Source: an uncultured Clostridia bacterium (GTDB lineage: Bacteria > Bacillota > Clostridia > Christensenellales > UBA1242). Taken from it: a DNA stretch of 64,000 nt. The notes below the pieces were generated by a model. The model worked only from the letters and a program-made list of their open reading frames with translations. It did no database searches and had not been told where the DNA came from. This document shows, piece after piece, positions 1 through 64,000 of this stretch. Where the stretch lies: contig CANQFL010000001.1 in assembly GCA_947598785.1 (NCBI GenBank), positions 12,563-76,562 on the forward strand, read 5' to 3'. Positions within the stretch are counted from its first letter, which is position 1; every line of letters starts with the position of its first letter. The position numbers and the translations under genes are program-made.

Positions 1-1922
1 ATCAAGATGAAGCACCAAGTTTATGGTGTGTTGAATGTCAAACTGCTTGTGCACAAAGTGAATTAGAAGACAAAGACATAGAAAGCACTTTCAATTATCT
101 TAAATTTTATATTTCTGGAACAAATGAATATGTTGTTGTTGCTACAACTAGACCTGAAATGTTATGTGGAGTTGTATGTGTATTTGTAAATCCTAATGAC
201 AAAAGAAATGCTAAATTAGTAGGAAAAAAACTTATTGTTCCTTACTTTAATTTTGAAGTTGAAGTTTTAACAGATGAGCTTGTCAGTGTAGATAAGGGGT
301 CTGGTGTAGTTATGTGTTGTACATTTGGTGATAATGTTGATAAAGAATGGCAACGTAAACACAAACTTCCAATCAAAGAATGTTTTACAGCTAATGGAAG
401 AATGACAGAACTTGCTGGAGAATTTGCAGGTCTATCTATTCTTGCTTGTCGAAAAGCTGTGCTAGAAAAACTTAAAGAAAAAGACCTTTTAATTAAACAA
501 GAAAATATTGTTCATAGTGTTTCTACACACGATAAATGTGGAACTCCTATCGAAATTGAGATAAAAAAACAATGGTTTATTGATGTACTTTCACATAAAC
601 AAGAACTATACGATGCAGGTCTTGCTTTAAATTGGCACCCTCAAAATATGAGAGCAAGATATTTGAATTGGGTAGAAAATTTATCTTGGAATTGGTGCAT
701 TAGTCGTCAAAGATATTATGGCGTCCCTTTCCCTGTTTGGTACTGTAAAAATTGTGGAAAGGTTATTTTGGCAGATGAGAAAGATTTACCAGTTGACCCT
801 TTGAAAGATAAACCAACAAAAAAATGCGAATGTGGTTGCGATGAATTTGAACCTGAAACAGATGTAATGGATACTTGGGCAACATCAAGTTTAACTCCTC
901 AGATTGCTGCAGATATGCGAACAGGAAAAGGACTCGATGATACTATGGTTCCATTTGATTTAAGACCAAATGCACACGATAACATCAGAGTTTGGGATTT
1001 TTACACTATTACAAAAAGTTTATACCACTTTAAAAAGTTGCCATGGACAGATTTAATGATTTCTGGTTATATTACATCTTCTGATGGAAGTAAACTTGCA
1101 AAATCAAAAGCAAATAATATAAATTCACCACAAGATATTATTAAAACCTATAGTGCCGATGTAACAAGATATTGGGCAAATAATTTAACTTTAGGAAAAG
1201 ATACAGCTTTTTCTTTGGTTGAATTTGATAATGGAAGAAAATTTGTAAATAAACTTTGGAATGCAAGCAAGTTTGTTTTATCTTTCCTTGAGGACTATAC
1301 TCCTAAAGAAATTAAACTTGAAACAATGGATTTATGGCTTTTGGAAAAATATAAAAATCTTTACCTAAATTTTATTAAATATTTAGATAAGTATGAAATT
1401 AGCTTAGCATTGAATGAAGTTGAAAAATTTTTCTGGGATTTTTGTGATAATTATGTTGAACTTGTTAAGAGAAGATTATACAATCCAGATGTCTTTGGTG
1501 AACGTGAATGTGAAAGTGCGAAATATACTTGTTATTATGTACTTTTAGGAATGCTCAAAATGTTTGCTCCATTTATGCCACATATAACAGAAGAAATTTA
1601 TCAAAGTTATTATGCTCAAAAAGAAAATAAGGCATCAATTCATATATCTGGTTATTTGAATTTAGGAGAAAAATTTGATAAAGAAATTTTATCAAAAGGC
1701 GAAGAGGTGCTTGATATCGTTTCTTGTGTTAGACAATTTAAGTCAGAGAATAAACTATCTTTAAAAACAGAAATTGAAGACATTACAATATCTTCAAAGA
1801 ATTGTGATTTTATTAGGAAAGTAGAGAGTGACCTTAAAGGTGTTGCAGGTGCAAGAAAAATAAATTATAAAGACGGAGAATTTAAGGTTGAAATAGGAAA
1901 AGTTATTGAAGATTTAAATTAA
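1..1922 (+). CDS. valS: valyl-tRNA synthetase, 3' portion (reading frame 3 is open to the window start; the listed ATG at 159 is internal)
   Basis: The frame-3 translation continues upstream of 159 (QDEAPSLWCVECQ...VVATTRPEMLCG). It has the ATTRPE(T)M editing-domain motif, 'KGSGVVMCCTFGDNVDKEW' as in archaeal-type ValRS, 'DVMDTWATSS', and the KMSKS-like 'SKLAKSK'. A strong terminator follows. Confidence 0.85.
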   Translation, partial: QDEAPSLWCVECQTACAQSELEDKDIESTFNYLKFYISGTNEYVVVATTRPEMLCGVVCVFVNPNDKRNAKLVGKKLIVPYFNFEVEVLTDELVSVDKGSGVVMCCTFGDNVDKEWQRKHKLPIKECFTANGRMTELAGEFAGLSILACRKAVLEKLKEKDLLIKQENIVHSVSTHDKCGTPIEIEIKKQWFIDVLSHKQELYDAGLALNWHPQNMRARYLNWVENLSWNWCISRQRYYGVPFPVWYCKNCGKVILADEKDLPVDPLKDKPTKKCECGCDEFEPETDVMDTWATSSLTPQIAADMRTGKGLDDTMVPFDLRPNAHDNIRVWDFYTITKSLYHFKKLPWTDLMISGYITSSDGSKLAKSKANNINSPQDIIKTYSADVTRYWANNLTLGKDTAFSLVEFDNGRKFVNKLWNASKFVLSFLEDYTPKEIKLETMDLWLLEKYKNLYLNFIKYLDKYEISLALNEVEKFFWDFCDNYVELVKRRLYNPDVFGERECESAKYTCYYVLLGMLKMFAPFMPHITEEIYQSYYAQKENKASIHISGYLNLGEKFDKEILSKGEEVLDIVSCVRQFKSENKLSLKTEIEDITISSKNCDFIRKVESDLKGVAGARKINYKDGEFKVEIGKVIEDLN

Positions 1923-1952
1923 AAAAACTCACGAAAGTGAGTTTTTATTTTT
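1923..1952 (+). terminator. Rho-independent terminator of valS
   Basis: AAAAACTCAC (1923-1932), GAAA loop, GTGAGTTTTT (1937-1946), followed by a T-rich run. Confidence 0.8.
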
Positions 1953-2066
1953 TATCATTAAAAGGAGATTTTTGTTTATAATTCATATAAATTTCATTTT
2001 TAGGTGTTTATTTACTTTATTTGGCAAAAAATAAAGGTTTTTTAAATTGTTTTATAATAATATTCT

Positions 2067-2095
2067 TTGACTTTTTGTCTTTTTTTTGTTATTAT
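2067..2095 (+). promoter_or_regulatory. sigma-A-type promoter of the SPFH/ESCRT-III/Vps4-like operon
   Basis: TTGACT (2067-2072), 17-nt spacer, extended -10 TGtTATTAT (TG at 2087-2088, TATTAT at 2090-2095). Lies after the valS terminator and 24 nt before ATG 2119. Confidence 0.55.
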
Positions 2096-2118
2096 TTTAG
2101 TGGAGAATAATAGCCTTT

Positions 2119-2943
2119 ATGGAACAAAATGTAATTAAATTTAATGGTAGCAATGATAAATTATTGACGCGCTATGTGCTTGAAACATTAAATCCTAAAA
2201 TGACATTAATTGTACCTGAGACACATAATGCCATATTGATTAAAGACGGACAAATGCTTCAAACCCTTTCTTCTGGAAAGTATATGCTCAGTAATTTTAT
2301 TGATTTTAAAACAGAAATTGATAGCGCTATAGAAATCCTTTTTATGTCTAAAACTGCCAAATTAAAACTTTTGTGGGGAACTGCTTCTAAGCTTCTTATG
2401 TACGATGAAACCATACAAGAAAATTATAAACTTGGGCTTTCGGGTGATTTTGAAGTACAAGTTGGTGACCCTAGAAAATGTTACCTTTATCTTGTTGGAG
2501 TTGCTGAAGATTTAACTTCTATAGCATTACAAGATAGGCTGATGTCAAATGTAGTGTCTGTTGTTGAAACTGTAATTGTGGATTATGTTAAAACAAATAA
2601 AATTCCATTTAATCAAATTGCAGTTAATAAAAAAGAAATGTCACAAAAAGTATTAACATCTCTTTCACACAAATTAATGAGTGAATACGGAATTGCTGTT
2701 TTTTCTTTTAATATAGCAAATATTATTATTGATGATGAAGATTTAGCAAGATTGGGAAATTCATATAGGGCAAAGACTGAAAAACAAAAAGTTTGTAAAG
2801 GGTGTGGAAAACCTCTTTCAGAAAATGCTAAATTTTGTGCTTATTGTGGAAAAAGTGTTAACGAAGAAAAAATTTGTCCTAAATGTGGAAAAGAAAATCA
2901 ACAAAATTCTTTGTTCTGCTGTAATTGTGGTGAAAAACTTTAA
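2119..2943 (+). CDS. YdjI-type SPFH (Band_7_1-like) protein with a C-terminal double zinc ribbon
   Basis: The N-terminal ~220 aa follow the YdjI/'virion core protein-like' SPFH pattern ('LIVPETHNAILIKDGQ...SGKYML', 'EILFMSKTAKLKLLWGT', 'GDFEVQVGDPRK', 'YGIAVFSFNIANI'). The C-terminus has two CxxC-x10-CxxC ribbons (CKGC...CAYC and CPKC...CCNC, nt 2794-2940). Confidence 0.7.
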   Translation: MEQNVIKFNGSNDKLLTRYVLETLNPKMTLIVPETHNAILIKDGQMLQTLSSGKYMLSNFIDFKTEIDSAIEILFMSKTAKLKLLWGTASKLLMYDETIQENYKLGLSGDFEVQVGDPRKCYLYLVGVAEDLTSIALQDRLMSNVVSVVETVIVDYVKTNKIPFNQIAVNKKEMSQKVLTSLSHKLMSEYGIAVFSFNIANIIIDDEDLARLGNSYRAKTEKQKVCKGCGKPLSENAKFCAYCGKSVNEEKICPKCGKENQQNSLFCCNCGEKL

Positions 2944-2954
2944 GGAGGTAAAAT

Positions 2955-3362
2955 ATGATTGCACTTTATATTATAGTTATTTTAGCAATTATAGGTTTTG
3001 CAGTTTTTTATATTGTTAAGGAATATGTTAAAAAACCTAATGATGAGGCTAAGGGTGGAAGTAGAGGGATTTTAAAGAATAAAAAATCTATCGAAAACAT
3101 GGTTTCTAATGTTGAAAGCATTATTGTTTATGCAAATGGTAATGATGTACTTTGCCGAAGACTTGTTGAGGTTAAAGATAACATAAGATTTTTTAATCCA
3201 ACAACAAATGATAAAGTTTTAATCATTGACAGCAAAATTGCCAATAAACTTGATGACCTAAAAATTATGGTTGCAAAAGACAACACTCAGGAAACTTGTT
3301 TTAGACTTTTGGAAGAAGTTGAGGCTTACATAGTTCAAAGAAAGAAGGAAGAACAAAACTGA
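2955..3362 (+). CDS. small bitopic membrane protein (N-terminal TM helix plus ~105-aa soluble domain), unknown family
   Basis: RBS AAGGAGG lies 5 nt upstream. TM helix 'IALYIIVILAIIGFAVFYIV'. Its TGA stop overlaps the next ATG (TGATG at 3360-3364). Confidence 0.6.
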   Translation: MIALYIIVILAIIGFAVFYIVKEYVKKPNDEAKGGSRGILKNKKSIENMVSNVESIIVYANGNDVLCRRLVEVKDNIRFFNPTTNDKVLIIDSKIANKLDDLKIMVAKDNTQETCFRLLEEVEAYIVQRKKEEQN

Positions 3363-3721
3363 TGAAAAGAACTTATCAAATTTCTTCTAATCTTGATAAA
3401 CAAATTAGCGAGAAGGCTCAGAGAGAATTAAATTTAGGTTATTTGAATTTAAGTGATGAATGTTTTGAACAGGCAAAAATGAATTTTTTACTTACTCTTC
3501 AATATGATAACAAGTGTGCAGATGCCTATTGGGGGTTAATGTTAGTTAAATTTTCATTATCAAATGAAGATGAATTGTTCTCTAATCCTATCAAGTATAA
3601 AAGTGCAATACACTTGCCAGAATGTGAACAAGCTCTTAATAATGCTGACGAAGGTTTAAAAAATAAATATATGAGTTTACTTGAACGCATTTATAAGATA
3701 AATGAGGGAGATAATTATTAA
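3362..3721 (+). CDS. small helical TPR-like protein
   Basis: Start overlaps the upstream stop. The 'ADAYWGLMLVKFSLSNEDEL' helical-repeat motif recurs in the 1,260-aa protein of the same operon ('FEAYFGKSLA', 'AELYWILLKIKAHCISDSE'). Confidence 0.5.
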   Translation: MKRTYQISSNLDKQISEKAQRELNLGYLNLSDECFEQAKMNFLLTLQYDNKCADAYWGLMLVKFSLSNEDELFSNPIKYKSAIHLPECEQALNNADEGLKNKYMSLLERIYKINEGDNY

Positions 3722-3735
3722 AAAGGAGAAAATAA

Positions 3736-4341
3736 ATGTGGTTATTTAGTAGGAATAAATTTAAAAATCTTAAAAGGGAAGACTTAGTCAATTCTATTTG
3801 TGAGCTTGAAAGACAAGAACGTACTGTTGAAGCTGAGGTCCTTCAAAAAATAAAAGAAATAGATGCGTTACTTGAAAAAGGCAAGAAAGAAAAAAATAGA
3901 GAATTACAACTTTTTTATGCGAAAAAGATATCAAATATAAATGAAGAGAAAAAAGTTTGTATGGAACGAGGAATGTATCTCCTTTATAATATTCGATTAA
4001 TGAATAGATTAAAAGATGCTTATGACAGTAATAATTTTTTTAAAACTCAAACAAAAGTACCTCTTTCTGAATTGTTACAAGACCAAAAAAGATTGGCAAA
4101 GTTTTTAAATAAAGCCCTTGTAACAAGAACTGCTTCTGAAGATGTTTTAACAAGTGCAGATGAACTTTTTACAGAAGTACAAGCAGCGTATGATGTAAAT
4201 GATACAATTTATGGCGTTGGAAAATCAGAAGAAGATATATTAACAATGTTTGAACAGGAAGCAGCATTAAGTGAAGAAAAAGACCTTGCTGAAGAAAAGC
4301 AAGAGCCTATAAAAAAGAAAAAAATGAAAATGGAGGAATAA
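3736..4341 (+). CDS. ESCRT-III superfamily protein, Snf7/CHMP4-like (201 aa)
   Basis: RBS AAAGGAG upstream. N-terminus 'MWLFSRNKFK' resembles the Snf7 'MWSSLFGW' type. The helical-hairpin core 'LLEKGKKEKNRELQLFYAKKISNINEEKKVCMERGMYLLYNIRLMNRLKDA' resembles Snf7 'FLTKGNKVMAKNALKKKKTIEQLLSKVEGT...'. The C-terminal region is acidic ('EEDILTMFEQEAALSEEKDLAEE'). Confidence 0.6.
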   Translation: MWLFSRNKFKNLKREDLVNSICELERQERTVEAEVLQKIKEIDALLEKGKKEKNRELQLFYAKKISNINEEKKVCMERGMYLLYNIRLMNRLKDAYDSNNFFKTQTKVPLSELLQDQKRLAKFLNKALVTRTASEDVLTSADELFTEVQAAYDVNDTIYGVGKSEEDILTMFEQEAALSEEKDLAEEKQEPIKKKKMKMEE

Positions 4342-4345
4342 AAAT

Positions 4346-4942
4346 ATGGCACTTTTTAAATCAAAACAACAAAAAGAAATTGAAAAAAAGATGTTAATTA
4401 AAAGAACAATTAACACAATGAACAAGCAAATCAACAAATTAGAAGAACAAAAAAGAGTATTTGTCGAAGCAGCTAAAAAAGCTAAACAAAAAGATTTGGA
4501 AGCACAATATAACTTGGCATTATCAGGTTATAAAATGACAGTTCAACAACAAAAAAGAGCACAAGAAATGTTGTTAAATTTTGAAATTACAGCACAAATG
4601 AAAGATGTTACAATGATGACTTCTGAATTTTTGAAAGGTATGAGTGATATTTCAAAAGAGATGTCAAAACTTGCTGATGCAAAAGAATTTGCAAAAATTC
4701 AAGCTCAATTTGAACAAGCTATGGTTGCTGTTGAAACTCAAACTGACCAAATGGATAATTTTATGGAAATGAGCCAAGAAACATTTTACAATGCAGGTAA
4801 AGACAAGAGTGGAAAAGAAATGAGTGATGAAGATTTTGAAAAATTCATAATGGAACAAGCAAGCCAAGATGAACTTTCAACTGAAAATATAGATAAAGAA
4901 ATGGAAGCACTACGTAAAAAAATTGAGGATTCTGATAAATAG
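4346..4942 (+). CDS. ESCRT-III superfamily protein, CHMP2/3 (Vps2/Vps24)-like (198 aa)
   Basis: N-terminus 'MALFKSKQQKE' (cf. CHMP3 'MGLFGKTQEKP'). 'VEAAKKAKQKD' (cf. CHMP3 'VKDAAKKGQKD'). 'FAKIQAQFEQAMVAVETQTDQMDNFME' (cf. 'IQATMRELSKEMMKAGIIEEMLEDTFE'). Acidic linker and terminal amphipathic helix 'DKEMEALRKKIEDS' (MIM-like). RBS GGAGG 7 nt upstream. Confidence 0.7.
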   Translation: MALFKSKQQKEIEKKMLIKRTINTMNKQINKLEEQKRVFVEAAKKAKQKDLEAQYNLALSGYKMTVQQQKRAQEMLLNFEITAQMKDVTMMTSEFLKGMSDISKEMSKLADAKEFAKIQAQFEQAMVAVETQTDQMDNFMEMSQETFYNAGKDKSGKEMSDEDFEKFIMEQASQDELSTENIDKEMEALRKKIEDSDK

Positions 4943-4950
4943 GAGTTCAG

Positions 4951-6090
4951 ATGGAAGAGAATATAAATGTGCTTTCTGACACTTTTGAACTTTATATGAA
5001 AAAAGGTCGAGAAGCTAAAGAAAAAGGCAATATTGCGCTTGCAAAACGTAATTTTTTGCTTGCAAGTGAAACAATGATGAAAATTGCAAAACAGAGTCAA
5101 GGCAAATTGAAAGAAGCTAGAATGGAAAGGGCAAGAAGACTTATTGAACTTTCTGACAATATCAATAAAAGACCTCAAGTTTCATCAGTTAAGAAAGATA
5201 ACAATTCTAATACAGAAGAAGATGAAGACTTAAAGAAATGGGAAAGTGCCAAAATACCTGATATCAAATTTAGTGATGTTGCTGGTCTTGAAGATGTTAA
5301 AAAAGCTATTACAATAAAAATGATTAATCCTGTTAAATATCCTGAAAAATACAAATTGTATGGCAAAAAAACAGGAGGAGGAGTTTTGCTTTATGGCCCT
5401 CCAGGTACAGGTAAAACAATGATTGCAAAAGCGATAGCAAACGAAGTTGGTGCAAAATTTTATGCAGTAAAAGGCTCTGATATTGTCAGTAAATGGGTTG
5501 GAGATAGTGAAAAAAACATAAATTCATTATTTCAAGCTGCAAACAAACAAGATAGAGCAATAATTTTTATTGATGAAATGGATAGTTTGATTGGGCGTCG
5601 TGGAGTTGATACTCATAATGATAAACGTGTAAATGAATTTTTACAACAAATTGACGGTTTTGCTGGTAAAAATCCAAACTTACTTCTTTTAGGTGCGACA
5701 AATAGACCTTGGGATATTGACAGCGCAGCAATGCGTTCAGGAAGATTTTCGCAAAAAATATATTTACCTTTACCAGATGCTGATGCAAGACGATTTATGC
5801 TCGAGAAAAACATGAAAGGAGTTCCTGTTGTAAAAGATTTCAATATTGAAAAAATTGTTAAGCAAACTGAAGGATATAGTGGAGCTGATATTGAAGAACT
5901 TTGTGATAGGGCTAAAGATGAACCACTTTTACAATCTATTGCGACAGATAAAATTGTGCTTGTTTCTAATGATGACTTTGATAGGGTGTTAAAAATATTC
6001 CCACCAAGTGTAACACAAAAAGAAATACAAGCTTTTGAAAATTATAATGCAGAATTAGGAAGTATGATAAAGAATAAAAATAAAAAATAA
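4951..6090 (+). CDS. Vps4/CdvC-like AAA+ ATPase with an N-terminal MIT-like domain (379 aa)
   Basis: MIT-like three-helix segment at res ~8-72 ('KKGREAKEKGNIALAKRNFLLASETMMKIAKQ...RARRLIELSDNI'). Walker A GPPGTGKT (nt 5395-5418) and Walker B 'IIFIDEMD'. Meiotic-clade pore loop 'SKWVGDSEKNINSLF' (Vps4: 'SKWLGESEKLVKNLF'). 'ATNRPWDIDSAAMRSGRFSQKIYLPLPD'. C-terminal 'DDFDRVLKIFPPSV...AFENYNAELG' resembles the Vps4 C-terminal helix. There is no protease domain, so it is not FtsH. Confidence 0.8.
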   Translation: MEENINVLSDTFELYMKKGREAKEKGNIALAKRNFLLASETMMKIAKQSQGKLKEARMERARRLIELSDNINKRPQVSSVKKDNNSNTEEDEDLKKWESAKIPDIKFSDVAGLEDVKKAITIKMINPVKYPEKYKLYGKKTGGGVLLYGPPGTGKTMIAKAIANEVGAKFYAVKGSDIVSKWVGDSEKNINSLFQAANKQDRAIIFIDEMDSLIGRRGVDTHNDKRVNEFLQQIDGFAGKNPNLLLLGATNRPWDIDSAAMRSGRFSQKIYLPLPDADARRFMLEKNMKGVPVVKDFNIEKIVKQTEGYSGADIEELCDRAKDEPLLQSIATDKIVLVSNDDFDRVLKIFPPSVTQKEIQAFENYNAELGSMIKNKNKK

Positions 6091-6098
6091 GGATTTGT

Positions 6099-9000
6099 AT
6101 GAGAGAGCGTGTTTGTAGTAATTGTGGAGGTAAAAAATATAGGGTAGTTGGGCAGAACATGGTAAAATGTGAGTTCTGTGGTACTCTCTATGTAGATGAA
6201 CACGCATCAAAAGAAGAAGAAGTTTTAGTTGTTGGTGCAAATGATATTTTGCGTGCAACTAGGTTTGAAGAAGCAGTTGAAGAATTTGATAGGATAATTT
6301 CTCTTTATCCTATGTCTTTTGAAGCTTATTTTGGTAAATCTCTTGCAACTAATAAAATAATTTTATATAACAATAAAAAGGGGACAAATCGTTTCCCTCG
6401 TTTTTTTGGAGAATCTATTAATTCAATACTAGATGATGAAAATTATAAAAAAGCGATACAACTTGCACCTGAAGATACAATAAAAACATACACAGAACAA
6501 GCTAAAAGAATAGAAAAATGTTATAAAAGTTATGAAGATGTTTGTAAAAATGAAAATTATGATATAATTTTTTGCACAATTACTGAAAATATTGAAGAAG
6601 ATTTACATACAGAAATAAATGAACTATTACAAAAAAACAACTCAGTTTATGCTTTACCAGACAAAAATCACAAAGAGTTAGAGCCAAGAATTTTTAGGGC
6701 ACTTTTAACTTGTAAAGTTTTTGTTTTGTTTGTGAGTGGAAAAAATTTTTCTGATTTTAAACATTTGTATGATAGATATAATTATTTCATTAATTTACAT
6801 AAAAAAACAAAAAGCAGTGTTATTATTATTTTAGATGATGGTTTTACAACAAAAGATTTACCAAAAGATTTGGCTAAGTTTAAAAATGTTCTTGAATATA
6901 AAAGTGATACATTTTTAGAAGACTTAGATAAGACTGTAAATGAAGAAATTTCAAAATCAATAAAAGAAGTTGCCAAGATTGATGTAGTTAAGTTAAATAA
7001 AGAAAAACCACAAAAAAAAGAATATGTAAACTTAGAAAGTGTTGACCCTACTGATTTGGGACATTACAAAGTTGAAAATATATCTTTAAGTGATGAAAAT
7101 AAGATAAAGTGGATTTATTTATTAATAAAAAATGGAGATTTTACTACTGCAGAAAATCTTTTAAAAACAGAATTAGAAAAAGATGAATATAACAGTGAAC
7201 TTTTGTTCGCTGATTTATTAATTTCTAAAAATATTAAAACAGAAGAAGAATTTTGTGCAAATATTGCAAATTACAAAGATAAAACAAGAATAGATAGAAT
7301 TTTGAGATATGCTTCTAAAGATTTTGCCGAAAAATTTGTTGATAATTGGGAAAATTTAATTATTAATCTCAATATGGAAGAATATTATGAGGAATATACT
7401 CTTTATTTGGCACAATATAATACTCCAAACAGAGAAAATTTTATTAAACACGCTGAATTAATGGCTATAGAAACCATGGACGAAGAATTGATTGATATTG
7501 TTCAGAAATGTTTTAATAAAAATGATGTTGATAGGTTTATTAATTTCTATTATGCTCTTGCTCAAAAGAGTGATAATCAAAAATATTATGACAAAATTTT
7601 AGAATTAGACCAAGGGCATGAACAAAGCAATTTATCTATGTTAATCCAACATTTTAAAAGCCCTAATGATATTTTAACTTACAGAAATAAAGAAGAACTT
7701 GAAAATACATTCAAATACTTAAATGATGATGCAAGAGCAAATTTTGTCAATCAAATAGTTGATATGGTTTTGCCTGTTTCTTTTATGGATTTAGAAGCTG
7801 CTGAAAATCAACTTGATTTTTATTTGGCATATGTTGCAGATGAAACTAGATTAGCAGATTTAGCAAAAAAAATAGCAATAAAATTTCAGGAAATGAAATT
7901 TTTTAAACAAGCAGAAAAATATATTTCTATTGCACTTTCTAAAAATAAAGATAATGCAGAATTATATTGGATTTTGCTTAAAATTAAGGCACATTGCATT
8001 TCTGATAGTGAAGTTGTATCTTCATCAGTTGATTTTTCTAAAATGCCAGAATGGGAAACTTTAATTTCTTTGGCAAAAGAAGGGCAAATTGAAAAATTTG
8101 CTGAAGTTTTAAGCAAGAATAATTTATATAAAGGTGAAAGAACTGCTTTTGCACCTGATTTTTTAGACCAAAAATCTTCAGTTCAAAAAATCAAAGAATT
8201 TTTAGAAAGAAATGAAAAGATTTTGAATGAAATGGAAAAAGAAAACCCTAAAGATACTTTGATGGGTGTAAATTATTATCGCTTACAACTTAAACCATTT
8301 GAAAAAAGCATTGAAAAACTTTCAAATAGTAAAAATTATGAAGAGTTTAAGACTGCTATTCAAAATGTCTATGACAGATTGAAATCATTAGATTTAACTC
8401 TTGATACATCTATTAATGTCACTACTTTGATGTCTAGAAATGACGGGTTAAAAGGCGTTCAAGCTTCAAATGATTTAGAAAAGAAACAATATGATAAACA
8501 AATTAAAAATATCAAAAATGATAAATTTTTAAGAAGATTTTTATGTGGATTCTTGGAATTTTTCCCTAGTTTATTCATAACGCTTTTGTTATTTCTAGTT
8601 ATTATTCTTCCAAAAGAAGTTTATTTATATTTCAATCAAAATTTTATTATTGGAGCAATGATTGTTTCAGTTTTTCTTGGAATTGCCAATGCAATATTTT
8701 ATTTTCTAAAAAAGAAGAAAATAAATATCAAATGGAAGATAGCTAATTTATCTTTATTCGGTATAGGTATTATAAATTTAGTTTTATTTGCGTATGGGTT
8801 TTATTTCGCACCAATGTCAATTTCAATTTTAACAGGAAATGAACTTCAATTATTTATGAATAATGCTTATTATTCAAATATGGTTCTTGAAGATGATATT
8901 GATTTTACGAATGGGAATATATCAAATATAACTTTCCATGGAACTTTAGATGGAAATGGGCATAAAATTACAAACATTTCTATGGCTAAAGGTGGATTTA

Positions 9001-9881
9001 TCCTCAGTAATCATGGAACAATTAAAAATCTAGACTTATATTATGAAGATGGAAAAGTAATTAGTGATTGCCAAACATTTGGTGGAGTTGCAAGAATAAA
9101 TTTGGGAAATATCTCTAATTGTAAGGTTTATGGCAATTTGAGTTTTGAAACTAATATTGATAGCGTTATTGGTGGTATAGTAGGTGTAAATAATGGTGGT
9201 AAAATTGATTATTGCCAAAATAATCTTGTTATATCAGTTAATTCAAGTTCAGAAAATTTAACAGTTGGTGGATTTGCAGGGATTGTTGTTTCTGGAAAAT
9301 CTAACGCCATAATTACGCATAATACAAAATTAGGCAATATTAATATTACATCTAATGGGGTTAAAAACTTAAATGTAGGTGGACTCATTGGAAAGATTGA
9401 CAGAGTGAGTGCTTCTATTTCTGAAAATTCTTTAAGCGTTAATTTAAGAATATCAGGTAATGCTGAACATATATATATAGGAGGACTTATTGGAGACGGC
9501 CAAACTGCAAGTTTTAATAACAGTTTAATGGGCTCTATCACAACAGCAGATTTGACCGGGACAGAAGGATTTGTAGGTGGACTCTATGGCAGATTTAGAA
9601 ATACCAATTTTAATGATGAAATTAGGTATAGTTTTGCTGTAGTTAATATTTTAGGTGACAATTTAAAAAAAGGTGGTCTTTTTGGACAATTCGGGGGAGC
9701 TGTCAAAAATTGTTTTTCTAACATAGATATTATAGGCGATAAATTGAACTATTCTTTAGGTGATGGTTCTTGTTTAGTTTTAACCGATGAAAGATATAGC
9801 CAATCATTAGGCTTTGATGAGAACATTTGGTTTATTAAAGGAACAAGTAGTTATCCCGTTTTAAAATGGACTCTCGAATAA
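6099..9881 (+). CDS. 1,260-aa multidomain membrane protein: N-terminal zinc ribbon, TIR-like domain, long helical-repeat region, 3 TM helices, extracellular GLUG-repeat domain
   Basis: CSNCGG...CEFCG ribbon (nt 6114-6185). Flavodoxin/TIR-like segment 'NYDIIFCTITENIEEDL...KVFVLFVSGKNFSDF...SSVIIILDDG' (nt ~6555-6960). TPR-like helical repeats. Three hydrophobic helices (nt 8544-8815). C-terminal 'FHGTLDGNGHKITNISM' followed by repeated G-G-(L/F/I)-x-G motifs (GGVAR, GGIVG, GGFAG, GGLIG x2, GGLYG, GGLFG). Confidence 0.75.
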   Translation: MRERVCSNCGGKKYRVVGQNMVKCEFCGTLYVDEHASKEEEVLVVGANDILRATRFEEAVEEFDRIISLYPMSFEAYFGKSLATNKIILYNNKKGTNRFPRFFGESINSILDDENYKKAIQLAPEDTIKTYTEQAKRIEKCYKSYEDVCKNENYDIIFCTITENIEEDLHTEINELLQKNNSVYALPDKNHKELEPRIFRALLTCKVFVLFVSGKNFSDFKHLYDRYNYFINLHKKTKSSVIIILDDGFTTKDLPKDLAKFKNVLEYKSDTFLEDLDKTVNEEISKSIKEVAKIDVVKLNKEKPQKKEYVNLESVDPTDLGHYKVENISLSDENKIKWIYLLIKNGDFTTAENLLKTELEKDEYNSELLFADLLISKNIKTEEEFCANIANYKDKTRIDRILRYASKDFAEKFVDNWENLIINLNMEEYYEEYTLYLAQYNTPNRENFIKHAELMAIETMDEELIDIVQKCFNKNDVDRFINFYYALAQKSDNQKYYDKILELDQGHEQSNLSMLIQHFKSPNDILTYRNKEELENTFKYLNDDARANFVNQIVDMVLPVSFMDLEAAENQLDFYLAYVADETRLADLAKKIAIKFQEMKFFKQAEKYISIALSKNKDNAELYWILLKIKAHCISDSEVVSSSVDFSKMPEWETLISLAKEGQIEKFAEVLSKNNLYKGERTAFAPDFLDQKSSVQKIKEFLERNEKILNEMEKENPKDTLMGVNYYRLQLKPFEKSIEKLSNSKNYEEFKTAIQNVYDRLKSLDLTLDTSINVTTLMSRNDGLKGVQASNDLEKKQYDKQIKNIKNDKFLRRFLCGFLEFFPSLFITLLLFLVIILPKEVYLYFNQNFIIGAMIVSVFLGIANAIFYFLKKKKINIKWKIANLSLFGIGIINLVLFAYGFYFAPMSISILTGNELQLFMNNAYYSNMVLEDDIDFTNGNISNITFHGTLDGNGHKITNISMAKGGFILSNHGTIKNLDLYYEDGKVISDCQTFGGVARINLGNISNCKVYGNLSFETNIDSVIGGIVGVNNGGKIDYCQNNLVISVNSSSENLTVGGFAGIVVSGKSNAIITHNTKLGNINITSNGVKNLNVGGLIGKIDRVSASISENSLSVNLRISGNAEHIYIGGLIGDGQTASFNNSLMGSITTADLTGTEGFVGGLYGRFRNTNFNDEIRYSFAVVNILGDNLKKGGLFGQFGGAVKNCFSNIDIIGDKLNYSLGDGSCLVLTDERYSQSLGFDENIWFIKGTSSYPVLKWTLE

Positions 9882-9903
9882 TTTTATAAAAGATATAATA
9901 TTT

Positions 9904-9934
9904 GTTGACTAGTCAACATAGGTTATGTTATTAT
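9904..9934 (+). promoter_or_regulatory. promoter of the ABC exporter genes, with a perfect 14-bp palindrome over the -35
   Basis: GTTGACTAGTCAAC (9904-9917) is a perfect palindrome containing TTGACT (9905-9910). An 18-nt spacer precedes the extended -10 TGtTATTAT (TATTAT at 9929-9934). Confidence 0.5.
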
Positions 9935-9977
9935 ATTCATTAACAACTTGGTTGTTTTTTCTTCATGGGGTGATTTT

Positions 9978-11744
9978 GTGTTTAAGTTGATTAAAAATTT
10001 AAAAATGATTGACATTATTTTTATTTTAATTGTAGCTGGTCTTGTTGTTTTACAAGTTTGGCTTGATTTATCTACGCCAGATTATATGATGGTTATAACT
10101 AATGAGTTGGGGAGACCTCTTGAAGGCTTGAAATATGGGGAAATTTGGGAAGTAAGAATTCCTGTAATTTTAGAAAATGGTGGCTATATGCTAGCGTGTG
10201 CTTTGGGAAGTTTAGCAAGTGCTATCATTGTAGGATTTTTTACAGCCAATATTGCATCAAGATTTGGATATAATTTAAGAAAAAAAGTTTATAATAAGAT
10301 ACAAAATTTCTCACTAACTGAAATAAATCAATTCTCAACTGCAAGTTTAATTACAAGAACTACTAATGATGTTACTCAAGTTCAATTCTTTATTTCAATG
10401 GGGCTTCAATCACTTTTAAAAGCTCCGGTTCTAGCAATTTGGGCCGTAACAAAAATTTTAAATAAGAGTTGGGAATGGTCGGTTGCTACTGGGGTAACTA
10501 TTGGAATTTTGCTTTTAATGATTTCAATTATTGTTATCTTTGCTCTTCCTAAATTCAAAAAAATTCAAACTCTTACTGATAATATTAATAGAGTAACTAG
10601 AGAAAATTTAACAGGTATAAGAGTTATTCGTGCTGCAAATGCAGAAGATTACCAAAATGAAAAATTTGAAAAATGTAACGATGAATTAACAAAAAATAAC
10701 CTTTTTGCAAATAGAGTTATGGGAATTATGAGCCCCGGTATGACACTTTTGATGAGTGGTTTAAATTTGGCTATTTATTGGATTGGTGCTTATATTGTTA
10801 AAGATTATGAAGTCGGATTCGCCAATTTGATTGTTTTTACTTCTTATGCAATGCAAGTGGTTATGGCATTTATGTTGTTGATAATGATTTTCATTTTAAT
10901 GCCTAGAGCTCTTGTTTCAGCTAAAAGAATAAATGAAGTTTTAGATAGTAAAAATTCTATTGTTTCAGGAAATATTGAAGCAGCAGAAAATAAAAATGAA
11001 AAATTACCAAGTGTTGTGTTTGAAAATGTTTCATTCAAATATCCAGATGCTGAAGAATACGTTTTAAAAGACATTTCTTTTGAAGCTAATGAAGGGGAAA
11101 CTATTGCGTTTATAGGTTCAACAGGTAGTGGAAAAAGTACTCTTATCAATTTAATTCCAAGGTTATATGATACAACTGAGGGAAGCATTAAAATTGATGG
11201 AGTTGATGTTAAAGATTATAAAATAGAAAACTTAAACAAAATGATAGGTTATGTGCCACAACGTGGAGTCTTGTTTAGAGGTACAGTTTCAAGCAATGTT
11301 AATTTTGGCGATAATGATGCAGATGAAGAAATGATAAAACATTCAATTTCTGTTGCTCAAGCATCAAATTTTGTTTCAAGAATGGGAAAAGGTTTAGAAA
11401 GTGAAATAGCAGAAGGTGGAACAAATGTTTCTGGTGGACAAAAACAAAGACTTTCTATAGCCAGGGCAATAGCGAGAAATCCTAAAATTTTTATATTTGA
11501 TGACAGCTTCTCTGCATTAGATTATAAAACTGATAGAAAACTTCGTTCTGCATTAAAAAAACATACGTCCAATGTTACAAAATTTATTGTTGCTCAAAGA
11601 ATTGGAACAATAAAAGATGCAGATAAGATAATTGTTCTTGATAATGGAAATATGGTTGGAATAGGTAAACATGATGAACTTTTAAAAACTTGTCCGGTTT
11701 ACAAAGAAATTGCCTTATCACAACTTTCTAAGGAGGAATTGTGA
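9978..11744 (+). CDS. ABC exporter permease/ATPase subunit carrying the degenerate ATP site (LmrC/BmrC/TM287-like); start uncertain (GTG 9978 with a GGGGTGA SD, or ATG 9948)
   Basis: Six-TM exporter domain followed by an NBD. Walker A GSTGSGKST, signature VSGGQKQR, Walker B 'IFIFDDSFSALD' with Asp in place of the catalytic Glu. TGA stop at 11742-11744, just before the partner gene. Confidence 0.85.
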   Translation: MFKLIKNLKMIDIIFILIVAGLVVLQVWLDLSTPDYMMVITNELGRPLEGLKYGEIWEVRIPVILENGGYMLACALGSLASAIIVGFFTANIASRFGYNLRKKVYNKIQNFSLTEINQFSTASLITRTTNDVTQVQFFISMGLQSLLKAPVLAIWAVTKILNKSWEWSVATGVTIGILLLMISIIVIFALPKFKKIQTLTDNINRVTRENLTGIRVIRAANAEDYQNEKFEKCNDELTKNNLFANRVMGIMSPGMTLLMSGLNLAIYWIGAYIVKDYEVGFANLIVFTSYAMQVVMAFMLLIMIFILMPRALVSAKRINEVLDSKNSIVSGNIEAAENKNEKLPSVVFENVSFKYPDAEEYVLKDISFEANEGETIAFIGSTGSGKSTLINLIPRLYDTTEGSIKIDGVDVKDYKIENLNKMIGYVPQRGVLFRGTVSSNVNFGDNDADEEMIKHSISVAQASNFVSRMGKGLESEIAEGGTNVSGGQKQRLSIARAIARNPKIFIFDDSFSALDYKTDRKLRSALKKHTSNVTKFIVAQRIGTIKDADKIIVLDNGNMVGIGKHDELLKTCPVYKEIALSQLSKEEL

Positions 11745-11745
11745 T

Positions 11746-13521
11746 ATGAAACGTAAAAAAAGTAACTTAAAAGGTTCATTTAAAGAACCTATGATAAAGC
11801 TTGTTAAATTTTGTAAATCTCAATGGATTTGGCTTGGCATATCAATAATTTTGGGAGCAATAGCAGTTGTTTTTCAAATTATAGGTCCAAATAAAATTAA
11901 AGATTTAACTACAATCATTATCGAAGGATTACAGACAGGTGGAATTGATTTAGAAGCCTTTACAAGTATCGCACTATTTTTACTTATTATATATTTATTA
12001 GGTGCAATATTATCCTATTGGCAACAATTTATTATGACAACTAGCACTCAGAAAGTTGTTAAAATGTTTAGAAGAAATATTGCTGTAAAAATCAACAACT
12101 TACCTCTTAATTATTTTGATTCTCATATGTATGGGGATATATTAAGTCGTGTTACAAATGATGTTGATATGATAGGGCAAAGTTTAAATGAAAGTATTGG
12201 AACTCTTTTCTCTAACGTTATTTTGTTTATAGGCGTTTTAATAATGATGTTTGTTACTGAATGGATTATCGCTTTGACGGTTATTGGAACAACTATTTTA
12301 GGGTTTTCTTTTTCTCTTATTTTCCTTACAAGAGCACAAAAATATTTCACTCAAAATCAAAAAAATCTTGGAGAATTAAACTCTCATGTTGAAGAAAACT
12401 ATTCTGGGCATAATGTAGTTCAACTTTTTAATGCTAAAGATAAAATGTCCAAAGATTTTAATAGAATTAATAAAAAACTTTTTACAAGTGGCTGGAAATC
12501 TCAATTTATTGGTGGAGTTATGATGCCTGTTATGGGATTTGTTGGTAACTTTGGCTATGTTGCTGTTTGTATTGTTGGCGCTATTCTTGCAAGTCAAAGA
12601 GGAATTGCTTATATTGGTGTCATTACAGCTTTTATGATTTATGTTAGAATTTTTTCTAATCCACTTTCTCAAATTGCTCAAGCGCTTACTAGACTTCAAT
12701 CTACTTCTGCTGCTGCCGGTAGAGTTTTTGAATTCTTAGAAGAAAAAGAATTGGCAAATGAAGACGATAAACATCTTGTTTTTGAAAATGTTAAAGGTAA
12801 TGTAGATTTTGAAAATGTGGTATTTGGTTATAAACCAGAAAAAATCATTATAAAAAATTTCTCTGCACATATCAATGCTGGAGAAAAAGTTGCGATTGTC
12901 GGCCCAACTGGTGCTGGCAAAACTACATTAGTAAATCTCCTTATGAGGTTTTATGAGGTAAACTCAGGAGATATAAAGATTGATGGTGTGTCAATAAAAG
13001 ATTTGAAAAGAGAAAATGTCCATTCATTATTTGGAATGGTTTTGCAAGATACATGGTTATTTGAAGGGACAATAAAGGAAAATTTAAGATACAATAAAGA
13101 CGATGTAACTGATGAAGAAATTGTTGATGCTTGTAAAAAAGTTGGAATTGACCATTTTATTCAAACACTTTCAAAAGGTTATGATACTATTATTGATGAT
13201 GCTGTTAATTTATCTTCCGGACAAAAGCAGTTATTGACTATTGCAAGAACAATGATAGAAAATCGCCCTATGATGATTTTAGACGAGGCAACAAGTTCAG
13301 TAGATACGAGAACAGAAATTCTTTTACAAAATGCTATGGATAAAGTAATGGAAGGAAGAACATCTTTTATTATTGCACATAGATTATCCACTATAAAAAA
13401 TGCAGACTTAATTCTAGTTCTTAAAGATGGCGATATAATTGAAAGTGGAAATCATAAAGAGCTACTTGAAAAAGGTGGTTTTTATGCAGAACTTTATAAT
13501 AGTCAATTTGAAGAAGATTAA
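11746..13521 (+). CDS. ABC exporter permease/ATPase subunit with the consensus Walker B (LmrD/BmrD/TM288-like)
   Basis: ATG 11746 is preceded by AGGAGG (11731-11736); the listed start at 11710 lies inside the upstream gene. Walker A GPTGAGKT, Walker B 'MILDEATSSVD', non-canonical signature 'LSSGQKQ', as expected for heterodimers with one degenerate site. Confidence 0.85.
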   Translation: MKRKKSNLKGSFKEPMIKLVKFCKSQWIWLGISIILGAIAVVFQIIGPNKIKDLTTIIIEGLQTGGIDLEAFTSIALFLLIIYLLGAILSYWQQFIMTTSTQKVVKMFRRNIAVKINNLPLNYFDSHMYGDILSRVTNDVDMIGQSLNESIGTLFSNVILFIGVLIMMFVTEWIIALTVIGTTILGFSFSLIFLTRAQKYFTQNQKNLGELNSHVEENYSGHNVVQLFNAKDKMSKDFNRINKKLFTSGWKSQFIGGVMMPVMGFVGNFGYVAVCIVGAILASQRGIAYIGVITAFMIYVRIFSNPLSQIAQALTRLQSTSAAAGRVFEFLEEKELANEDDKHLVFENVKGNVDFENVVFGYKPEKIIIKNFSAHINAGEKVAIVGPTGAGKTTLVNLLMRFYEVNSGDIKIDGVSIKDLKRENVHSLFGMVLQDTWLFEGTIKENLRYNKDDVTDEEIVDACKKVGIDHFIQTLSKGYDTIIDDAVNLSSGQKQLLTIARTMIENRPMMILDEATSSVDTRTEILLQNAMDKVMEGRTSFIIAHRLSTIKNADLILVLKDGDIIESGNHKELLEKGGFYAELYNSQFEED

Positions 13522-13587
13522 ATAAAAAATAAAGGAGAAATTGAATAAAAATAAAATAAAATCTCACAATAAAAAAAAGGAGTTTTT

Positions 13588-14130
13588 ATGAAATTTTTAT
13601 TCTTTTTTATGGGGATACCACTTATGATAATGTCTTTTTTTGAAACTTATGATGTTTTACCTTATGTAAGCCAATCTGGATTGATTTTAGACGGTCACCA
13701 AATCGAATTAACTCAAGAGCAACAGTCAAATTTGCAGGAAGAGGTTAGCAAACTTTTTGAAAATTCACGAACAGTACCAGCATTGGGAGTTGTTTTTGAT
13801 GATATGTATCATGAAGATATACAAAATGGCACATTTGTTACTCTTAAATTTGATAGCATTTTTGAAGTTAATGGACTACCTTTTGACGAACTTGTTTTTA
13901 AAGTCGAACCAACTTATCAAGGCATCAGTATTGTTCGTGGAATGAATGGGAAATATAATGGTCGATGCTTATTTGTTGATTTGGAAGAAAATATGCAAGA
14001 GTTTTCAGATTATTTGACAAACTTAAAAACAGACCTTTCCTTATCTAATAAAGAGAATGAAATTCAAGCAGAAAACAGTGTTGAAAATTTGGAAATCAAA
14101 AACGAAATGGAAAATACTAAAAATGACTAA
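13588..14130 (+). CDS. hypothetical secreted or membrane-anchored protein (180 aa)
   Basis: RBS AAGGAG 5 nt upstream. Hydrophobic N-terminus 'MKFLFFFMGIPLMIMSFF'. No recognisable family. A terminator follows. Confidence 0.5.
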   Translation: MKFLFFFMGIPLMIMSFFETYDVLPYVSQSGLILDGHQIELTQEQQSNLQEEVSKLFENSRTVPALGVVFDDMYHEDIQNGTFVTLKFDSIFEVNGLPFDELVFKVEPTYQGISIVRGMNGKYNGRCLFVDLEENMQEFSDYLTNLKTDLSLSNKENEIQAENSVENLEIKNEMENTKND

Positions 14131-14158
14131 AAATGTGGGTTTACCACATTTTTTATTT
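14131..14158 (+). terminator. Rho-independent terminator
   Basis: ATGTGG (14133-14138), GTTTA loop, CCACAT (14144-14149), then a T run. Confidence 0.7.
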
Positions 14159-14177
14159 ATTATTTTTTTGAAAATAT

Positions 14178-14206
14178 TTGACATGAATTTAAAGTTATAA
14201 TAAAAT
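14178..14206 (+). promoter_or_regulatory. pflB promoter
   Basis: Consensus TTGACA (14178-14183), 17-nt spacer, TAAAAT (14201-14206). The predicted 5' UTR of ~49 nt contains the palindrome AATGGTTTAATACCATT (14224-14240) and the SD AAGGAG. Confidence 0.55.
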
Positions 14207-14261
14207 ATATCATAGCACATTAAAATGGTTTAATACCATTGATTTGTAAGGAGATAATGTA

Positions 14262-16493
14262 ATGGAGAGTAGTGAATATTGGAAAGGTTTTAAGGGTAAA
14301 AAATGGAAAGAGGAAATAGACGTTTCAGATTTTATCCTTTCAAATTATAAAGAATATAAAGGGAACGATAGCTTCTTGGTTGGAATATCTGATAAGACAA
14401 AAAAAGTTTGGTCAAAATGTGAAACTCTCTTAGAAAAAGAGAGAAAAAATGGACTTTTAGATGTAGATACAGATAATGTTTCAGGTATTAATAATTTTAA
14501 ACCTGGCTATATTGATAAAGCAAATGAAGTCATTGTAGGACTTCAAACTGATAAACCACTTAAGAGAATCGTTAACCTTTATGGTGGAACAAGAATGGCT
14601 GAGAAAGCTCTTGCTGCTTATGGAAAAGAGTTAAATCCAGAAATAAAAAAACATTTTTATGAATATCGTAAAACACATAATGACGGTGTTTTTGATGTTT
14701 ATACACCTGAAATTCGAAGAGCAAGGTCTGCCGGACTTCTTACCGGTTTGCCTGATGCTTATGGACGTGGTAGAATAATTGGTGATTATCGTAGAGTTGC
14801 TTTATATGGAATTGACTATTTAATTGAACAAAAAAAGAACGATTGGAACAAAATAGATGTTTCAAGTGAAGAAAATATACGTCATCGTGAAGAAATTTCT
14901 GAACAAATCAAGGCATTAGGTGAAGTAAAAGAAATGGCCTTATCTTACGGTTACGATATATCTCTTCCAGCAAAAAATGCAAAAGAAGCATTCCAATGGT
15001 TATATTTTGGCTATTTAGCATCAGTGAAAGAAAATAATGGTGCAGCAATGAGTTTGGGAAGAACCTCTACATTCTTAGATATATATATTGAAAGAGATAT
15101 GAAATTGGGGATTTTAACTGAAGAGGAAGCTCAAGAGTTAGTTGACCAATTTATCATAAAATTGCGTTTGGTTCGTCATTTAAGAACTCCTGACTATGAT
15201 GAAATTTTTGCTGGAGACCCAACTTGGGTTACAGAAAGTGTTGCAGGTATGGCTGATGATAAAAAGAGTTTAGTAACTAAAAATTCATTTAGATATTTGC
15301 ACTCTTTGATAAATTTAAATCCTTCACCTGAACCTAATTTAACAATTTTATGGTCAGAAAAATTACCAATCAATTTCAAAAAATATTGTGCCAAGATTTC
15401 AATCTTAACTGACGCTATTCAATATGAGGGCGATGATGTTATGAGAAATATTTATGGCAATGATTATGCCATTGCCTGCTGTGTTTCTGCAATGAAAATT
15501 GGAAGACAAATGCAATTCTTTGGTGCTAGATGTAATCTTGCAAAATCTTTGCTATACTCTATGAATGGTGGCGTAGATGAAAAGTCTGGCAATTTAGTAG
15601 TTGAAGGCTTGACAAAGAATAATGAAAAAATATTGACATTTGATAGGGTTTGGAAAGATTATAAGAAAACTTTAGAAAAAGTAGCCAAAACTTATGTAGA
15701 TGCGATGAATATCATACATTATATGCATGATAAATATGCTTATGAAAGAGAACAAATGGCTTTACATGATACAAATGTTGAAAGATTGATGGCCTTTGGA
15801 GCAGCTGGTTTTTCTGTTGTTACTGATAGCTTAAGTGCTATAAAATATGCTAAAGTTATGCCTATAAGAAATGATAATGGTATTATAGTTGACTTTAAAG
15901 TTGAAGGTGAATTTCCTAAATTTGGAAATGATGATGATAGAGTTGATAAATTAGGTGTTGAACTAGTTAAATATTTTTATAGTTGTTTAAAGAAACATAA
16001 ATTATATAGAGGAGCTAAACATACACTTTCTTTATTGACTATTACTTCAAATGTAATGTATGGAAAGAAAACGGGAGCAACTCCTGATGGTAGAGCTTCA
16101 GGAGAACCATTTGCCCCAGGTGCAAATCCAATGCATGAAAGAGATAATTGTGGAGCTTTAGCATCTTTAAATTCTGTAGCAAAAATACCTTATTGTGATT
16201 GTTGCCAAGATGGAATATCGAATACATTTTCAATAGTCCCTGATACGTTGGGGCATAGTGAAAAAGAAAGAGTTGAAAATCTAGTAAACATTCTAGATGG
16301 TTACTTTTTACAAAACGCACAACATTTAAATGTAAATGTATTAAACAGAGAACTTTTAATTGATGCAATGAATAATCCATGGAAGTATCCAAATTTAACT
16401 ATAAGAGTTTCAGGTTACGCTGTGAATTTCAATAGACTTTCAAGAGCTCATCAAGAAGAAGTTATTTCTAGAACATTTCATACATCAAGATAA
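14262..16493 (+). CDS. pflB: pyruvate formate-lyase (formate C-acetyltransferase)
   Basis: 743 aa. Active-site 'IACCVSAM' and the glycyl-radical motif '[11 protein letters not shown]' near the C-terminus. The activase gene lies downstream. Confidence 0.95.
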
Positions 16494-16516
16494 ATATTAA
16501 AGTTAGGAGAAAAATA

Positions 16517-17287
16517 ATGATAAAAAGATTTTTAAATTTAGAAGAATATGACAATTTATTAAATTATTTAAGATTTGACGTAGAAAACTTAAATGAAAGA
16601 CTTAAAAGGGATATCACAAAAAATGTTCATGTTTTTTGTAGAATGAAAGAATATCAACTTATAAATGAAGGATTTATATCTGGAATAAGCGTAGATTTTG
16701 TAGCATATCTTATGACTCAATATCATGGCGTTATGATGACTTGTAAAGGTGGCGAAGATGGTGGTGAACATTGTGTCTTTGTTTATCCAAAAATAATCAA
16801 ATATTCAAAACCTCTATATAACAACAATAAAGAATTGGTTTATGATGAAAATGGCGAAGTTATTATGAGAAATTCTTTTAAAACAGAACTTTTTGTATGC
16901 GACCCAGAAGCTGATTTATTTAATATGTATAACGATGAAAAACAAGACAGAAAGTTTGATATACCTTTATCAGAATTTAAATTTGGAGATATTGAAAATC
17001 AACAATATTACATTTATACAAGTATGAATTCAGAAAACAGGAAGAATTCTATTTCTGATTATATACTTAATAAAGACAAGAATAGAAGGACATTTAAATT
17101 TGATGATTTATCAGGATTAAAGGTTTCTGAAGAAGATGTTTATAGTTTATCACCTAAAAATAAAGCTTACATTCAAATAAGGTATAATATTTCAGAAATG
17201 CATAACAGACAAGTTGAAGAAGCAGTTTGGGCAGCAGATAGAAAAGCAAATTATCAAGCTATTGCAAGTTTAGAGAATAAAATATGA
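16517..17287 (+). CDS. hypothetical protein (256 aa) inserted between pflB and pflA
   Basis: RBS TAGGAG upstream. Its TGA stop overlaps the pflA ATG (ATGA at 17284-17287). No family recognised. Confidence 0.55.
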   Translation: MIKRFLNLEEYDNLLNYLRFDVENLNERLKRDITKNVHVFCRMKEYQLINEGFISGISVDFVAYLMTQYHGVMMTCKGGEDGGEHCVFVYPKIIKYSKPLYNNNKELVYDENGEVIMRNSFKTELFVCDPEADLFNMYNDEKQDRKFDIPLSEFKFGDIENQQYYIYTSMNSENRKNSISDYILNKDKNRRTFKFDDLSGLKVSEEDVYSLSPKNKAYIQIRYNISEMHNRQVEEAVWAADRKANYQAIASLENKI

Positions 17288-17985
17288 TAGGAAATATTGA
17301 TAGTTTTGAAAGTATGGGGCTTGTAGATGGCCCAGGAGTAAGATTTGTTGTTTTTTTGCAGGGGTGTCCACTTAGGTGTGCATATTGTCATAACCCTGAA
17401 ATGTGGGATTTTAATAAAAAGAAAATTCAAATGACGCCAGAACAACTAGTTGATAAAATAAAAAATTACAAACCTTATTTTGGTGAAGAAGGAGGGGTAA
17501 CGATTTCAGGAGGAGAACCTCTTTCACAAGCTCCATTTGTTACAGAAGTCTTTAAATTATGTAAAGAAAATGGAATTCATACTTGTTTAGATACAAGTGG
17601 GTTTGGAGAAACAAGTGATGAACTTTTAGATTACACAGATTTAATTTTATTAGATGTAAAAGAACTTGATGAAAACAAATATAAAGATTTAGTAGGACAA
17701 AAAATAGATAGTTTTTATAAATTTGTTGATAAATGTCAGAAAAAACATAAAAAAATGTGGTTAAGACAAGTAATTGTTCCTAATTATAATGATAATCCTG
17801 AAAATATTAGAAAACTTCAAGAATTTGCAAATTCTTTAAAATACATAGAAAAAATTGAGCTATTGCCTTATCATAATATGGCGATAAAGAAATATAAACA
17901 ATTAGGAATCAAATATCGACTAGAAAATGTTCCTCCAATGGATAAAGAAAAGTGCAAAGAACTTGAAAAAATATTAAGAGGGTAA
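17284..17985 (+). CDS. pflA: pyruvate formate-lyase activating enzyme (radical SAM)
   Basis: 'GPGVRFVVFLQGCPLRCAYCHNPE' carries the CxxxCxxC radical-SAM cluster. 'GGVTISGGEPL'. Position next to pflB. Confidence 0.95.
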   Translation: MIGNIDSFESMGLVDGPGVRFVVFLQGCPLRCAYCHNPEMWDFNKKKIQMTPEQLVDKIKNYKPYFGEEGGVTISGGEPLSQAPFVTEVFKLCKENGIHTCLDTSGFGETSDELLDYTDLILLDVKELDENKYKDLVGQKIDSFYKFVDKCQKKHKKMWLRQVIVPNYNDNPENIRKLQEFANSLKYIEKIELLPYHNMAIKKYKQLGIKYRLENVPPMDKEKCKELEKILRG

Positions 17986-17998
17986 CACCTCTTTTTTT
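17976..17998 (+). terminator. Rho-independent terminator of the pfl operon
   Basis: AAGAGG (17976-17981), GTAACA loop, CCTCTT (17988-17993), running into a T7 tract. It overlaps the pflA stop codon. Confidence 0.6.
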
Positions 17999-18030
17999 AT
18001 AAAAAAATTAAATATGTCTAACATTTAATT

Positions 18031-18678
18031 ATGGATTGGATTTTGTTGGGAATTTGTCTGTTTTTTTCAATAAAAGGTTGGTTAAAAGGTTTTATATCAA
18101 CATTATTTTCAATCTGTGGTACATTTTTAATTATTTATTTATCATGGCAATTTAGTGATGTTGTTACAGAGTTTTTAAAAAAAATCTTTGATTTGGAAAG
18201 TTTTTTTACTGAAGTAATTGATTCAAAAATACTTGTGACTTTTTCAAATATTCAAGAATTACAAAGTTTTATACAAAATGAATTTGTTTTTGCGATTTTG
18301 TTAAAATTGGTTGGAAATATTAGTTTTGAAGGAAATTTAACTGCCGGAGAAATTTTATCTCCATCAATTTCAAATTTAGTATATAAAATAATATCATTTA
18401 TAATCCTATTCTTTTGCTTAATGATTATATTATATTTTGTTAAATTCATAATAAATAAGATTATAACATTTTGTCATTTTAGTTTTTTAAATAGGTCTTT
18501 GGGATTTTGTGTAGGGATTTTGCAAGGGTTATTGATATTTGGTGTAATTTTCTTTTTATTTTCTGTTCTGGCAAATTTTTTATTAAATGAAGAACTTTTA
18601 AATTTTATTAATAGTGGAGTTGTTTCTCAATTTGTATATAACAATATAATAATAAAAGGTATTGATTTTTTAATTTAA
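18031..18678 (+). CDS. cvpA: CvpA-family membrane protein
   Basis: N-terminus 'MDWILLGICLFFSIKGWLKGFISTLFSICG' is typical of the CvpA family. Four or five hydrophobic helices. No SD before the ATG. Confidence 0.6.
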   Translation: MDWILLGICLFFSIKGWLKGFISTLFSICGTFLIIYLSWQFSDVVTEFLKKIFDLESFFTEVIDSKILVTFSNIQELQSFIQNEFVFAILLKLVGNISFEGNLTAGEILSPSISNLVYKIISFIILFFCLMIILYFVKFIINKIITFCHFSFLNRSLGFCVGILQGLLIFGVIFFLFSVLANFLLNEELLNFINSGVVSQFVYNNIIIKGIDFLI

Positions 18679-18903
18679 ACAATACCTTTCAATTTCATTT
18701 ACATAAATTTTCAAGTTTTCAGCTTCTTCAGGAGGTGGATTGGGAAGTTCTTGTTCTTGTTGTTGTCTTTCTATCGTTTTGTTTTTTAAATCAATCATAA
18801 CGCAAATTTGAACAAGGATTCCAATAAAAAGAATAAAACATAATATCATGATTATGATTTGAATGTTATTAACTTTTTTTTTCTTTTCTTGTGATTCTTC
18901 CAA
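18670..18903 (-). CDS. small bitopic protein, possible DivIC/FtsB-like septation protein
   Basis: Positioned after yabP-yabQ, matching the B. subtilis yabP-yabQ-divIC order. One TM helix followed by a short Q/E-rich helix. Weak call; the start may lie further downstream. Confidence 0.35.
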   Translation of the reverse strand: MEESQEKKKKVNNIQIIIMILCFILFIGILVQICVMIDLKNKTIERQQQEQELPNPPPEEAENLKIYVNEIERYCLN

Positions 18904-19228
18904 TTTTTTTGTTCCTCATTTTATTGTAGCATTTTATAACAAAATTTGCAACAAAATTTTTTATGATAAAACGTTCCAAAGAGAAAGCTAAAGCAAAAGA
19001 TAATATAGAAAAGAATCTAAATTGTCCATAATTAAATTTCAAATTAAAATAAAAACACAAAAAAAGTGTCAAAAAAGTTGAAATAAAGGTCAAAAAATGA
19101 TAAAAAAACTTCTTTTTTTTGAAATTGCTTAAAATGATATCTCTTGCATCAAAGAGAAAGCCAGAAGCAAATCCAGAGATTGTCATATATAAAAATATAA
19201 TTGGCTGTGAAAGAGCCTCATATAGCAT
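18869..19228 (-). CDS. yabQ: YabQ-like membrane protein (spore cortex biosynthesis protein family)
   Basis: Multi-TM protein with 'NLKFNYGQFRFFSILSFALAFSLERF', resembling the YabQ 'N.GE.R.Y' motif. Its start overlaps the yabP stop (TAATG). Confidence 0.55.
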   Translation of the reverse strand: MLYEALSQPIIFLYMTISGFASGFLFDARDIILSNFKKKKFFYHFLTFISTFLTLFLCFYFNLKFNYGQFRFFSILSFALAFSLERFIIKNFVANFVIKCYNKMRNKKIGRITRKEKKS

Positions 19229-19476
19229 TACTTAAATATCCTTTTTATTATATTTGTTTTTTCATTCTTTTGTGTGTATTTGATAGATGATATTTTGCCA
19301 CTAAAAATCACCTCTTTGTTGTCCAAATCTAATTTTGTAACTTCTATTTCATTTCCTGATATTATTACATTGCAGTCTGAAACTTCAACTACGGCTTGAT
19401 TATTTGTGGAAGAAATTACTTTTGTAGCGCCTTTTAGCATTATTTTTTTTCTATCTTCAATGATGATTGACTCCAT
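19228..19476 (-). CDS. yabP: YabP-family protein
   Basis: 82 aa. 'IIIEDRKKIMLKGATKVISSTNNQAVVEVSDCNVIISGNEIEVTKLDLDNKEVIFSGKISSIKY' follows the YabP beta-rich repeat pattern. SD AAGGAGAG upstream on the minus strand. Confidence 0.7.
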   Translation of the reverse strand: MESIIIEDRKKIMLKGATKVISSTNNQAVVEVSDCNVIISGNEIEVTKLDLDNKEVIFSGKISSIKYTQKNEKTNIIKRIFK

Positions 19477-19492
19477 ATTCTCTCCTTTTTAC

Positions 19493-19521
19493 TTGCACTT
19501 ATAAACAAGATTTTGTATAAT
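19493..19521 (+). promoter_or_regulatory. promoter directly abutting the pseudouridine synthase ATG (putative leaderless transcript)
   Basis: TTGCAC (19493-19498), 17-nt spacer, TG-TATAAT (TATAAT at 19516-19521). ATG at 19527 is only 5 nt after the -10. No SD. Confidence 0.5.
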
Positions 19522-19526
19522 ATAAT

Positions 19527-20351
19527 ATGATAAAAAAAGAGTTTATAGTAGAAAAATCAAAAAAAATTCATTCAATATTACAAGATTTTGGATTTTCTTT
19601 TGCCGATGTAAATAAAATGTTAAGGAATAAAGATGTTAAGATTGATGACAAACCAGTTAAAGAAAACATTTTAGTTGACGTTGGTAGTAAGGTTACATTT
19701 TTTTATAGCAAAGATATGCTTGAGAAAAAATATGAAATAATTTATGAAGATGAAGATGTTTATCTAATTTATAAATATGCTGGCATTGAGGTTGAAGGGG
19801 AAAGAGGGCTAGAAAACTTATTAAAGAATGCGATTGCAGTTCATAGGTTAGATAGAAATACTGAAGGACTTATGTATTTTGCAAAGAATGAAAAATCTGC
19901 TACTTTGTTAAAAAATGCTATTAAAAATCATAAAATCCATAAATTTTATATTACAGAAGTTGTTGGAAAGTTCGATGTTGACAAAATATTTACTGCATAT
20001 CTTATCAAAAACAGTGATGAATCATTTGTTAAAATTTATTCTAAACCTATAAAAGGTGCAGTAAAAATTGAAACTAGAGTAAAAACTTTAAAATCAACCA
20101 CTGAAAGCAGTGTATTAGAAGTTGAACTTATAACAGGACGAACTCATCAAATTAGGGCTCATCTTGCATTTTTAGGTCACCCTATTATTGGCGATGGTAA
20201 GTATGGGAAAAATGAAATAAACAAAAAATTTCAACAAAACAAACAAAAATTAGCTTGTTTTTTAATAAAAAATGAATATATAGGAATAAAATCTATTGAT
20301 TTTAAAGAATTTATGAAAAAACCTAGGTGGATTGACAAAATTAATTTTTAA
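19527..20351 (+). CDS. RluA-family pseudouridine synthase with an N-terminal S4-like domain
   Basis: 'HRLDRNTEGLMYFAKN' (catalytic Asp motif) and 'GRTHQIRAHLAFLGHPIIGDGKYG'. Confidence 0.85.
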   Translation: MIKKEFIVEKSKKIHSILQDFGFSFADVNKMLRNKDVKIDDKPVKENILVDVGSKVTFFYSKDMLEKKYEIIYEDEDVYLIYKYAGIEVEGERGLENLLKNAIAVHRLDRNTEGLMYFAKNEKSATLLKNAIKNHKIHKFYITEVVGKFDVDKIFTAYLIKNSDESFVKIYSKPIKGAVKIETRVKTLKSTTESSVLEVELITGRTHQIRAHLAFLGHPIIGDGKYGKNEINKKFQQNKQKLACFLIKNEYIGIKSIDFKEFMKKPRWIDKINF

Positions 20352-20366
20352 AGCATATTGAAACAC

Positions 20367-20834
20367 ATGAAAGAAAAAATTTTCGAAACCAATTCATATT
20401 ACGAAGGTTTAATTCAAAACTTTTATGGTGGGGCAAAAGGTTGTTTTGTGTCTTTTATGCAATTCTTTTACCAATATAATCAAGCAAAATTTTTAAATGA
20501 AAATATTTGTGTATGTTTAAAAGATTTGTATGAAAGTGAACTTAAAAATTGTGAGATTTTAAGCAATATACTTTTAAAAATGGGTGGAGATAATAAATAT
20601 TACTCTTGTTCTAGAAAATTTTTGTCAGGTTATAATGTGGATTATATTAAAAACTTTTCACAAATTTTTCTCGCAGATATAGAAATGTTGGAAGTATCTA
20701 TTATAGATTTAAAAAATATTATTTATAAAATTGATAACATCTATATAAAAGATGAATTAAAACAAATTTTACAAAACAAGAAGCAAAGTCTAACAAAAAT
20801 TAAAGAAAATTATCTCAAAAACTCAAAAAAATAA
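20367..20834 (+). CDS. ferritin-like/CotJC-like four-helix protein with apparently non-conserved metal ligands (the listed start at 20358 is a TTG)
   Basis: The pattern 'FFYQYNQAKF...LKDLYESELKNCEILSNILLKMGGDNKYY...FLADIEMLEVSI...LKQILQNKKQSL' parallels the Mn-catalase/CotJC helices, but the E..H ligand pairs are absent. Low-confidence assignment. Confidence 0.3.
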   Translation: MKEKIFETNSYYEGLIQNFYGGAKGCFVSFMQFFYQYNQAKFLNENICVCLKDLYESELKNCEILSNILLKMGGDNKYYSCSRKFLSGYNVDYIKNFSQIFLADIEMLEVSIIDLKNIIYKIDNIYIKDELKQILQNKKQSLTKIKENYLKNSKK

Positions 20835-20855
20835 TAAAAAAACAAAAAATTAATT

Positions 20856-20908
20856 AATTTTTTAATTAAAAAACTAATTTTTTAATTATTTTTTATATTT
20901 TTTAATTT
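20856..20908. repeat. three copies of AATTTTTTAATTA phased at 20 bp within a ~256-bp, almost pure A/T intergenic region
   Basis: Exact copies at 20856-20868 and 20876-20888; an 11/13 copy at 20896-20908. Further T-tracts continue to ~20990. Confidence 0.7.
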
Positions 20909-20999
20909 TTTTTAAATTTAAGAAAATTATTTTAAATATTTTTTATTTACGTATTATTTTATTTAAAATAATATATTATTATTTTTCTTTGATTTTTAT

Positions 21000-21029
21000 T
21001 TGATAAATTTACTTGTTTAGTGTTAAAAT
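21000..21029 (+). promoter_or_regulatory. candidate promoter of the 3,860-aa gene
   Basis: TTGATA (21000-21005), 18-nt spacer, TGtTAAAAT (TAAAAT at 21024-21029). The inverted repeat AGTGTTA (21019-21025) / TAACACT (21046-21052) straddles the -10 and the early transcript. Confidence 0.4.
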
Positions 21030-21090
21030 ATTTATATCAAAATACTAACACTCTAGAATTTAACAAAAGATTATTCTTAAGGGGTTTGAT

Positions 21091-24000
21091 ATGAAAAAGT
21101 TTAACATTGCCATTTTGTCTATTTTGACAATTCTTCTGACCAGTATTCTTGTCGGTTGTGATTTCAAAGATGTAAAAGCGAGTTTTAAGGAAACTAAAAT
21201 TTCTTTTTCTTTAAACGAGCCTAAAAGTCTTGATTTAAAAAAATATTTGGAAGTTTCTGGTGCCGGTATTGATGAAATTTCTTTTGAGTTGGAAAATCCT
21301 GACCTTTTCTATCTTAAAGGTTCAGTCATAACACCTTTAGATTCAGGAAAATCAAAAGTTTATGCTACATATCAAAAAAATTGTCTTGCGACTATGGATT
21401 TAGTTGTTAAACAACCTTTAGCATCTCCTACAAATCTTAGAGTGGAAGAAAATGATGGGAAAACCTATCTAACTTGGAATAAGGTTTTTGTAAATGATAA
21501 AAATCAAGTTTTACCTGTCAATAGATATGAAATAAAGGGAGAAAGAGTAGTCTATTCTAAAGACAACATGGAAGATGTTGAAACTTCTGAAGAAATTTTG
21601 GAAGTATGTGAAGATGTTTTCTATGAACTTAAAGAAGGTTTATATAATCTGCAAGTTAAGGCTTTAGGATTTGATGATTTTGATGATAGTAATTATAGCG
21701 AAACAGGAATTTTGTATGCTGGTTATATGCCTGAACTTGGCTTATCTTCTCTTTCTTGGGTATCAAATGGAACTTTTTCATGGACAATTCCTTCAGATTT
21801 AGATGTAGAACCAGAAAATATAAGATATCAAGTAAGAGTTGATGGCGATTTAAGACAAATGATATCAGAAAATTCAATTAACTTAGCAGATTACTTTGAT
21901 AGGGAAGATGTGCTTGCTGGTGAACACACTCTTAGTGTTATTGTGTTTGATATTTCTAAAGACGAAAATCATAGATATCCTCGCGAAAGTCAATCGTTAA
22001 CTATTTACAAACTTGAAGCTCCAGAAGTTAGCGTAAAAGAAGGAAAACTTAATATTATAACAAATTCAAATGCTCAAGGATATAAAGTTTGTTACACATC
22101 TAATGGTCAAATTGAACAAAATGAGTTGGACTTTGAAAACGATGGTTCAGATGGTGAAATTTCTACTGATTTTTCTGGTATAGAACCAGGACTTTATGAT
22201 GTTAAAGTTGTAGCTTATAGTGAAGGACTTTTTTATCAAAATTATTTAGAGTTTGGTAAAATCTATAAATTACCTAAAGTATCCATTCAAGGAGCAGGAG
22301 AAAAAGACGATACTCATTTGAAATTATCTTTATCTAATGACAATTATATAGCTGAAACAAATTTCAATATTATAAAAACATTTGAAGGTTATAAAGAAGA
22401 GAACATTGTTGACGGTTTTTCAGATGGCAGAACAAATGTGGAAATTGATGTAGAACTTCCAAATGCTGGACAATATTCTTTGTCAGCTGAAGTTTTGCCT
22501 GCTGTTAATCAAGCTAATGTTGATGAAAATGAAGGTGTTTATTTAATAAAATCAGATGTTTGCGAAGAAGTTATAGCAACAAAACTTGCTGATTTTGAGA
22601 ATCGTTCTAATGAACAAAAAATAGAACATAAATATGTTGAAGGAAACTCTGTGTTAACCTTTTCAAATATAGATTCTGCAACAGATTATGAAATTTATTG
22701 TGATGATGAATTAGTAGTAAGTTTAACAAATGAGGAAGATACAGACATATCATATACTTTTTCAGGGCATATAGAGAATTGGAAACCTGAAAAAAGTGCA
22801 TTTTCATTCAAAGTTGTAGCAAAGAAAAAGATAGAGCATGAAGACGATTTGCTTTCTATAAGCTCATCAGCAACAAAAGAAATGACTGTTCTCCAAATGA
22901 CACAAGAAGAACCTTTGCCAAGAGAAAATGAAGTTTTTAATTGGGAAGTGGTAGAGAATGCAGATAAATATAAAATAGAAATTTATACGCTTACATCTTC
23001 TGAATATGATTTACCTTCTGCTGAAGGAACGTCTGCAAAAAATGATGAGGTTGTTGTAAATAGTTATGACTTTTCAGAACTTGGAGTTGGCTATTATTTA
23101 GTTAAAATTTTTGCACAAAAATATGATGAAAATTCAGATTTTTATCTTTCAGCAAATTCTCCATATCAAGAAAAATTTTACATTTCTAAACAGCTTACAT
23201 TTGGAGAAATTAAATTAGGCTATAATGCTGAATATGCAAATGATAGGGGAGCAAATGGATATTTTTTAAATATTCAAAAAGTTGAGAATGCTGATAAATA
23301 TATTTTAAGTTCAACATTTAATGAAGTTAAAACTGAATACAATTTTACAAATAGTGATATAGAAAATGGTAAATATAATCTTCAACATACTTTTGATAAA
23401 GCAGGAGATACAATTCTTTCTTTGAAAGCAATAAATTCTTCTGATAATAGACTTTATACCGACTCAGATGAATTCCAATTAACTATTCACAAATTTGACA
23501 CTATTAAATTTATACCAAATGATACAGAACATAGTGGAATTATATTTGATAAAAATACAGAAAGCTTATTTGTTAAACCTGTCGAAAACGCAAGCCAAAT
23601 TATTGCTACACTCACTGCAAATGAACAAGTATATTCTTCAGAAAGTGCAGGTAGTAATGGCGTAAATATTTTAGTCCCTAGAGATTTGGGTTGCATGAAT
23701 ATGCCATTAAAAATCACTCTTGTTGGTTCTTCAGAAGAAGAAATTGAAAGAGATAAGTTCTTTGTGCCTGATGATAGTGATGTGATTTATCTTGGTAGTG
23801 AAACAAATTATACTGTTAATCGTGTTACAGCTCCTACCGAATTTAAATATAAAGATGGCAAGTTGTCATTCACTAACACTGAAAAAGCAAATACTCAATT
23901 TTATATTTTAAATTTCACTGGTACAACATTAAATAATCAAATTGTAACAATTAGTGTTAGATTTGAATCTTTACATTTAAAAATATATGTTACTTATGAA

Positions 24001-27000
24001 GAAAGAGGAAATATTATAAGTGAACAGTTGATAGAAACAGAAACTACCGAAGATGAATTATCAAATAAATATTTCCCTACAGAACAAAACCAAGGCACAA
24101 ATGTTACTATTGATTATGAAGAATTAACCAAGCTTTTAAGAACAAAATATGAGGGTGTTTATACGCCATATTCTCAAATGAAAAATGTTTCTTTCAATGT
24201 CTTTGCTTATAAAGAACAAGTTGATGCAAATGTGATTACTCTTGCTTCTCCTAATGCAATCGTTTTTGGAAAAGACAACACAAAAGAACCTTTGACTGTT
24301 GAAAAAATGACTAAGAGTGTTCTTTCTTTTGAAAGTGGGTTAGATAGTGATGATTTGTTCATTAGTTTGAAATGGGATTATGTACAAGCTAGTAACGGAA
24401 ATAATGTTGATACAAAATATGTCATTCTTTGCAATGATGTGGAATATTCACAATTTAATTATGATATATTCTCACAAACCATAAATAAAACATATTTTAG
24501 TGAATATCAAAAAGAATATTCAATAAAAGTGATAGTTAAAAATCCTTATTATCTTGAATCAGAAGTATCAAATGAAATTAAAATATATATGCTTCGTGGA
24601 ATACAAAAAATAGGGCTAAATGATGGTGAATTGACTTATCAGATTTTATCAGGCGATGCTGGTAAGTATGAAAAAGTTGTTGTCAAGTATAACAATGAAT
24701 TAGAAGAAAATGAAAAAGTCACAATCAAAGGTGAAGGGCAATACACATTTGGGTTGAAAGGAAAGTATGATGAAGTGTCAGATATTTATTATATTTCTTC
24801 TCCTGAAACAACTTGGAACTTGAAAAACATTAGTTCTATTGCTCCTGAAAACACTAACATTGAAGTTTCAACTACTGAAATAAGTTGGAGTCCTCTTAAA
24901 GATGTTAATGGTCCAGTTGATTTTGATAATCTTGTTTATGAATTGATTTTTAAAGACAGTATAGGTGGTGGAATCATATACAAAAATAATGTAAATCCTA
25001 GACAAACTTTTGTTAACGTATTTACTACATTAGCAAATGAAATTGCTGGATTAAGAGAAGGTGATATTGAAGTTCAACTTGCTGCACATTTTGAAAATAA
25101 ATATTATTCCACAAGTGAAACTATATATTTTGCTGAAAAACAAGCTCTTTTAAATGGTAATGAATATTATAATTATTATATATATTTACAAGATAATGTG
25201 CCAGAAAAAGTAAATTCTAAAAAACTTATAAAACAAAAAACGCCTACTATTACTGCAATCGAAGCCAAACTTTCTGAACCAGAAAAATATTATGAAGTAC
25301 AAAATTCTGGAATTGTAATTTCTTTTGAAGGAAATTATGGCGAATCTGCTGTCTTTGATATTAGATTTAAAGATGATGAAGAAGTAAATAGAGTAACACT
25401 TCAAGGAGTTTTGGCAGAAGATGGCATATATACTTATAAATATGAAGAATTTGATGCAAGAGCTCTTGCTAGAATTACTGAAAACAAGAGTGGAATCATT
25501 ATTATTCAAGCTTTGTCTGATACTGCAGAGAAATTGCCATCTGCTACAGCTGAGCAAGAAATTTTAAGAGCAGGAAATCTAAAAGGACTTTCATTTGAAA
25601 ATGATGAGGGCAATTTGGAACAAACATTAAAAATCTTGCTTCCAGATTCAGGTCGTGTAAGTGGTGGAATTGTTCTTAAAATTGATTATAAATCTGATGC
25701 AAATAATGAAACAATTTACACATTAGTCACATCAAGAAGTGAAGATGTAGATTCTTGGAACTATGATATTCTTTATGAAGAAGAAAACTTCTTTGAAAAG
25801 AAAATGTCAAAAGGTGGCAGTCTTGCTGTTTCAGGATTCGTAAATTTCTTTGGTTTTAGTAAAGATGACGGAAATAAAATTTGTATCTTACCTTCTGCAT
25901 CAATTCCTCTTAGAGAAGAAAGATTTAATGTATTAAAAGCTGTTGAAGAAGCTCAAATTGACCAAACTCCTTCAAGTGGTTTCACAATCAAAAATGCTCA
26001 AGAAATAAATAGTGAAAATACTATTTATGTTGTTGAATATTTTGAACCTCAAAGTGATGGAAGCAGTATTGCATCTTCACAAAAATTATCTTCTGAAAAT
26101 AATTACAAATTTGAAATACCTAATTCTTGGGGAAATAATGCTGCTGGATATCCAGTAACTATTTATGCGATTGAAGATGGTTATATCCCTTCTGTTAAAC
26201 TCTCAATTAATGTTTCAGTAACTAGACTAAACAAGGTTGAAGGTGTTTCAGTTCAACGTGAAAAAAATGACTATACTTTCACTTGGACAAAAAATGATGA
26301 AAATACTGAAACCTATGCTGTAAATGTTTATAATGTTGAAAGTGATAGAAAACAACTACTTTTCAATAAAGAAGTTGGAAGCGAAACATCATTCAAATTG
26401 AGTGAGATAGTTGGACAAGATTATGAAGCTCTTTTGGCTTACATAAACGCTGGTGATTTTATTCAAAATGAAATAAATTTAAAATTTGGACTTGTAGCAA
26501 AAAGTTCTTCTTATAAAGATAGTTCTGAATTTTTGTTTGATTTAAAAATTCTTAAACAAGTTGTAACAGGCGAAAACTTGTTGGTTGATGAATATGGAAT
26601 AATTAACTTTAATACACCTGAAGATTATCCTGATTGTGATTATCTTTATAAGTATGAATATGTCGCTACAGAACCTGAAACAACTTTACCTGATTCAGAA
26701 TGGAGTAATCTTACAGGGAAAATTGACCCTACTGTTCAAGATAAAAGACTTGTAAGTTTTAGAATTCAAATTATAAATGTTGGTAAAATTAAAGAAAAAG
26801 AATTATTAAACTACGATGGAACTCCATTTGAAATTGTTTCTAAAACTTTTGTTTCAAATGCTTTCGTATATTCTTATAGTGCTAATTCTATTTCAATTGG
26901 CGCAAGCAATTCTTCTAGTATTGAATTTTTAATGAATGGAGTTGGCCCTTATACTATTCTTGCTGGACTTAGTAATGGTTTAAATGATGAACAGAGCAGT

Positions 27001-30000
27001 ATTTTGACAGGAAAGGTTGTTCGTCTTGAACTTGAAAATAGTGAAGAAAATTCATTTACCTATAATTTAGCAAAATTGCTCTTAGATTTGGAAACTCTTC
27101 AAGGAAGTAAATTAACCGGAGAAAAAACTATATACTTCTGGTCTTACACTACACAAAATGACAGTGAAATTGGTGCAATCAGTGTTGCCTCTAAACCTTA
27201 CGAAGATTTCAAAATGTCATTTGGTGGAGTTTTAACTGGAAATATTGTTAAAGAGAGTTTAGATTCAAGCAAAGAATTTGAGGGTATAAATACATTTGCT
27301 TTATTTGAAAATAACGGCGAAAATGATATTGAAGCTCAACCAAATATTCTTACATTAGGTTTCAATGTTAAAATATCTTCTAAAGAAAAAGAATTGGCTG
27401 TTTTGTTTGTTTCTAAAAAAGATGCGTTAGTGAATGATTATTATGGCGATATGGATGCTAGTGGCAAAAATTATTTTGCTATCAATATAACTGAACTCTT
27501 TGAAACTTTAGACGTTTATAATGAAGACTTGTCTGGAGAAAATGAATTTAAGATTGAATTTTCTAAAATGACAAGAAGTAAAGTTGGTGAAGGCTATAGC
27601 TATTCTTATTCTGATTGGTGGACTGCTGAAAAAGACGGCAACGAATATGCTTTTTCAAGACTTCAAACCGTAAAAAATGTTAAACTATCAAAAGGTGATT
27701 TAGTTTGGAATGCTAATTCTGATAACTCAAAATCTTATAGAGTCTATTTTATAACTTCTCTTGATGGTTCAACTCCAAAAGATTATATTACTTATGAAAC
27801 AACATATAGTTTCTTCTATGCTTCACGTTATGCAGGAACAAATGGAATTTATAGACTTGCTGTTCAAGGTATAAATAAAGATGATGCCTATGTGATTTCT
27901 TCTAAACGTTCTTTTGTAATGAATAGTAAGACTAATGAGATAGCAGAAATTGTAAAAAATCAAATTTCTTCTAATCTAAAACTTACAAATGGTGTCCTTT
28001 CTGTTGATTGGGAAAAAAGTGATTTTATTACAAGAGTTTTAAGTGGAGGCGATGTTTCTGAAGGACTTGTAACTGCAGTCTATAACTCTGTCTTTACTGC
28101 TCCATTTACATTCAGAATGTCTGATATTGCTGATGAAAAATTGGTTATGAGATTTGAATTCACAAATATCGCAGGTGGTAATCCTATAACATTTGATGTA
28201 AATGCTAATCTTCTTTTAAATAACATTTTTAACATAAGCCAAGGCTCTCAAATAAAAGATAAATTAAAAGACTTTTTAAACAATCTTCCTGATAACAATA
28301 GAGTTGTCATAAGAGATACAATCACTAATTTTATAAATCAAATGGAAGGGGCTAGCTCAGGTCTCGCTTCTGCACAAACTTTATTTGACGATTATTTTGA
28401 AAGGTTGCAAGCAGGTGGCTACACTATGAGATATTGTTTGCTTGGTGGAGAAGATAGTTTAACTTCTGGTTGGTGGACTTTCTCAAACGGTCTCGGCGAA
28501 GATAATGTTTTAGATAATTTGATTTATGTCAATACTCAACCTGATGTATCAGCCAAGATTGTTGCAGAATCAGCATCTTTAAATTCATTTAAAGTTATTT
28601 TCCAAAAGAGTTTAATTTATAAATATAACGATAATGCTATAACAAATTCAAATAACTATGCTGAAAGTTATGTAGTGCGTATTGGTAAAAATAGATTTGC
28701 TTTTGAAATTGTTAAAGGTATAAGTAATTATTCAATGAGATTAATTTCTTATAAAGATAAAGAAGGAACTAATATGACTATTCCAGAAGCCAAAAACATT
28801 TCTGTTTATGAATGTGGCGCTGATGGAGGCGATGGAAATTCTCATTTGATGTTCTATTTGAATCTTAATAATGGAGATTCTGTTCTTGGACAATATGGAA
28901 ATATTATTGGTACAAACAGTTTTGAAATGCAGATTGCTGCTGTTGGTTCAAATGTTTCAATGTCTAGTAAATCAGAATATTTCACAGTAAATTTCTTGGG
29001 ATTTGATGAAAGTCTTTCTCTTGTCGATGGAACTTTTGTTTGGACTCCAACTGAACGTAGACCTACAAGCATAATCTATCAAAAATATAGAAGTCGTGAT
29101 ACTGAAGTTTCTATTACTGCTGACTTGACTACTGGAAAAGCATATTTCAGTTTAGAAGGTCTTGGAGAGGGATATTACAATTACATTCAATTTGTCGTTA
29201 AAGGAAATATTAGATTAAGTGACAATACAATCAATGTTGATAGTTCAATCTATCAAATAGATAGTGTATTTAAACTTTGGGCCCCAACGCTTTCTACTGA
29301 ATTTGGACTTTTAAAATATGATGCTTCTGCAAATGTAGATAGCAATGAACCAAAAGATATTAAGCAGGTTTATACTGATGGTGGAAATGTATATTCTTAT
29401 ATGCTGTATAATGATGTTTCAGTAAACCCTGAAAACAATAGAGATGATTATGCACATATTACCGATACTCGTGCACCAAGTCTTCGTGGAACTCCAAATA
29501 CTTATGAACTTGGAACAACAAATATGATTCAATCTGAATCTGATAGCGATATTGGAATTGAATATAAGAGTACTGAAGTTCTTGCATCTAAATTCTATAT
29601 GTATATGCTTGGTACTAACGCAACCTTCACTTATGAATATACTCCAACTGCTTCAAATTATTATTTAAGAAAAATCAAATTTGGTGGTGAAGATAACGAT
29701 AAAACTGCCGTTGCTGTTAGAAGTGATGTTGGCTCGGCAGAAAAAGAAAATAATGTTGGTTATATTGAAGGCGCTATGCTTGATATGGTTGATGCTCCAG
29801 AAATTTCTGGTGGTCTTGATATTGTTGGTGGTAATTTGGTTTGGAATCCTGTTACCAAGAGAACTGAAACAAATCAAATTCCAGATGAATCTGCTAAAAT
29901 TGTATATAAAATTACAGTAAATCAATACAAAGATACTTGGGACGGAAATACTAATTCAAATACCGATGTTTGTGAACCTCAAGTATTCTATACAACAAAA

Positions 30001-32673
30001 ACTTCTTTTGATTTTACTAAAGTAACAAAACCTGAAAATGTTGAAAATTATGATGAATTGAAATTAAGAGTTGTAGTTCAAGCACTTTCACTTTATGTTT
30101 CTCCAAGTGCTCCTTCAGGAGGAAGAAATTATTTGACATTAGTTGATAAAGAAGGATTTGCTTATGGTTCTCCTATTTACAATTCTGATAGTACAAATTC
30201 TTATGTATTCATGAGTGATGGAAGAGAACTTTTAGATATCACAAGACTTAAAGAAATTGATGAAGGCAGTTTGAGAGTTGAAAATGGATTTATTACTTGG
30301 GATTATACTGTAAATGGTGTGGTGGTTGACTCTTCAAATTTCAAAGATTATTTTGACTTTATTGTTACAGATGAAAACGATGTTGAAATAGAAGGTGATT
30401 TTGAAATTCTTGAACAAATTGGAAGTAAATTTACAATTCAATTTATTGATGAAGGCATGGAAAGTGGAAAAGTCAACATAAAAGTTTATGTAACTCAAGG
30501 CACTAACAATGTAGAAAACATAATCAAATCTTATGCTAGCGCACTCAAAGAAGTTGAAAAACTTTCTACGATTTTAGATTTTAAGATAAATTCACAAACT
30601 ACATATGAAACTCTTGATTTATCTTCATTCTTTGAAAGTTGTGATGAATATGAGAAAATTATAGTAACTCTTAAACTTTCAACTCAAGAAGAAGAAATTA
30701 AATTTGGCATGAATGATGGGCGCTTATTGTCAAAAATGTTGATTTTAACTTCAATTCCACCTGAAGATTTCATTTATCCTGAAGATTTTAATGAATATGT
30801 GACAGTTAAGATTGAAGATGGTGAAAGTATAAAATATCTAATAGTTGATGATGAAACTGAAATTATTATGACTTTTAAAGTTGAAATTGACAATGGTACA
30901 AAAATTACAAGTAATTTAAGTGAAGAATTTAAACTTGCAAGAGAAAATTGGCATAATGAATCACCAATAACTTGGGATGAAACAAAAGGTCAATTTGAAT
31001 GGGATTTTAATGCTTACCATTTTAACAAAACTGTTTCAGCTCAAGAAATTGAAAGTGGATATCTTTTAAATGCTAGAACGGCATACTATTCTGCTTCAAA
31101 TTGTGCAAATTCTTCTTTAGAAGGATATTTGGAAAAAGGGGAACGTATTTACATTAAAAATGTTGAATCTAATATCACTGAAATCTATTTTGATGTTGAA
31201 TCTGGGAAAAGCGTTCCAAATTCTGAAGTTTCAAGATATTTATACACTAGATATTATAATCAAAGCTGGATAGATGTTAAAAGTTTAGAAGGTGAAAACG
31301 TTTTAGAAGAATTTGGTGAAGAAGAAACTTTTAGTATTTTAGAAGAAAATTCAGATTTTGTTGTAATTGATTTAAATGGAAGAAATTTTAAAGTTCAAAA
31401 TGATGAAATAAAACGTCCTATTTTCATTATTGAAGCCAAATATTCAAACGGCGAAACAAGGATTTATAATATTCAAAAAGAAAAAGTTTTCAAGCCAACT
31501 GTGATTGGAAATGTAGAAGTTAATATAAGAATCAAATTAGATGAAAACAATATTCAATCTAGTGCAAGAACATATACAGGAAATTTCAATTTATTTGCAA
31601 GTGGAGAGGGTACTGAAAATAGACCATACTTAATTACAAATGCTACAGAATTTAAAAATATCGCATATAGAATGAAAAAAGATTATAATTCTTATACGTT
31701 AGGCAATGGCGAGGGAACAACTGATTCTGAAACGCAATTCTATTTTCAAATTAATGGCGATATTGATTTAACAAATGGTGGAATTGAAAAAATAGATGGT
31801 ATTTTGTTTAAAGGTCAATTTGATGGAATTATCAATGGAGATTATGAGGGTAAAAATAGTGTTATAAAATATACCTCAAATGGAATAACAACTTTGTCAG
31901 AAAATATTACTATAAATGATAATGACACAATGGTGTATATCACAAATCCACATACAAATTTGATTTTTACACAAGGAAGCTCACTTTTTGAAAAAGTTAC
32001 AGGAACTATAAAAAATCTTGATGTTAATGCAAATTATTTGCTTGATGATGAAAGTCCTGATAGTTTTCCTATGAATCATGGCATAATGGCTGGACTTGTT
32101 ATTGCAAACAAAGGTACGATTGAAAATGTAAATCTTGTAGGGTTTTCTACCAATTTGATTGGAAGAGCTCCATCAGGTTTGACAATCATGGCTTATGGTG
32201 GAATTGTAGGTGAAAATAGAGGGGCAAATGCTACTATAAAAAATTGTCAACTTAAAACAGATATGAATTTTGTAGATGCAGGTTATGAATTATCTATCTT
32301 TGTAGGGGGAATTGCTCTTATCAATTATCAAACAGTTGCAGATTGTGCAATAGCAGCAAAAGGTGTAGGTGAATATTTTTCAATTTCAATAACAGAAACA
32401 AATTCTTCTAGCAATTTGCAAGTTGCAGGAATTGTTATGTCAAATTCTAAAATTGATACAACTCCAATAATACAAAGATGTGTGAATAACGGAAATATGA
32501 TTTTAAATCCAACAAGCAGCACAGAAATAGACGGCTATATTTCTGGAATTGTTGTAAGTGGACAAGGAACTGTTGAAGGTTGTTCTTATCCTAACAATAG
32601 TGAAAGAATACAAGTTAACGGCACATATACTCAAGTAAAAACCAATGCAATAAATTCATATACTAAAATTTAA
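21091..32673 (+). CDS. giant surface lipoprotein (3,860 aa): Big_2-like domain, many Fn3/Ig-like modules, C-terminal GLUG-type module
   Basis: Lipobox 'LTSILVGC' with Cys23. Recurrent module signature 'x-W-x...Y-x-V' ('LTWNKV..YEIKG', 'FNWEVVENADKYKIEIY', 'FTWTKNDENTETYAVNVY', 'LVWNANSDNSKSYRVYF', 'LVWNPV...VYKITV'). C-terminus 'GEGTENRPYLITNATEF...FKGQFDG...YGGIVGEN...FVGGIAL' (nt ~31590-32670). Confidence 0.85.
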   Translation: MKKFNIAILSILTILLTSILVGCDFKDVKASFKETKISFSLNEPKSLDLKKYLEVSGAGIDEISFELENPDLFYLKGSVITPLDSGKSKVYATYQKNCLATMDLVVKQPLASPTNLRVEENDGKTYLTWNKVFVNDKNQVLPVNRYEIKGERVVYSKDNMEDVETSEEILEVCEDVFYELKEGLYNLQVKALGFDDFDDSNYSETGILYAGYMPELGLSSLSWVSNGTFSWTIPSDLDVEPENIRYQVRVDGDLRQMISENSINLADYFDREDVLAGEHTLSVIVFDISKDENHRYPRESQSLTIYKLEAPEVSVKEGKLNIITNSNAQGYKVCYTSNGQIEQNELDFENDGSDGEISTDFSGIEPGLYDVKVVAYSEGLFYQNYLEFGKIYKLPKVSIQGAGEKDDTHLKLSLSNDNYIAETNFNIIKTFEGYKEENIVDGFSDGRTNVEIDVELPNAGQYSLSAEVLPAVNQANVDENEGVYLIKSDVCEEVIATKLADFENRSNEQKIEHKYVEGNSVLTFSNIDSATDYEIYCDDELVVSLTNEEDTDISYTFSGHIENWKPEKSAFSFKVVAKKKIEHEDDLLSISSSATKEMTVLQMTQEEPLPRENEVFNWEVVENADKYKIEIYTLTSSEYDLPSAEGTSAKNDEVVVNSYDFSELGVGYYLVKIFAQKYDENSDFYLSANSPYQEKFYISKQLTFGEIKLGYNAEYANDRGANGYFLNIQKVENADKYILSSTFNEVKTEYNFTNSDIENGKYNLQHTFDKAGDTILSLKAINSSDNRLYTDSDEFQLTIHKFDTIKFIPNDTEHSGIIFDKNTESLFVKPVENASQIIATLTANEQVYSSESAGSNGVNILVPRDLGCMNMPLKITLVGSSEEEIERDKFFVPDDSDVIYLGSETNYTVNRVTAPTEFKYKDGKLSFTNTEKANTQFYILNFTGTTLNNQIVTISVRFESLHLKIYVTYEERGNIISEQLIETETTEDELSNKYFPTEQNQGTNVTIDYEELTKLLRTKYEGVYTPYSQMKNVSFNVFAYKEQVDANVITLASPNAIVFGKDNTKEPLTVEKMTKSVLSFESGLDSDDLFISLKWDYVQASNGNNVDTKYVILCNDVEYSQFNYDIFSQTINKTYFSEYQKEYSIKVIVKNPYYLESEVSNEIKIYMLRGIQKIGLNDGELTYQILSGDAGKYEKVVVKYNNELEENEKVTIKGEGQYTFGLKGKYDEVSDIYYISSPETTWNLKNISSIAPENTNIEVSTTEISWSPLKDVNGPVDFDNLVYELIFKDSIGGGIIYKNNVNPRQTFVNVFTTLANEIAGLREGDIEVQLAAHFENKYYSTSETIYFAEKQALLNGNEYYNYYIYLQDNVPEKVNSKKLIKQKTPTITAIEAKLSEPEKYYEVQNSGIVISFEGNYGESAVFDIRFKDDEEVNRVTLQGVLAEDGIYTYKYEEFDARALARITENKSGIIIIQALSDTAEKLPSATAEQEILRAGNLKGLSFENDEGNLEQTLKILLPDSGRVSGGIVLKIDYKSDANNETIYTLVTSRSEDVDSWNYDILYEEENFFEKKMSKGGSLAVSGFVNFFGFSKDDGNKICILPSASIPLREERFNVLKAVEEAQIDQTPSSGFTIKNAQEINSENTIYVVEYFEPQSDGSSIASSQKLSSENNYKFEIPNSWGNNAAGYPVTIYAIEDGYIPSVKLSINVSVTRLNKVEGVSVQREKNDYTFTWTKNDENTETYAVNVYNVESDRKQLLFNKEVGSETSFKLSEIVGQDYEALLAYINAGDFIQNEINLKFGLVAKSSSYKDSSEFLFDLKILKQVVTGENLLVDEYGIINFNTPEDYPDCDYLYKYEYVATEPETTLPDSEWSNLTGKIDPTVQDKRLVSFRIQIINVGKIKEKELLNYDGTPFEIVSKTFVSNAFVYSYSANSISIGASNSSSIEFLMNGVGPYTILAGLSNGLNDEQSSILTGKVVRLELENSEENSFTYNLAKLLLDLETLQGSKLTGEKTIYFWSYTTQNDSEIGAISVASKPYEDFKMSFGGVLTGNIVKESLDSSKEFEGINTFALFENNGENDIEAQPNILTLGFNVKISSKEKELAVLFVSKKDALVNDYYGDMDASGKNYFAINITELFETLDVYNEDLSGENEFKIEFSKMTRSKVGEGYSYSYSDWWTAEKDGNEYAFSRLQTVKNVKLSKGDLVWNANSDNSKSYRVYFITSLDGSTPKDYITYETTYSFFYASRYAGTNGIYRLAVQGINKDDAYVISSKRSFVMNSKTNEIAEIVKNQISSNLKLTNGVLSVDWEKSDFITRVLSGGDVSEGLVTAVYNSVFTAPFTFRMSDIADEKLVMRFEFTNIAGGNPITFDVNANLLLNNIFNISQGSQIKDKLKDFLNNLPDNNRVVIRDTITNFINQMEGASSGLASAQTLFDDYFERLQAGGYTMRYCLLGGEDSLTSGWWTFSNGLGEDNVLDNLIYVNTQPDVSAKIVAESASLNSFKVIFQKSLIYKYNDNAITNSNNYAESYVVRIGKNRFAFEIVKGISNYSMRLISYKDKEGTNMTIPEAKNISVYECGADGGDGNSHLMFYLNLNNGDSVLGQYGNIIGTNSFEMQIAAVGSNVSMSSKSEYFTVNFLGFDESLSLVDGTFVWTPTERRPTSIIYQKYRSRDTEVSITADLTTGKAYFSLEGLGEGYYNYIQFVVKGNIRLSDNTINVDSSIYQIDSVFKLWAPTLSTEFGLLKYDASANVDSNEPKDIKQVYTDGGNVYSYMLYNDVSVNPENNRDDYAHITDTRAPSLRGTPNTYELGTTNMIQSESDSDIGIEYKSTEVLASKFYMYMLGTNATFTYEYTPTASNYYLRKIKFGGEDNDKTAVAVRSDVGSAEKENNVGYIEGAMLDMVDAPEISGGLDIVGGNLVWNPVTKRTETNQIPDESAKIVYKITVNQYKDTWDGNTNSNTDVCEPQVFYTTKTSFDFTKVTKPENVENYDELKLRVVVQALSLYVSPSAPSGGRNYLTLVDKEGFAYGSPIYNSDSTNSYVFMSDGRELLDITRLKEIDEGSLRVENGFITWDYTVNGVVVDSSNFKDYFDFIVTDENDVEIEGDFEILEQIGSKFTIQFIDEGMESGKVNIKVYVTQGTNNVENIIKSYASALKEVEKLSTILDFKINSQTTYETLDLSSFFESCDEYEKIIVTLKLSTQEEEIKFGMNDGRLLSKMLILTSIPPEDFIYPEDFNEYVTVKIEDGESIKYLIVDDETEIIMTFKVEIDNGTKITSNLSEEFKLARENWHNESPITWDETKGQFEWDFNAYHFNKTVSAQEIESGYLLNARTAYYSASNCANSSLEGYLEKGERIYIKNVESNITEIYFDVESGKSVPNSEVSRYLYTRYYNQSWIDVKSLEGENVLEEFGEEETFSILEENSDFVVIDLNGRNFKVQNDEIKRPIFIIEAKYSNGETRIYNIQKEKVFKPTVIGNVEVNIRIKLDENNIQSSARTYTGNFNLFASGEGTENRPYLITNATEFKNIAYRMKKDYNSYTLGNGEGTTDSETQFYFQINGDIDLTNGGIEKIDGILFKGQFDGIINGDYEGKNSVIKYTSNGITTLSENITINDNDTMVYITNPHTNLIFTQGSSLFEKVTGTIKNLDVNANYLLDDESPDSFPMNHGIMAGLVIANKGTIENVNLVGFSTNLIGRAPSGLTIMAYGGIVGENRGANATIKNCQLKTDMNFVDAGYELSIFVGGIALINYQTVADCAIAAKGVGEYFSISITETNSSSNLQVAGIVMSNSKIDTTPIIQRCVNNGNMILNPTSSTEIDGYISGIVVSGQGTVEGCSYPNNSERIQVNGTYTQVKTNAINSYTKI

Positions 32674-32711
32674 TTAGAATATATAATTAAAAAAATGAGT
32701 ATAAATAGATT

Positions 32712-33569
32712 GTGAAAAAATCTCTTTGTACTCTTTTTTTAGTTTTAATTTGTATCATTTCTCTTTCGGGTTGCAGTGTTACTCAAATAAATCCTCAAAT
32801 TTTTGAAACTAATGCAATAAGAATTTTAAGACAAACAGATAATGACAATAAAATTACTTTGTCTTATGTTTTTCCTATGAATAGCAATGAAATTAAGAAC
32901 ATCGGTTTTTCAGAAACAGATGTATTGACCTACAAATTTTATCTTTCAACCTATGTAAACACTTTAGCATCTAATAATAGAAAAAAGGCTGTTGAAGGCG
33001 TTTATGTTTCAAATTGTGTTTATTATTCAGATATAGATGGAGTTGGTTTTTCAATAGTCTTTGATGATTTAGATGCTCAAAAAGAATTTTTTGGTGTTGA
33101 AGAAGACAAAAATGATAATATTCAACAAAATTTTTCAGGATTTTTTATAAAAAAATTAGAATTTTCAACAAAATTTCCTATTTCGAGTGCAGAAAATGCT
33201 GAACAAGTTAAACTTGTTTGTTCTATGGCTACTGTTTCTTGGTGTGTTCAAAATAATATTTCACAAGAAAAAAGAAACGCTTTAGAAAAGATTTTAAATG
33301 AAACTATTTTTATTTATGATACTACAACTCCATCAAACTCACTAAAGTCTGAAAATATGTATGAAGCTAACGGACTTTATCATAATGTTTTTATTAAAAA
33401 TATAAACGATTTAAAAGAAAATAATGAAATTAAATTTTATATTTCATATCCTAATGTTGCTGTGTGGTATTTGTGCGCTTTAATTGTAGTTATACTAGGA
33501 ATGATTGTTGCATACATTTTACTTTCTAACAAAAAATTTTTTCAAAAGCTTAGAAAAATAAAAAAATAA
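32712..33569 (+). CDS. lipoprotein with an additional C-terminal TM anchor (285 aa), GTG start
   Basis: 'LICIISLSGCSV' lipobox. C-terminal 'VAVWYLCALIVVILGMIVAYILLS' followed by a basic tail. No terminator between it and the giant gene. Confidence 0.6.
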   Translation: MKKSLCTLFLVLICIISLSGCSVTQINPQIFETNAIRILRQTDNDNKITLSYVFPMNSNEIKNIGFSETDVLTYKFYLSTYVNTLASNNRKKAVEGVYVSNCVYYSDIDGVGFSIVFDDLDAQKEFFGVEEDKNDNIQQNFSGFFIKKLEFSTKFPISSAENAEQVKLVCSMATVSWCVQNNISQEKRNALEKILNETIFIYDTTTPSNSLKSENMYEANGLYHNVFIKNINDLKENNEIKFYISYPNVAVWYLCALIVVILGMIVAYILLSNKKFFQKLRKIKK

Positions 33570-33590
33570 TAAAAAAGAGTTTCTCTCCTC

Positions 33591-33619
33591 TTGTGTTTTT
33601 TGTAAAAAAGTGTTATACT
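33591..33619 (+). promoter_or_regulatory. candidate typA promoter
   Basis: TTGTGT (33591-33596), 17-nt spacer, TGtTATACT (TATACT at 33614-33619). Confidence 0.4.
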
Positions 33620-33650
33620 AACAAAGTTATTCAAAAAAGGAAAAATAGAT

Positions 33651-35483
33651 ATGATAAACGAAAACATAAGAAATGTAGCTATTATTGCTCACGTTGACCA
33701 TGGTAAAACTTCTCTTGTAAATGAACTTCTTAAGCAAGGGAATGTTTTTAGAGAAAATCAAGTTGTCGAAGATAGAGTTATGGATAGTAATGCCCTTGAA
33801 CGTGAAAGAGGTATTACTATTTTGTCAAAAAATACATCTTGCTTTTATAATGGTGTAAAAATCAATGTTGTTGATACACCAGGACACGCAGACTTTGGTG
33901 GTGAAGTTGAAAGAGTTTTAAAAATGGTTGATGGCGTGCTTTTAGTTGTTGATGCCTTTGAAGGACCTATGCCTCAAACAAGATTTGTACTTGAAAAAGC
34001 TCTCGCTTTAAAACTTAAAGTAGTGGTGGTTGTAAATAAAATTGACCGTCCTGATGCAAGAATAAAAGAAGTAATTGATGAAGTGCTAGAACTTTTCTTA
34101 GAACTTGATGCTGACGATGAACAACTCAATAGTCCTTTTGTTTTTGCGTCAGCAAGAAATGGGACTTCTTCTCTTGATGCCGATAAAGTAGGAACTGATA
34201 TGAAGCCTCTTTTTGAAACAATCATCAAGCATATTCCAGCACCTCAAGGTGAACCTACTGCACCACTTAAAATGCTTGTGTCATCTGCAGAACATAATGA
34301 TTATGTTGGAAAATTAGCTGTAGGTAAAGTTGAAAGTGGAGAAATTAAAGTTGGACAAAATGTTGTTGTTTGCAATTTCCATGACTCTAATAAAAAAGTA
34401 AAATCCAAAATTGTTAGTTTGTTTGTCTATGAAGGGTTAAAAAGAGTTCCTGTCGAGAAAGCTGAATTTGGAGAAATAGTTTGTGTTGCTGGACTTGAAG
34501 ATGTAACTATTGGCGATACAATTTGCGATGAAAATAAAATTGAACCTATCGAATTTGTAAAAATTGCAGAGCCAAGTGTTGAAATGACCTTTATGGTAAA
34601 TGACAGCCCTTTTGCAGGGAAAGAGGGAAAATTTGTTACTTCTCGACATTTGCGTGATAGATTATATAAAGAAGCAGTGAAAGACCTCTCTCTTCGTGTC
34701 GAAGATGGAGATACTGCAGAAAAATTTAAAGTACGTGGAAGAGGGGAAATGCATCTTTCTATTCTTATAGAAAATATGAGAAGAGATGGATATGAATTCC
34801 AAGTAAGTCAACCTAAAGTTTTAATAAAAGAAATTAATGGTGTCAAATGTGAACCTATTGACAAATTATTCCTAGATGTTCCTGAAGATTGTGTTGGTGC
34901 AGTCATGAATAAAATGGGAGTAAGAAAAGGTGATTTGCAAAGTATGACTCCACATGGAAATCGTATGAGAATGGAATTTTTAATTCCTTCTAGAGGACTT
35001 TTTGGATTTAAATCTGATTTCTTAACTGACACTCGTGGAGAAGGTATTATCAATTCACTATATTATGATTATCAACCATATAAAGGTGAAATAAATAGAA
35101 GAGAATATGGTGCTTTAATTGCTCATGAAAACGGAAAAGCTATTGTTTATGGACTTTATAATGCTCAAGAAAGGGGAGAACTTTTTATAGGCCCTGGTGT
35201 TGATGTTTATGGTGGAATGGTTGTTGGTACAAATCCAAAAGGTGGAGATATTGTCGTTAACGTTTGTAAGACAAAACATCTTTCAAATTGCCGTGCATCT
35301 GGTTCTGATGATGCTTTAAGATTGACTCCACCTCGTTTGATGAGTTTGGAAGATTGTATTGAATTTTTGGGTGATGATGAATATCTAGAAGTTACACCTA
35401 AATCTATTAGAATTAGAAAAATCATTCTTGACCACAACATGAGATTACGTGAAAAAGGAAAAATACTAAGAGGTGAAATTTGA
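33651..35483 (+). CDS. typA: translational GTPase TypA/BipA
   Basis: '[15 protein letters not shown]', '[14 protein letters not shown]', 'NKIDRPDAR'. 610 aa with the BipA-type C-terminal domain. Confidence 0.95.
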
Positions 35484-35496
35484 TTTCACCTTTTTT
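35472..35496 (+). terminator. Rho-independent terminator of typA
   Basis: GGTGAAAT (35472-35479), TTG loop, ATTTCACC (35483-35490), T6. It contains the TGA stop. Confidence 0.75.
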
Positions 35497-35499
35497 AAA

Positions 35500-35528
35500 T
35501 TGACAATTTTCGACATTTTTGATAAACT
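35500..35528 (+). promoter_or_regulatory. consensus promoter placing +1 on the A of ATG 35535 (leaderless)
   Basis: TTGACA (35500-35505), 17-nt spacer, TGaTAAACT (TAAACT at 35523-35528), 6 nt, then ATG. No SD. Confidence 0.6.
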
Positions 35529-35534
35529 TATAGC

Positions 35535-36581
35535 ATGAAAGAATGGAATTTAAAATATAAGCATTTTGACATACCTCTAATCAAAGGCAATGATTATGAA
35601 ATAGGATTTGCCTTGGGAGAACTTTTTAAAAAAGCTTATAAAAAATTAAATAAATTAAAGAACAAACTAAATGAACCTAAAGTTAAAGAGTATTTAGCTT
35701 GGATTTTACCTTATCTTCGCAATAATTATAAGTCTGTCTATGAGGAAATTTGTGGAAGAGCCGATGGGGCAAATATAGATGTAAAATTACTCACACTTGA
35801 CTTATGTTTTGAAGAACTTTTACAAGATACTAACCAAGAACAATGCACGTCAATTATGGTAAAAACAAATCGAAATTCAATTTTAGCTCATAATGAAGAT
35901 GGTGAATATAATCAAGATAACATTAGATTTGTTAAGATACAAAAAAGAGGTGGAAATACTTTTTATACCCTTGTTGATTCATTTTCTTTATGTACAGCCA
36001 ATATTTTTATTGGGAAAAATTTTGTTTTTTCAATGAATTACATTTATTTGAAAGATGTAGTTTTAAATAATTTACCTAGATATATGTTTTTAAAACTTTT
36101 ATCAAATTGCAAAACTTGCGAAGAATTATTCACACTAGTTAAAACAATTCCAATATCAACTGCTTGTGGAATAAATGTTTGTGATGTCAAAAATCAAAAG
36201 TTTTATTATATTGAAAAAGTTTATGATAAATATGATATAAAAGAAATTAATGGTGTAAATATTCATACAAATCATATTTTAGCTAAAAAATTTTTGAAAA
36301 TTAGGCCAGAAAGGGTTAATAGAACTAGTACTTCTTTGTCAAGACTTTATATCGCTAATAATCTTTGTAACAAAAGAGATGACCTTGATGTTGCAGAAGT
36401 ATATAAAATTTTGACCTATTATGGTGTGTGTGATTTTAATTCTGTTATGTCTAAAGGCAATACAGGAAATAAAAATTTGACTTTCGGTACTTATATTCTT
36501 GATGTTAAAAACGAAGTTTCTTCTTTACATATCCACAATAAACAAAATACTACATTTGAACTTGATTTGCCAGTTTTTTAA
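35535..36581 (+). CDS. peptidase C45-family (acyl-CoA:6-APA acyltransferase-like) autoproteolytic hydrolase
   Basis: 'NQEQCTSIMV' (candidate nucleophile Cys) and 'ILAHNEDGE' match the C45-family pattern. Assigned by motif only. Confidence 0.5.
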   Translation: MKEWNLKYKHFDIPLIKGNDYEIGFALGELFKKAYKKLNKLKNKLNEPKVKEYLAWILPYLRNNYKSVYEEICGRADGANIDVKLLTLDLCFEELLQDTNQEQCTSIMVKTNRNSILAHNEDGEYNQDNIRFVKIQKRGGNTFYTLVDSFSLCTANIFIGKNFVFSMNYIYLKDVVLNNLPRYMFLKLLSNCKTCEELFTLVKTIPISTACGINVCDVKNQKFYYIEKVYDKYDIKEINGVNIHTNHILAKKFLKIRPERVNRTSTSLSRLYIANNLCNKRDDLDVAEVYKILTYYGVCDFNSVMSKGNTGNKNLTFGTYILDVKNEVSSLHIHNKQNTTFELDLPVF

Positions 36582-36613
36582 ACAAATATTGAATAAATAT
36601 TTTTTGCTTTAAA

Positions 36614-36642
36614 TTGACAAATCTTTTTTTTGTTGTTATACT
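36614..36642 (+). promoter_or_regulatory. consensus promoter placing +1 on the A of ATG 36649 (leaderless)
   Basis: TTGACA (36614-36619), 17-nt spacer, TGtTATACT (TATACT at 36637-36642), 6 nt, then ATG. No SD. Confidence 0.6.
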
Positions 36643-36648
36643 TATGCT

Positions 36649-36900
36649 ATGAAGACTACTGAGAAGCAAGAATTAAAGAAAAAAATAAAAAGACTAGCTT
36701 TGTTTTTGGGAATTGTTTTCGTTCCTACTATGGTTATTTGTATTCTTTTAATTTGGGCTAAAGTGCCTCAATGGTTGAATATTTTGGTTCTAGTTATTGT
36801 TCTCTTCATATTATTCTTTATTTTTATTTATATTTGTGATAAAATTGATAAAAGGAAACAAGAGCGTCTAAGCAAAAAGAAAGACCCTTTCTCAGATTAA
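36649..36900 (+). CDS. small membrane protein (83 aa, two TM helices)
   Basis: 'LALFLGIVFVPTMVICILLIW' and 'LNILVLVIVLFILFFIFIYI'. Lies immediately upstream of dnaB. Confidence 0.5.
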   Translation: MKTTEKQELKKKIKRLALFLGIVFVPTMVICILLIWAKVPQWLNILVLVIVLFILFFIFIYICDKIDKRKQERLSKKKDPFSD

Positions 36901-36910
36901 TGGAGGAAAT

Positions 36911-38275
36911 ATGCCAGGTTATAAAATTTTACCTAATAGTTTGGAAGCAGAACAGGCACTTTTAGGGTGTGTTCTTCTTGATAATGATGCTCAAATGCAG
37001 ATTCTTTCTAAACTTAGGACTGATGATTTTTATTCTGAAAGCCATAAAAAAATCTTTGATAGCATGGTCAAGATTTTCAATAAATCTATTCCTGTAGATT
37101 TTGTTACTTTAACAAACCAACTTGAAGTAGAGAAAAAACTTGGTGTTGTTGGGGGAATTGATTACATAACTTTTTTAACTAATGTTGTTCCTTCGTCAGC
37201 AAATTATCAACATTATTTTAATATTGTAAAAAATCTTTCTACTAGAAGAAAGTTAATTTCTCAATCAAATGAAATAATCACTACAGCTTTTGAAAACGAA
37301 AGTGCTGAAGTATCTATGCAACTTGCTGAAAAGAAAATATTTGACCTTTCACAGTCTGATTCTACTTCAGAACTTGAACATATTGGCAAGCAGGGTGGAA
37401 CGCTTACAAGCGTTATGAATCAAATGAGTGAGTTGGCTCAGAACAAAGATAAGATGAGAGGAATACCAACAGGTTATAAAGACTTTGATGAAATAACAAA
37501 TGGACTTCAAAAAAGTGATTTGATTTTACTTGCAGCACGTCCAGGTGTTGGAAAAACCTCTTTTGCAATGAATATAGCACTACATTGTGCTGTAAATGAA
37601 GGCAAAAAAGTAGCGATATTTTCACTTGAAATGTCAAAAGACCAACTTGTTCAAAGATGTTTATCATCACTTGCTAAAGTCAATTTGAAGCATGTGTTAA
37701 CTGGACAAATGGAAAATGATGATGAATGGAAAAGAGTATGGACGGCTGAAAAAAAACTTTCACAATGTGGAATTTATATGGACGACTCTTCTGTAGTTAC
37801 TCCAGGTGCTATTATGAGTAAATGTCGCAACCTTAAAATGACAGAAGGTCTAGATTTGGTTGTTATCGATTATCTACAACTTATGACAACAGGAGAAAAA
37901 AGTCGAGATGGAAGAACTCAAGAAGTTAGTACTTTGACAAGAGCTCTAAAACAGACTGCAAAGGAATTGAATGTACCGGTTATTTTATTGTCACAGCTTT
38001 CCCGTGCTGTTGAAATTCGTGAGGACCATAAACCGGTGCTTTCTGACTTAAGAGAATCTGGTTCTATTGAACAAGATGCAGACATTGTGCTTTTCCTCTA
38101 CAATCCAGAAAAATATTCCAATGTAAATTTGGAAGATGAACCTGGAACTGTTTACCTTTTGATAGCAAAACACAGAAGTGGCAGTACAGGTGAAATCAAA
38201 TTAAAATGGGTTGGAGAGTATACAACATATTTTAATTTTGGTGAAAAAATTAAATATGAAGAGCAAAATCAATAA
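36911..38275 (+). CDS. dnaB: replicative DNA helicase DnaB
   Basis: 'PNSLEAEQALLGCVLLDN', Walker A 'ARPGVGKTSFAMN', 'VIDYLQLM', 'LSQLSRAVE', 'IEQDADIVLFLY'. RBS GGAGG upstream. Confidence 0.95.
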   Translation: MPGYKILPNSLEAEQALLGCVLLDNDAQMQILSKLRTDDFYSESHKKIFDSMVKIFNKSIPVDFVTLTNQLEVEKKLGVVGGIDYITFLTNVVPSSANYQHYFNIVKNLSTRRKLISQSNEIITTAFENESAEVSMQLAEKKIFDLSQSDSTSELEHIGKQGGTLTSVMNQMSELAQNKDKMRGIPTGYKDFDEITNGLQKSDLILLAARPGVGKTSFAMNIALHCAVNEGKKVAIFSLEMSKDQLVQRCLSSLAKVNLKHVLTGQMENDDEWKRVWTAEKKLSQCGIYMDDSSVVTPGAIMSKCRNLKMTEGLDLVVIDYLQLMTTGEKSRDGRTQEVSTLTRALKQTAKELNVPVILLSQLSRAVEIREDHKPVLSDLRESGSIEQDADIVLFLYNPEKYSNVNLEDEPGTVYLLIAKHRSGSTGEIKLKWVGEYTTYFNFGEKIKYEEQNQ

Positions 38276-38289
38276 AAAAGGAGAAAATA

Positions 38290-39144
38290 ATGAAAAAAAA
38301 GTGGTTTATCATAATTTTAATTATTCTTGTGATAGCTGTTGTGTTAACTATTGTATTTATTAATTTATTTACACCAAAAAACACAAAAGAAGTGACAGAT
38401 AAACTTTATTCTGTAACAGAACAAGGATATTTATTAGAAGAGAATGAGGATAATCTAAAAATTGACGAATTCTTGAAATATTTACAAAGTCAAAATGTTT
38501 CTAATCAACTTGAGCAAGAGGAAAGAAATCAAGTTAAAAATTATTATGAGGCTTATCAAGCATTTGAAATTTTGGCAGATTTTTATAATAGAGAAATGCC
38601 ATATAGTTTTGCTTCAGATGCTTATAAGAAAGAGAGAAAGACAGTTTTAAATTCTTTTGATAATGCAACACAGGCAGCAAAAGCAATGGCAGATTATATA
38701 AGACAGGAAGAAGTTAAAACAAACGGAGAAGCTAAATGGACAGCAGATATGTGGAGAACTATTGATGACCAAATGGCCTCTTTGCATAATAATACCGTTA
38801 ATGCATTCAATCATCTTGCTATAATTTATACAGGAAGTATATCTTCTAAAATAATGAATAATGATTTAACAACTGTTTTATTTAGAGCAGTAAATCAATT
38901 AACAAATGATTTTGATGAAAATTATACAAAAGAGCAAAATTGTGGAAATGATTTATTAGTATTTGTTGATTGCTATTTTACTAAAGATGCAGAACATTTT
39001 ATATTAGACTATCAATACGATGTAAATGAACAAACTTGGGTTAAATATTTAATTGAAGCTGAAGATATTACAAAAGCTGAAAATGATGCTTGGAATAAGT
39101 TGCTTATTGGAGCAATCGGAGTACCTGCTCCTCAAGGGGTATAA
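38290..39144 (+). CDS. hypothetical membrane-anchored helical protein (284 aa)
   Basis: RBS AAGGAG. N-terminal TM 'WFIIILIILVIAVVLTIVFINLF'. No family recognised. Confidence 0.5.
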   Translation: MKKKWFIIILIILVIAVVLTIVFINLFTPKNTKEVTDKLYSVTEQGYLLEENEDNLKIDEFLKYLQSQNVSNQLEQEERNQVKNYYEAYQAFEILADFYNREMPYSFASDAYKKERKTVLNSFDNATQAAKAMADYIRQEEVKTNGEAKWTADMWRTIDDQMASLHNNTVNAFNHLAIIYTGSISSKIMNNDLTTVLFRAVNQLTNDFDENYTKEQNCGNDLLVFVDCYFTKDAEHFILDYQYDVNEQTWVKYLIEAEDITKAENDAWNKLLIGAIGVPAPQGV

Positions 39145-39153
39145 GGAGGTATT

Positions 39154-40287
39154 ATGAAAAAAATATTTATTAGTATTTTAATGTGTTGTTTTGCGATATT
39201 TAGTGTATTTGGTTTGGTAGCTTGTGGTGAAGTTCCAGTTGATTCAATAAAGCAATCATACACAACAATGAAAGAAACCTTTGAAAAGTATTCAGAAAGA
39301 ACAGGTGGAAACAAAATTTTTACTTTTTCAGAGAGTGGTGGTCTTAAGTATAATATAACAATATCTTATGGAACAAATATTGATAAAAAGGTAACTGAAT
39401 CACAAGAAGGGACAAATGGTTACGCCGAATTAAAATCAGTGTATAATACAATCCTTTCCATTTCTTATGATTATATAATGCAAAATGAAGGTTATTTTAA
39501 TGGATTGACAGACGCAGATTTGAATGATAATTCTAAAAATGCGTTAAAGAATGTGAATGATACATTAAACAATTTTGTAAATTCAATACCAAATTTTGTC
39601 AACGAAATGAATATTTTTGAAGAATTTTTAAAAAAGGGTATAGTTGACAATAATGGTAAAGGTGAAGAAGCGTATTTGCGTGCCTTTAAAAAAGTATATG
39701 GTGATTTTGTAGAAAAAAATATTGCTCTTTCAACTAGTATCGCTAACTTTATTGAAACAACAGAATTTTTCAATATTATAAAATCAACAAATATAACACC
39801 AGCAAACTTTGAACTCGTAAAAGACTATATAAGAGCAAAAATGCTTCCAATTTATAGCAACTTTATAATGTCTAGAATAGAAAACAATTATAACTTTAAA
39901 GATAGTGATAAGGGTGATGCGTACAGTAAAATTGATAAACTTTTAAACGATTTAAAAACATCATTTAATAATGATTATAAAGCAAAATTAGTTTCAGGCA
40001 GTATCACAGTTCTTCCATCAGCTGATAATGAAGCAAATCAAAAATTAATGACTCTTTTATTTGACTATGTTGATATGTTTTTCTCAGAAGTAAACGATTA
40101 TAATACAGCCTTATATGGTATTGATTTTGAAAACTTATCTATTAATCATAAAAACGATATAGAATCTTATAAGCAAGTTAATAAAGATGTAACAAGATAT
40201 TTTGAAAAATTAGAGCAATTTATTGGTAATGGAGAAAATGGCGTATTAAGTACATTTATAAATAATATTTATGATATAATTAATTAA
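39154..40287 (+). CDS. hypothetical lipoprotein (377 aa)
   Basis: RBS AAGGAGG. Lipobox 'VFGLVACGE'. Helical, N/D/K-rich. No family recognised. Confidence 0.5.
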   Translation: MKKIFISILMCCFAIFSVFGLVACGEVPVDSIKQSYTTMKETFEKYSERTGGNKIFTFSESGGLKYNITISYGTNIDKKVTESQEGTNGYAELKSVYNTILSISYDYIMQNEGYFNGLTDADLNDNSKNALKNVNDTLNNFVNSIPNFVNEMNIFEEFLKKGIVDNNGKGEEAYLRAFKKVYGDFVEKNIALSTSIANFIETTEFFNIIKSTNITPANFELVKDYIRAKMLPIYSNFIMSRIENNYNFKDSDKGDAYSKIDKLLNDLKTSFNNDYKAKLVSGSITVLPSADNEANQKLMTLLFDYVDMFFSEVNDYNTALYGIDFENLSINHKNDIESYKQVNKDVTRYFEKLEQFIGNGENGVLSTFINNIYDIIN

Positions 40288-40300
40288 TTTGGAGTATTTT

Positions 40301-41935
40301 ATGAATAAAAATCAGGAATTGGCAGAACTTCTTTTTCCAGGTGGAAAAACCGTAGAAGAAATTGAAAAACAATATCCTAAACGTAATTTAAAAACAGGAG
40401 CTGAGGTGACTCGTTTTGCCCCAAGCCCTACTGGTTTTATGCACTTAGGTAATTTTTTCCAAGCACTTATAGATTACCAAATCGCTAAACGAAGTGGTGG
40501 AGTATTTTATCTCCGTATTGAAGATACTGATAGAAAGAGAGAAATTTCTGGGGCAAGCAGTATAATCATGTCAATTATGACGGGTTACGGGATTATACCT
40601 GACGAATATGAACTCAAAGGTGGCGTAACTGTAGGAGATTATGGTCCATATTATCAAAGTGAACGAAATGAAATTTATCGTGCTTATGCAAAAAAACTTG
40701 TTGCAGAAGGTTATGCTTTTCCTTGTTTTTGTCGTAAAACAGAAGGTTTAGAGGACATAAAAGAAAAAAGAGAAAAGAAATTTTCTACTCAAATTACAAA
40801 TGAAGATAAAGACGTTTGTAGAAATTTAACTTTTGAACAAATAGAAGCAAATATTAAAGCCGGAAAGAAATTTGCTATTAGATTAAAGTCTAAAGGCGAT
40901 GGCAAAAGGAAAATTAAATTTAAGGATTATGCAAAGGGAGAAGTTGAAATTTTAGAAAATTGCATAGACGCAATATTATTAAAAGATGATTTAACTCCAA
41001 CTTACAATTTTGCACACCCAATCGATGACACTTTGATGGGTACAACTGTTGTTGTTCGTGGTGAAGAATGGCTACCTTCTTATCCACTTCATGATGAAAT
41101 TTTTAATGCTTTAGGTTATAAAAAGCCAAAATATATCCACAATCCTTTGATTTATACTTTTAATGAAAAGGGAAATAAAATAAAACTCTCTAAGAGAAAG
41201 CATCCAGAAGCAGATATGCGTTTCTTTGATAAAGAGGGCTATGTCAAAGATGCAGTTATTGAGTATTTAACAAATCTTGCAAACTCTAATTTTGAAAATT
41301 GGAGAAAAAATAATCCAAATGCAGATTATTTTGATTTTCCATTTGATGGATTTAAAATTACTGCTAATACACCTATTTTTGATATGGTTAAGTTAAATGA
41401 TATTTCAAAAGAAATTATTTCCAAAATGACTGCAGAACAATGTTATGAACATCTTTTACTTTGGGCAAAAGAATTTTCAACTGAAAATGTAAATTATTTG
41501 ATTAAAGAAAAAGATTATGTCATAAAAATCTTAAATATTGATAGAGAAAAATCAAAACCAAGAAAAGATTTATATAAGTGGAGTATGTTTTTTGAACTTT
41601 TTGATTATATGTTTGGGAAACCTACTTCTTATGAAATTGATGATAACGAAAAATCTGAATTTTCAAAAGTGTTAAAAGCATATAAAAAATATCTTAATTT
41701 AAATGATAAAGATACTTGGTTTGAGAATGTCAAAAAAATGTCAGCAGAATTAGGCTATGCTACTGATAATGCAGAATTTAAAAAGAATCCTGAAAAATAT
41801 AAGGGAAATGTTGCTAAAGTTTGTGAATATATCAGAATAGCAATAACAGGTCGAAAAAATTCTCCTGATTTATTTGAAATAATGACTCTTTTAGGTAAAG
41901 AACGAGTTTTAGATATTTTAAATGATTTAATTTAG
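40301..41935 (+). CDS. gltX: glutamyl-tRNA synthetase (the listed start at 40289 is a TTG; ATG 40301 has GGAG 6 nt upstream)
   Basis: 'RFAPSPTGFMHLGN' (HIGH-type), 'YLRIEDTDRKRE', 'GPYYQSERNEIY', 'AFPCFC', and 'KLSKRK' (KMSKS-type). Confidence 0.85.
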   Translation: MNKNQELAELLFPGGKTVEEIEKQYPKRNLKTGAEVTRFAPSPTGFMHLGNFFQALIDYQIAKRSGGVFYLRIEDTDRKREISGASSIIMSIMTGYGIIPDEYELKGGVTVGDYGPYYQSERNEIYRAYAKKLVAEGYAFPCFCRKTEGLEDIKEKREKKFSTQITNEDKDVCRNLTFEQIEANIKAGKKFAIRLKSKGDGKRKIKFKDYAKGEVEILENCIDAILLKDDLTPTYNFAHPIDDTLMGTTVVVRGEEWLPSYPLHDEIFNALGYKKPKYIHNPLIYTFNEKGNKIKLSKRKHPEADMRFFDKEGYVKDAVIEYLTNLANSNFENWRKNNPNADYFDFPFDGFKITANTPIFDMVKLNDISKEIISKMTAEQCYEHLLLWAKEFSTENVNYLIKEKDYVIKILNIDREKSKPRKDLYKWSMFFELFDYMFGKPTSYEIDDNEKSEFSKVLKAYKKYLNLNDKDTWFENVKKMSAELGYATDNAEFKKNPEKYKGNVAKVCEYIRIAITGRKNSPDLFEIMTLLGKERVLDILNDLI

Positions 41936-41965
41936 AATTTTTATTATTTTATTTTTAAATTAAAT

Positions 41966-42078
41966 AAAAAAATATTAAAAAATATTTAAAAAATGTAAAA
42001 AATACCTAAATATCGAATTAAAAAATATTTTAAAAATTAATATTTAATTATTTATTTTAATAAAAAATATTAATAAAA
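41966..42078. repeat. helically phased A-tracts in the gltX-trpS spacer
   Basis: A6-7 tracts start at 41966, 41977, 41988 and 41997 (spacing 11, 11 and 9 nt), with further A5-6 tracts at 42020, 42032, 42062 and 42074. The spacer is almost devoid of G/C. Confidence 0.7.
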
Positions 42079-42090
42079 ATTGAGGATATT

Positions 42091-43143
42091 ATGGGAAAAA
42101 TTATTTTAACGGGAGACAGACCAACTGGAAATTTGCATATTGGACATTTTGTTGGTTCTGTTCAAAATAGGTTAAAATTGCAAGAGCAAGGTGATTTTGA
42201 AAAGTTTTATATTATGATTGCTGATACTCAAGCAATGACTGATAATGCAGATAATCCTGATAAAGTTAGAAAAAATGTTATAGAAGTTGCTTTGGATTAT
42301 CTTGGTGCTGGAATTGATAGCAAAAAAGTTAATATGTTTATTCAATCTCAAGTTCCTGAACTTGCTGAAATTACTATGTATTTTTTAAATTTGGTAACTG
42401 TTTCCAGATTGACTAGAAATCCTACTGTTAAAGATGAAATTAAACAAAGAGGTTTTAATGCTTCATTGCCTGTCGGTTTTATGTGCTATCCAATTAGTCA
42501 AGCTTCTGATATTTTAGCATTTAATTCCACTTGTGTTCCTGTTGGAGAAGACCAACTTCCAATGATAGAGCAAACTCGAGAAATTGCACGAACTTTTAAT
42601 CATACTTATAAAGAAATTTTTACTTTACCAGAACCTTTACTTCCTGACAATAAAACTTGCTTAAGACTTGTTGGAACTGATGGAAGCTTAAAAATGAGTA
42701 AATCAGCTGGTAATTGCATTTATTTAAAAGATGAACCTGATGTTATCAAAACTAAAGTTATGAATTGCTATACTGATTCAAATCACATAAAGATTTCAGA
42801 CCCTGGAAAAGTTGAAGGTAATGTTGTTTTTGCATATTTAGATGCATTTGCAACTGATGAAAGTTTTAAAAAGTATTTGCCTGAATATAAAAATTTAACA
42901 GAATTGAAAAACCATTATAAAAAAGGTGGATTAGGTGATGTTAAAATTAAAATGTTTTTAAACAATATTTTGCAAGAAACTCTTGAACCTATCAGAAAAA
43001 GAAGAAAAGAGTATGAAAAAAATATCGATGAAATTTATTCTATGCTTTTTGAAAATGCAAAAAAAGCTAGAGAAGTTGCAGCCGAAACTATTGAAAAAAT
43101 GAAAAGTGCAATGGGGCTTGATTATTACCATAAATCTCTATAA
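42091..43143 (+). CDS. trpS: tryptophanyl-tRNA synthetase
   Basis: 'GDRPTGNLHIGHFVG' (HIGH), 'KMSKSAGN' (KMSKS), 350 aa. SD GAGGA 5 nt upstream. Confidence 0.95.
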   Translation: MGKIILTGDRPTGNLHIGHFVGSVQNRLKLQEQGDFEKFYIMIADTQAMTDNADNPDKVRKNVIEVALDYLGAGIDSKKVNMFIQSQVPELAEITMYFLNLVTVSRLTRNPTVKDEIKQRGFNASLPVGFMCYPISQASDILAFNSTCVPVGEDQLPMIEQTREIARTFNHTYKEIFTLPEPLLPDNKTCLRLVGTDGSLKMSKSAGNCIYLKDEPDVIKTKVMNCYTDSNHIKISDPGKVEGNVVFAYLDAFATDESFKKYLPEYKNLTELKNHYKKGGLGDVKIKMFLNNILQETLEPIRKRRKEYEKNIDEIYSMLFENAKKAREVAAETIEKMKSAMGLDYYHKSL

Positions 43144-43150
43144 AAAATAT

Positions 43151-43177
43151 ACACCTGTTCAAACAGGTGTTTTTTTT
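43151..43177 (+). terminator. Rho-independent terminator of trpS
   Basis: ACACCTG (43151-43157), TTCAAA loop, CAGGTGT (43164-43170), T8. Confidence 0.85.
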
Positions 43178-43221
43178 AAATTATTGTATATATTAATATA
43201 TATTTATTGTCCTAAATTTGC

Positions 43222-43250
43222 TTGCTATTTTTAAACTATATTTGTATAAT
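43222..43250 (+). promoter_or_regulatory. candidate promoter of the 6,235-aa gene
   Basis: TTGCTA (43222-43227), 17-nt spacer, TG-TATAAT (TATAAT at 43245-43250). SD GAGGG at 43286-43290. Confidence 0.5.
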
Positions 43251-43296
43251 TATATAAATAAAGTCGATTGTGCAATTAGAGTTTTGAGGGTGAAGT

Positions 43297-46200
43297 ATGA
43301 AAAGAAAATTGTTCTTTTTACTTGTCTTAGTTTTTGGCTTTTGTGGGGTTTTGGGTTATGTTAATCTCAAACCTGCACAGGTTTCTTATGCTGTAAGTTC
43401 AAATTCAAGTTCTTGGAATCTTCCAAATGGAAAAACATACAAAACATTAACAGAAGCAGATTTTAATATCAATGATTCGACTATTAATAATGATTATTAT
43501 AAAATTAATTCTGAAATTTACATTGGTTCTGCAAAGGGATTTGCATATTTTGCTGTCTTAGCCAATGAAGAGGCAAATAATGTAGGACAATCTAAATTTG
43601 CAGGCACTAGTGTATATCTGACTACTGATATCGATTTGAAAAATGTTGCTTGGAACCCTATACAAAACTTTAGAGGTTCTTTTTATGGTCAAGGACATTA
43701 TATTTTTAACTTGAAATTGGAATATATTGATGGCGTGTCTGATTACGGTATTTTTGGTAGCATTCTTGGAACTCTTTCTATGCTTAATTTAAGAAATGTT
43801 GATATTGATATAATTTCAACAACTGCAAATGCAATTAATGTAGGAAGTTTAGTAGGAAGAGTTGGAACTGATATTTCAACTACATCATCTCCTATTATTT
43901 CATGTTCTGCAAAAGGTGAAATCAAGGTTAATTCAGAAAAATCTTTTGTAGGTGGGCTTGTTGGTTATGTAAACACAACAGGAGAATATGAAAATCTTAA
44001 AAGTGATTTTGTTTTTGATGTTCAATCAACTCAAAATTCAACGACAAATACAAATGTCGGAGGATTATTCGGTGGTGTTGGACAATTAAATTTACAAAAA
44101 AGTTATTCTGAAGGGGTCATCACTTGTAATGTTGGCAATGTTGGTGGATTGATTGGAATAGATGATGTTAAAGCTTTAAATAAAATTTCAACTTCTGGAA
44201 ACTTGGTTTTAAGAGATTCATATAGCAAAATGAAATTAAATTCAACCGATTCAAATGTTGTAGGTGGGTTAGTCGGTGTTTATGATTCAGATAACAATGT
44301 TGTAAACAGAGTGATTTTATATAATCTATATTTTGCTGGGGAATCTTCTAACGATTATGGCGCAATAATTGGTAAAGTCAATAATCCTAATACCACTATA
44401 ACAGGAGAAAGCCTAATTTCAATAACAACCACTAAATTATTTGGCAATTTAGATAAAAACAATAATTCTTTTTATACTAAAGATTGTTTTGCAGATTTCA
44501 ATTCAATAGTTAGAACAAGCGAATTCTATACTGATACAAATAGATGGCATAACCAATGGAATTTTGAAAACATTTGGGGTATTGCAATTGGAATGAATGA
44601 TAGTCTTCCATTTTTAAAAGAATTATCAAATTTTGAAACTGATAATGATAATTTCTATTCAGGACTTAAGGGAAGTGGTACTATTAATTCTCCATATTTG
44701 ATTCAAACAGCTGGAGATTTGGGATATTTATCAAGAAATTATAGTAAATTGCAAAACAAAGTTTTTGCTCTTCAAAATAATATCGATTTATCTGGTGCTA
44801 CTTGGATTCCTATAGGTAAAAGTAGTTCAAAGTTTTCAGGTGTTTTTGATGGAAATAATTTTACTATTTCAGGATTGAATTGCTCTTTACAAGAACCTTT
44901 TAGCGAATTGGGACTTTTTGGTGCAACTAAAAATGCTGTAATTAAAAACCTTATTGTAAAAAATTTTAATATAAATTCAACTCTTAGCAATCAAAGTGTT
45001 GGTACTATAATAGCTAATGCTGATGAAAATACATATTTAATTAACTGTGCAGATTATAACAGTAAAGAAATAAGCTCTGTTGGATATGACAATAATGGCA
45101 GTAATTTAACTGTTGCCTATGGTCAAAATAATGAAGAGGGACAAAAACTTAATATATTGTCTAATCCTAAAATTGGATATGATATTACGATTGATGGTGT
45201 AGGTGGAATTTTTTATAACGAGAATCGTGAAATTTATCGTGGACAACATCATGTTCTTGTTTATAAAGGTTCATCTTTATCTTATATCAATGTTAGCAAT
45301 ATTGATTCAAGTTATGGTAAAATTTTACCACAATTATCTGAAAATTATGGTGAAACAGATATTTTAATTAGAAAAGGTTATAAGCTTAAAGGTTTTTCTA
45401 CAAAAGCTAATGAAGTTAAAACCATAGATTTAGATGGTACAGGCCTTTTTGTTGGGGATTCAGCTGAACCTTCTGCTTATAAAATCTTTGCAAACTGGGA
45501 AGGTGCTAAAAAGAAGATTGAAATTGTGTATAATGCTTATGAAAATGAACTTTTGAATGCTCAAACTATGTTAAATGCTTCATATAAAGGTCAAAGTCTA
45601 AACTATGAAGGTAAAGATTTAGATTATGCACATATTGAATTGCAAGATAATGATGTAAAGGTGGTCTATGAGTTAGATTACGATAGTGATTTTAGTGATT
45701 ATTACAATATTTTCAAAGCTACACCAAGTTATACTTTGGGCGAAACCAAAAAATTAAGAGGAGAGGGTTTTGATGTTGAAGAAATTTATTCAACATATTC
45801 AGTTAACGGCTTTAGTGATGTTTTAAGCAATTCATATAAATTTATTAATAACAAATTAAATTCAACTTATTACGCTAAATGGAAAAATTCTGAATTACCA
45901 CAAAGTTATACTATCAAATTGAGATTTAATAAAGAAGAAATGGATAATTCTTGGGCTGGATTTGAAAAATTTAATTTTTCTGATGTTTTTACAAGCATAA
46001 AGTTGTATGGCTGGAAGAAAAATGCAGATGGTATTTTTGAAAAACAAAAGAACTTTATGTATGATGATTTGAATCCTCATGAAGTTGATGATAATTATGA
46101 ATTTACAATAAATTATAATACTTCATTCAGTTTATCTCAAGATGAATTTTGGAGATTTGAAGTTGATGCTGAACGTGGTTATGAATTTCAATTATTATCT

Positions 46201-49200
46201 TTAGACGAAAAAAATCTTGATGAAAATCAAAATAAAGATTCAAATTTTGGTACATTAGTGTCAGGGTTAGCTAGTGAAGTTAAAGAAAATAATAGGTTTG
46301 ATATAAAAATTAAAAAAGAAGAAGACAAGGCTTTATTAGAAAATTACTGCTTCTATAATCTTATCGGCAATTATACTTTTGATATTTCTATCAGGAAAAA
46401 AGTGGTGACTTCAAATTTGGATATTGGCGATAGTATTTATTTTGCTATGACCCCATATTTTGAAGAAAAAATTAATAAAGTTGAAATTGCTAATTATTCT
46501 GATTCTATTACTACTACTTTTGAAGATATTTCTACAGATATAAGTGGAGATTATAATTTTGTTGGGTATGATTTTGTTAATAATCAAATGATTTTTGGCA
46601 CTCAAGGATATGCTAAAAGCACGGTAAATCTTGAATTAGATGATGCAAATCTACTTGACACAGATTATAGATTGAAAAAAGTTAATGATGCCTTAATAAT
46701 GAGGATAAATGAAGAATATTACTTTAAATATACTATTGAAAATAGGGGAGATTTAGAAAATCCTTTCTATTATGTTTCATTGTATGAGTGCTTAGATATA
46801 AGTCCATATACAGCACAACAATTAGTTGGTTCAATTTCTGTTGGAGAAAGTTTTGAGATTACAAACACAAGCAATTTTTATGCAATGTCATATACAAATT
46901 TTAGTTTAATTTTAATAACAGATGACGAAAGTACATATTTTGTAACCAAAGTATCAAATTATGATAGCGAAAAAAATATTAATGTTTTGGGACATATTGC
47001 TGAAGATGAAAGCAAAGCAAATAAACTTTTATATGTTTATGGAAAAGAAAACTTTAAATTTGTTGACTTTGATGATGAAGAAGGCTATATTAAAGCAATA
47101 GGTCGATATACTAAAGCAAAATTTGACATTACTTTCAAATATTTTGACCCAGATAATATCCCTGACACTTTTACAAATTCAGTTACTAATCCTTATATTA
47201 AAACTATCAGTCAAACCTTGGATATTGTTGAAAATAATCAATTTACTATTGAAATAAATCCAAATGATTATTTTAAATTTTATGATATTGAAGGCACTGC
47301 TATTTTAAAAGATGACGCTAAAGAAGGAATTAAACCTGAGAACAAATATAACATAGAAATTACTTATAATGTTAATACTTTAAGAGATGCTAGTGGTGAA
47401 GATAAATCAGATTCACCTTATACAGATGACAGTGGAGCAGTATTAAAATATTTAACAAAACAATTTACTGTTAATTGGATTAAATCAAACTCAAATAATA
47501 ATTTGAATTTTGTAGCAAACAATATATATTATGGACATTATGACATCGTTATTTATTTAACTGATGTGAAATATTCTGTAGTTTTTGATGCAAAAGGAAT
47601 ATCTTTAAACAATTTACAATCATTTATTGATGGAGTTAATGATAAAAATTCTTATTTAGCTGATTATAACTTGATTGATATAGATGATATGGCTCAAAAT
47701 TTGGTGACCTTAGAAATTAATCAAGATGCTTTTGATTTTGCAAAAGAAACAAGAAGTTCAAATATTGTTGATGATTTAGGGCAAGGTATTTCTACATTTA
47801 AAAAAGAAGAATTAACTACAAAAGATGTTTTGCATTTTACATCAAATGCGTCTAGTGCTTACATTTTCTATGGCTGGTTAATAAGAAACAATATAGGAAG
47901 ATATATTTTAACTAACAATCTTGAACTTAATTATGATACTCTCTACTATTACTCTCATGATTATTCTTCTATTTATAGGTCAACTGAAGGCGTTAGCAAT
48001 ATTGAACATCAATTTACTGTTATTGCTGTTTTCCAAATAAAACAAATGACTTTCTCACTTTCTGATGAAATTTTAATCCAAAATTATATGGGTGGAGAAA
48101 ATCAATCATTTATTTATGGAAATAACAGTTTGGACATAAGTGGAAATTTAAAATCTGGAAGCGTACCTATTGAACGTAATGCTGTAACTTATTTTTATAA
48201 ACAATATGATTATTTAAAAAATATACCTTCTCAAAACATTAAAAACCTCAGCGTAGAGTTAACAGGAAGAGATATTATTGGTTATGATTTTGTAGGGGTT
48301 GAAATTTTAGATTCTAATAATGAACGTGTTGAAAATGGATTTTTTGATAAAGATTCGGGAACGCTAGATGAAAGCAATAAAATCTTATTTACTAAAGATT
48401 ATGTCGATTTTGTAAATGGTATTTTAGAAAAACAAATTCAAGAAAATAAAGTTTATTATTTAAGAGTTATATTAAAACAAAAATTCATTCAAATTGTTTT
48501 TCATTCTGGAACAGGACTAGATAATGAATATGGTGACGGTAAAGCAGGATATGTTTATGATGAAGAAAATGAAGATGTTACCGACACTACCTATACAACA
48601 AATAATATTTATTATGGCGAAAGTTTAAGATTCGATGATTCAGAAACAATCAGTTTATCTGATGGAAGAATGGTTAGTGCTAGCAGTTTATTCCCTTATC
48701 GAAAAGGATACCAGGCCACGGGTTTATGGCAATGGTTAGAATTCCAAAGTATTAATTTTACATTAAATGCTCAAATTTATGATGCTAAAGATAAAGATGG
48801 AAAGATTCATATATTTAAACTTTGGAAAGCTAATGATTATACAATCACTTTTGATGCTTTAGACGGTGTTTTTGGGAATGGAAAAAATAGTTATGAAATC
48901 ACAGTTAAATATGATAGTGTTTTTGATTTAAAAAATGTTCCTACTGAACAAGATTCCGGATTGAGCAAAGTTAGTAAAGTGGGTTATGAGTTAAAATATT
49001 GGGCTTTAGTTTCAGATGACACTATTAATTTCTTTGAAATTGATGGGGCAAATAGTATTCTTCTATACGATGCAAGCAATGGTATAAACAAGTATTTTAT
49101 TCAAAATCGTAAAGATAATGGGAACTTTGAATATATATTCTGCTTTGATGGTGAGTTTACATTACAAGCTGTTTGGCTAGAAAAAAATTATAAAGTTAAA

Positions 49201-52200
49201 ATTTATTATAATAATGGAACTGAAAATTTTGCTGAGGAAGATATAAAATACAATGCTAGTTTAAATGAAATCCTTGCTAAATATAGAGCCTTAACAACAG
49301 GTACAGGACCTACTATTTTACGAGCAAGGTTTAGTTATGGTGGACTTTTCCCTTCTATTAAAGGTGTTGTATATGAAAATAATGAAATCGTTGAAAATAC
49401 AACTTTTAACAATGAATTAATAGGATTCGTAGATGATGTAGATGAAGGTTTGGTTCTTTATATTAAATGGCTTTATGATAATACTGAAGCAAATCCAAAT
49501 AGATATGAGTTTAAAATTTTAAACACAGAACACAGTTCAATTAAATATAATGGACAAAATCAAGAAATATCTCTTTTTGATTTCTTAGAAGGTGATAATG
49601 TTGATTTAAATGGTTTTTCATTAGAAAATGGTATTGAACTTTTAGAAGAAAACAATGCTGTCAATATGACATGGACTTTAAATGAACAACCAAACGCAAC
49701 TTCATTTACTGTAAAATATGCTGGACAATATTCTATTGAATTAGCATTTATTTTAACTGAAGATGATTCAATTAAAATGAAAGCGACTAATCTTTCTACA
49801 ATTCCAACCATAATGCTTACTATTCTTGTTGAAAAAATTGACGTTGATATTGTCAAGAAAGATAGCAATGAATTTAAAGCTTTACTTGCTAAAGAAATTA
49901 TGAATAATTATCTTACAGAAGAAGAAAAAACTGGAGATGAGAATAATTTTAATTCTTTAAAAACATTGTCAGAAATTGTAAATTTTGTTAAAAGAAAGGA
50001 AGCAAAAGCAAATATTTCTGAAGGTCAAAGTGTGGAAGAATATATCTCACAAAACTTTAGCGACATAAGTGATGATTTGATTTATGAATTCATTATCGCT
50101 AAGTATTATTTGCTAACTATGTGCTCTTCTGGTGCTGACCATATATTGTATAAATCTTGGAAATATTCGGATTATGTTGAATTTAAAGCAAGTGATGAAA
50201 ATAGCGCTTTAATTTCAGAAATTCAAGCAAATACTTCTTTATTCCTTTTCTATAATCATAACGACAAAAATTTAACTAATGAAAATATAATAAGCAAAAA
50301 CAAAGATATGATTTATGGCTTGGAAAATGTATCTACAGAACTTAAAATTGAGGAAGTAACAGTTGTTTCAACTTTTGGCTCTATAACTCCAAGAAATTTT
50401 GCTGATATTAGAGTTTATCTTACATATCCTATGGAATCTCAAAAACAAATTATTCTTAACAATTATAATGTAGAGAAAAGTGGCAATAGATACTATATAA
50501 CATTTTCAACGGTATTTATCCTCCCTGAGATTTTGTTTACTGAAAATAATTCATTAGAAAAATCTGTTTATTATCGAGATACAAATACAAAAATAGAAAT
50601 TGATTATTTAGCTTCTGAATTTGAAAAACCTTCTATTCAAGAACCAGACCCTACCTTGTATGCAATGTTTGGAAGAAATTTCTATTTAATTGATTCTTCT
50701 GAAATGCTTTATGTTTCTGCAAGAGCCTACATTTCTAATTCAGGAAGTGCTTTACAAGATACTCAATTCTCATATAACCAAGATAAAAATTATATTTATT
50801 TTGATAATATAATCATTTTGAAAAGAGCTTCTTCTTCATCAAATAATTTTGATAATGTTACAAGTTATTATAAACTTGCTTTAAATGATAATTGTATATT
50901 TACCATTTTAAATGTTGTCGATGTTGCTTATCTTCAAGTCCAGGCTAAATATTTTACCTTTACAAATGGTATGTTCTATTCTGAAAATGCCACAGATGAT
51001 GAACAATTATTGACCTTTACAGAAATTGCCTATAACTTAACTGAAGTAGGAGAAAACAAAGTTGTTTCTCTTACTCAAGTTGGCGATATTATTGTTGAAG
51101 GTACAAAAGTTGGAGAAGTTATTTCAATAAATGGAAATACAATTTCAATGTATGTAAACAAGGCTATAAAGCAAGTTAGCATAAAAGCGAAACAAAATTT
51201 TGAAAATGAATCAAATTTTGCTATTTATAGTTGGTCAAGATTCTATGTTTCTCAAATTGATGCAGGTATGAATCCAGCTGAAAATGTTTCATATACTTGG
51301 AATCGAGAAGATGAAGAAATGGAAGAAAATGACCTTACAAGCATTTATCTTTATGCCACTTATACCGATTTGGTTTGTGTTGATTATAATTTGAATCTTC
51401 CTGAGTCTGTTTTAGGGTCAAATCCAGCTCTCACTCGTGCATACATAAAACTTGACAATACGACTAAAGAAAATTTATTAACTCCAACAATTTCAGGATT
51501 TAAACTTTCAAAACTTACTTATCAATCTGAAGAAGGAATTGAAACGGAGTATTCAAATTTGTTTTTGAATGGAACAGGAATTTATGTTCCTTATAACAGT
51601 AAAAATAAATATGCAAGCATAACATTAAAAGCTTATTGGTTATTAAATCTTGATGAAAATGGAGAACTTTATCATACCACAGTTCATGAGGGTGATTATG
51701 TCTATAAAGCTGCAGTTTATTCATTTGTTGATGCTTGGAATTCAAGTAGTTTGATAAATTTATCAAATTTCAGTGAAGCAATCTTTAAACCTGTTAGTTA
51801 TAAATGGTATAAAGTAGGTGTTGAAAAACCACTTTCTGAAACAAATTCTTTTACACTTGAAGGAAAGGGAAGTTATTCCGAATCTGGAAAATATCGTTTA
51901 GTTGTTACAGCTGAAGTGCGAGAAGAATTAAGGAATTCAATGGATATAGGTGATGACGGAAATAAGATTATGTCTGCTCAAGTGTCTTATGAATTTACCT
52001 TAATGTTTATGCGTCATAAGATTAGTTCTATTGAACCTAGTGATGTAAATGGTGATTATAATGCTTTAGACCAAATTTTAGATTGGACTTTAAATGTTCA
52101 ATATTCTATTTATGACAATGTTAATGATGACTATTCAAATGAACTTATATCAGAACAAATTAATTACACTCAAGAAACAACAGGTTATGCAAAATTTGAA

Positions 52201-55200
52201 ATAAGATATAATGATAATTTAGTTACTGAAATGAAAAATGTTGGCTCATATTCAATTTCTGCAATTTTCAATGAAGAATATTTTGATATAGAGCAAAGTG
52301 AATCACTAACAGAAGGCAAGTTCACTTTTGATTATCTAATTAGTGCTATTGATTTTGATTTGACTGATGAAGATATCGTTTTATCTAAGAATTTTAACAC
52401 CTATCTTGGAATAAAAGAAGTTTCAACTACTGTTACTCATTCTTCAACTAATGAAATTTTAACAATAAAATTATTAATTAAACCAAATTCTGAGGGATTA
52501 TATGAAGATATTGGCGATTATGACCTTGTTTTCCTAGGAGTAGATGGAGAAAATACCAAAAATTATAATTTTGTTAAATATATTGATGATGAAAGGAAAG
52601 TCCTTTATCAAAATGGAGAACAAACTGATGATGGACAAACTGTGGTTGTAGGTAAATTTACTATCCAAAAAAGTGGTGGTCTTATTGTTAAATTCAAGAA
52701 CGAACCAGTTAATGATAGGGTTACTTATAGTGGTCAAAACTTTAATTTACAAATAAGTGATGACTATAAAATAACAATTTCAAGTTCTGATTACAACAAG
52801 CAATATGATATCAGCCTTTTTGATATAAATTCTGATAGTGAAATTTCTAATGATGAAATTTTGTCAATTCTTAGTAAAAAATTATCCGATTTAATTCTTT
52901 CTTTCTCTCCAACTCCTGCTTGTGTTTGTGGAACATACAAGTATATGATAAGCATGGGCGAAATTTTTGATGATTATTTCTCATCAATCCAAATACCTAA
53001 TGAATATGAGTTCATCATAGAGCAAAAGGAAATCACTATTAATAAAGAAATAATTAAAGTTTATGACGGAAGTGATTTGGCATACTTAGATTTGGAAGGG
53101 AATATTCTTGTAGGGGAAGATGGTAAAACTTTAATTACACCACCTTTAGATAGAGATGCATATATTGTCGCAACATTTATGTTTGGAAAACATTTTGGAG
53201 AAGGTAGCGTTTTACTTAAATTAGATGGTCAAAATGAAGTTTTCTCAAATTATGTGGTGAATGAAACAACAACAGGTAAGATTTTAAAGATGAAAGCATC
53301 TGTTACATTTACCATAAACGAATCATTTATTTATGGAGAAATATCACAATCTAATTTCCGTTCTAAGATTGAAAGAGGACAAATTATTAGTTTGGAGGAT
53401 TCTTCTAGGGGAAATGTTGTAGATGAAATTTTGTTGGCAGAAGGTTATTATTCTATTGGATATGAAATTGCTTTGACAAATGGGCAAAAAGTAAATACAA
53501 GCAATGGTTTCTATTATGTAGGCGAATACACTGTCAAAGTTTCTCCTTCATTTGATGATTTTGATATGACTTATAACAATCCAACCTTTAGGATAGATAA
53601 AAAACCTTATGTTGAAGAAATTTCAGATGATTATATCAGAGTAAGTGCTCAAAGCACTGATGCACAAGTTAAACAAGCATTGAAGAAAATTTATTTAGAT
53701 GGCGTAACTTCTGACCAAATAATTTTGAATTTTAAAGTTCCTGATTTGTTGGGTGATGATGGGCAATATAGACTTAGTGAAGAAAAAGCATACAGGATTG
53801 AACTTGAAAGCATTTCATCAACTTCAGGAGTAGATGTGAATTTTGATATTTCAATTTCTCCTTTTGAAAATAATGGATTTAGAGTGTTACCTGCAGAACA
53901 AACTTTATATGTAGAATTTGAAAATAAAGATTTATTGAATGGAAAAATTTATAATGCAATCGATTACACTCTTTCAACAACTCTTTCTTCATTTACAATT
54001 TCTAATGCAAGTTCAATGTTCTCTACAAATTTGATTTTCTATACACTTAATGATGGTCAAAAAATGGTAAGAACATTTGAAGATGGAACAATTTCTATTT
54101 ATTTCAATGTAAATTCTGATGATGGAAAGAAACTTAAAAATGCAGGACAATATGTTTTATCTTTAGAAGCAGAAATTGGCAGTTTTAAGACTGTACTTTT
54201 TGCTGAAGATTACATTTTTAATATTGGACAAAAAGAATTAACTATAGAAAATGTAACAAAAACATATGACCGTTCAGCAAGTTATACTATGAAGTTAAAT
54301 CAAACTCATGGTGTCTGTGCAGATGATTCTTTGAGTATTGTAGCATACTTTTCTAGCCCTGATGTTGGAGAATATACTGATGTTGAAATTCATTTAAATA
54401 ATAATGCTGTTTCAAACAATTATTATTTGCAAAAGGACAGAATATCTGGTAATATCACTAAAGCAAATGCTAGAGTTGTATTTGATTCAGAAACTGCAGT
54501 TTTTGGTACTATCTCTAAAAACAACGAATTTGATTATAGAATTATTGATGGGTTAGAGCAAGAAATAACTCAATATACTGTTTCATTCCAAATTAATAAG
54601 AATACTGGAGCTGTATCTGATTCTGATTATAGTACACAGGGATATTTACACGCAGGAACTTATAGAGTTGTTATTAGCGCTACTTCAAAAAACTATGATA
54701 TCAATTCTAGTATTGTTGAGTCATTTGTTATTACACCAAAAACAATTTCAGTTGAATTTTCTACACCTGGTGAAATTGTTAGAACTCGTGGTTCAGCAGG
54801 TTGGGATAGTACAATTGTGAATGGCTATTTCTTTAGAACCGACTTATTTGAAGATATTGAACTTACTCTTACAAGAGAACCTGGAAATGTTGCTGGTTAT
54901 TATAAAATCCTTACAGCAAGAGTTGCTGATGACAAACCTTATAGCCAAGATTATAGTGTTGACTTTAAAGGTGATAAATGTGGTGCTGGACTTGGCGCAT
55001 TTATGATTATACTATCTGATGAACCTCTTTATTTGTTGATAAGTTCAGAAAGAACTTTAGAAATAAAAAATGCTGACGATGGTATTTTGGCTAACACAGT
55101 CTATGATGGCTTTATTTATAATAATGTAACAGTTACAAGAAATTTACAAGATAACAAATATTATTTGGAATTGACTTCAACCACTTCAGAACTTGCTAAA

Positions 55201-58200
55201 TTAAAATTTGAATTGAATTTCTATACTTACGCTGAAGGAGTTTATACCCTTTTTGATGATACGGTTGTTGGTCTTGATGTTACAATTCGTTTCAGCACTC
55301 CTATCACTAAAAATGTTGGAAGATATAACATGGAGGCTAACGCTGCAACAAGTGAAAATTATTCTAATATTAAACTAGGCAAAAAAGGAGATATTTTCTG
55401 TTATGTTTTCCAAATTACTCCTAAAAAATTAACTTTGAAGTTTAATGATAATGATTTCCAAGATAATTCAGATGGTACAAAATCTTATGTTAAAAAATTC
55501 ACTAATAGACAAGCTGAATATAGATTTGGTGAACAAGAATCTATCAATTTACTTGATGGGCTTGTTGAAGGAGATAATTTTGTACTCATCTTAAGAATGT
55601 ATAGAGAGGCTGGAGTTTTAGCACAATATGTTAACTCTGGTAATGATTATACTTTTGCAGGAGAAATCTCAGGACAAAATAGAAATAACTATGATTTTGA
55701 CTATTCTTATGTTTTGGTTGGCAATAAACAAGTGAATATTAGAGGGGCAAGAATTATCCCTACCAATTTATATGTTAGAGTTCAAAATATGAACTTTATT
55801 TACGGAGATGTTAAAAGTGGTCAAGATTTGGGAGTAGATTATTTTGTCGATGACTCAATATATGATTTTTCAGGTTATGTAAACACAAATAAAGATAGAA
55901 TAAATATCAAACTTGTTGCACTTGGTGGAGATATTTCAAATTCAGTTTCTTCTACCGGTTTCTTAAATGCTGGAAATCATAAAATGATGCTTGAAATTTA
56001 TAACCTTCCTGATTTTAAAGTTGTTTATAGAATTAATGGTGGTACTGAAGATTTAGATAGTCTTGATAGTGCTCAGTTGATTGTAAGCAAAAAAACTCTT
56101 TCTATATCTAAAAAAGATGGTGGAGTTTCTCTTAGAGATTTATTTACAAAACCTTATGATGGAACTACAAATACTAAAAATATATATGATGGAGACACTA
56201 AACGAAAATATGTCTTTGACTTAAACGGTATTATTTTAGCTGATGATATTTCTGACGATGTATTTATTTCTAATGCTTATTATGAAAAAGCTACGATTGG
56301 AAATCCTATCAACATTAAATTTGAATTATCTGGAGAAGATTCTGAAAACTATGAACTTCTTGATTATAATGCAGGAATTATTACTTCTATTAAAGTTAAA
56401 ATTGAATTTGACACGCAAGCAGATAGAGGTGAAACAATTACTTCAGGTGGACGTCAAATTACAAATGTTGAACTTGAGTTTCCATTTGCAGCAAATGATA
56501 TAAGTGGAAATGTATCAAGTGGAGAATTCCCTTCCGGACCAATTTCTGGTCATGCTGGGCATAAGTTTTTGAATTGGACTCTCATTTTTAAGAATATTGA
56601 ACTTAATTCGACTAAATATCAAAGTTTAAATAGATATACAGGAAGTACAAGTGGTTATAATCAAGATGCTAAAACTTGGACTATTGTTGTAAGTGATAAT
56701 TCAACAACTTTAAATATAATTTCTAATATAATGAATGATAGCAATTTTGATGAGTATTATTATGTAGGCAAAGACAGTGTAACATTTATTTTTACTGCAA
56801 ATTGGGAAATTAATTCTTATAATGTTGAAATCAATATCTTAGATGAAAATGGAAATAAATTTTCAGATGACTATGATGTTTTAAATGACATTGTTTCTGT
56901 TACCATTGAGGGAGAACCAATTGACAAAACTTCAGTTACAAAACCTTTTGCTTTCAATACAGAAATTAACATAGAGTTTACTATAAAAGATACAAGAAAT
57001 GTTGGTTTACAAGGTTTATATATAGGTACACGAAGAATTGGTAGTGGTGATTCTAACTTTGCTACAACTCAAAAAGAAATCAGAATCTTACGTCTTGATA
57101 AAGATTATATTGGTTCAGATTGGGCAATTAATTTAAGATTTAGGATTAAAAAAGTAAAAATTTCATTTAATTTGACTGAAGAAGATGCTGTTTTGAATAA
57201 TGATAGCGATTTCATTCTTGAAAATAATTTGCCTACATATTCGACTGATATAATGGCTTTAAAAGGTAAAACATTAAACGATTTATATACTCTTGCCGAC
57301 ATAAGTTGTTATGGAAAATCAGTAACTTCTGTTGGAGAATTTGATTTAGATGAATTGCAAACCAAATTCTTTGTTGGAGATAATGGTATTTTACAAAATA
57401 CATCTTTAGCAAATGAAGATATTTCAGTTACTTATGATGTTAACTTTGAACCTATGTCCGTTAGTGTTATTTTAGATTTTGGTTTTTATAAAGATGGTAA
57501 TAAAGTTACGCAAGAAATCACAGTGAAATATGGTGAATTGTATTATACTTATTTATCTGAAATTGAAATTCCAGAACGTTTGGGTTATAATTTTGCTAAT
57601 TGGGTTGATGAGGACGAAAATGAAATTACCGAAACAACTCAAATGAATAAAGTTGTTCAACATACAATTTATGGCACATGGACAAAATTAAAAGTAAGAG
57701 TTGTTGTTTATAGCCCTTATGCAACACTTTCTGGATTCTCTGTCAATGACGTAACAGCTTCTCCTGCGACCAATGAATATACTATTAATAATGCAGAATA
57801 TGAAAGTCAAGTTCAATTTATAGTAACACCACGAAAAGGTTACCATGTGGCTGAAGATAGCGTTTGGGAAGAGGCTGGATTTGAAGTTATTGAGAAATCA
57901 AGCGATAACATAAAGGTTCAAATTATTATTCCTATTGAAACAAAAAGATTTGAAACTCAAATAATCGCAAACAAAAATACTGTTTTACTTGTAGGTGAAT
58001 TTATTTCTGAATATAACATTCAAGTTGATGGCGAGCCTATATTAATTGATGATAATACTTTCCAAATTGAAACAGGAAAATTATTTAGAATAACTGCAAC
58101 ACCAATGCAAGGATACATCATTTCAAATGAAATACAAACAGATGTCGAAGGACTATCAATTACAGGTGTTAATATTGAAAATAACATTTTGTCAGCCAAT

Positions 58201-61200
58201 ATCTCTGGAATCGTTCAAGATGTCACATTAACATTTACAACTACTCCAAGACAAAATAGTATTTCTATCAATTTCACTGATGGAGAAGAAATTGAAGAAG
58301 TTAGATATGGTGGAAATACTTATTTCCAATTTGATAATCCAATCATTATATCTGTTGAAACAGGAAATAATTTGAATATTGAAGTTAAGTATAAACATGG
58401 TTACACATTGGATACTTGGACAAATTCTGATAATATCAACATTTTAAAATCTGATAATGAAGATTATTTCCAATTTGAAATTAGTGGAATTTCAGATGAT
58501 GGCTATCTCAATCTAAATTCTAAAAAATTACAATATAAATTAATTGTCAAAGTAGTTTCTTATGGACGTGATGAAGAAGGGGCTGTTGTAGAAAAACAAA
58601 TTAAGGAAAATATTGCTTGGGTTAATGGTAAGCTGAATGAAGATGGAGATGGAGAGGATATTATCACATATTTAGAACAAGCAACTCTTACTATCAAATC
58701 GGCTACAGGATACACCTTTACAGGTTGGAGAAAAGAAAACTCTATGACAGTGTTCAGTAGAGAAGAAACTCATTTATATACTGTTGAAGATAATGAAACT
58801 ATATATGCAGTTTTCTCTGAAGGAACAAATATTGTAGAACTTGGAGCAGTCCTTCATACTGTTATTTATTCAGAATATAATGAACCATCTAAAACATTAG
58901 AAACATTTACAGATTTTTCAAGTGGTAAATTCTTTAATCAAGATGGACAAGAAATTACTTCAATACCTTTAAGCTATGGAGCTAGTGAGGCCATTAAATT
59001 TGAAGTTCCAGAAGGTTATTTATATGCCGGATTTGGTTTCCGTGATTTTGATGAAACTTTCTACTACACTAGAATAGAAAGAGAAACAAATGAAGATGGT
59101 TTAATTACTGAGTATGTGTCAGGTAATCAATTAGGTTCAAATACTGATAAAATTTATTTAGTTATTGAAGCAAGAGAAATTTCAATTAATGTTAGTTCTA
59201 AATTAAATATCTCTGACGAAATTCAAGAGGACACTAGAAATATAGGTCATATTGAAATAGGTAAAGAAGACTATGAAATAAATGAATATGGTTATATTGA
59301 TGGAACAAACACACATTATAAATCAGACAACTTTAATTCAGAATCTAAATTACCAAATCCTATCGGAAATTATCAAATTATTACTTACACAGGTGAAAGA
59401 TTTTTAATTAAAATCAAAACTGAAAGAAGAGGATATGTTTTTGATGGTATTCTTCTTAATCAAAGTGCTTTGTCAAAAGTTTCTTACAGAGAAATAGATA
59501 GGAATGAAACTGAAGCTACTTATGAAATTTTTGATATTGTTGCTACTAAAAATTTTGATAGTTTTGATTTGAATGTAATTTATAAACCTATTTTGAATTT
59601 CATTGATTTGTCTTTCATAGATGGAAGTGAAAAAGTTAATGGTGGGGTATTCAACATCATTATTGATGAAAATTATAAATCTCAAGTTTGGGGCGTAAGT
59701 GGCTATTATGATACTAGTGTAACAGCATATACAGATACGATTTTTGAGGTTAGTGTTTATATTAGGGCTGGATATACTTTTGAAAATGTTTTAGATAACA
59801 TTATTGACGAAGAAAGTTTGATTGTAAAAGAAAGTATTAATTATTTGCCATTAAGCATTGAAAAGACTGGTTTTACAGGTAAATTAACATTTACTGTGAT
59901 GAATTATCATGGTGAGAATGAAATTAAAATCAAACTTACTCCTTCCACTTACGATATCATATTTAAAGATGGAGAACTTGAGTTATTAAGAATTGAAAAT
60001 GTTGCATTTAATTCTTATGTTTCTTTAACAGCAGAGCAACAATCACAAATCATGGTTGAAAAAGAAAACTATGTTTATCAAGGTTTCTTTACTAGAGAAA
60101 ATCGTGGTGGTGGAAGACAATATATTAACTCTTCTGGTGAATTTATTGGTAGATGGCTTGAAAATGGATATGAATTAAATTCAATCACTCCAACTGAATA
60201 CATATTATCTGAAAACGCTAAAATTGTAGATGGTAAAATTGAAATTTCTTTATATTTGTATATGTCTTATTTAAAAACTTTAATCAAAATCAAACTTTCT
60301 CCAAATTTAGACACAAATTATACTGCTGAAGATATTGTCAGTGGAATTGATTATACAAATTCATGGTTCTACATTTCATCTCCACTTGAAATTGAAATTG
60401 CATATAACACAAACATATTCTTTAACGCTCCTAACATTGCAGGATATAAATTTTATAAATATTTAATTACAAACACTTCTGGCAGTGGCATTGTTTATGA
60501 TGCTGTTACATCTTATAGAGAAAAAACTGCATGGGTTACAGATAGTACAGATAATTATGTATTGTGCGAAGTGGAAATTGTTTATTATCGAGAAATTTCA
60601 GTACGAGTTAGAGGTGGTGTCGGTGGATATAGTTTGATTCAGTATGAGTATGTGACCGGAGAAGATGGTAGTGTTACTCAAACTGATGTAGATGCTTATG
60701 CTGCTGACCTACTAGCACAAGGCTATTATGACTCTACTAAAGTTTTGTATGTTCGCGCTTCAAGTGAAGAAATTGACGAGGGGTATGAGTTCTATTCTTG
60801 GTCTTGGGCAAATCGTCCAAATATTGCAATATTTGATAATGAAGGAACGATACAAATTTATTCACAATCCTCTCAAATTAGATTAATTTTAACTCTAAGG
60901 GGTGTTGAAGTTAATTTAAATATTACTTCGCCAAATAATTCTCATGGAAGAATATTTAGCATGGAAGTACAAAATTTTGATGGTGAATATCAAGATGAAA
61001 TTTTAAATCCAAAACAAGAAAAAGTAAGAGTTGGTGATAAAGTAACTTTCGCAGTTGAACATGATAATGGTTTTGCTGTTATTTGGAATAGAAGCGACAT
61101 CAATTATGTTGGTCATAGTAATGGATATTCATATTTTGAATTTGACATTTCTCCTGAACTTGCAAATTCTACAGTCACAATCACACCAAATTTTGAAAGT

Positions 61201-62004
61201 GGTATTTTATCAATTTCAATTTCTACAAATATTGAAAATGAGATAAATAATGCGACTGATTTAAATAATCCTCAATTTGCAGGGTATGTAACTTATGATA
61301 ATAAAATGGTCACTAATTTTACCTTGTCAAATACAGGAGATGTAAATTTAGGTATAGTTCAGAATCAAAGATACAAAATACTTGAAATTATATTGACAAA
61401 TTATGAGAAAGAACCTTTAGATATCACTGATTTATATTCTGATGGCGTCTTATCTTTATCAAGAGATTTCTTAGATTCACACAATATTGAAGGAAACGTT
61501 GGACTTTATATTGAATTTGAACGACTTGTTTGGGAAGAAAAAGAGATTAACTTAAATTACCTTTCTGGTTTAGGAACAGAAGACAACCCTTATTTAATTT
61601 ACAATGTTGACGATTTGATTTTTATGATGAAAAAGGTAAATATTGGTAGTTTTGCAAATGAAATAAAATATTCGGAAGCGTCATATGTTTTAATGAACAA
61701 TATTGATTTAAGTGAAATGTTCTGGACTCCAATAGGAACTGAATCTAATCCATTTAATGGAAAATTTGATTTCAATAATTACAAAGTTTCGGGAATTTAT
61801 ACGGCCATGTTTTTCGAAGAAACACATTATGATGGATTATTTGGTGTTGTTGGAGAAAAATCAATTTTCATTTTGGTTCATACATCAATTTGGTATATCT
61901 ATTTGATTGTCGGACTTGTTGTATTGCTGTTTGTAGTTTTAACAATACTTATTTTAAGTGCAAGAAGACACAAGAAAAATAGAGAAGAATTATCAAAAAG
62001 GTAA
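43297..62004 (+). CDS. giant tail-anchored surface protein (6,235 aa): signal peptide, GLUG modules at both ends, many Listeria-Bacteroides (InlB B-type) repeats and MBG/YDG-type Ig-like modules, C-terminal TM helix
   Basis: Signal 'MKRKLFFLLVLVFGFCGVLGYV'. 'FRGSFYGQGHYIFNL', 'GSGTINSPYLIQTAGDL...FSGVFDGNNFTISGL' and repeated VGGL(V/F/I)G. B-repeats such as 'GYNFANWVDEDENEI...IYGTWT' (nt ~57583) and 'ATGYTFTGWRKEN...IYAVFS'. 'KVYDGSD', 'KPYDGTTN' and 'FIYGDVKSG' MBG-type units (~52.9-56.4 kb). C-terminus 'GLGTEDNPYLIYNVDDL...FNGKFDFNNYKVSGI', then TM 'IWYIYLIVGLVVLLFVVLTILILS' plus 'ARRHKKNRE'. No LPXTG. Confidence 0.9.
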   Translation: MKRKLFFLLVLVFGFCGVLGYVNLKPAQVSYAVSSNSSSWNLPNGKTYKTLTEADFNINDSTINNDYYKINSEIYIGSAKGFAYFAVLANEEANNVGQSKFAGTSVYLTTDIDLKNVAWNPIQNFRGSFYGQGHYIFNLKLEYIDGVSDYGIFGSILGTLSMLNLRNVDIDIISTTANAINVGSLVGRVGTDISTTSSPIISCSAKGEIKVNSEKSFVGGLVGYVNTTGEYENLKSDFVFDVQSTQNSTTNTNVGGLFGGVGQLNLQKSYSEGVITCNVGNVGGLIGIDDVKALNKISTSGNLVLRDSYSKMKLNSTDSNVVGGLVGVYDSDNNVVNRVILYNLYFAGESSNDYGAIIGKVNNPNTTITGESLISITTTKLFGNLDKNNNSFYTKDCFADFNSIVRTSEFYTDTNRWHNQWNFENIWGIAIGMNDSLPFLKELSNFETDNDNFYSGLKGSGTINSPYLIQTAGDLGYLSRNYSKLQNKVFALQNNIDLSGATWIPIGKSSSKFSGVFDGNNFTISGLNCSLQEPFSELGLFGATKNAVIKNLIVKNFNINSTLSNQSVGTIIANADENTYLINCADYNSKEISSVGYDNNGSNLTVAYGQNNEEGQKLNILSNPKIGYDITIDGVGGIFYNENREIYRGQHHVLVYKGSSLSYINVSNIDSSYGKILPQLSENYGETDILIRKGYKLKGFSTKANEVKTIDLDGTGLFVGDSAEPSAYKIFANWEGAKKKIEIVYNAYENELLNAQTMLNASYKGQSLNYEGKDLDYAHIELQDNDVKVVYELDYDSDFSDYYNIFKATPSYTLGETKKLRGEGFDVEEIYSTYSVNGFSDVLSNSYKFINNKLNSTYYAKWKNSELPQSYTIKLRFNKEEMDNSWAGFEKFNFSDVFTSIKLYGWKKNADGIFEKQKNFMYDDLNPHEVDDNYEFTINYNTSFSLSQDEFWRFEVDAERGYEFQLLSLDEKNLDENQNKDSNFGTLVSGLASEVKENNRFDIKIKKEEDKALLENYCFYNLIGNYTFDISIRKKVVTSNLDIGDSIYFAMTPYFEEKINKVEIANYSDSITTTFEDISTDISGDYNFVGYDFVNNQMIFGTQGYAKSTVNLELDDANLLDTDYRLKKVNDALIMRINEEYYFKYTIENRGDLENPFYYVSLYECLDISPYTAQQLVGSISVGESFEITNTSNFYAMSYTNFSLILITDDESTYFVTKVSNYDSEKNINVLGHIAEDESKANKLLYVYGKENFKFVDFDDEEGYIKAIGRYTKAKFDITFKYFDPDNIPDTFTNSVTNPYIKTISQTLDIVENNQFTIEINPNDYFKFYDIEGTAILKDDAKEGIKPENKYNIEITYNVNTLRDASGEDKSDSPYTDDSGAVLKYLTKQFTVNWIKSNSNNNLNFVANNIYYGHYDIVIYLTDVKYSVVFDAKGISLNNLQSFIDGVNDKNSYLADYNLIDIDDMAQNLVTLEINQDAFDFAKETRSSNIVDDLGQGISTFKKEELTTKDVLHFTSNASSAYIFYGWLIRNNIGRYILTNNLELNYDTLYYYSHDYSSIYRSTEGVSNIEHQFTVIAVFQIKQMTFSLSDEILIQNYMGGENQSFIYGNNSLDISGNLKSGSVPIERNAVTYFYKQYDYLKNIPSQNIKNLSVELTGRDIIGYDFVGVEILDSNNERVENGFFDKDSGTLDESNKILFTKDYVDFVNGILEKQIQENKVYYLRVILKQKFIQIVFHSGTGLDNEYGDGKAGYVYDEENEDVTDTTYTTNNIYYGESLRFDDSETISLSDGRMVSASSLFPYRKGYQATGLWQWLEFQSINFTLNAQIYDAKDKDGKIHIFKLWKANDYTITFDALDGVFGNGKNSYEITVKYDSVFDLKNVPTEQDSGLSKVSKVGYELKYWALVSDDTINFFEIDGANSILLYDASNGINKYFIQNRKDNGNFEYIFCFDGEFTLQAVWLEKNYKVKIYYNNGTENFAEEDIKYNASLNEILAKYRALTTGTGPTILRARFSYGGLFPSIKGVVYENNEIVENTTFNNELIGFVDDVDEGLVLYIKWLYDNTEANPNRYEFKILNTEHSSIKYNGQNQEISLFDFLEGDNVDLNGFSLENGIELLEENNAVNMTWTLNEQPNATSFTVKYAGQYSIELAFILTEDDSIKMKATNLSTIPTIMLTILVEKIDVDIVKKDSNEFKALLAKEIMNNYLTEEEKTGDENNFNSLKTLSEIVNFVKRKEAKANISEGQSVEEYISQNFSDISDDLIYEFIIAKYYLLTMCSSGADHILYKSWKYSDYVEFKASDENSALISEIQANTSLFLFYNHNDKNLTNENIISKNKDMIYGLENVSTELKIEEVTVVSTFGSITPRNFADIRVYLTYPMESQKQIILNNYNVEKSGNRYYITFSTVFILPEILFTENNSLEKSVYYRDTNTKIEIDYLASEFEKPSIQEPDPTLYAMFGRNFYLIDSSEMLYVSARAYISNSGSALQDTQFSYNQDKNYIYFDNIIILKRASSSSNNFDNVTSYYKLALNDNCIFTILNVVDVAYLQVQAKYFTFTNGMFYSENATDDEQLLTFTEIAYNLTEVGENKVVSLTQVGDIIVEGTKVGEVISINGNTISMYVNKAIKQVSIKAKQNFENESNFAIYSWSRFYVSQIDAGMNPAENVSYTWNREDEEMEENDLTSIYLYATYTDLVCVDYNLNLPESVLGSNPALTRAYIKLDNTTKENLLTPTISGFKLSKLTYQSEEGIETEYSNLFLNGTGIYVPYNSKNKYASITLKAYWLLNLDENGELYHTTVHEGDYVYKAAVYSFVDAWNSSSLINLSNFSEAIFKPVSYKWYKVGVEKPLSETNSFTLEGKGSYSESGKYRLVVTAEVREELRNSMDIGDDGNKIMSAQVSYEFTLMFMRHKISSIEPSDVNGDYNALDQILDWTLNVQYSIYDNVNDDYSNELISEQINYTQETTGYAKFEIRYNDNLVTEMKNVGSYSISAIFNEEYFDIEQSESLTEGKFTFDYLISAIDFDLTDEDIVLSKNFNTYLGIKEVSTTVTHSSTNEILTIKLLIKPNSEGLYEDIGDYDLVFLGVDGENTKNYNFVKYIDDERKVLYQNGEQTDDGQTVVVGKFTIQKSGGLIVKFKNEPVNDRVTYSGQNFNLQISDDYKITISSSDYNKQYDISLFDINSDSEISNDEILSILSKKLSDLILSFSPTPACVCGTYKYMISMGEIFDDYFSSIQIPNEYEFIIEQKEITINKEIIKVYDGSDLAYLDLEGNILVGEDGKTLITPPLDRDAYIVATFMFGKHFGEGSVLLKLDGQNEVFSNYVVNETTTGKILKMKASVTFTINESFIYGEISQSNFRSKIERGQIISLEDSSRGNVVDEILLAEGYYSIGYEIALTNGQKVNTSNGFYYVGEYTVKVSPSFDDFDMTYNNPTFRIDKKPYVEEISDDYIRVSAQSTDAQVKQALKKIYLDGVTSDQIILNFKVPDLLGDDGQYRLSEEKAYRIELESISSTSGVDVNFDISISPFENNGFRVLPAEQTLYVEFENKDLLNGKIYNAIDYTLSTTLSSFTISNASSMFSTNLIFYTLNDGQKMVRTFEDGTISIYFNVNSDDGKKLKNAGQYVLSLEAEIGSFKTVLFAEDYIFNIGQKELTIENVTKTYDRSASYTMKLNQTHGVCADDSLSIVAYFSSPDVGEYTDVEIHLNNNAVSNNYYLQKDRISGNITKANARVVFDSETAVFGTISKNNEFDYRIIDGLEQEITQYTVSFQINKNTGAVSDSDYSTQGYLHAGTYRVVISATSKNYDINSSIVESFVITPKTISVEFSTPGEIVRTRGSAGWDSTIVNGYFFRTDLFEDIELTLTREPGNVAGYYKILTARVADDKPYSQDYSVDFKGDKCGAGLGAFMIILSDEPLYLLISSERTLEIKNADDGILANTVYDGFIYNNVTVTRNLQDNKYYLELTSTTSELAKLKFELNFYTYAEGVYTLFDDTVVGLDVTIRFSTPITKNVGRYNMEANAATSENYSNIKLGKKGDIFCYVFQITPKKLTLKFNDNDFQDNSDGTKSYVKKFTNRQAEYRFGEQESINLLDGLVEGDNFVLILRMYREAGVLAQYVNSGNDYTFAGEISGQNRNNYDFDYSYVLVGNKQVNIRGARIIPTNLYVRVQNMNFIYGDVKSGQDLGVDYFVDDSIYDFSGYVNTNKDRINIKLVALGGDISNSVSSTGFLNAGNHKMMLEIYNLPDFKVVYRINGGTEDLDSLDSAQLIVSKKTLSISKKDGGVSLRDLFTKPYDGTTNTKNIYDGDTKRKYVFDLNGIILADDISDDVFISNAYYEKATIGNPINIKFELSGEDSENYELLDYNAGIITSIKVKIEFDTQADRGETITSGGRQITNVELEFPFAANDISGNVSSGEFPSGPISGHAGHKFLNWTLIFKNIELNSTKYQSLNRYTGSTSGYNQDAKTWTIVVSDNSTTLNIISNIMNDSNFDEYYYVGKDSVTFIFTANWEINSYNVEINILDENGNKFSDDYDVLNDIVSVTIEGEPIDKTSVTKPFAFNTEINIEFTIKDTRNVGLQGLYIGTRRIGSGDSNFATTQKEIRILRLDKDYIGSDWAINLRFRIKKVKISFNLTEEDAVLNNDSDFILENNLPTYSTDIMALKGKTLNDLYTLADISCYGKSVTSVGEFDLDELQTKFFVGDNGILQNTSLANEDISVTYDVNFEPMSVSVILDFGFYKDGNKVTQEITVKYGELYYTYLSEIEIPERLGYNFANWVDEDENEITETTQMNKVVQHTIYGTWTKLKVRVVVYSPYATLSGFSVNDVTASPATNEYTINNAEYESQVQFIVTPRKGYHVAEDSVWEEAGFEVIEKSSDNIKVQIIIPIETKRFETQIIANKNTVLLVGEFISEYNIQVDGEPILIDDNTFQIETGKLFRITATPMQGYIISNEIQTDVEGLSITGVNIENNILSANISGIVQDVTLTFTTTPRQNSISINFTDGEEIEEVRYGGNTYFQFDNPIIISVETGNNLNIEVKYKHGYTLDTWTNSDNINILKSDNEDYFQFEISGISDDGYLNLNSKKLQYKLIVKVVSYGRDEEGAVVEKQIKENIAWVNGKLNEDGDGEDIITYLEQATLTIKSATGYTFTGWRKENSMTVFSREETHLYTVEDNETIYAVFSEGTNIVELGAVLHTVIYSEYNEPSKTLETFTDFSSGKFFNQDGQEITSIPLSYGASEAIKFEVPEGYLYAGFGFRDFDETFYYTRIERETNEDGLITEYVSGNQLGSNTDKIYLVIEAREISINVSSKLNISDEIQEDTRNIGHIEIGKEDYEINEYGYIDGTNTHYKSDNFNSESKLPNPIGNYQIITYTGERFLIKIKTERRGYVFDGILLNQSALSKVSYREIDRNETEATYEIFDIVATKNFDSFDLNVIYKPILNFIDLSFIDGSEKVNGGVFNIIIDENYKSQVWGVSGYYDTSVTAYTDTIFEVSVYIRAGYTFENVLDNIIDEESLIVKESINYLPLSIEKTGFTGKLTFTVMNYHGENEIKIKLTPSTYDIIFKDGELELLRIENVAFNSYVSLTAEQQSQIMVEKENYVYQGFFTRENRGGGRQYINSSGEFIGRWLENGYELNSITPTEYILSENAKIVDGKIEISLYLYMSYLKTLIKIKLSPNLDTNYTAEDIVSGIDYTNSWFYISSPLEIEIAYNTNIFFNAPNIAGYKFYKYLITNTSGSGIVYDAVTSYREKTAWVTDSTDNYVLCEVEIVYYREISVRVRGGVGGYSLIQYEYVTGEDGSVTQTDVDAYAADLLAQGYYDSTKVLYVRASSEEIDEGYEFYSWSWANRPNIAIFDNEGTIQIYSQSSQIRLILTLRGVEVNLNITSPNNSHGRIFSMEVQNFDGEYQDEILNPKQEKVRVGDKVTFAVEHDNGFAVIWNRSDINYVGHSNGYSYFEFDISPELANSTVTITPNFESGILSISISTNIENEINNATDLNNPQFAGYVTYDNKMVTNFTLSNTGDVNLGIVQNQRYKILEIILTNYEKEPLDITDLYSDGVLSLSRDFLDSHNIEGNVGLYIEFERLVWEEKEINLNYLSGLGTEDNPYLIYNVDDLIFMMKKVNIGSFANEIKYSEASYVLMNNIDLSEMFWTPIGTESNPFNGKFDFNNYKVSGIYTAMFFEETHYDGLFGVVGEKSIFILVHTSIWYIYLIVGLVVLLFVVLTILILSARRHKKNREELSKR

Positions 62005-62040
62005 TTGTAAATCAAATATTTTAATATCTAAAACAATATA

Positions 62041-62088
62041 ATAAAGCAAGGAGGCAATAATGCAATATTTCCTTGCTTTATTTTTATT
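62041..62088 (+). terminator. 12-bp perfect hairpin plus T-rich tail: candidate terminator of the giant gene that also encloses the uppP RBS and start codon
   Basis: ATAAAGCAAGGA (62041-62052) pairs with TCCTTGCTTTAT (62070-62081). The 17-nt loop contains ATG 62060. It is followed by TTTTTATT. Confidence 0.5.
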
Positions 62089-62821
62089 AGGGCTAGTTCA
62101 AGGGCTTACAGAATTTCTACCTGTTTCTTCATCAGGGCACTTGGTGCTTTTATCTAAAGTCTTTGGAATTGAAGAAAGTTTATTTATAAGCATTTTACTT
62201 CATGTGGCCACATTATTTTCAATAGTTGTAGTTTTTTATAAAGATATTTGGAATATTATACGACACCCTTTCAGTAAAGATTCTCTTTTGCTTGTAGTTG
62301 CAACGATACCAACCTGCATTATAGTTTTAATCTTTATGCCATTAGTAAAACAATCTTTTATGGGTAGTTTTCTTCCAATGAGTTTCGCTATTACTGCTTT
62401 ACTTTTATACGTTTGTGAAAGTTTATCTAAAAGAAAACAAATAAAACAATTTTCTTATAAAACGGCAATTCTTATGGGAATAGCTCAAGGTTTTGCTGTA
62501 TTTCCAGGTATATCACGTTCAGGAGCAACAATAGGTTCAGGGCTTCTTAGTGGTGCAGAAAAAGGAAATATAGCAAAATTTTCATTTCTAATGTCAATAC
62601 CAATCATAATTTTATCGCTTTTAATGGAAATTTATGAAATTATCGTTTCAGATGTGATGTTAAATTTCCAATTTTTTCCATTGTTATTTTCATTTATGAC
62701 CTCTTTTATTGTCGGAATTTTTGCAATTAAATTGATGTTAAAAATTACTACAAAAGCAAAGTTACATTGGTTTTCTCTTTATTTAGTTTTTATTTCGATT
62801 ATTTCATTATTTATTGTTTAA
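62060..62821 (+). CDS. uppP: undecaprenyl-diphosphate phosphatase
   Basis: 'GLTEFLPVSSSGHL' and 'PGISRSGATI' motifs. 253 aa, polytopic. Confidence 0.9.
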   Translation: MQYFLALFLLGLVQGLTEFLPVSSSGHLVLLSKVFGIEESLFISILLHVATLFSIVVVFYKDIWNIIRHPFSKDSLLLVVATIPTCIIVLIFMPLVKQSFMGSFLPMSFAITALLLYVCESLSKRKQIKQFSYKTAILMGIAQGFAVFPGISRSGATIGSGLLSGAEKGNIAKFSFLMSIPIIILSLLMEIYEIIVSDVMLNFQFFPLLFSFMTSFIVGIFAIKLMLKITTKAKLHWFSLYLVFISIISLFIV

Positions 62822-62862
62822 TTTTGGTATATTTGTATATTTTCAAATAGTAATATAAAAAT

Positions 62863-64000
62863 ATGGACAAAAAGTATTATCAAAAATCTGTTGATGAAAT
62901 ATTTTTAGAATTTGATGTAAATGAAAAAGGACTAGATGAATTAAAAGTTTCTAGTAGATTGCCAGATACTCAAAAACTTTTAATAAAATCAACAAAAAAA
63001 CAATCTTTTTTATCAAAATTTTTTGCACAAATAAAAGAACTTATGGTGTTAGTTCTTTTGATTTCTGGAATTATTTCTATTGTAATAGGCATTATTGAAA
63101 ATACAAAAGGCGAGATTATAGATGGTGCTATAATCTTAGGAATTGTAATTATGAATGCCTTGTTTGGAGTCTATCAAGAGCGTAAAAGTGAAAAAGCAAT
63201 TGAAAGTCTTAAAACACTCACTGAACCAGATACAAAAGTTTTGAGAGAAGGGAAAATTTACAAAATAAAAACAGACAATTTAGTTCATGGTGATGTTGTG
63301 TGTTTAGAAGCAGGTTGTATTGTCCCTGCTGATTTAAGATTAATTGAAGCAACAAATTTAAAGGTAAACGAGTCGTCACTTACAGGGGAAAGTGAATCTG
63401 TTGAAAAATTTGCTAACATCGTCTATGATAAAGAAGTACCTTTGGCAGATAGAAAAAATGTCGTTTATGGTGGAAGCAATATTGAAAGTGGTCACGCTAA
63501 AGGAATTGTCATCGGAATAGGAAAAGAAAGTGAGATTGGAAAAATTGCAGAAAGTTTAAAGGAAACTAAAAAAGAACTGACACCATTACAAAAAAATATT
63601 CAAGATGTAGGAAAGATTTTAACATATTTAATATTGCTTATTGCAAGTATAACTTTTATTTTAGAAGTAATTTGTGACCCTACACATATTTTAAGGGCCT
63701 TTTTAACTTCTGTGGCAATTTCAGTTGCAGCGATACCTGAAAGTATGCCAGCTGTTATCACTATAATTATCAGTTTGGGGATAGCTAAATTATCTAAACA
63801 AAAAGCTATTGTAAAAAGAATGCACGCAGTTGAAACTCTTGGAGCTTGTGATATCATTTGCTCTGATAAAACAGGAACTATCACTCAAAACAAAATGAAA
63901 GCAACAGATTATTTCACTTTTTTTGATAAAAAAAGTAAAAATTTTCAAATTTTTTTAAATGCTATGGTTCTTTGTAATGATGCACAGATTGGAGAAAATG
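62863..64000 (+). CDS. P-type cation-transporting ATPase (P2/Ca2+-type), 5' portion running off the window; not in the ORF track
   Basis: Translation from ATG 62863: 'MDKKYYQKSVDEIFLEFDVNEKGL...' (Cation_ATPase_N-like), 'VNESSLTGESESVEK', 'PESMPAVITIIISLG', and the phosphorylation motif 'ICSDKTGTITQNKM' (TGC at 63859, in frame). No SD upstream. Confidence 0.9.
   Translation, partial: MDKKYYQKSVDEIFLEFDVNEKGLDELKVSSRLPDTQKLLIKSTKKQSFLSKFFAQIKELMVLVLLISGIISIVIGIIENTKGEIIDGAIILGIVIMNALFGVYQERKSEKAIESLKTLTEPDTKVLREGKIYKIKTDNLVHGDVVCLEAGCIVPADLRLIEATNLKVNESSLTGESESVEKFANIVYDKEVPLADRKNVVYGGSNIESGHAKGIVIGIGKESEIGKIAESLKETKKELTPLQKNIQDVGKILTYLILLIASITFILEVICDPTHILRAFLTSVAISVAAIPESMPAVITIIISLGIAKLSKQKAIVKRMHAVETLGACDIICSDKTGTITQNKMKATDYFTFFDKKSKNFQIFLNAMVLCNDAQIGEN

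Follow-up and report, generated by a model that had tools for sequence, protein, structure and literature searches.

The window, a 64,000-nucleotide stretch of DNA from an uncultured Clostridia bacterium, contains a seven-gene operon which joins Snf7-type subunits, an MIT-AAA ATPase and a YdjI-type SPFH protein in bacteria. We think there is an even chance that this one operon encodes the whole of a bacterial ESCRT-III/Vps4-like machine for membrane remodelling, with genes 1-3 supplying its targeting and adaptor subunits. Reviews mostly place such components in archaea and eukaryotes: a Vps4-like ATPase is said to appear absent in bacteria (PMC7619361), and ESCRT components to be recognisable in archaea "but not in bacteria" (PMC10936438), thus bacterial ESCRT-III biology has been equated with PspA/Vipp1. 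In the literature searched (most subscription journals lay outside it) we found no description of a bacterial Snf7/Vps4/SPFH system, either in Clostridia or in Christensenellaceae. All positions given below refer to the forward (+) strand of the window.

The gene upstream of the operon is valS, which extends past the left edge of the window. A terminator-like hairpin 3' of valS (1923..1946; a 10-bp stem followed by a T-run) marks the upstream operon boundary, and a promoter-like site, recognised by consensus match only, is located at 2067..2095, 24 nt 5' of gene 1 (TTGACT, a 17 nt spacer and a TG-extended TATTAT). The seven genes are separated by intergenic gaps of 11, -1, 14, 4, 8 and 8 nt, and all ORFs have an ATG start and a Shine-Dalgarno-like sequence. 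The sequence-only reading had put three small genes at the head of the operon, and their ORFs were found exactly at those positions. Over 100 species of gut Clostridia, all uncultured, have the operon conserved. Related loci were searched with a six-sequence alignment as the query; in 75-77 of 80 species-level loci the gene order (SPFH, anchor, (TPR), ESCRT-III-like, Snf7-like, AAA) was the same, with identities ranging from 91 to 56% for gene 5 and from 73 to 28% for gene 1. Gene 3 was a separate small gene in 55 of the 80 loci. Since the order is kept in so many species while the upstream flank (valS) is conserved in none of these loci, the gene arrangement is far beyond chance. We see practically no likelihood in the view that the adjacency is functionally meaningless, or that the small ORFs are not real genes, a view which the conservation data effectively refute. 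Genes 2, 3 and 4 do lack a database family, but the ORFs are conserved in order in 55-77 of the 80 species, they have Shine-Dalgarno sites and either 4-14 nt spacing or stop/start overlap, and hundreds of homologues occur in protein databases (searches returned 879 relatives of the gene-4 family and 574-591 of the gene-5 family).

Gene 1 (2119..2943) codes for a soluble YdjI-type SPFH protein of 274 amino acids, in which a scan for hydrophobic segments found none. The earlier description of this protein as an SPFH domain joined to a double zinc ribbon was borne out by searches with the two Pfam profiles that had been proposed for checking it. Residues 29-207 (nt 2203-2739) matched Band_7_1 (PF13421, a family of which we take YdjI to be a member) with E=3.2e-14 and 53.5 bits, the gathering cut-off being 24, over model positions 16-198 of 211. 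Residues 226-271 (nt 2794-2931) matched the double zinc ribbon model DZR (PF12773) with E=2.9e-8, above the gathering score, and Zn_Ribbon_1 was likewise above its cut-off. Each of the eight cysteines that serve as zinc ligands is present in 73-75 of 75 homologues, and all of the diverse cluster homologues compared (11 of 11) matched the Band_7_1 and zinc-ribbon models; a coiled-coil insert is present in several cluster homologues.

What did not hold was the idea that two separate B. subtilis proteins, YdjI and YdjG, are united in gene 1. A zinc-finger motif has been noted close to the C-terminal end of YdjI (PMC8581546); YdjI is described as a band-7 domain with a C-terminal zinc ribbon, and YdjG as two zinc ribbons, an NTF2-like domain and a TM segment (PMC11237479). 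Because YdjI already has its own C-terminal zinc ribbon, gene 1 is of plain YdjI-type architecture and not a YdjI+YdjG fusion. The operon resembles pspA-ydjGHI (samGHI) of B. subtilis in that it encodes, besides an ESCRT-III-superfamily protein and small membrane proteins, a soluble band-7/SPFH protein which has a zinc ribbon at its C-terminus but no anchor of its own (PMC8581546, PMC11237479). It differs in that the polymer genes adjacent to gene 1 are Snf7-type and not PspA (PF04012), and in that an MIT-AAA ATPase is encoded here, whereas the B. subtilis operon, as it has been described, consists only of pspA-ydjG-ydjH-ydjI (PMC8581546). Moreover, no YdjG-type protein was identified here, the gene order is different, and there are extra TPR-module proteins.

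Gene 2 (2955..3362) encodes a small anchor protein of 135 amino acids. As had been proposed, it is a single-pass membrane protein, with one hydrophobic N-terminal TM helix (residues 2-20, nt 2958-3014); behind it lies a helical domain, some 90 amino acids long, which is conserved and for which no Pfam family was found. A single-sequence model was all-helical, of low confidence (pLDDT 57.6). Many homologues have a short basic N-terminus ("MCF/MGLF..KKK") instead of the TM helix. The suggestion that gene 2 stands in the position of YdjH could not be maintained: YdjH is a TPM-domain protein (PMC11237479), no TPM match was found at E<=0.1 in gene 2 or in 15 diverse homologues, and the order pspA-ydjG-ydjH-ydjI contrasts with the SPFH-first order seen here. 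Lacking the TPM domain, gene 2 is, judged from its sequence, not a YdjH homologue.

More distant loci, of 32-56% GC, were informative about how the leading genes are connected with the rest. The SPFH-led core is present in L082 at 45% gene-5 identity and in L087 at 34%; the middle genes of L087 code for proteins of 96 and 193 amino acids, and the latter, the only one of the two compared, is gene-4-like (E=6e-22). In L082 and L083 the soluble domain of gene 2 is fused to a gene-4-like protein (E=1e-14 and 2e-39 for the L082 protein), which establishes a gene-2/gene-4 fusion. In L089 and L090 (43-56% GC) Band_7_1, Snf7-like and AAA genes are found together, and the genes between them are not recognisably gene-2- or gene-4-like. 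The co-occurrence that had been predicted outside the source genome, of the SPFH gene with ESCRT-III-like and AAA genes, was thus found in the 80 loci and in L082, L087, L089 and L090. In the short contigs available for some distant Snf7-like + AAA loci there was no SPFH gene, hence the SPFH protein may belong, as an accessory, to a single branch.

These loci also bear on the possibility that the products of genes 1-3 make up a separate, YdjGHI/SamGHI-like complex for stress signalling, which is only co-transcribed with the ESCRT-III-like genes and does not recruit their products. In B. subtilis, the changes in transcription and biofilm formation that follow loss of SamI (YdjI) do not require PspA (bioRxiv 10.64898/2026.02.06.704340), and the module of gene 3 recurs in gene 7 but not in the ESCRT-III-like genes. 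We nevertheless regard a separate complex as decidedly improbable: the gene-2/gene-4 fusion is a physical link between the leading genes and an ESCRT-III-like subunit, and the SPFH gene lies beside Snf7-like and AAA genes in genomes spanning 29-56% GC, despite changing neighbours.

Gene 5 (4346..4942) encodes a protein of 198 amino acids which had been described as ESCRT-III-like, and at the family level it is indeed of the Snf7 type. Searched against the PDB, the family profile matched CHMP2A with E=3e-6 over positions 7-150, CHMP1B and CHMP3 more weakly, and neither PspA nor Vipp1 was among its PDB matches; Pfam Snf7 was matched by 27 of 96 family representatives (best E=9.6e-7). The C-terminus of the family is conserved as "D.EI..LI ... 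[IL][DE]KELEELKKKI", the second part of which is an amphipathic helix that resembles the MIM1 pattern. Gene 5 is 82-91% identical across many species. It must be noted that as single sequences genes 4 and 5 matched nothing in Pfam, NCBIfam or the PDB, and only the family profiles gave matches. Because neither of the two window proteins matches Pfam Snf7 (PF03357) at E<1, the co-occurrence survey with PF03357 that had been recommended would miss the present system.

Gene 4 (3736..4341; 201 amino acids) is probably a remote paralogue of gene 5 and ESCRT-III-like, as suggested by family alignment and by a structural model. In a first hhalign run the comparison of the gene-4 and gene-5 families gave P=8%; with a gene-4 alignment that did not include the gene-5-type L088 sequence, it gave P=75.7% and E=2.4e-5, the two families being collinear over 1-180 and 1-176. 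The AF2 model of gene 4 (pLDDT 68.8) consists of a long hairpin (14-51 / 55-98) and four shorter helices. Its top Foldseek matches were CdvB2 filaments, with a probability of 0.97 and TM scores of 0.46-0.52, but with E=0.19, which is not significant. The gene-4 profile had no ESCRT-III match among PDB sequences, and the gene-4 protein had no match in Pfam.

Gene 6 (4951..6090; 379 amino acids) codes for an MIT-AAA ATPase with Vps4/CdvC architecture. Among the Pfam models it matched AAA (E=1e-42), AAA_lid_3 and, weakly, Vps4_C (E=7e-4; 19.9 bits vs. a cut-off of 21.3). NCBIfam CdvC was matched end to end (residues 8-366 on model positions 7-365 of 370, E=1e-63), with 215 bits against a cut-off of 650, and Cdc48 scored slightly above CdvC. 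For the AAA core and lid the scores of Cdc48/p97 D2 were at least equal to those of Vps4/CdvC, and the lid and C-terminus matched p97, VAT, fidgetin-like proteins, CdvC and katanin. The enzyme is unlike CdvC in its low score and in its core, which is as near to Cdc48 D2 as to Vps4. The N-terminal MIT domain of Vps4/CdvC was detected at the level of the gene-6 family, as an MIT-like three-helix region in residues 1-75 (nt 4951-5175): the N-terminal profile of the family matched 2mpk_A ("Chitin synthase 1", 74 aa; E=9e-4), presumably an MIT domain, and Pfam MIT was matched by 5 of 19 homologues (best E=9.7e-5), gene 6 alone being sub-threshold.

The MIM-like C-terminal helix of gene 5 is a feature shared with CdvABC and eukaryotic ESCRT-III/Vps4, and by analogy gene 2 could have a CdvA-like recruiter role. 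Unlike in CdvABC, there is here no CdvA (PRC barrel), and the ESCRT-III proteins have no wH domain.

Gene 3 (3362..3721; 119 amino acids), the start codon of which overlaps the stop codon of gene 2 (ATGA), encodes a stand-alone TPR-like module. In residues 24-59 (nt 3431-3538) the family profile matched single TPR repeats of designed or consensus proteins (8ump_A, E=1.2e-6; 2fo7_A, E=2.2e-4), and Pfam TPR gave weak matches, below the gathering scores, in 2-4 of 16 homologues, thus the protein contains a TPR repeat, but only one that is clear. Gene 7 (6099..9881) encodes a multidomain membrane protein of 1,260 amino acids with an N-terminal zinc ribbon, TPR modules, a TIR-related region, TM segments and GLUG-like repeats. 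The sequence-only reading had seen the same motif, "A-x-AYWG-L-x-L", in gene 3 and in the N-terminal region of gene 7. The motif is not identical, since gene 3 has "CADAYWGLML" and the N-terminal copy in gene 7 only "SFEAYFGKSL", and the string common to the two is for the most part a generic TPR signature. The likeness itself was confirmed as homology by profile-profile comparison over 75-90 columns, which found three gene-3-like modules in gene 7: residues 600-675 (nt 7896-8123; P=97%, E=1e-10), residues 48-144 (nt 6240-6530; P=95.5%, E=1.6e-8) and residues 340-414 (nt 7116-7340; P=78%, E=1.9e-5). Three TM segments (residues 819-899, nt 8553-8795) are followed by a GLUG-like repeat ectodomain (nt 8799-9878; GLUG E=0.001, just under the cut-off). 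Residues 145-305 (nt 6531-7013) form a degenerate TIR-related region, which matched an L090 protein having Pfam TIR_2 hits (E=2.9e-11). Its assignment as a TIR domain was rejected: it had no direct match in Pfam or the PDB, and its support is transitive, via L090 only.

A further possibility is membrane-linked defence or conflict, in which gene 7 would sense an outside insult such as a phage or toxin, the TIR-related and kinase/phosphatase modules would signal, and the polymer would repair or sacrifice the membrane. A TerY-P-like triad (PP2C, kinase, VWA) or FHA-PP2C-kinase genes lie directly beside the L087 and L082 clusters, and TerY-P-like modules have a reported role in defence (PMC11090510). 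Next to the L090 cluster is a TerD cluster, the ectodomains are variable between relatives (GLUG-like vs. LRR_5), and residues 145-305 of gene 7 are homologous to the part of the L090 neighbour listed as TIR_2. This region, however, scores below the TIR models and has Asp at the position of the motif Glu of the L090 TIR; PADLOC gave generic AAA similarity only, and no relatives were found in viral contigs. The downstream synteny (ABC transporters, pfl) is conserved and the operon is near-universal in the whole clade, unlike patchy defence islands, and we consider a defence function quite unlikely.

A different function is suggested by fusion proteins. The gene-5-type Snf7-like domain is found at the N-terminus of complete RuvB proteins, in some of them together with a NERD domain, and also on FtsK alpha+motor domains, where it replaces the canonical septum-targeting membrane domain of FtsK in position. 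Both kinds of fusion genes, Snf7-RuvB and Snf7-FtsK, adjoin clusters of Band_7_1, Snf7-like and AAA genes. It is possible, though in our judgement unlikely, that the machine serves division or abscission: an ESCRT-III-like polymer and the MIT-AAA ATPase would work where the septum closes, or at the necks of forespores or vesicles, at a site marked by the SPFH protein and gene 2, and fission would be coordinated with DNA clearing. The very strong conservation of gene 5 is what one would expect of a housekeeping function, and CdvABC and eukaryotic abscission are precedents (PMC7619361). On the other hand, no division genes adjoin the operon within the window, and other neighbours in related loci suggest stress or defence.

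Returning to the targeting/adaptor reading, we infer the following physical interactions, polymerisation, ATP-driven disassembly and physiological role. The SPFH protein, which like YdjI has no anchor of its own, would oligomerise under the cytoplasmic membrane and be held there by partners, its two zinc ribbons being the likely docking surface. Gene 2, through its TM helix or basic N-terminus, would bind the gene-4 subunit and set it on the membrane as a nucleator, and gene 4 would co-polymerise with the Snf7-type gene 5. The MIT domain of gene 6 would bind the C-terminal helix of gene 5 and extract subunits, leading to ATP-driven turnover or constriction. The free TPR module of gene 3 and the three cytoplasmic modules of gene 7 may bind a common partner, and could thereby link the machine with what gene 7 detects or presents on the outside of the cell. 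The machine would most likely serve to repair or remodel membrane that has been damaged, as Psp does, the main alternative being a role at the division septum.

The central step of this scheme, recruitment of ESCRT-III-like polymers by an SPFH protein, would have a parallel in B. subtilis, where PspA, an ESCRT-III homologue, depends on YdjI to reach the membrane, and YdjI itself needs membrane partners (PMC8581546). A connection of SPFH proteins with Snf7-type proteins had been called not established, which is correct as far as experiments are concerned. By gene context it had already been noted in archaea, where Snf7/Vps4 loci include a protein made up of SPFH, coiled-coil and ZnR parts (PMC10936438). 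The link between SPFH proteins and ESCRT-III is thus experimental only for PspA and one of gene context only in archaea, and it can now be tested in a third setting, in which the ATPase is present. Compared by description, the archaeal "Meth_adaptin" loci (PMC10936438) share the SPFH + coiled-coil + ZnR component with the present clusters, in several of which the gene-1 homologue has a coiled-coil insert. They are unlike them in that the hosts are here bacterial (Clostridia MAGs) and genes for adaptin-appendage, GOLD and ProX were not recognised. In other archaeal ESCRT loci there are genes for FHA proteins, S/T kinases and phosphatases (PMC10936438), and the same holds for L082 and L087.

A broader proposal, which we put forward as doubtful but possible, is that an entire clade within the gut Clostridia (Caccovivens, Coproplasma, Christensenellaceae-like MAGs) and bacteria scattered elsewhere have a complete, vertically maintained ESCRT-like machine, consisting of an SPFH-zinc-ribbon scaffold, an anchor, two Snf7-type paralogues and an MIT-AAA Vps4 analogue. 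It would be related to the archaeal SPFH-containing ESCRT by transfer or common descent, and tied via the Snf7-FtsK and Snf7-RuvB fusions to DNA clearance at membrane scission. If true, this would contradict the stated absence of Vps4-driven Snf7-type ESCRT systems from bacteria, and would provide a bacterial model of an SPFH microdomain nucleating ESCRT-III. Bacterial operons with a VPS4-like ATPase and a TPR + multi-TM protein have been described, in which snf7 was described as displaced (PMC11237479); unlike those, the present operon contains two ESCRT-III-like genes and an SPFH gene, and its hosts are Clostridia. The operon also provides family-specific profiles for two protein families, those of gene 4 and gene 5, which Pfam does not capture.

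The seven genes g1 to g7 lie on the + strand of the window, which is low-GC DNA (about 29%), and form one tight operon between the end of valS and an ABC-transporter gene pair. The intergenic gaps range from -1 to 14 nt and all seven genes start with an ATG preceded by a Shine-Dalgarno-like sequence; a terminator-like hairpin of valS (1923-1946) and a promoter-like site (2067-2095) lie upstream of g1. The best-supported reading is that g1, g2 and g3 encode the subunits that target an ESCRT-III/Vps4-like membrane-remodelling machine and serve as its adaptors.

The product of g1 (2119-2943, 274 aa) matched Pfam Band_7_1 over nearly the full model (PF13421, E=3.2e-14) and DZR (PF12773, E=2.9e-8), both matches exceeding the curated cut-offs, and thus has the SPFH N-terminus and double zinc ribbon that the sequence-only reading had assigned to it. 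No hydrophobic segment was found in the protein, and its eight zinc-ligand cysteines are conserved in 73-75 of 75 homologues. Both models were matched by all 11 diverse SPFH proteins taken from related clusters, several of which contain a coiled-coil insert between Band_7_1 and the zinc ribbon. The B. subtilis protein YdjI is a soluble SPFH protein, which is required for the membrane foci of PspA, and which depends on YdjG and YdjH (PMC8581546). The proposal that g1 merges YdjI and YdjG could not be upheld, because YdjI has a C-terminal zinc ribbon of its own: a zinc-finger motif was described near its C-terminus (PMC8581546), and Ravi et al. list YdjI as band-7 plus C-terminal ZnR, and YdjG as two ZnRs, an NTF2-like domain and a TM segment (PMC11237479). 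The architecture of g1, SPFH plus C-terminal zinc ribbon, is the ordinary one of YdjI.

The small protein encoded by g2 (2955-3362, 135 aa) has a single N-terminal TM helix (residues 2-20); its helical domain of about 90 aa matched no family, and the single-sequence model was of low confidence. It had been said to stand in the position of YdjH, which is a TPM-domain protein (PMC11237479), and since none of 15 g2 homologues matched TPM, g2 is not YdjH. At the distant locus L082 (7065-7997), and also at L083, the soluble domain of g2 lacks the TM helix and is fused to a g4-like ESCRT-III-like domain in a 310-aa protein, whose gene in L082 sits between the Band_7_1+DZR gene and the Snf7-like gene. 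By the Rosetta-stone argument, this fusion indicates that g2 and g4 act together. Many homologues at L058-L080 lack the TM helix of g2 (window 2955-3014) and have in its place a short N-terminus, 'MCF..' or 'MGLF..', with a lysine-rich stretch behind it. The ESCRT-III-like proteins likewise open with 'MALFKSK' or 'MWPFK', and such starts may be alternative means of membrane binding.

Searches with the single g5 sequence (4346-4942, 198 aa) gave no match. The g5 family comprises 315 representatives at 50% clustering (591 clusters at 90%), and a profile of 96 diverse members matched human CHMP2A (E=3e-6, positions 7-150), followed by CHMP1B and CHMP3, while PspA and Vipp1 were not matched by it. 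Pfam Snf7, matched by 27 of the 96 members, was the sole recurrent family match, in agreement with the earlier assignment of a Snf7-type protein adjoining g1-g3. The family conserves a C-terminal amphipathic helix, '[IL][DE]KELEELKKKI', which resembles the MIM1 pattern. The neighbouring gene g4 (3736-4341, 201 aa) belongs to a second family with 879 database relatives, for which Pfam and PDB sequence searches gave no match. When distant members were included, the alignment of this family to the g5 family was collinear (P=75.7%, E=2.4e-5). In the AlphaFold model of g4 (pLDDT 68.8) four shorter helices come after a long helical hairpin, and in Foldseek CdvB2 filaments ranked best, with other ESCRT-III proteins, PspA and Vipp1 lower, every E-value being non-significant. 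We consider g4 a probable ESCRT-III paralogue. Two tandem g4-like paralogues are present at L084 (577-1767), in the order g4-like, g4-like, AAA, g5-like.

The product of g6 (4951-6090, 379 aa) belongs to the classical AAA ATPases (E=1e-42); its match to Vps4_C was weak. The NCBIfam CdvC model spans it end to end with a score far under the equivalog cut-off. Its N-terminal 75 residues are MIT-like at the family level: the profile matched 2mpk_A (E=9e-4), a 74-aa 'Chitin synthase 1' entry which we take to be an MIT domain, and Pfam MIT was matched by 5 of 19 homologues. The AAA core and lid were equally or more similar to Cdc48/p97 D2, and the pore loop 'SKWVGDSEK' resembles the Vps4/fidgetin type. 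Because of the AAA domain, the weak Vps4_C match, the end-to-end CdvC alignment and the family-level MIT similarity, g6 has Vps4 architecture and is a candidate member of the Vps4 clade, its core and lid being at least as close to Cdc48/p97 D2. At L090 (4356-6725) the g6 profile matches both members of a tandem pair of AAA ATPase genes (408 and 377 aa).

No Pfam family was matched by g3 alone (3362-3721, 119 aa); its family profile matched single TPR repeats over residues 24-59. Profile-profile comparison showed homology between g3 and a module of roughly 80-90 residues, of which g7 (6099-9881, 1,260 aa) has three copies, at residues 600-675 (P=97%, E=1e-10), 48-144 (P=95.5%) and 340-414 (P=78%). 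The helical motif said to be shared by g3 and g7 is itself mostly a generic TPR signature, the N-terminal g7 copy reading 'SFEAYFGKSL', but the homology reaches well past one TPR, thus with this nuance the original observation on g1-g3 stands. At distant loci without a separate g3, the g3 query matches the g7-like protein. Behind the TPR-like module, the g3 homologues close with an almost invariant tail, '(K)INEGDNY' (window about nt 3698-3718), which may be a short binding peptide.

The N-terminal-most feature of g7 is a zinc ribbon, and C-terminal to the modules and the region of residues 145-305 there are three TM segments; a GLUG-like repeat ectodomain (window 8799-9878) was matched slightly under the cut-off (E=0.001). 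Residues 145-305 (window 6531-7013) match the TIR_2-hit part of a 589-aa neighbour protein at L090 (27-1796; E=2.9e-11), which also shares with g7 its zinc ribbon and the first of its TPR-like modules (g7 profile positions 23-295, E=6e-22). The g7 protein itself falls short of a match to TIR models, and reads 'LYDRY' where the L090 protein reads 'VVNEW'. Among relatives of this large membrane/adaptor protein the cytoplasmic g3-like modules are retained and the other domains vary: the large protein at L089 (14030-17803) has weak LRR_5 matches as against the GLUG-like repeats in the window, and no hydrophobic segment at the threshold applied.

A conservation scan that took a single genome for each species detected a g5 relative in 106 species. 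The counts are from the best 80 of these loci, all on MAGs of Clostridia from gut or rumen, with labels such as Candidatus Caccovivens, Candidatus Coproplasma and Christensenella/Christensenellaceae. Among these 80, g1 was present in 75, g2 in 76, g4 and g6 in 77 each, and g3 as a separate small gene in 55. Gene order was unchanged, absences were mostly due to truncated contigs, and valS was the upstream neighbour in none. The expectation that g1-g3 co-occur with Snf7-type genes outside this genome was thus borne out. Outside this clade the core recurs at L082 and L087. The L082 core (45% g5 identity) reads Band_7_1+DZR, 310-aa protein, Snf7-like, AAA, then FHA, PP2C, kinase; that of L087 (34%) reads PP2C, kinase, VWA, 360-aa protein, Band_7_1, 96-aa protein, g4-like, Snf7-like, AAA. 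Band_7_1, Snf7-like and AAA genes are also together at L089 (56% GC) and L090 (43% GC), where g2- or g4-like genes were not recognisable between them. No SPFH gene was seen at three other distant Snf7-like + AAA loci, two of them on contigs of only 3-4 kb. Viral contigs yielded no relatives, and no defence-system family was matched apart from generic AAA similarity.

The analysis shows which domains the genes encode, how the operon is built and conserved, the g2/g4 fusion and the homology of the modules; all interactions are inferred. An SPFH oligomer of g1 would lie beneath the membrane, retained by its partners, g2 would anchor and nucleate g4, and g5 and g4 would co-polymerise. The C-terminal helix of g5 would be bound by the MIT domain of g6, allowing ATP-driven turnover, and a common partner bound by the g3 and g7 modules would couple the machine to g7.

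The claim that an SPFH link to Snf7-type polymers is new was overstated relative to archaea, where it had been noted from gene context (PMC10936438); it is the placing of a Snf7/MIT-AAA/SPFH module in bacteria that is of real interest. Ravi et al. reported that VPS4-like ATPases were transferred to several bacterial phyla, in operons with a TPR + multi-TM protein in place of snf7, which recalls g7, and that bacterial Snf7 homologues occasionally occur with AAA ATPases (PMC11237479). According to a 2025 review a Vps4-like ATPase appears absent from bacteria (PMC7619361), and neither the present combination nor these Clostridia were found described in the literature searched.

No comparable signalling or stress module was seen adjoining the operon of the window. 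Among its relatives, the cluster is directly adjoined by a TerY-P-like triad of PP2C, kinase and VWA at L087 (1264-4272; TerY-P modules as defined in PMC11090510), by FHA-PP2C-kinase genes at L082 (9898-14154) and by four TerD genes with Ter-associated enzymes at L090 (12608-17812). Such surroundings, the TIR protein included, would fit a role in responding to envelope stress or in defence. The g5-type Snf7-like domain also forms the N-terminus of a complete RuvB (RuvB_N, lid and RuvB_C; P0179, P0188, P0169, P0237), some of these fusion proteins having a C-terminal NERD nuclease domain, and in P0184, P0187, P0173 and P0192 it stands on FtsK alpha and motor domains, replacing the canonical FtsK membrane domain. 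Fusion genes of both types (L089:8001-9863, L090:8001-9812) adjoin Band_7_1 + Snf7-like + AAA clusters, and would fit scission at a septum or neck in coordination with DNA.
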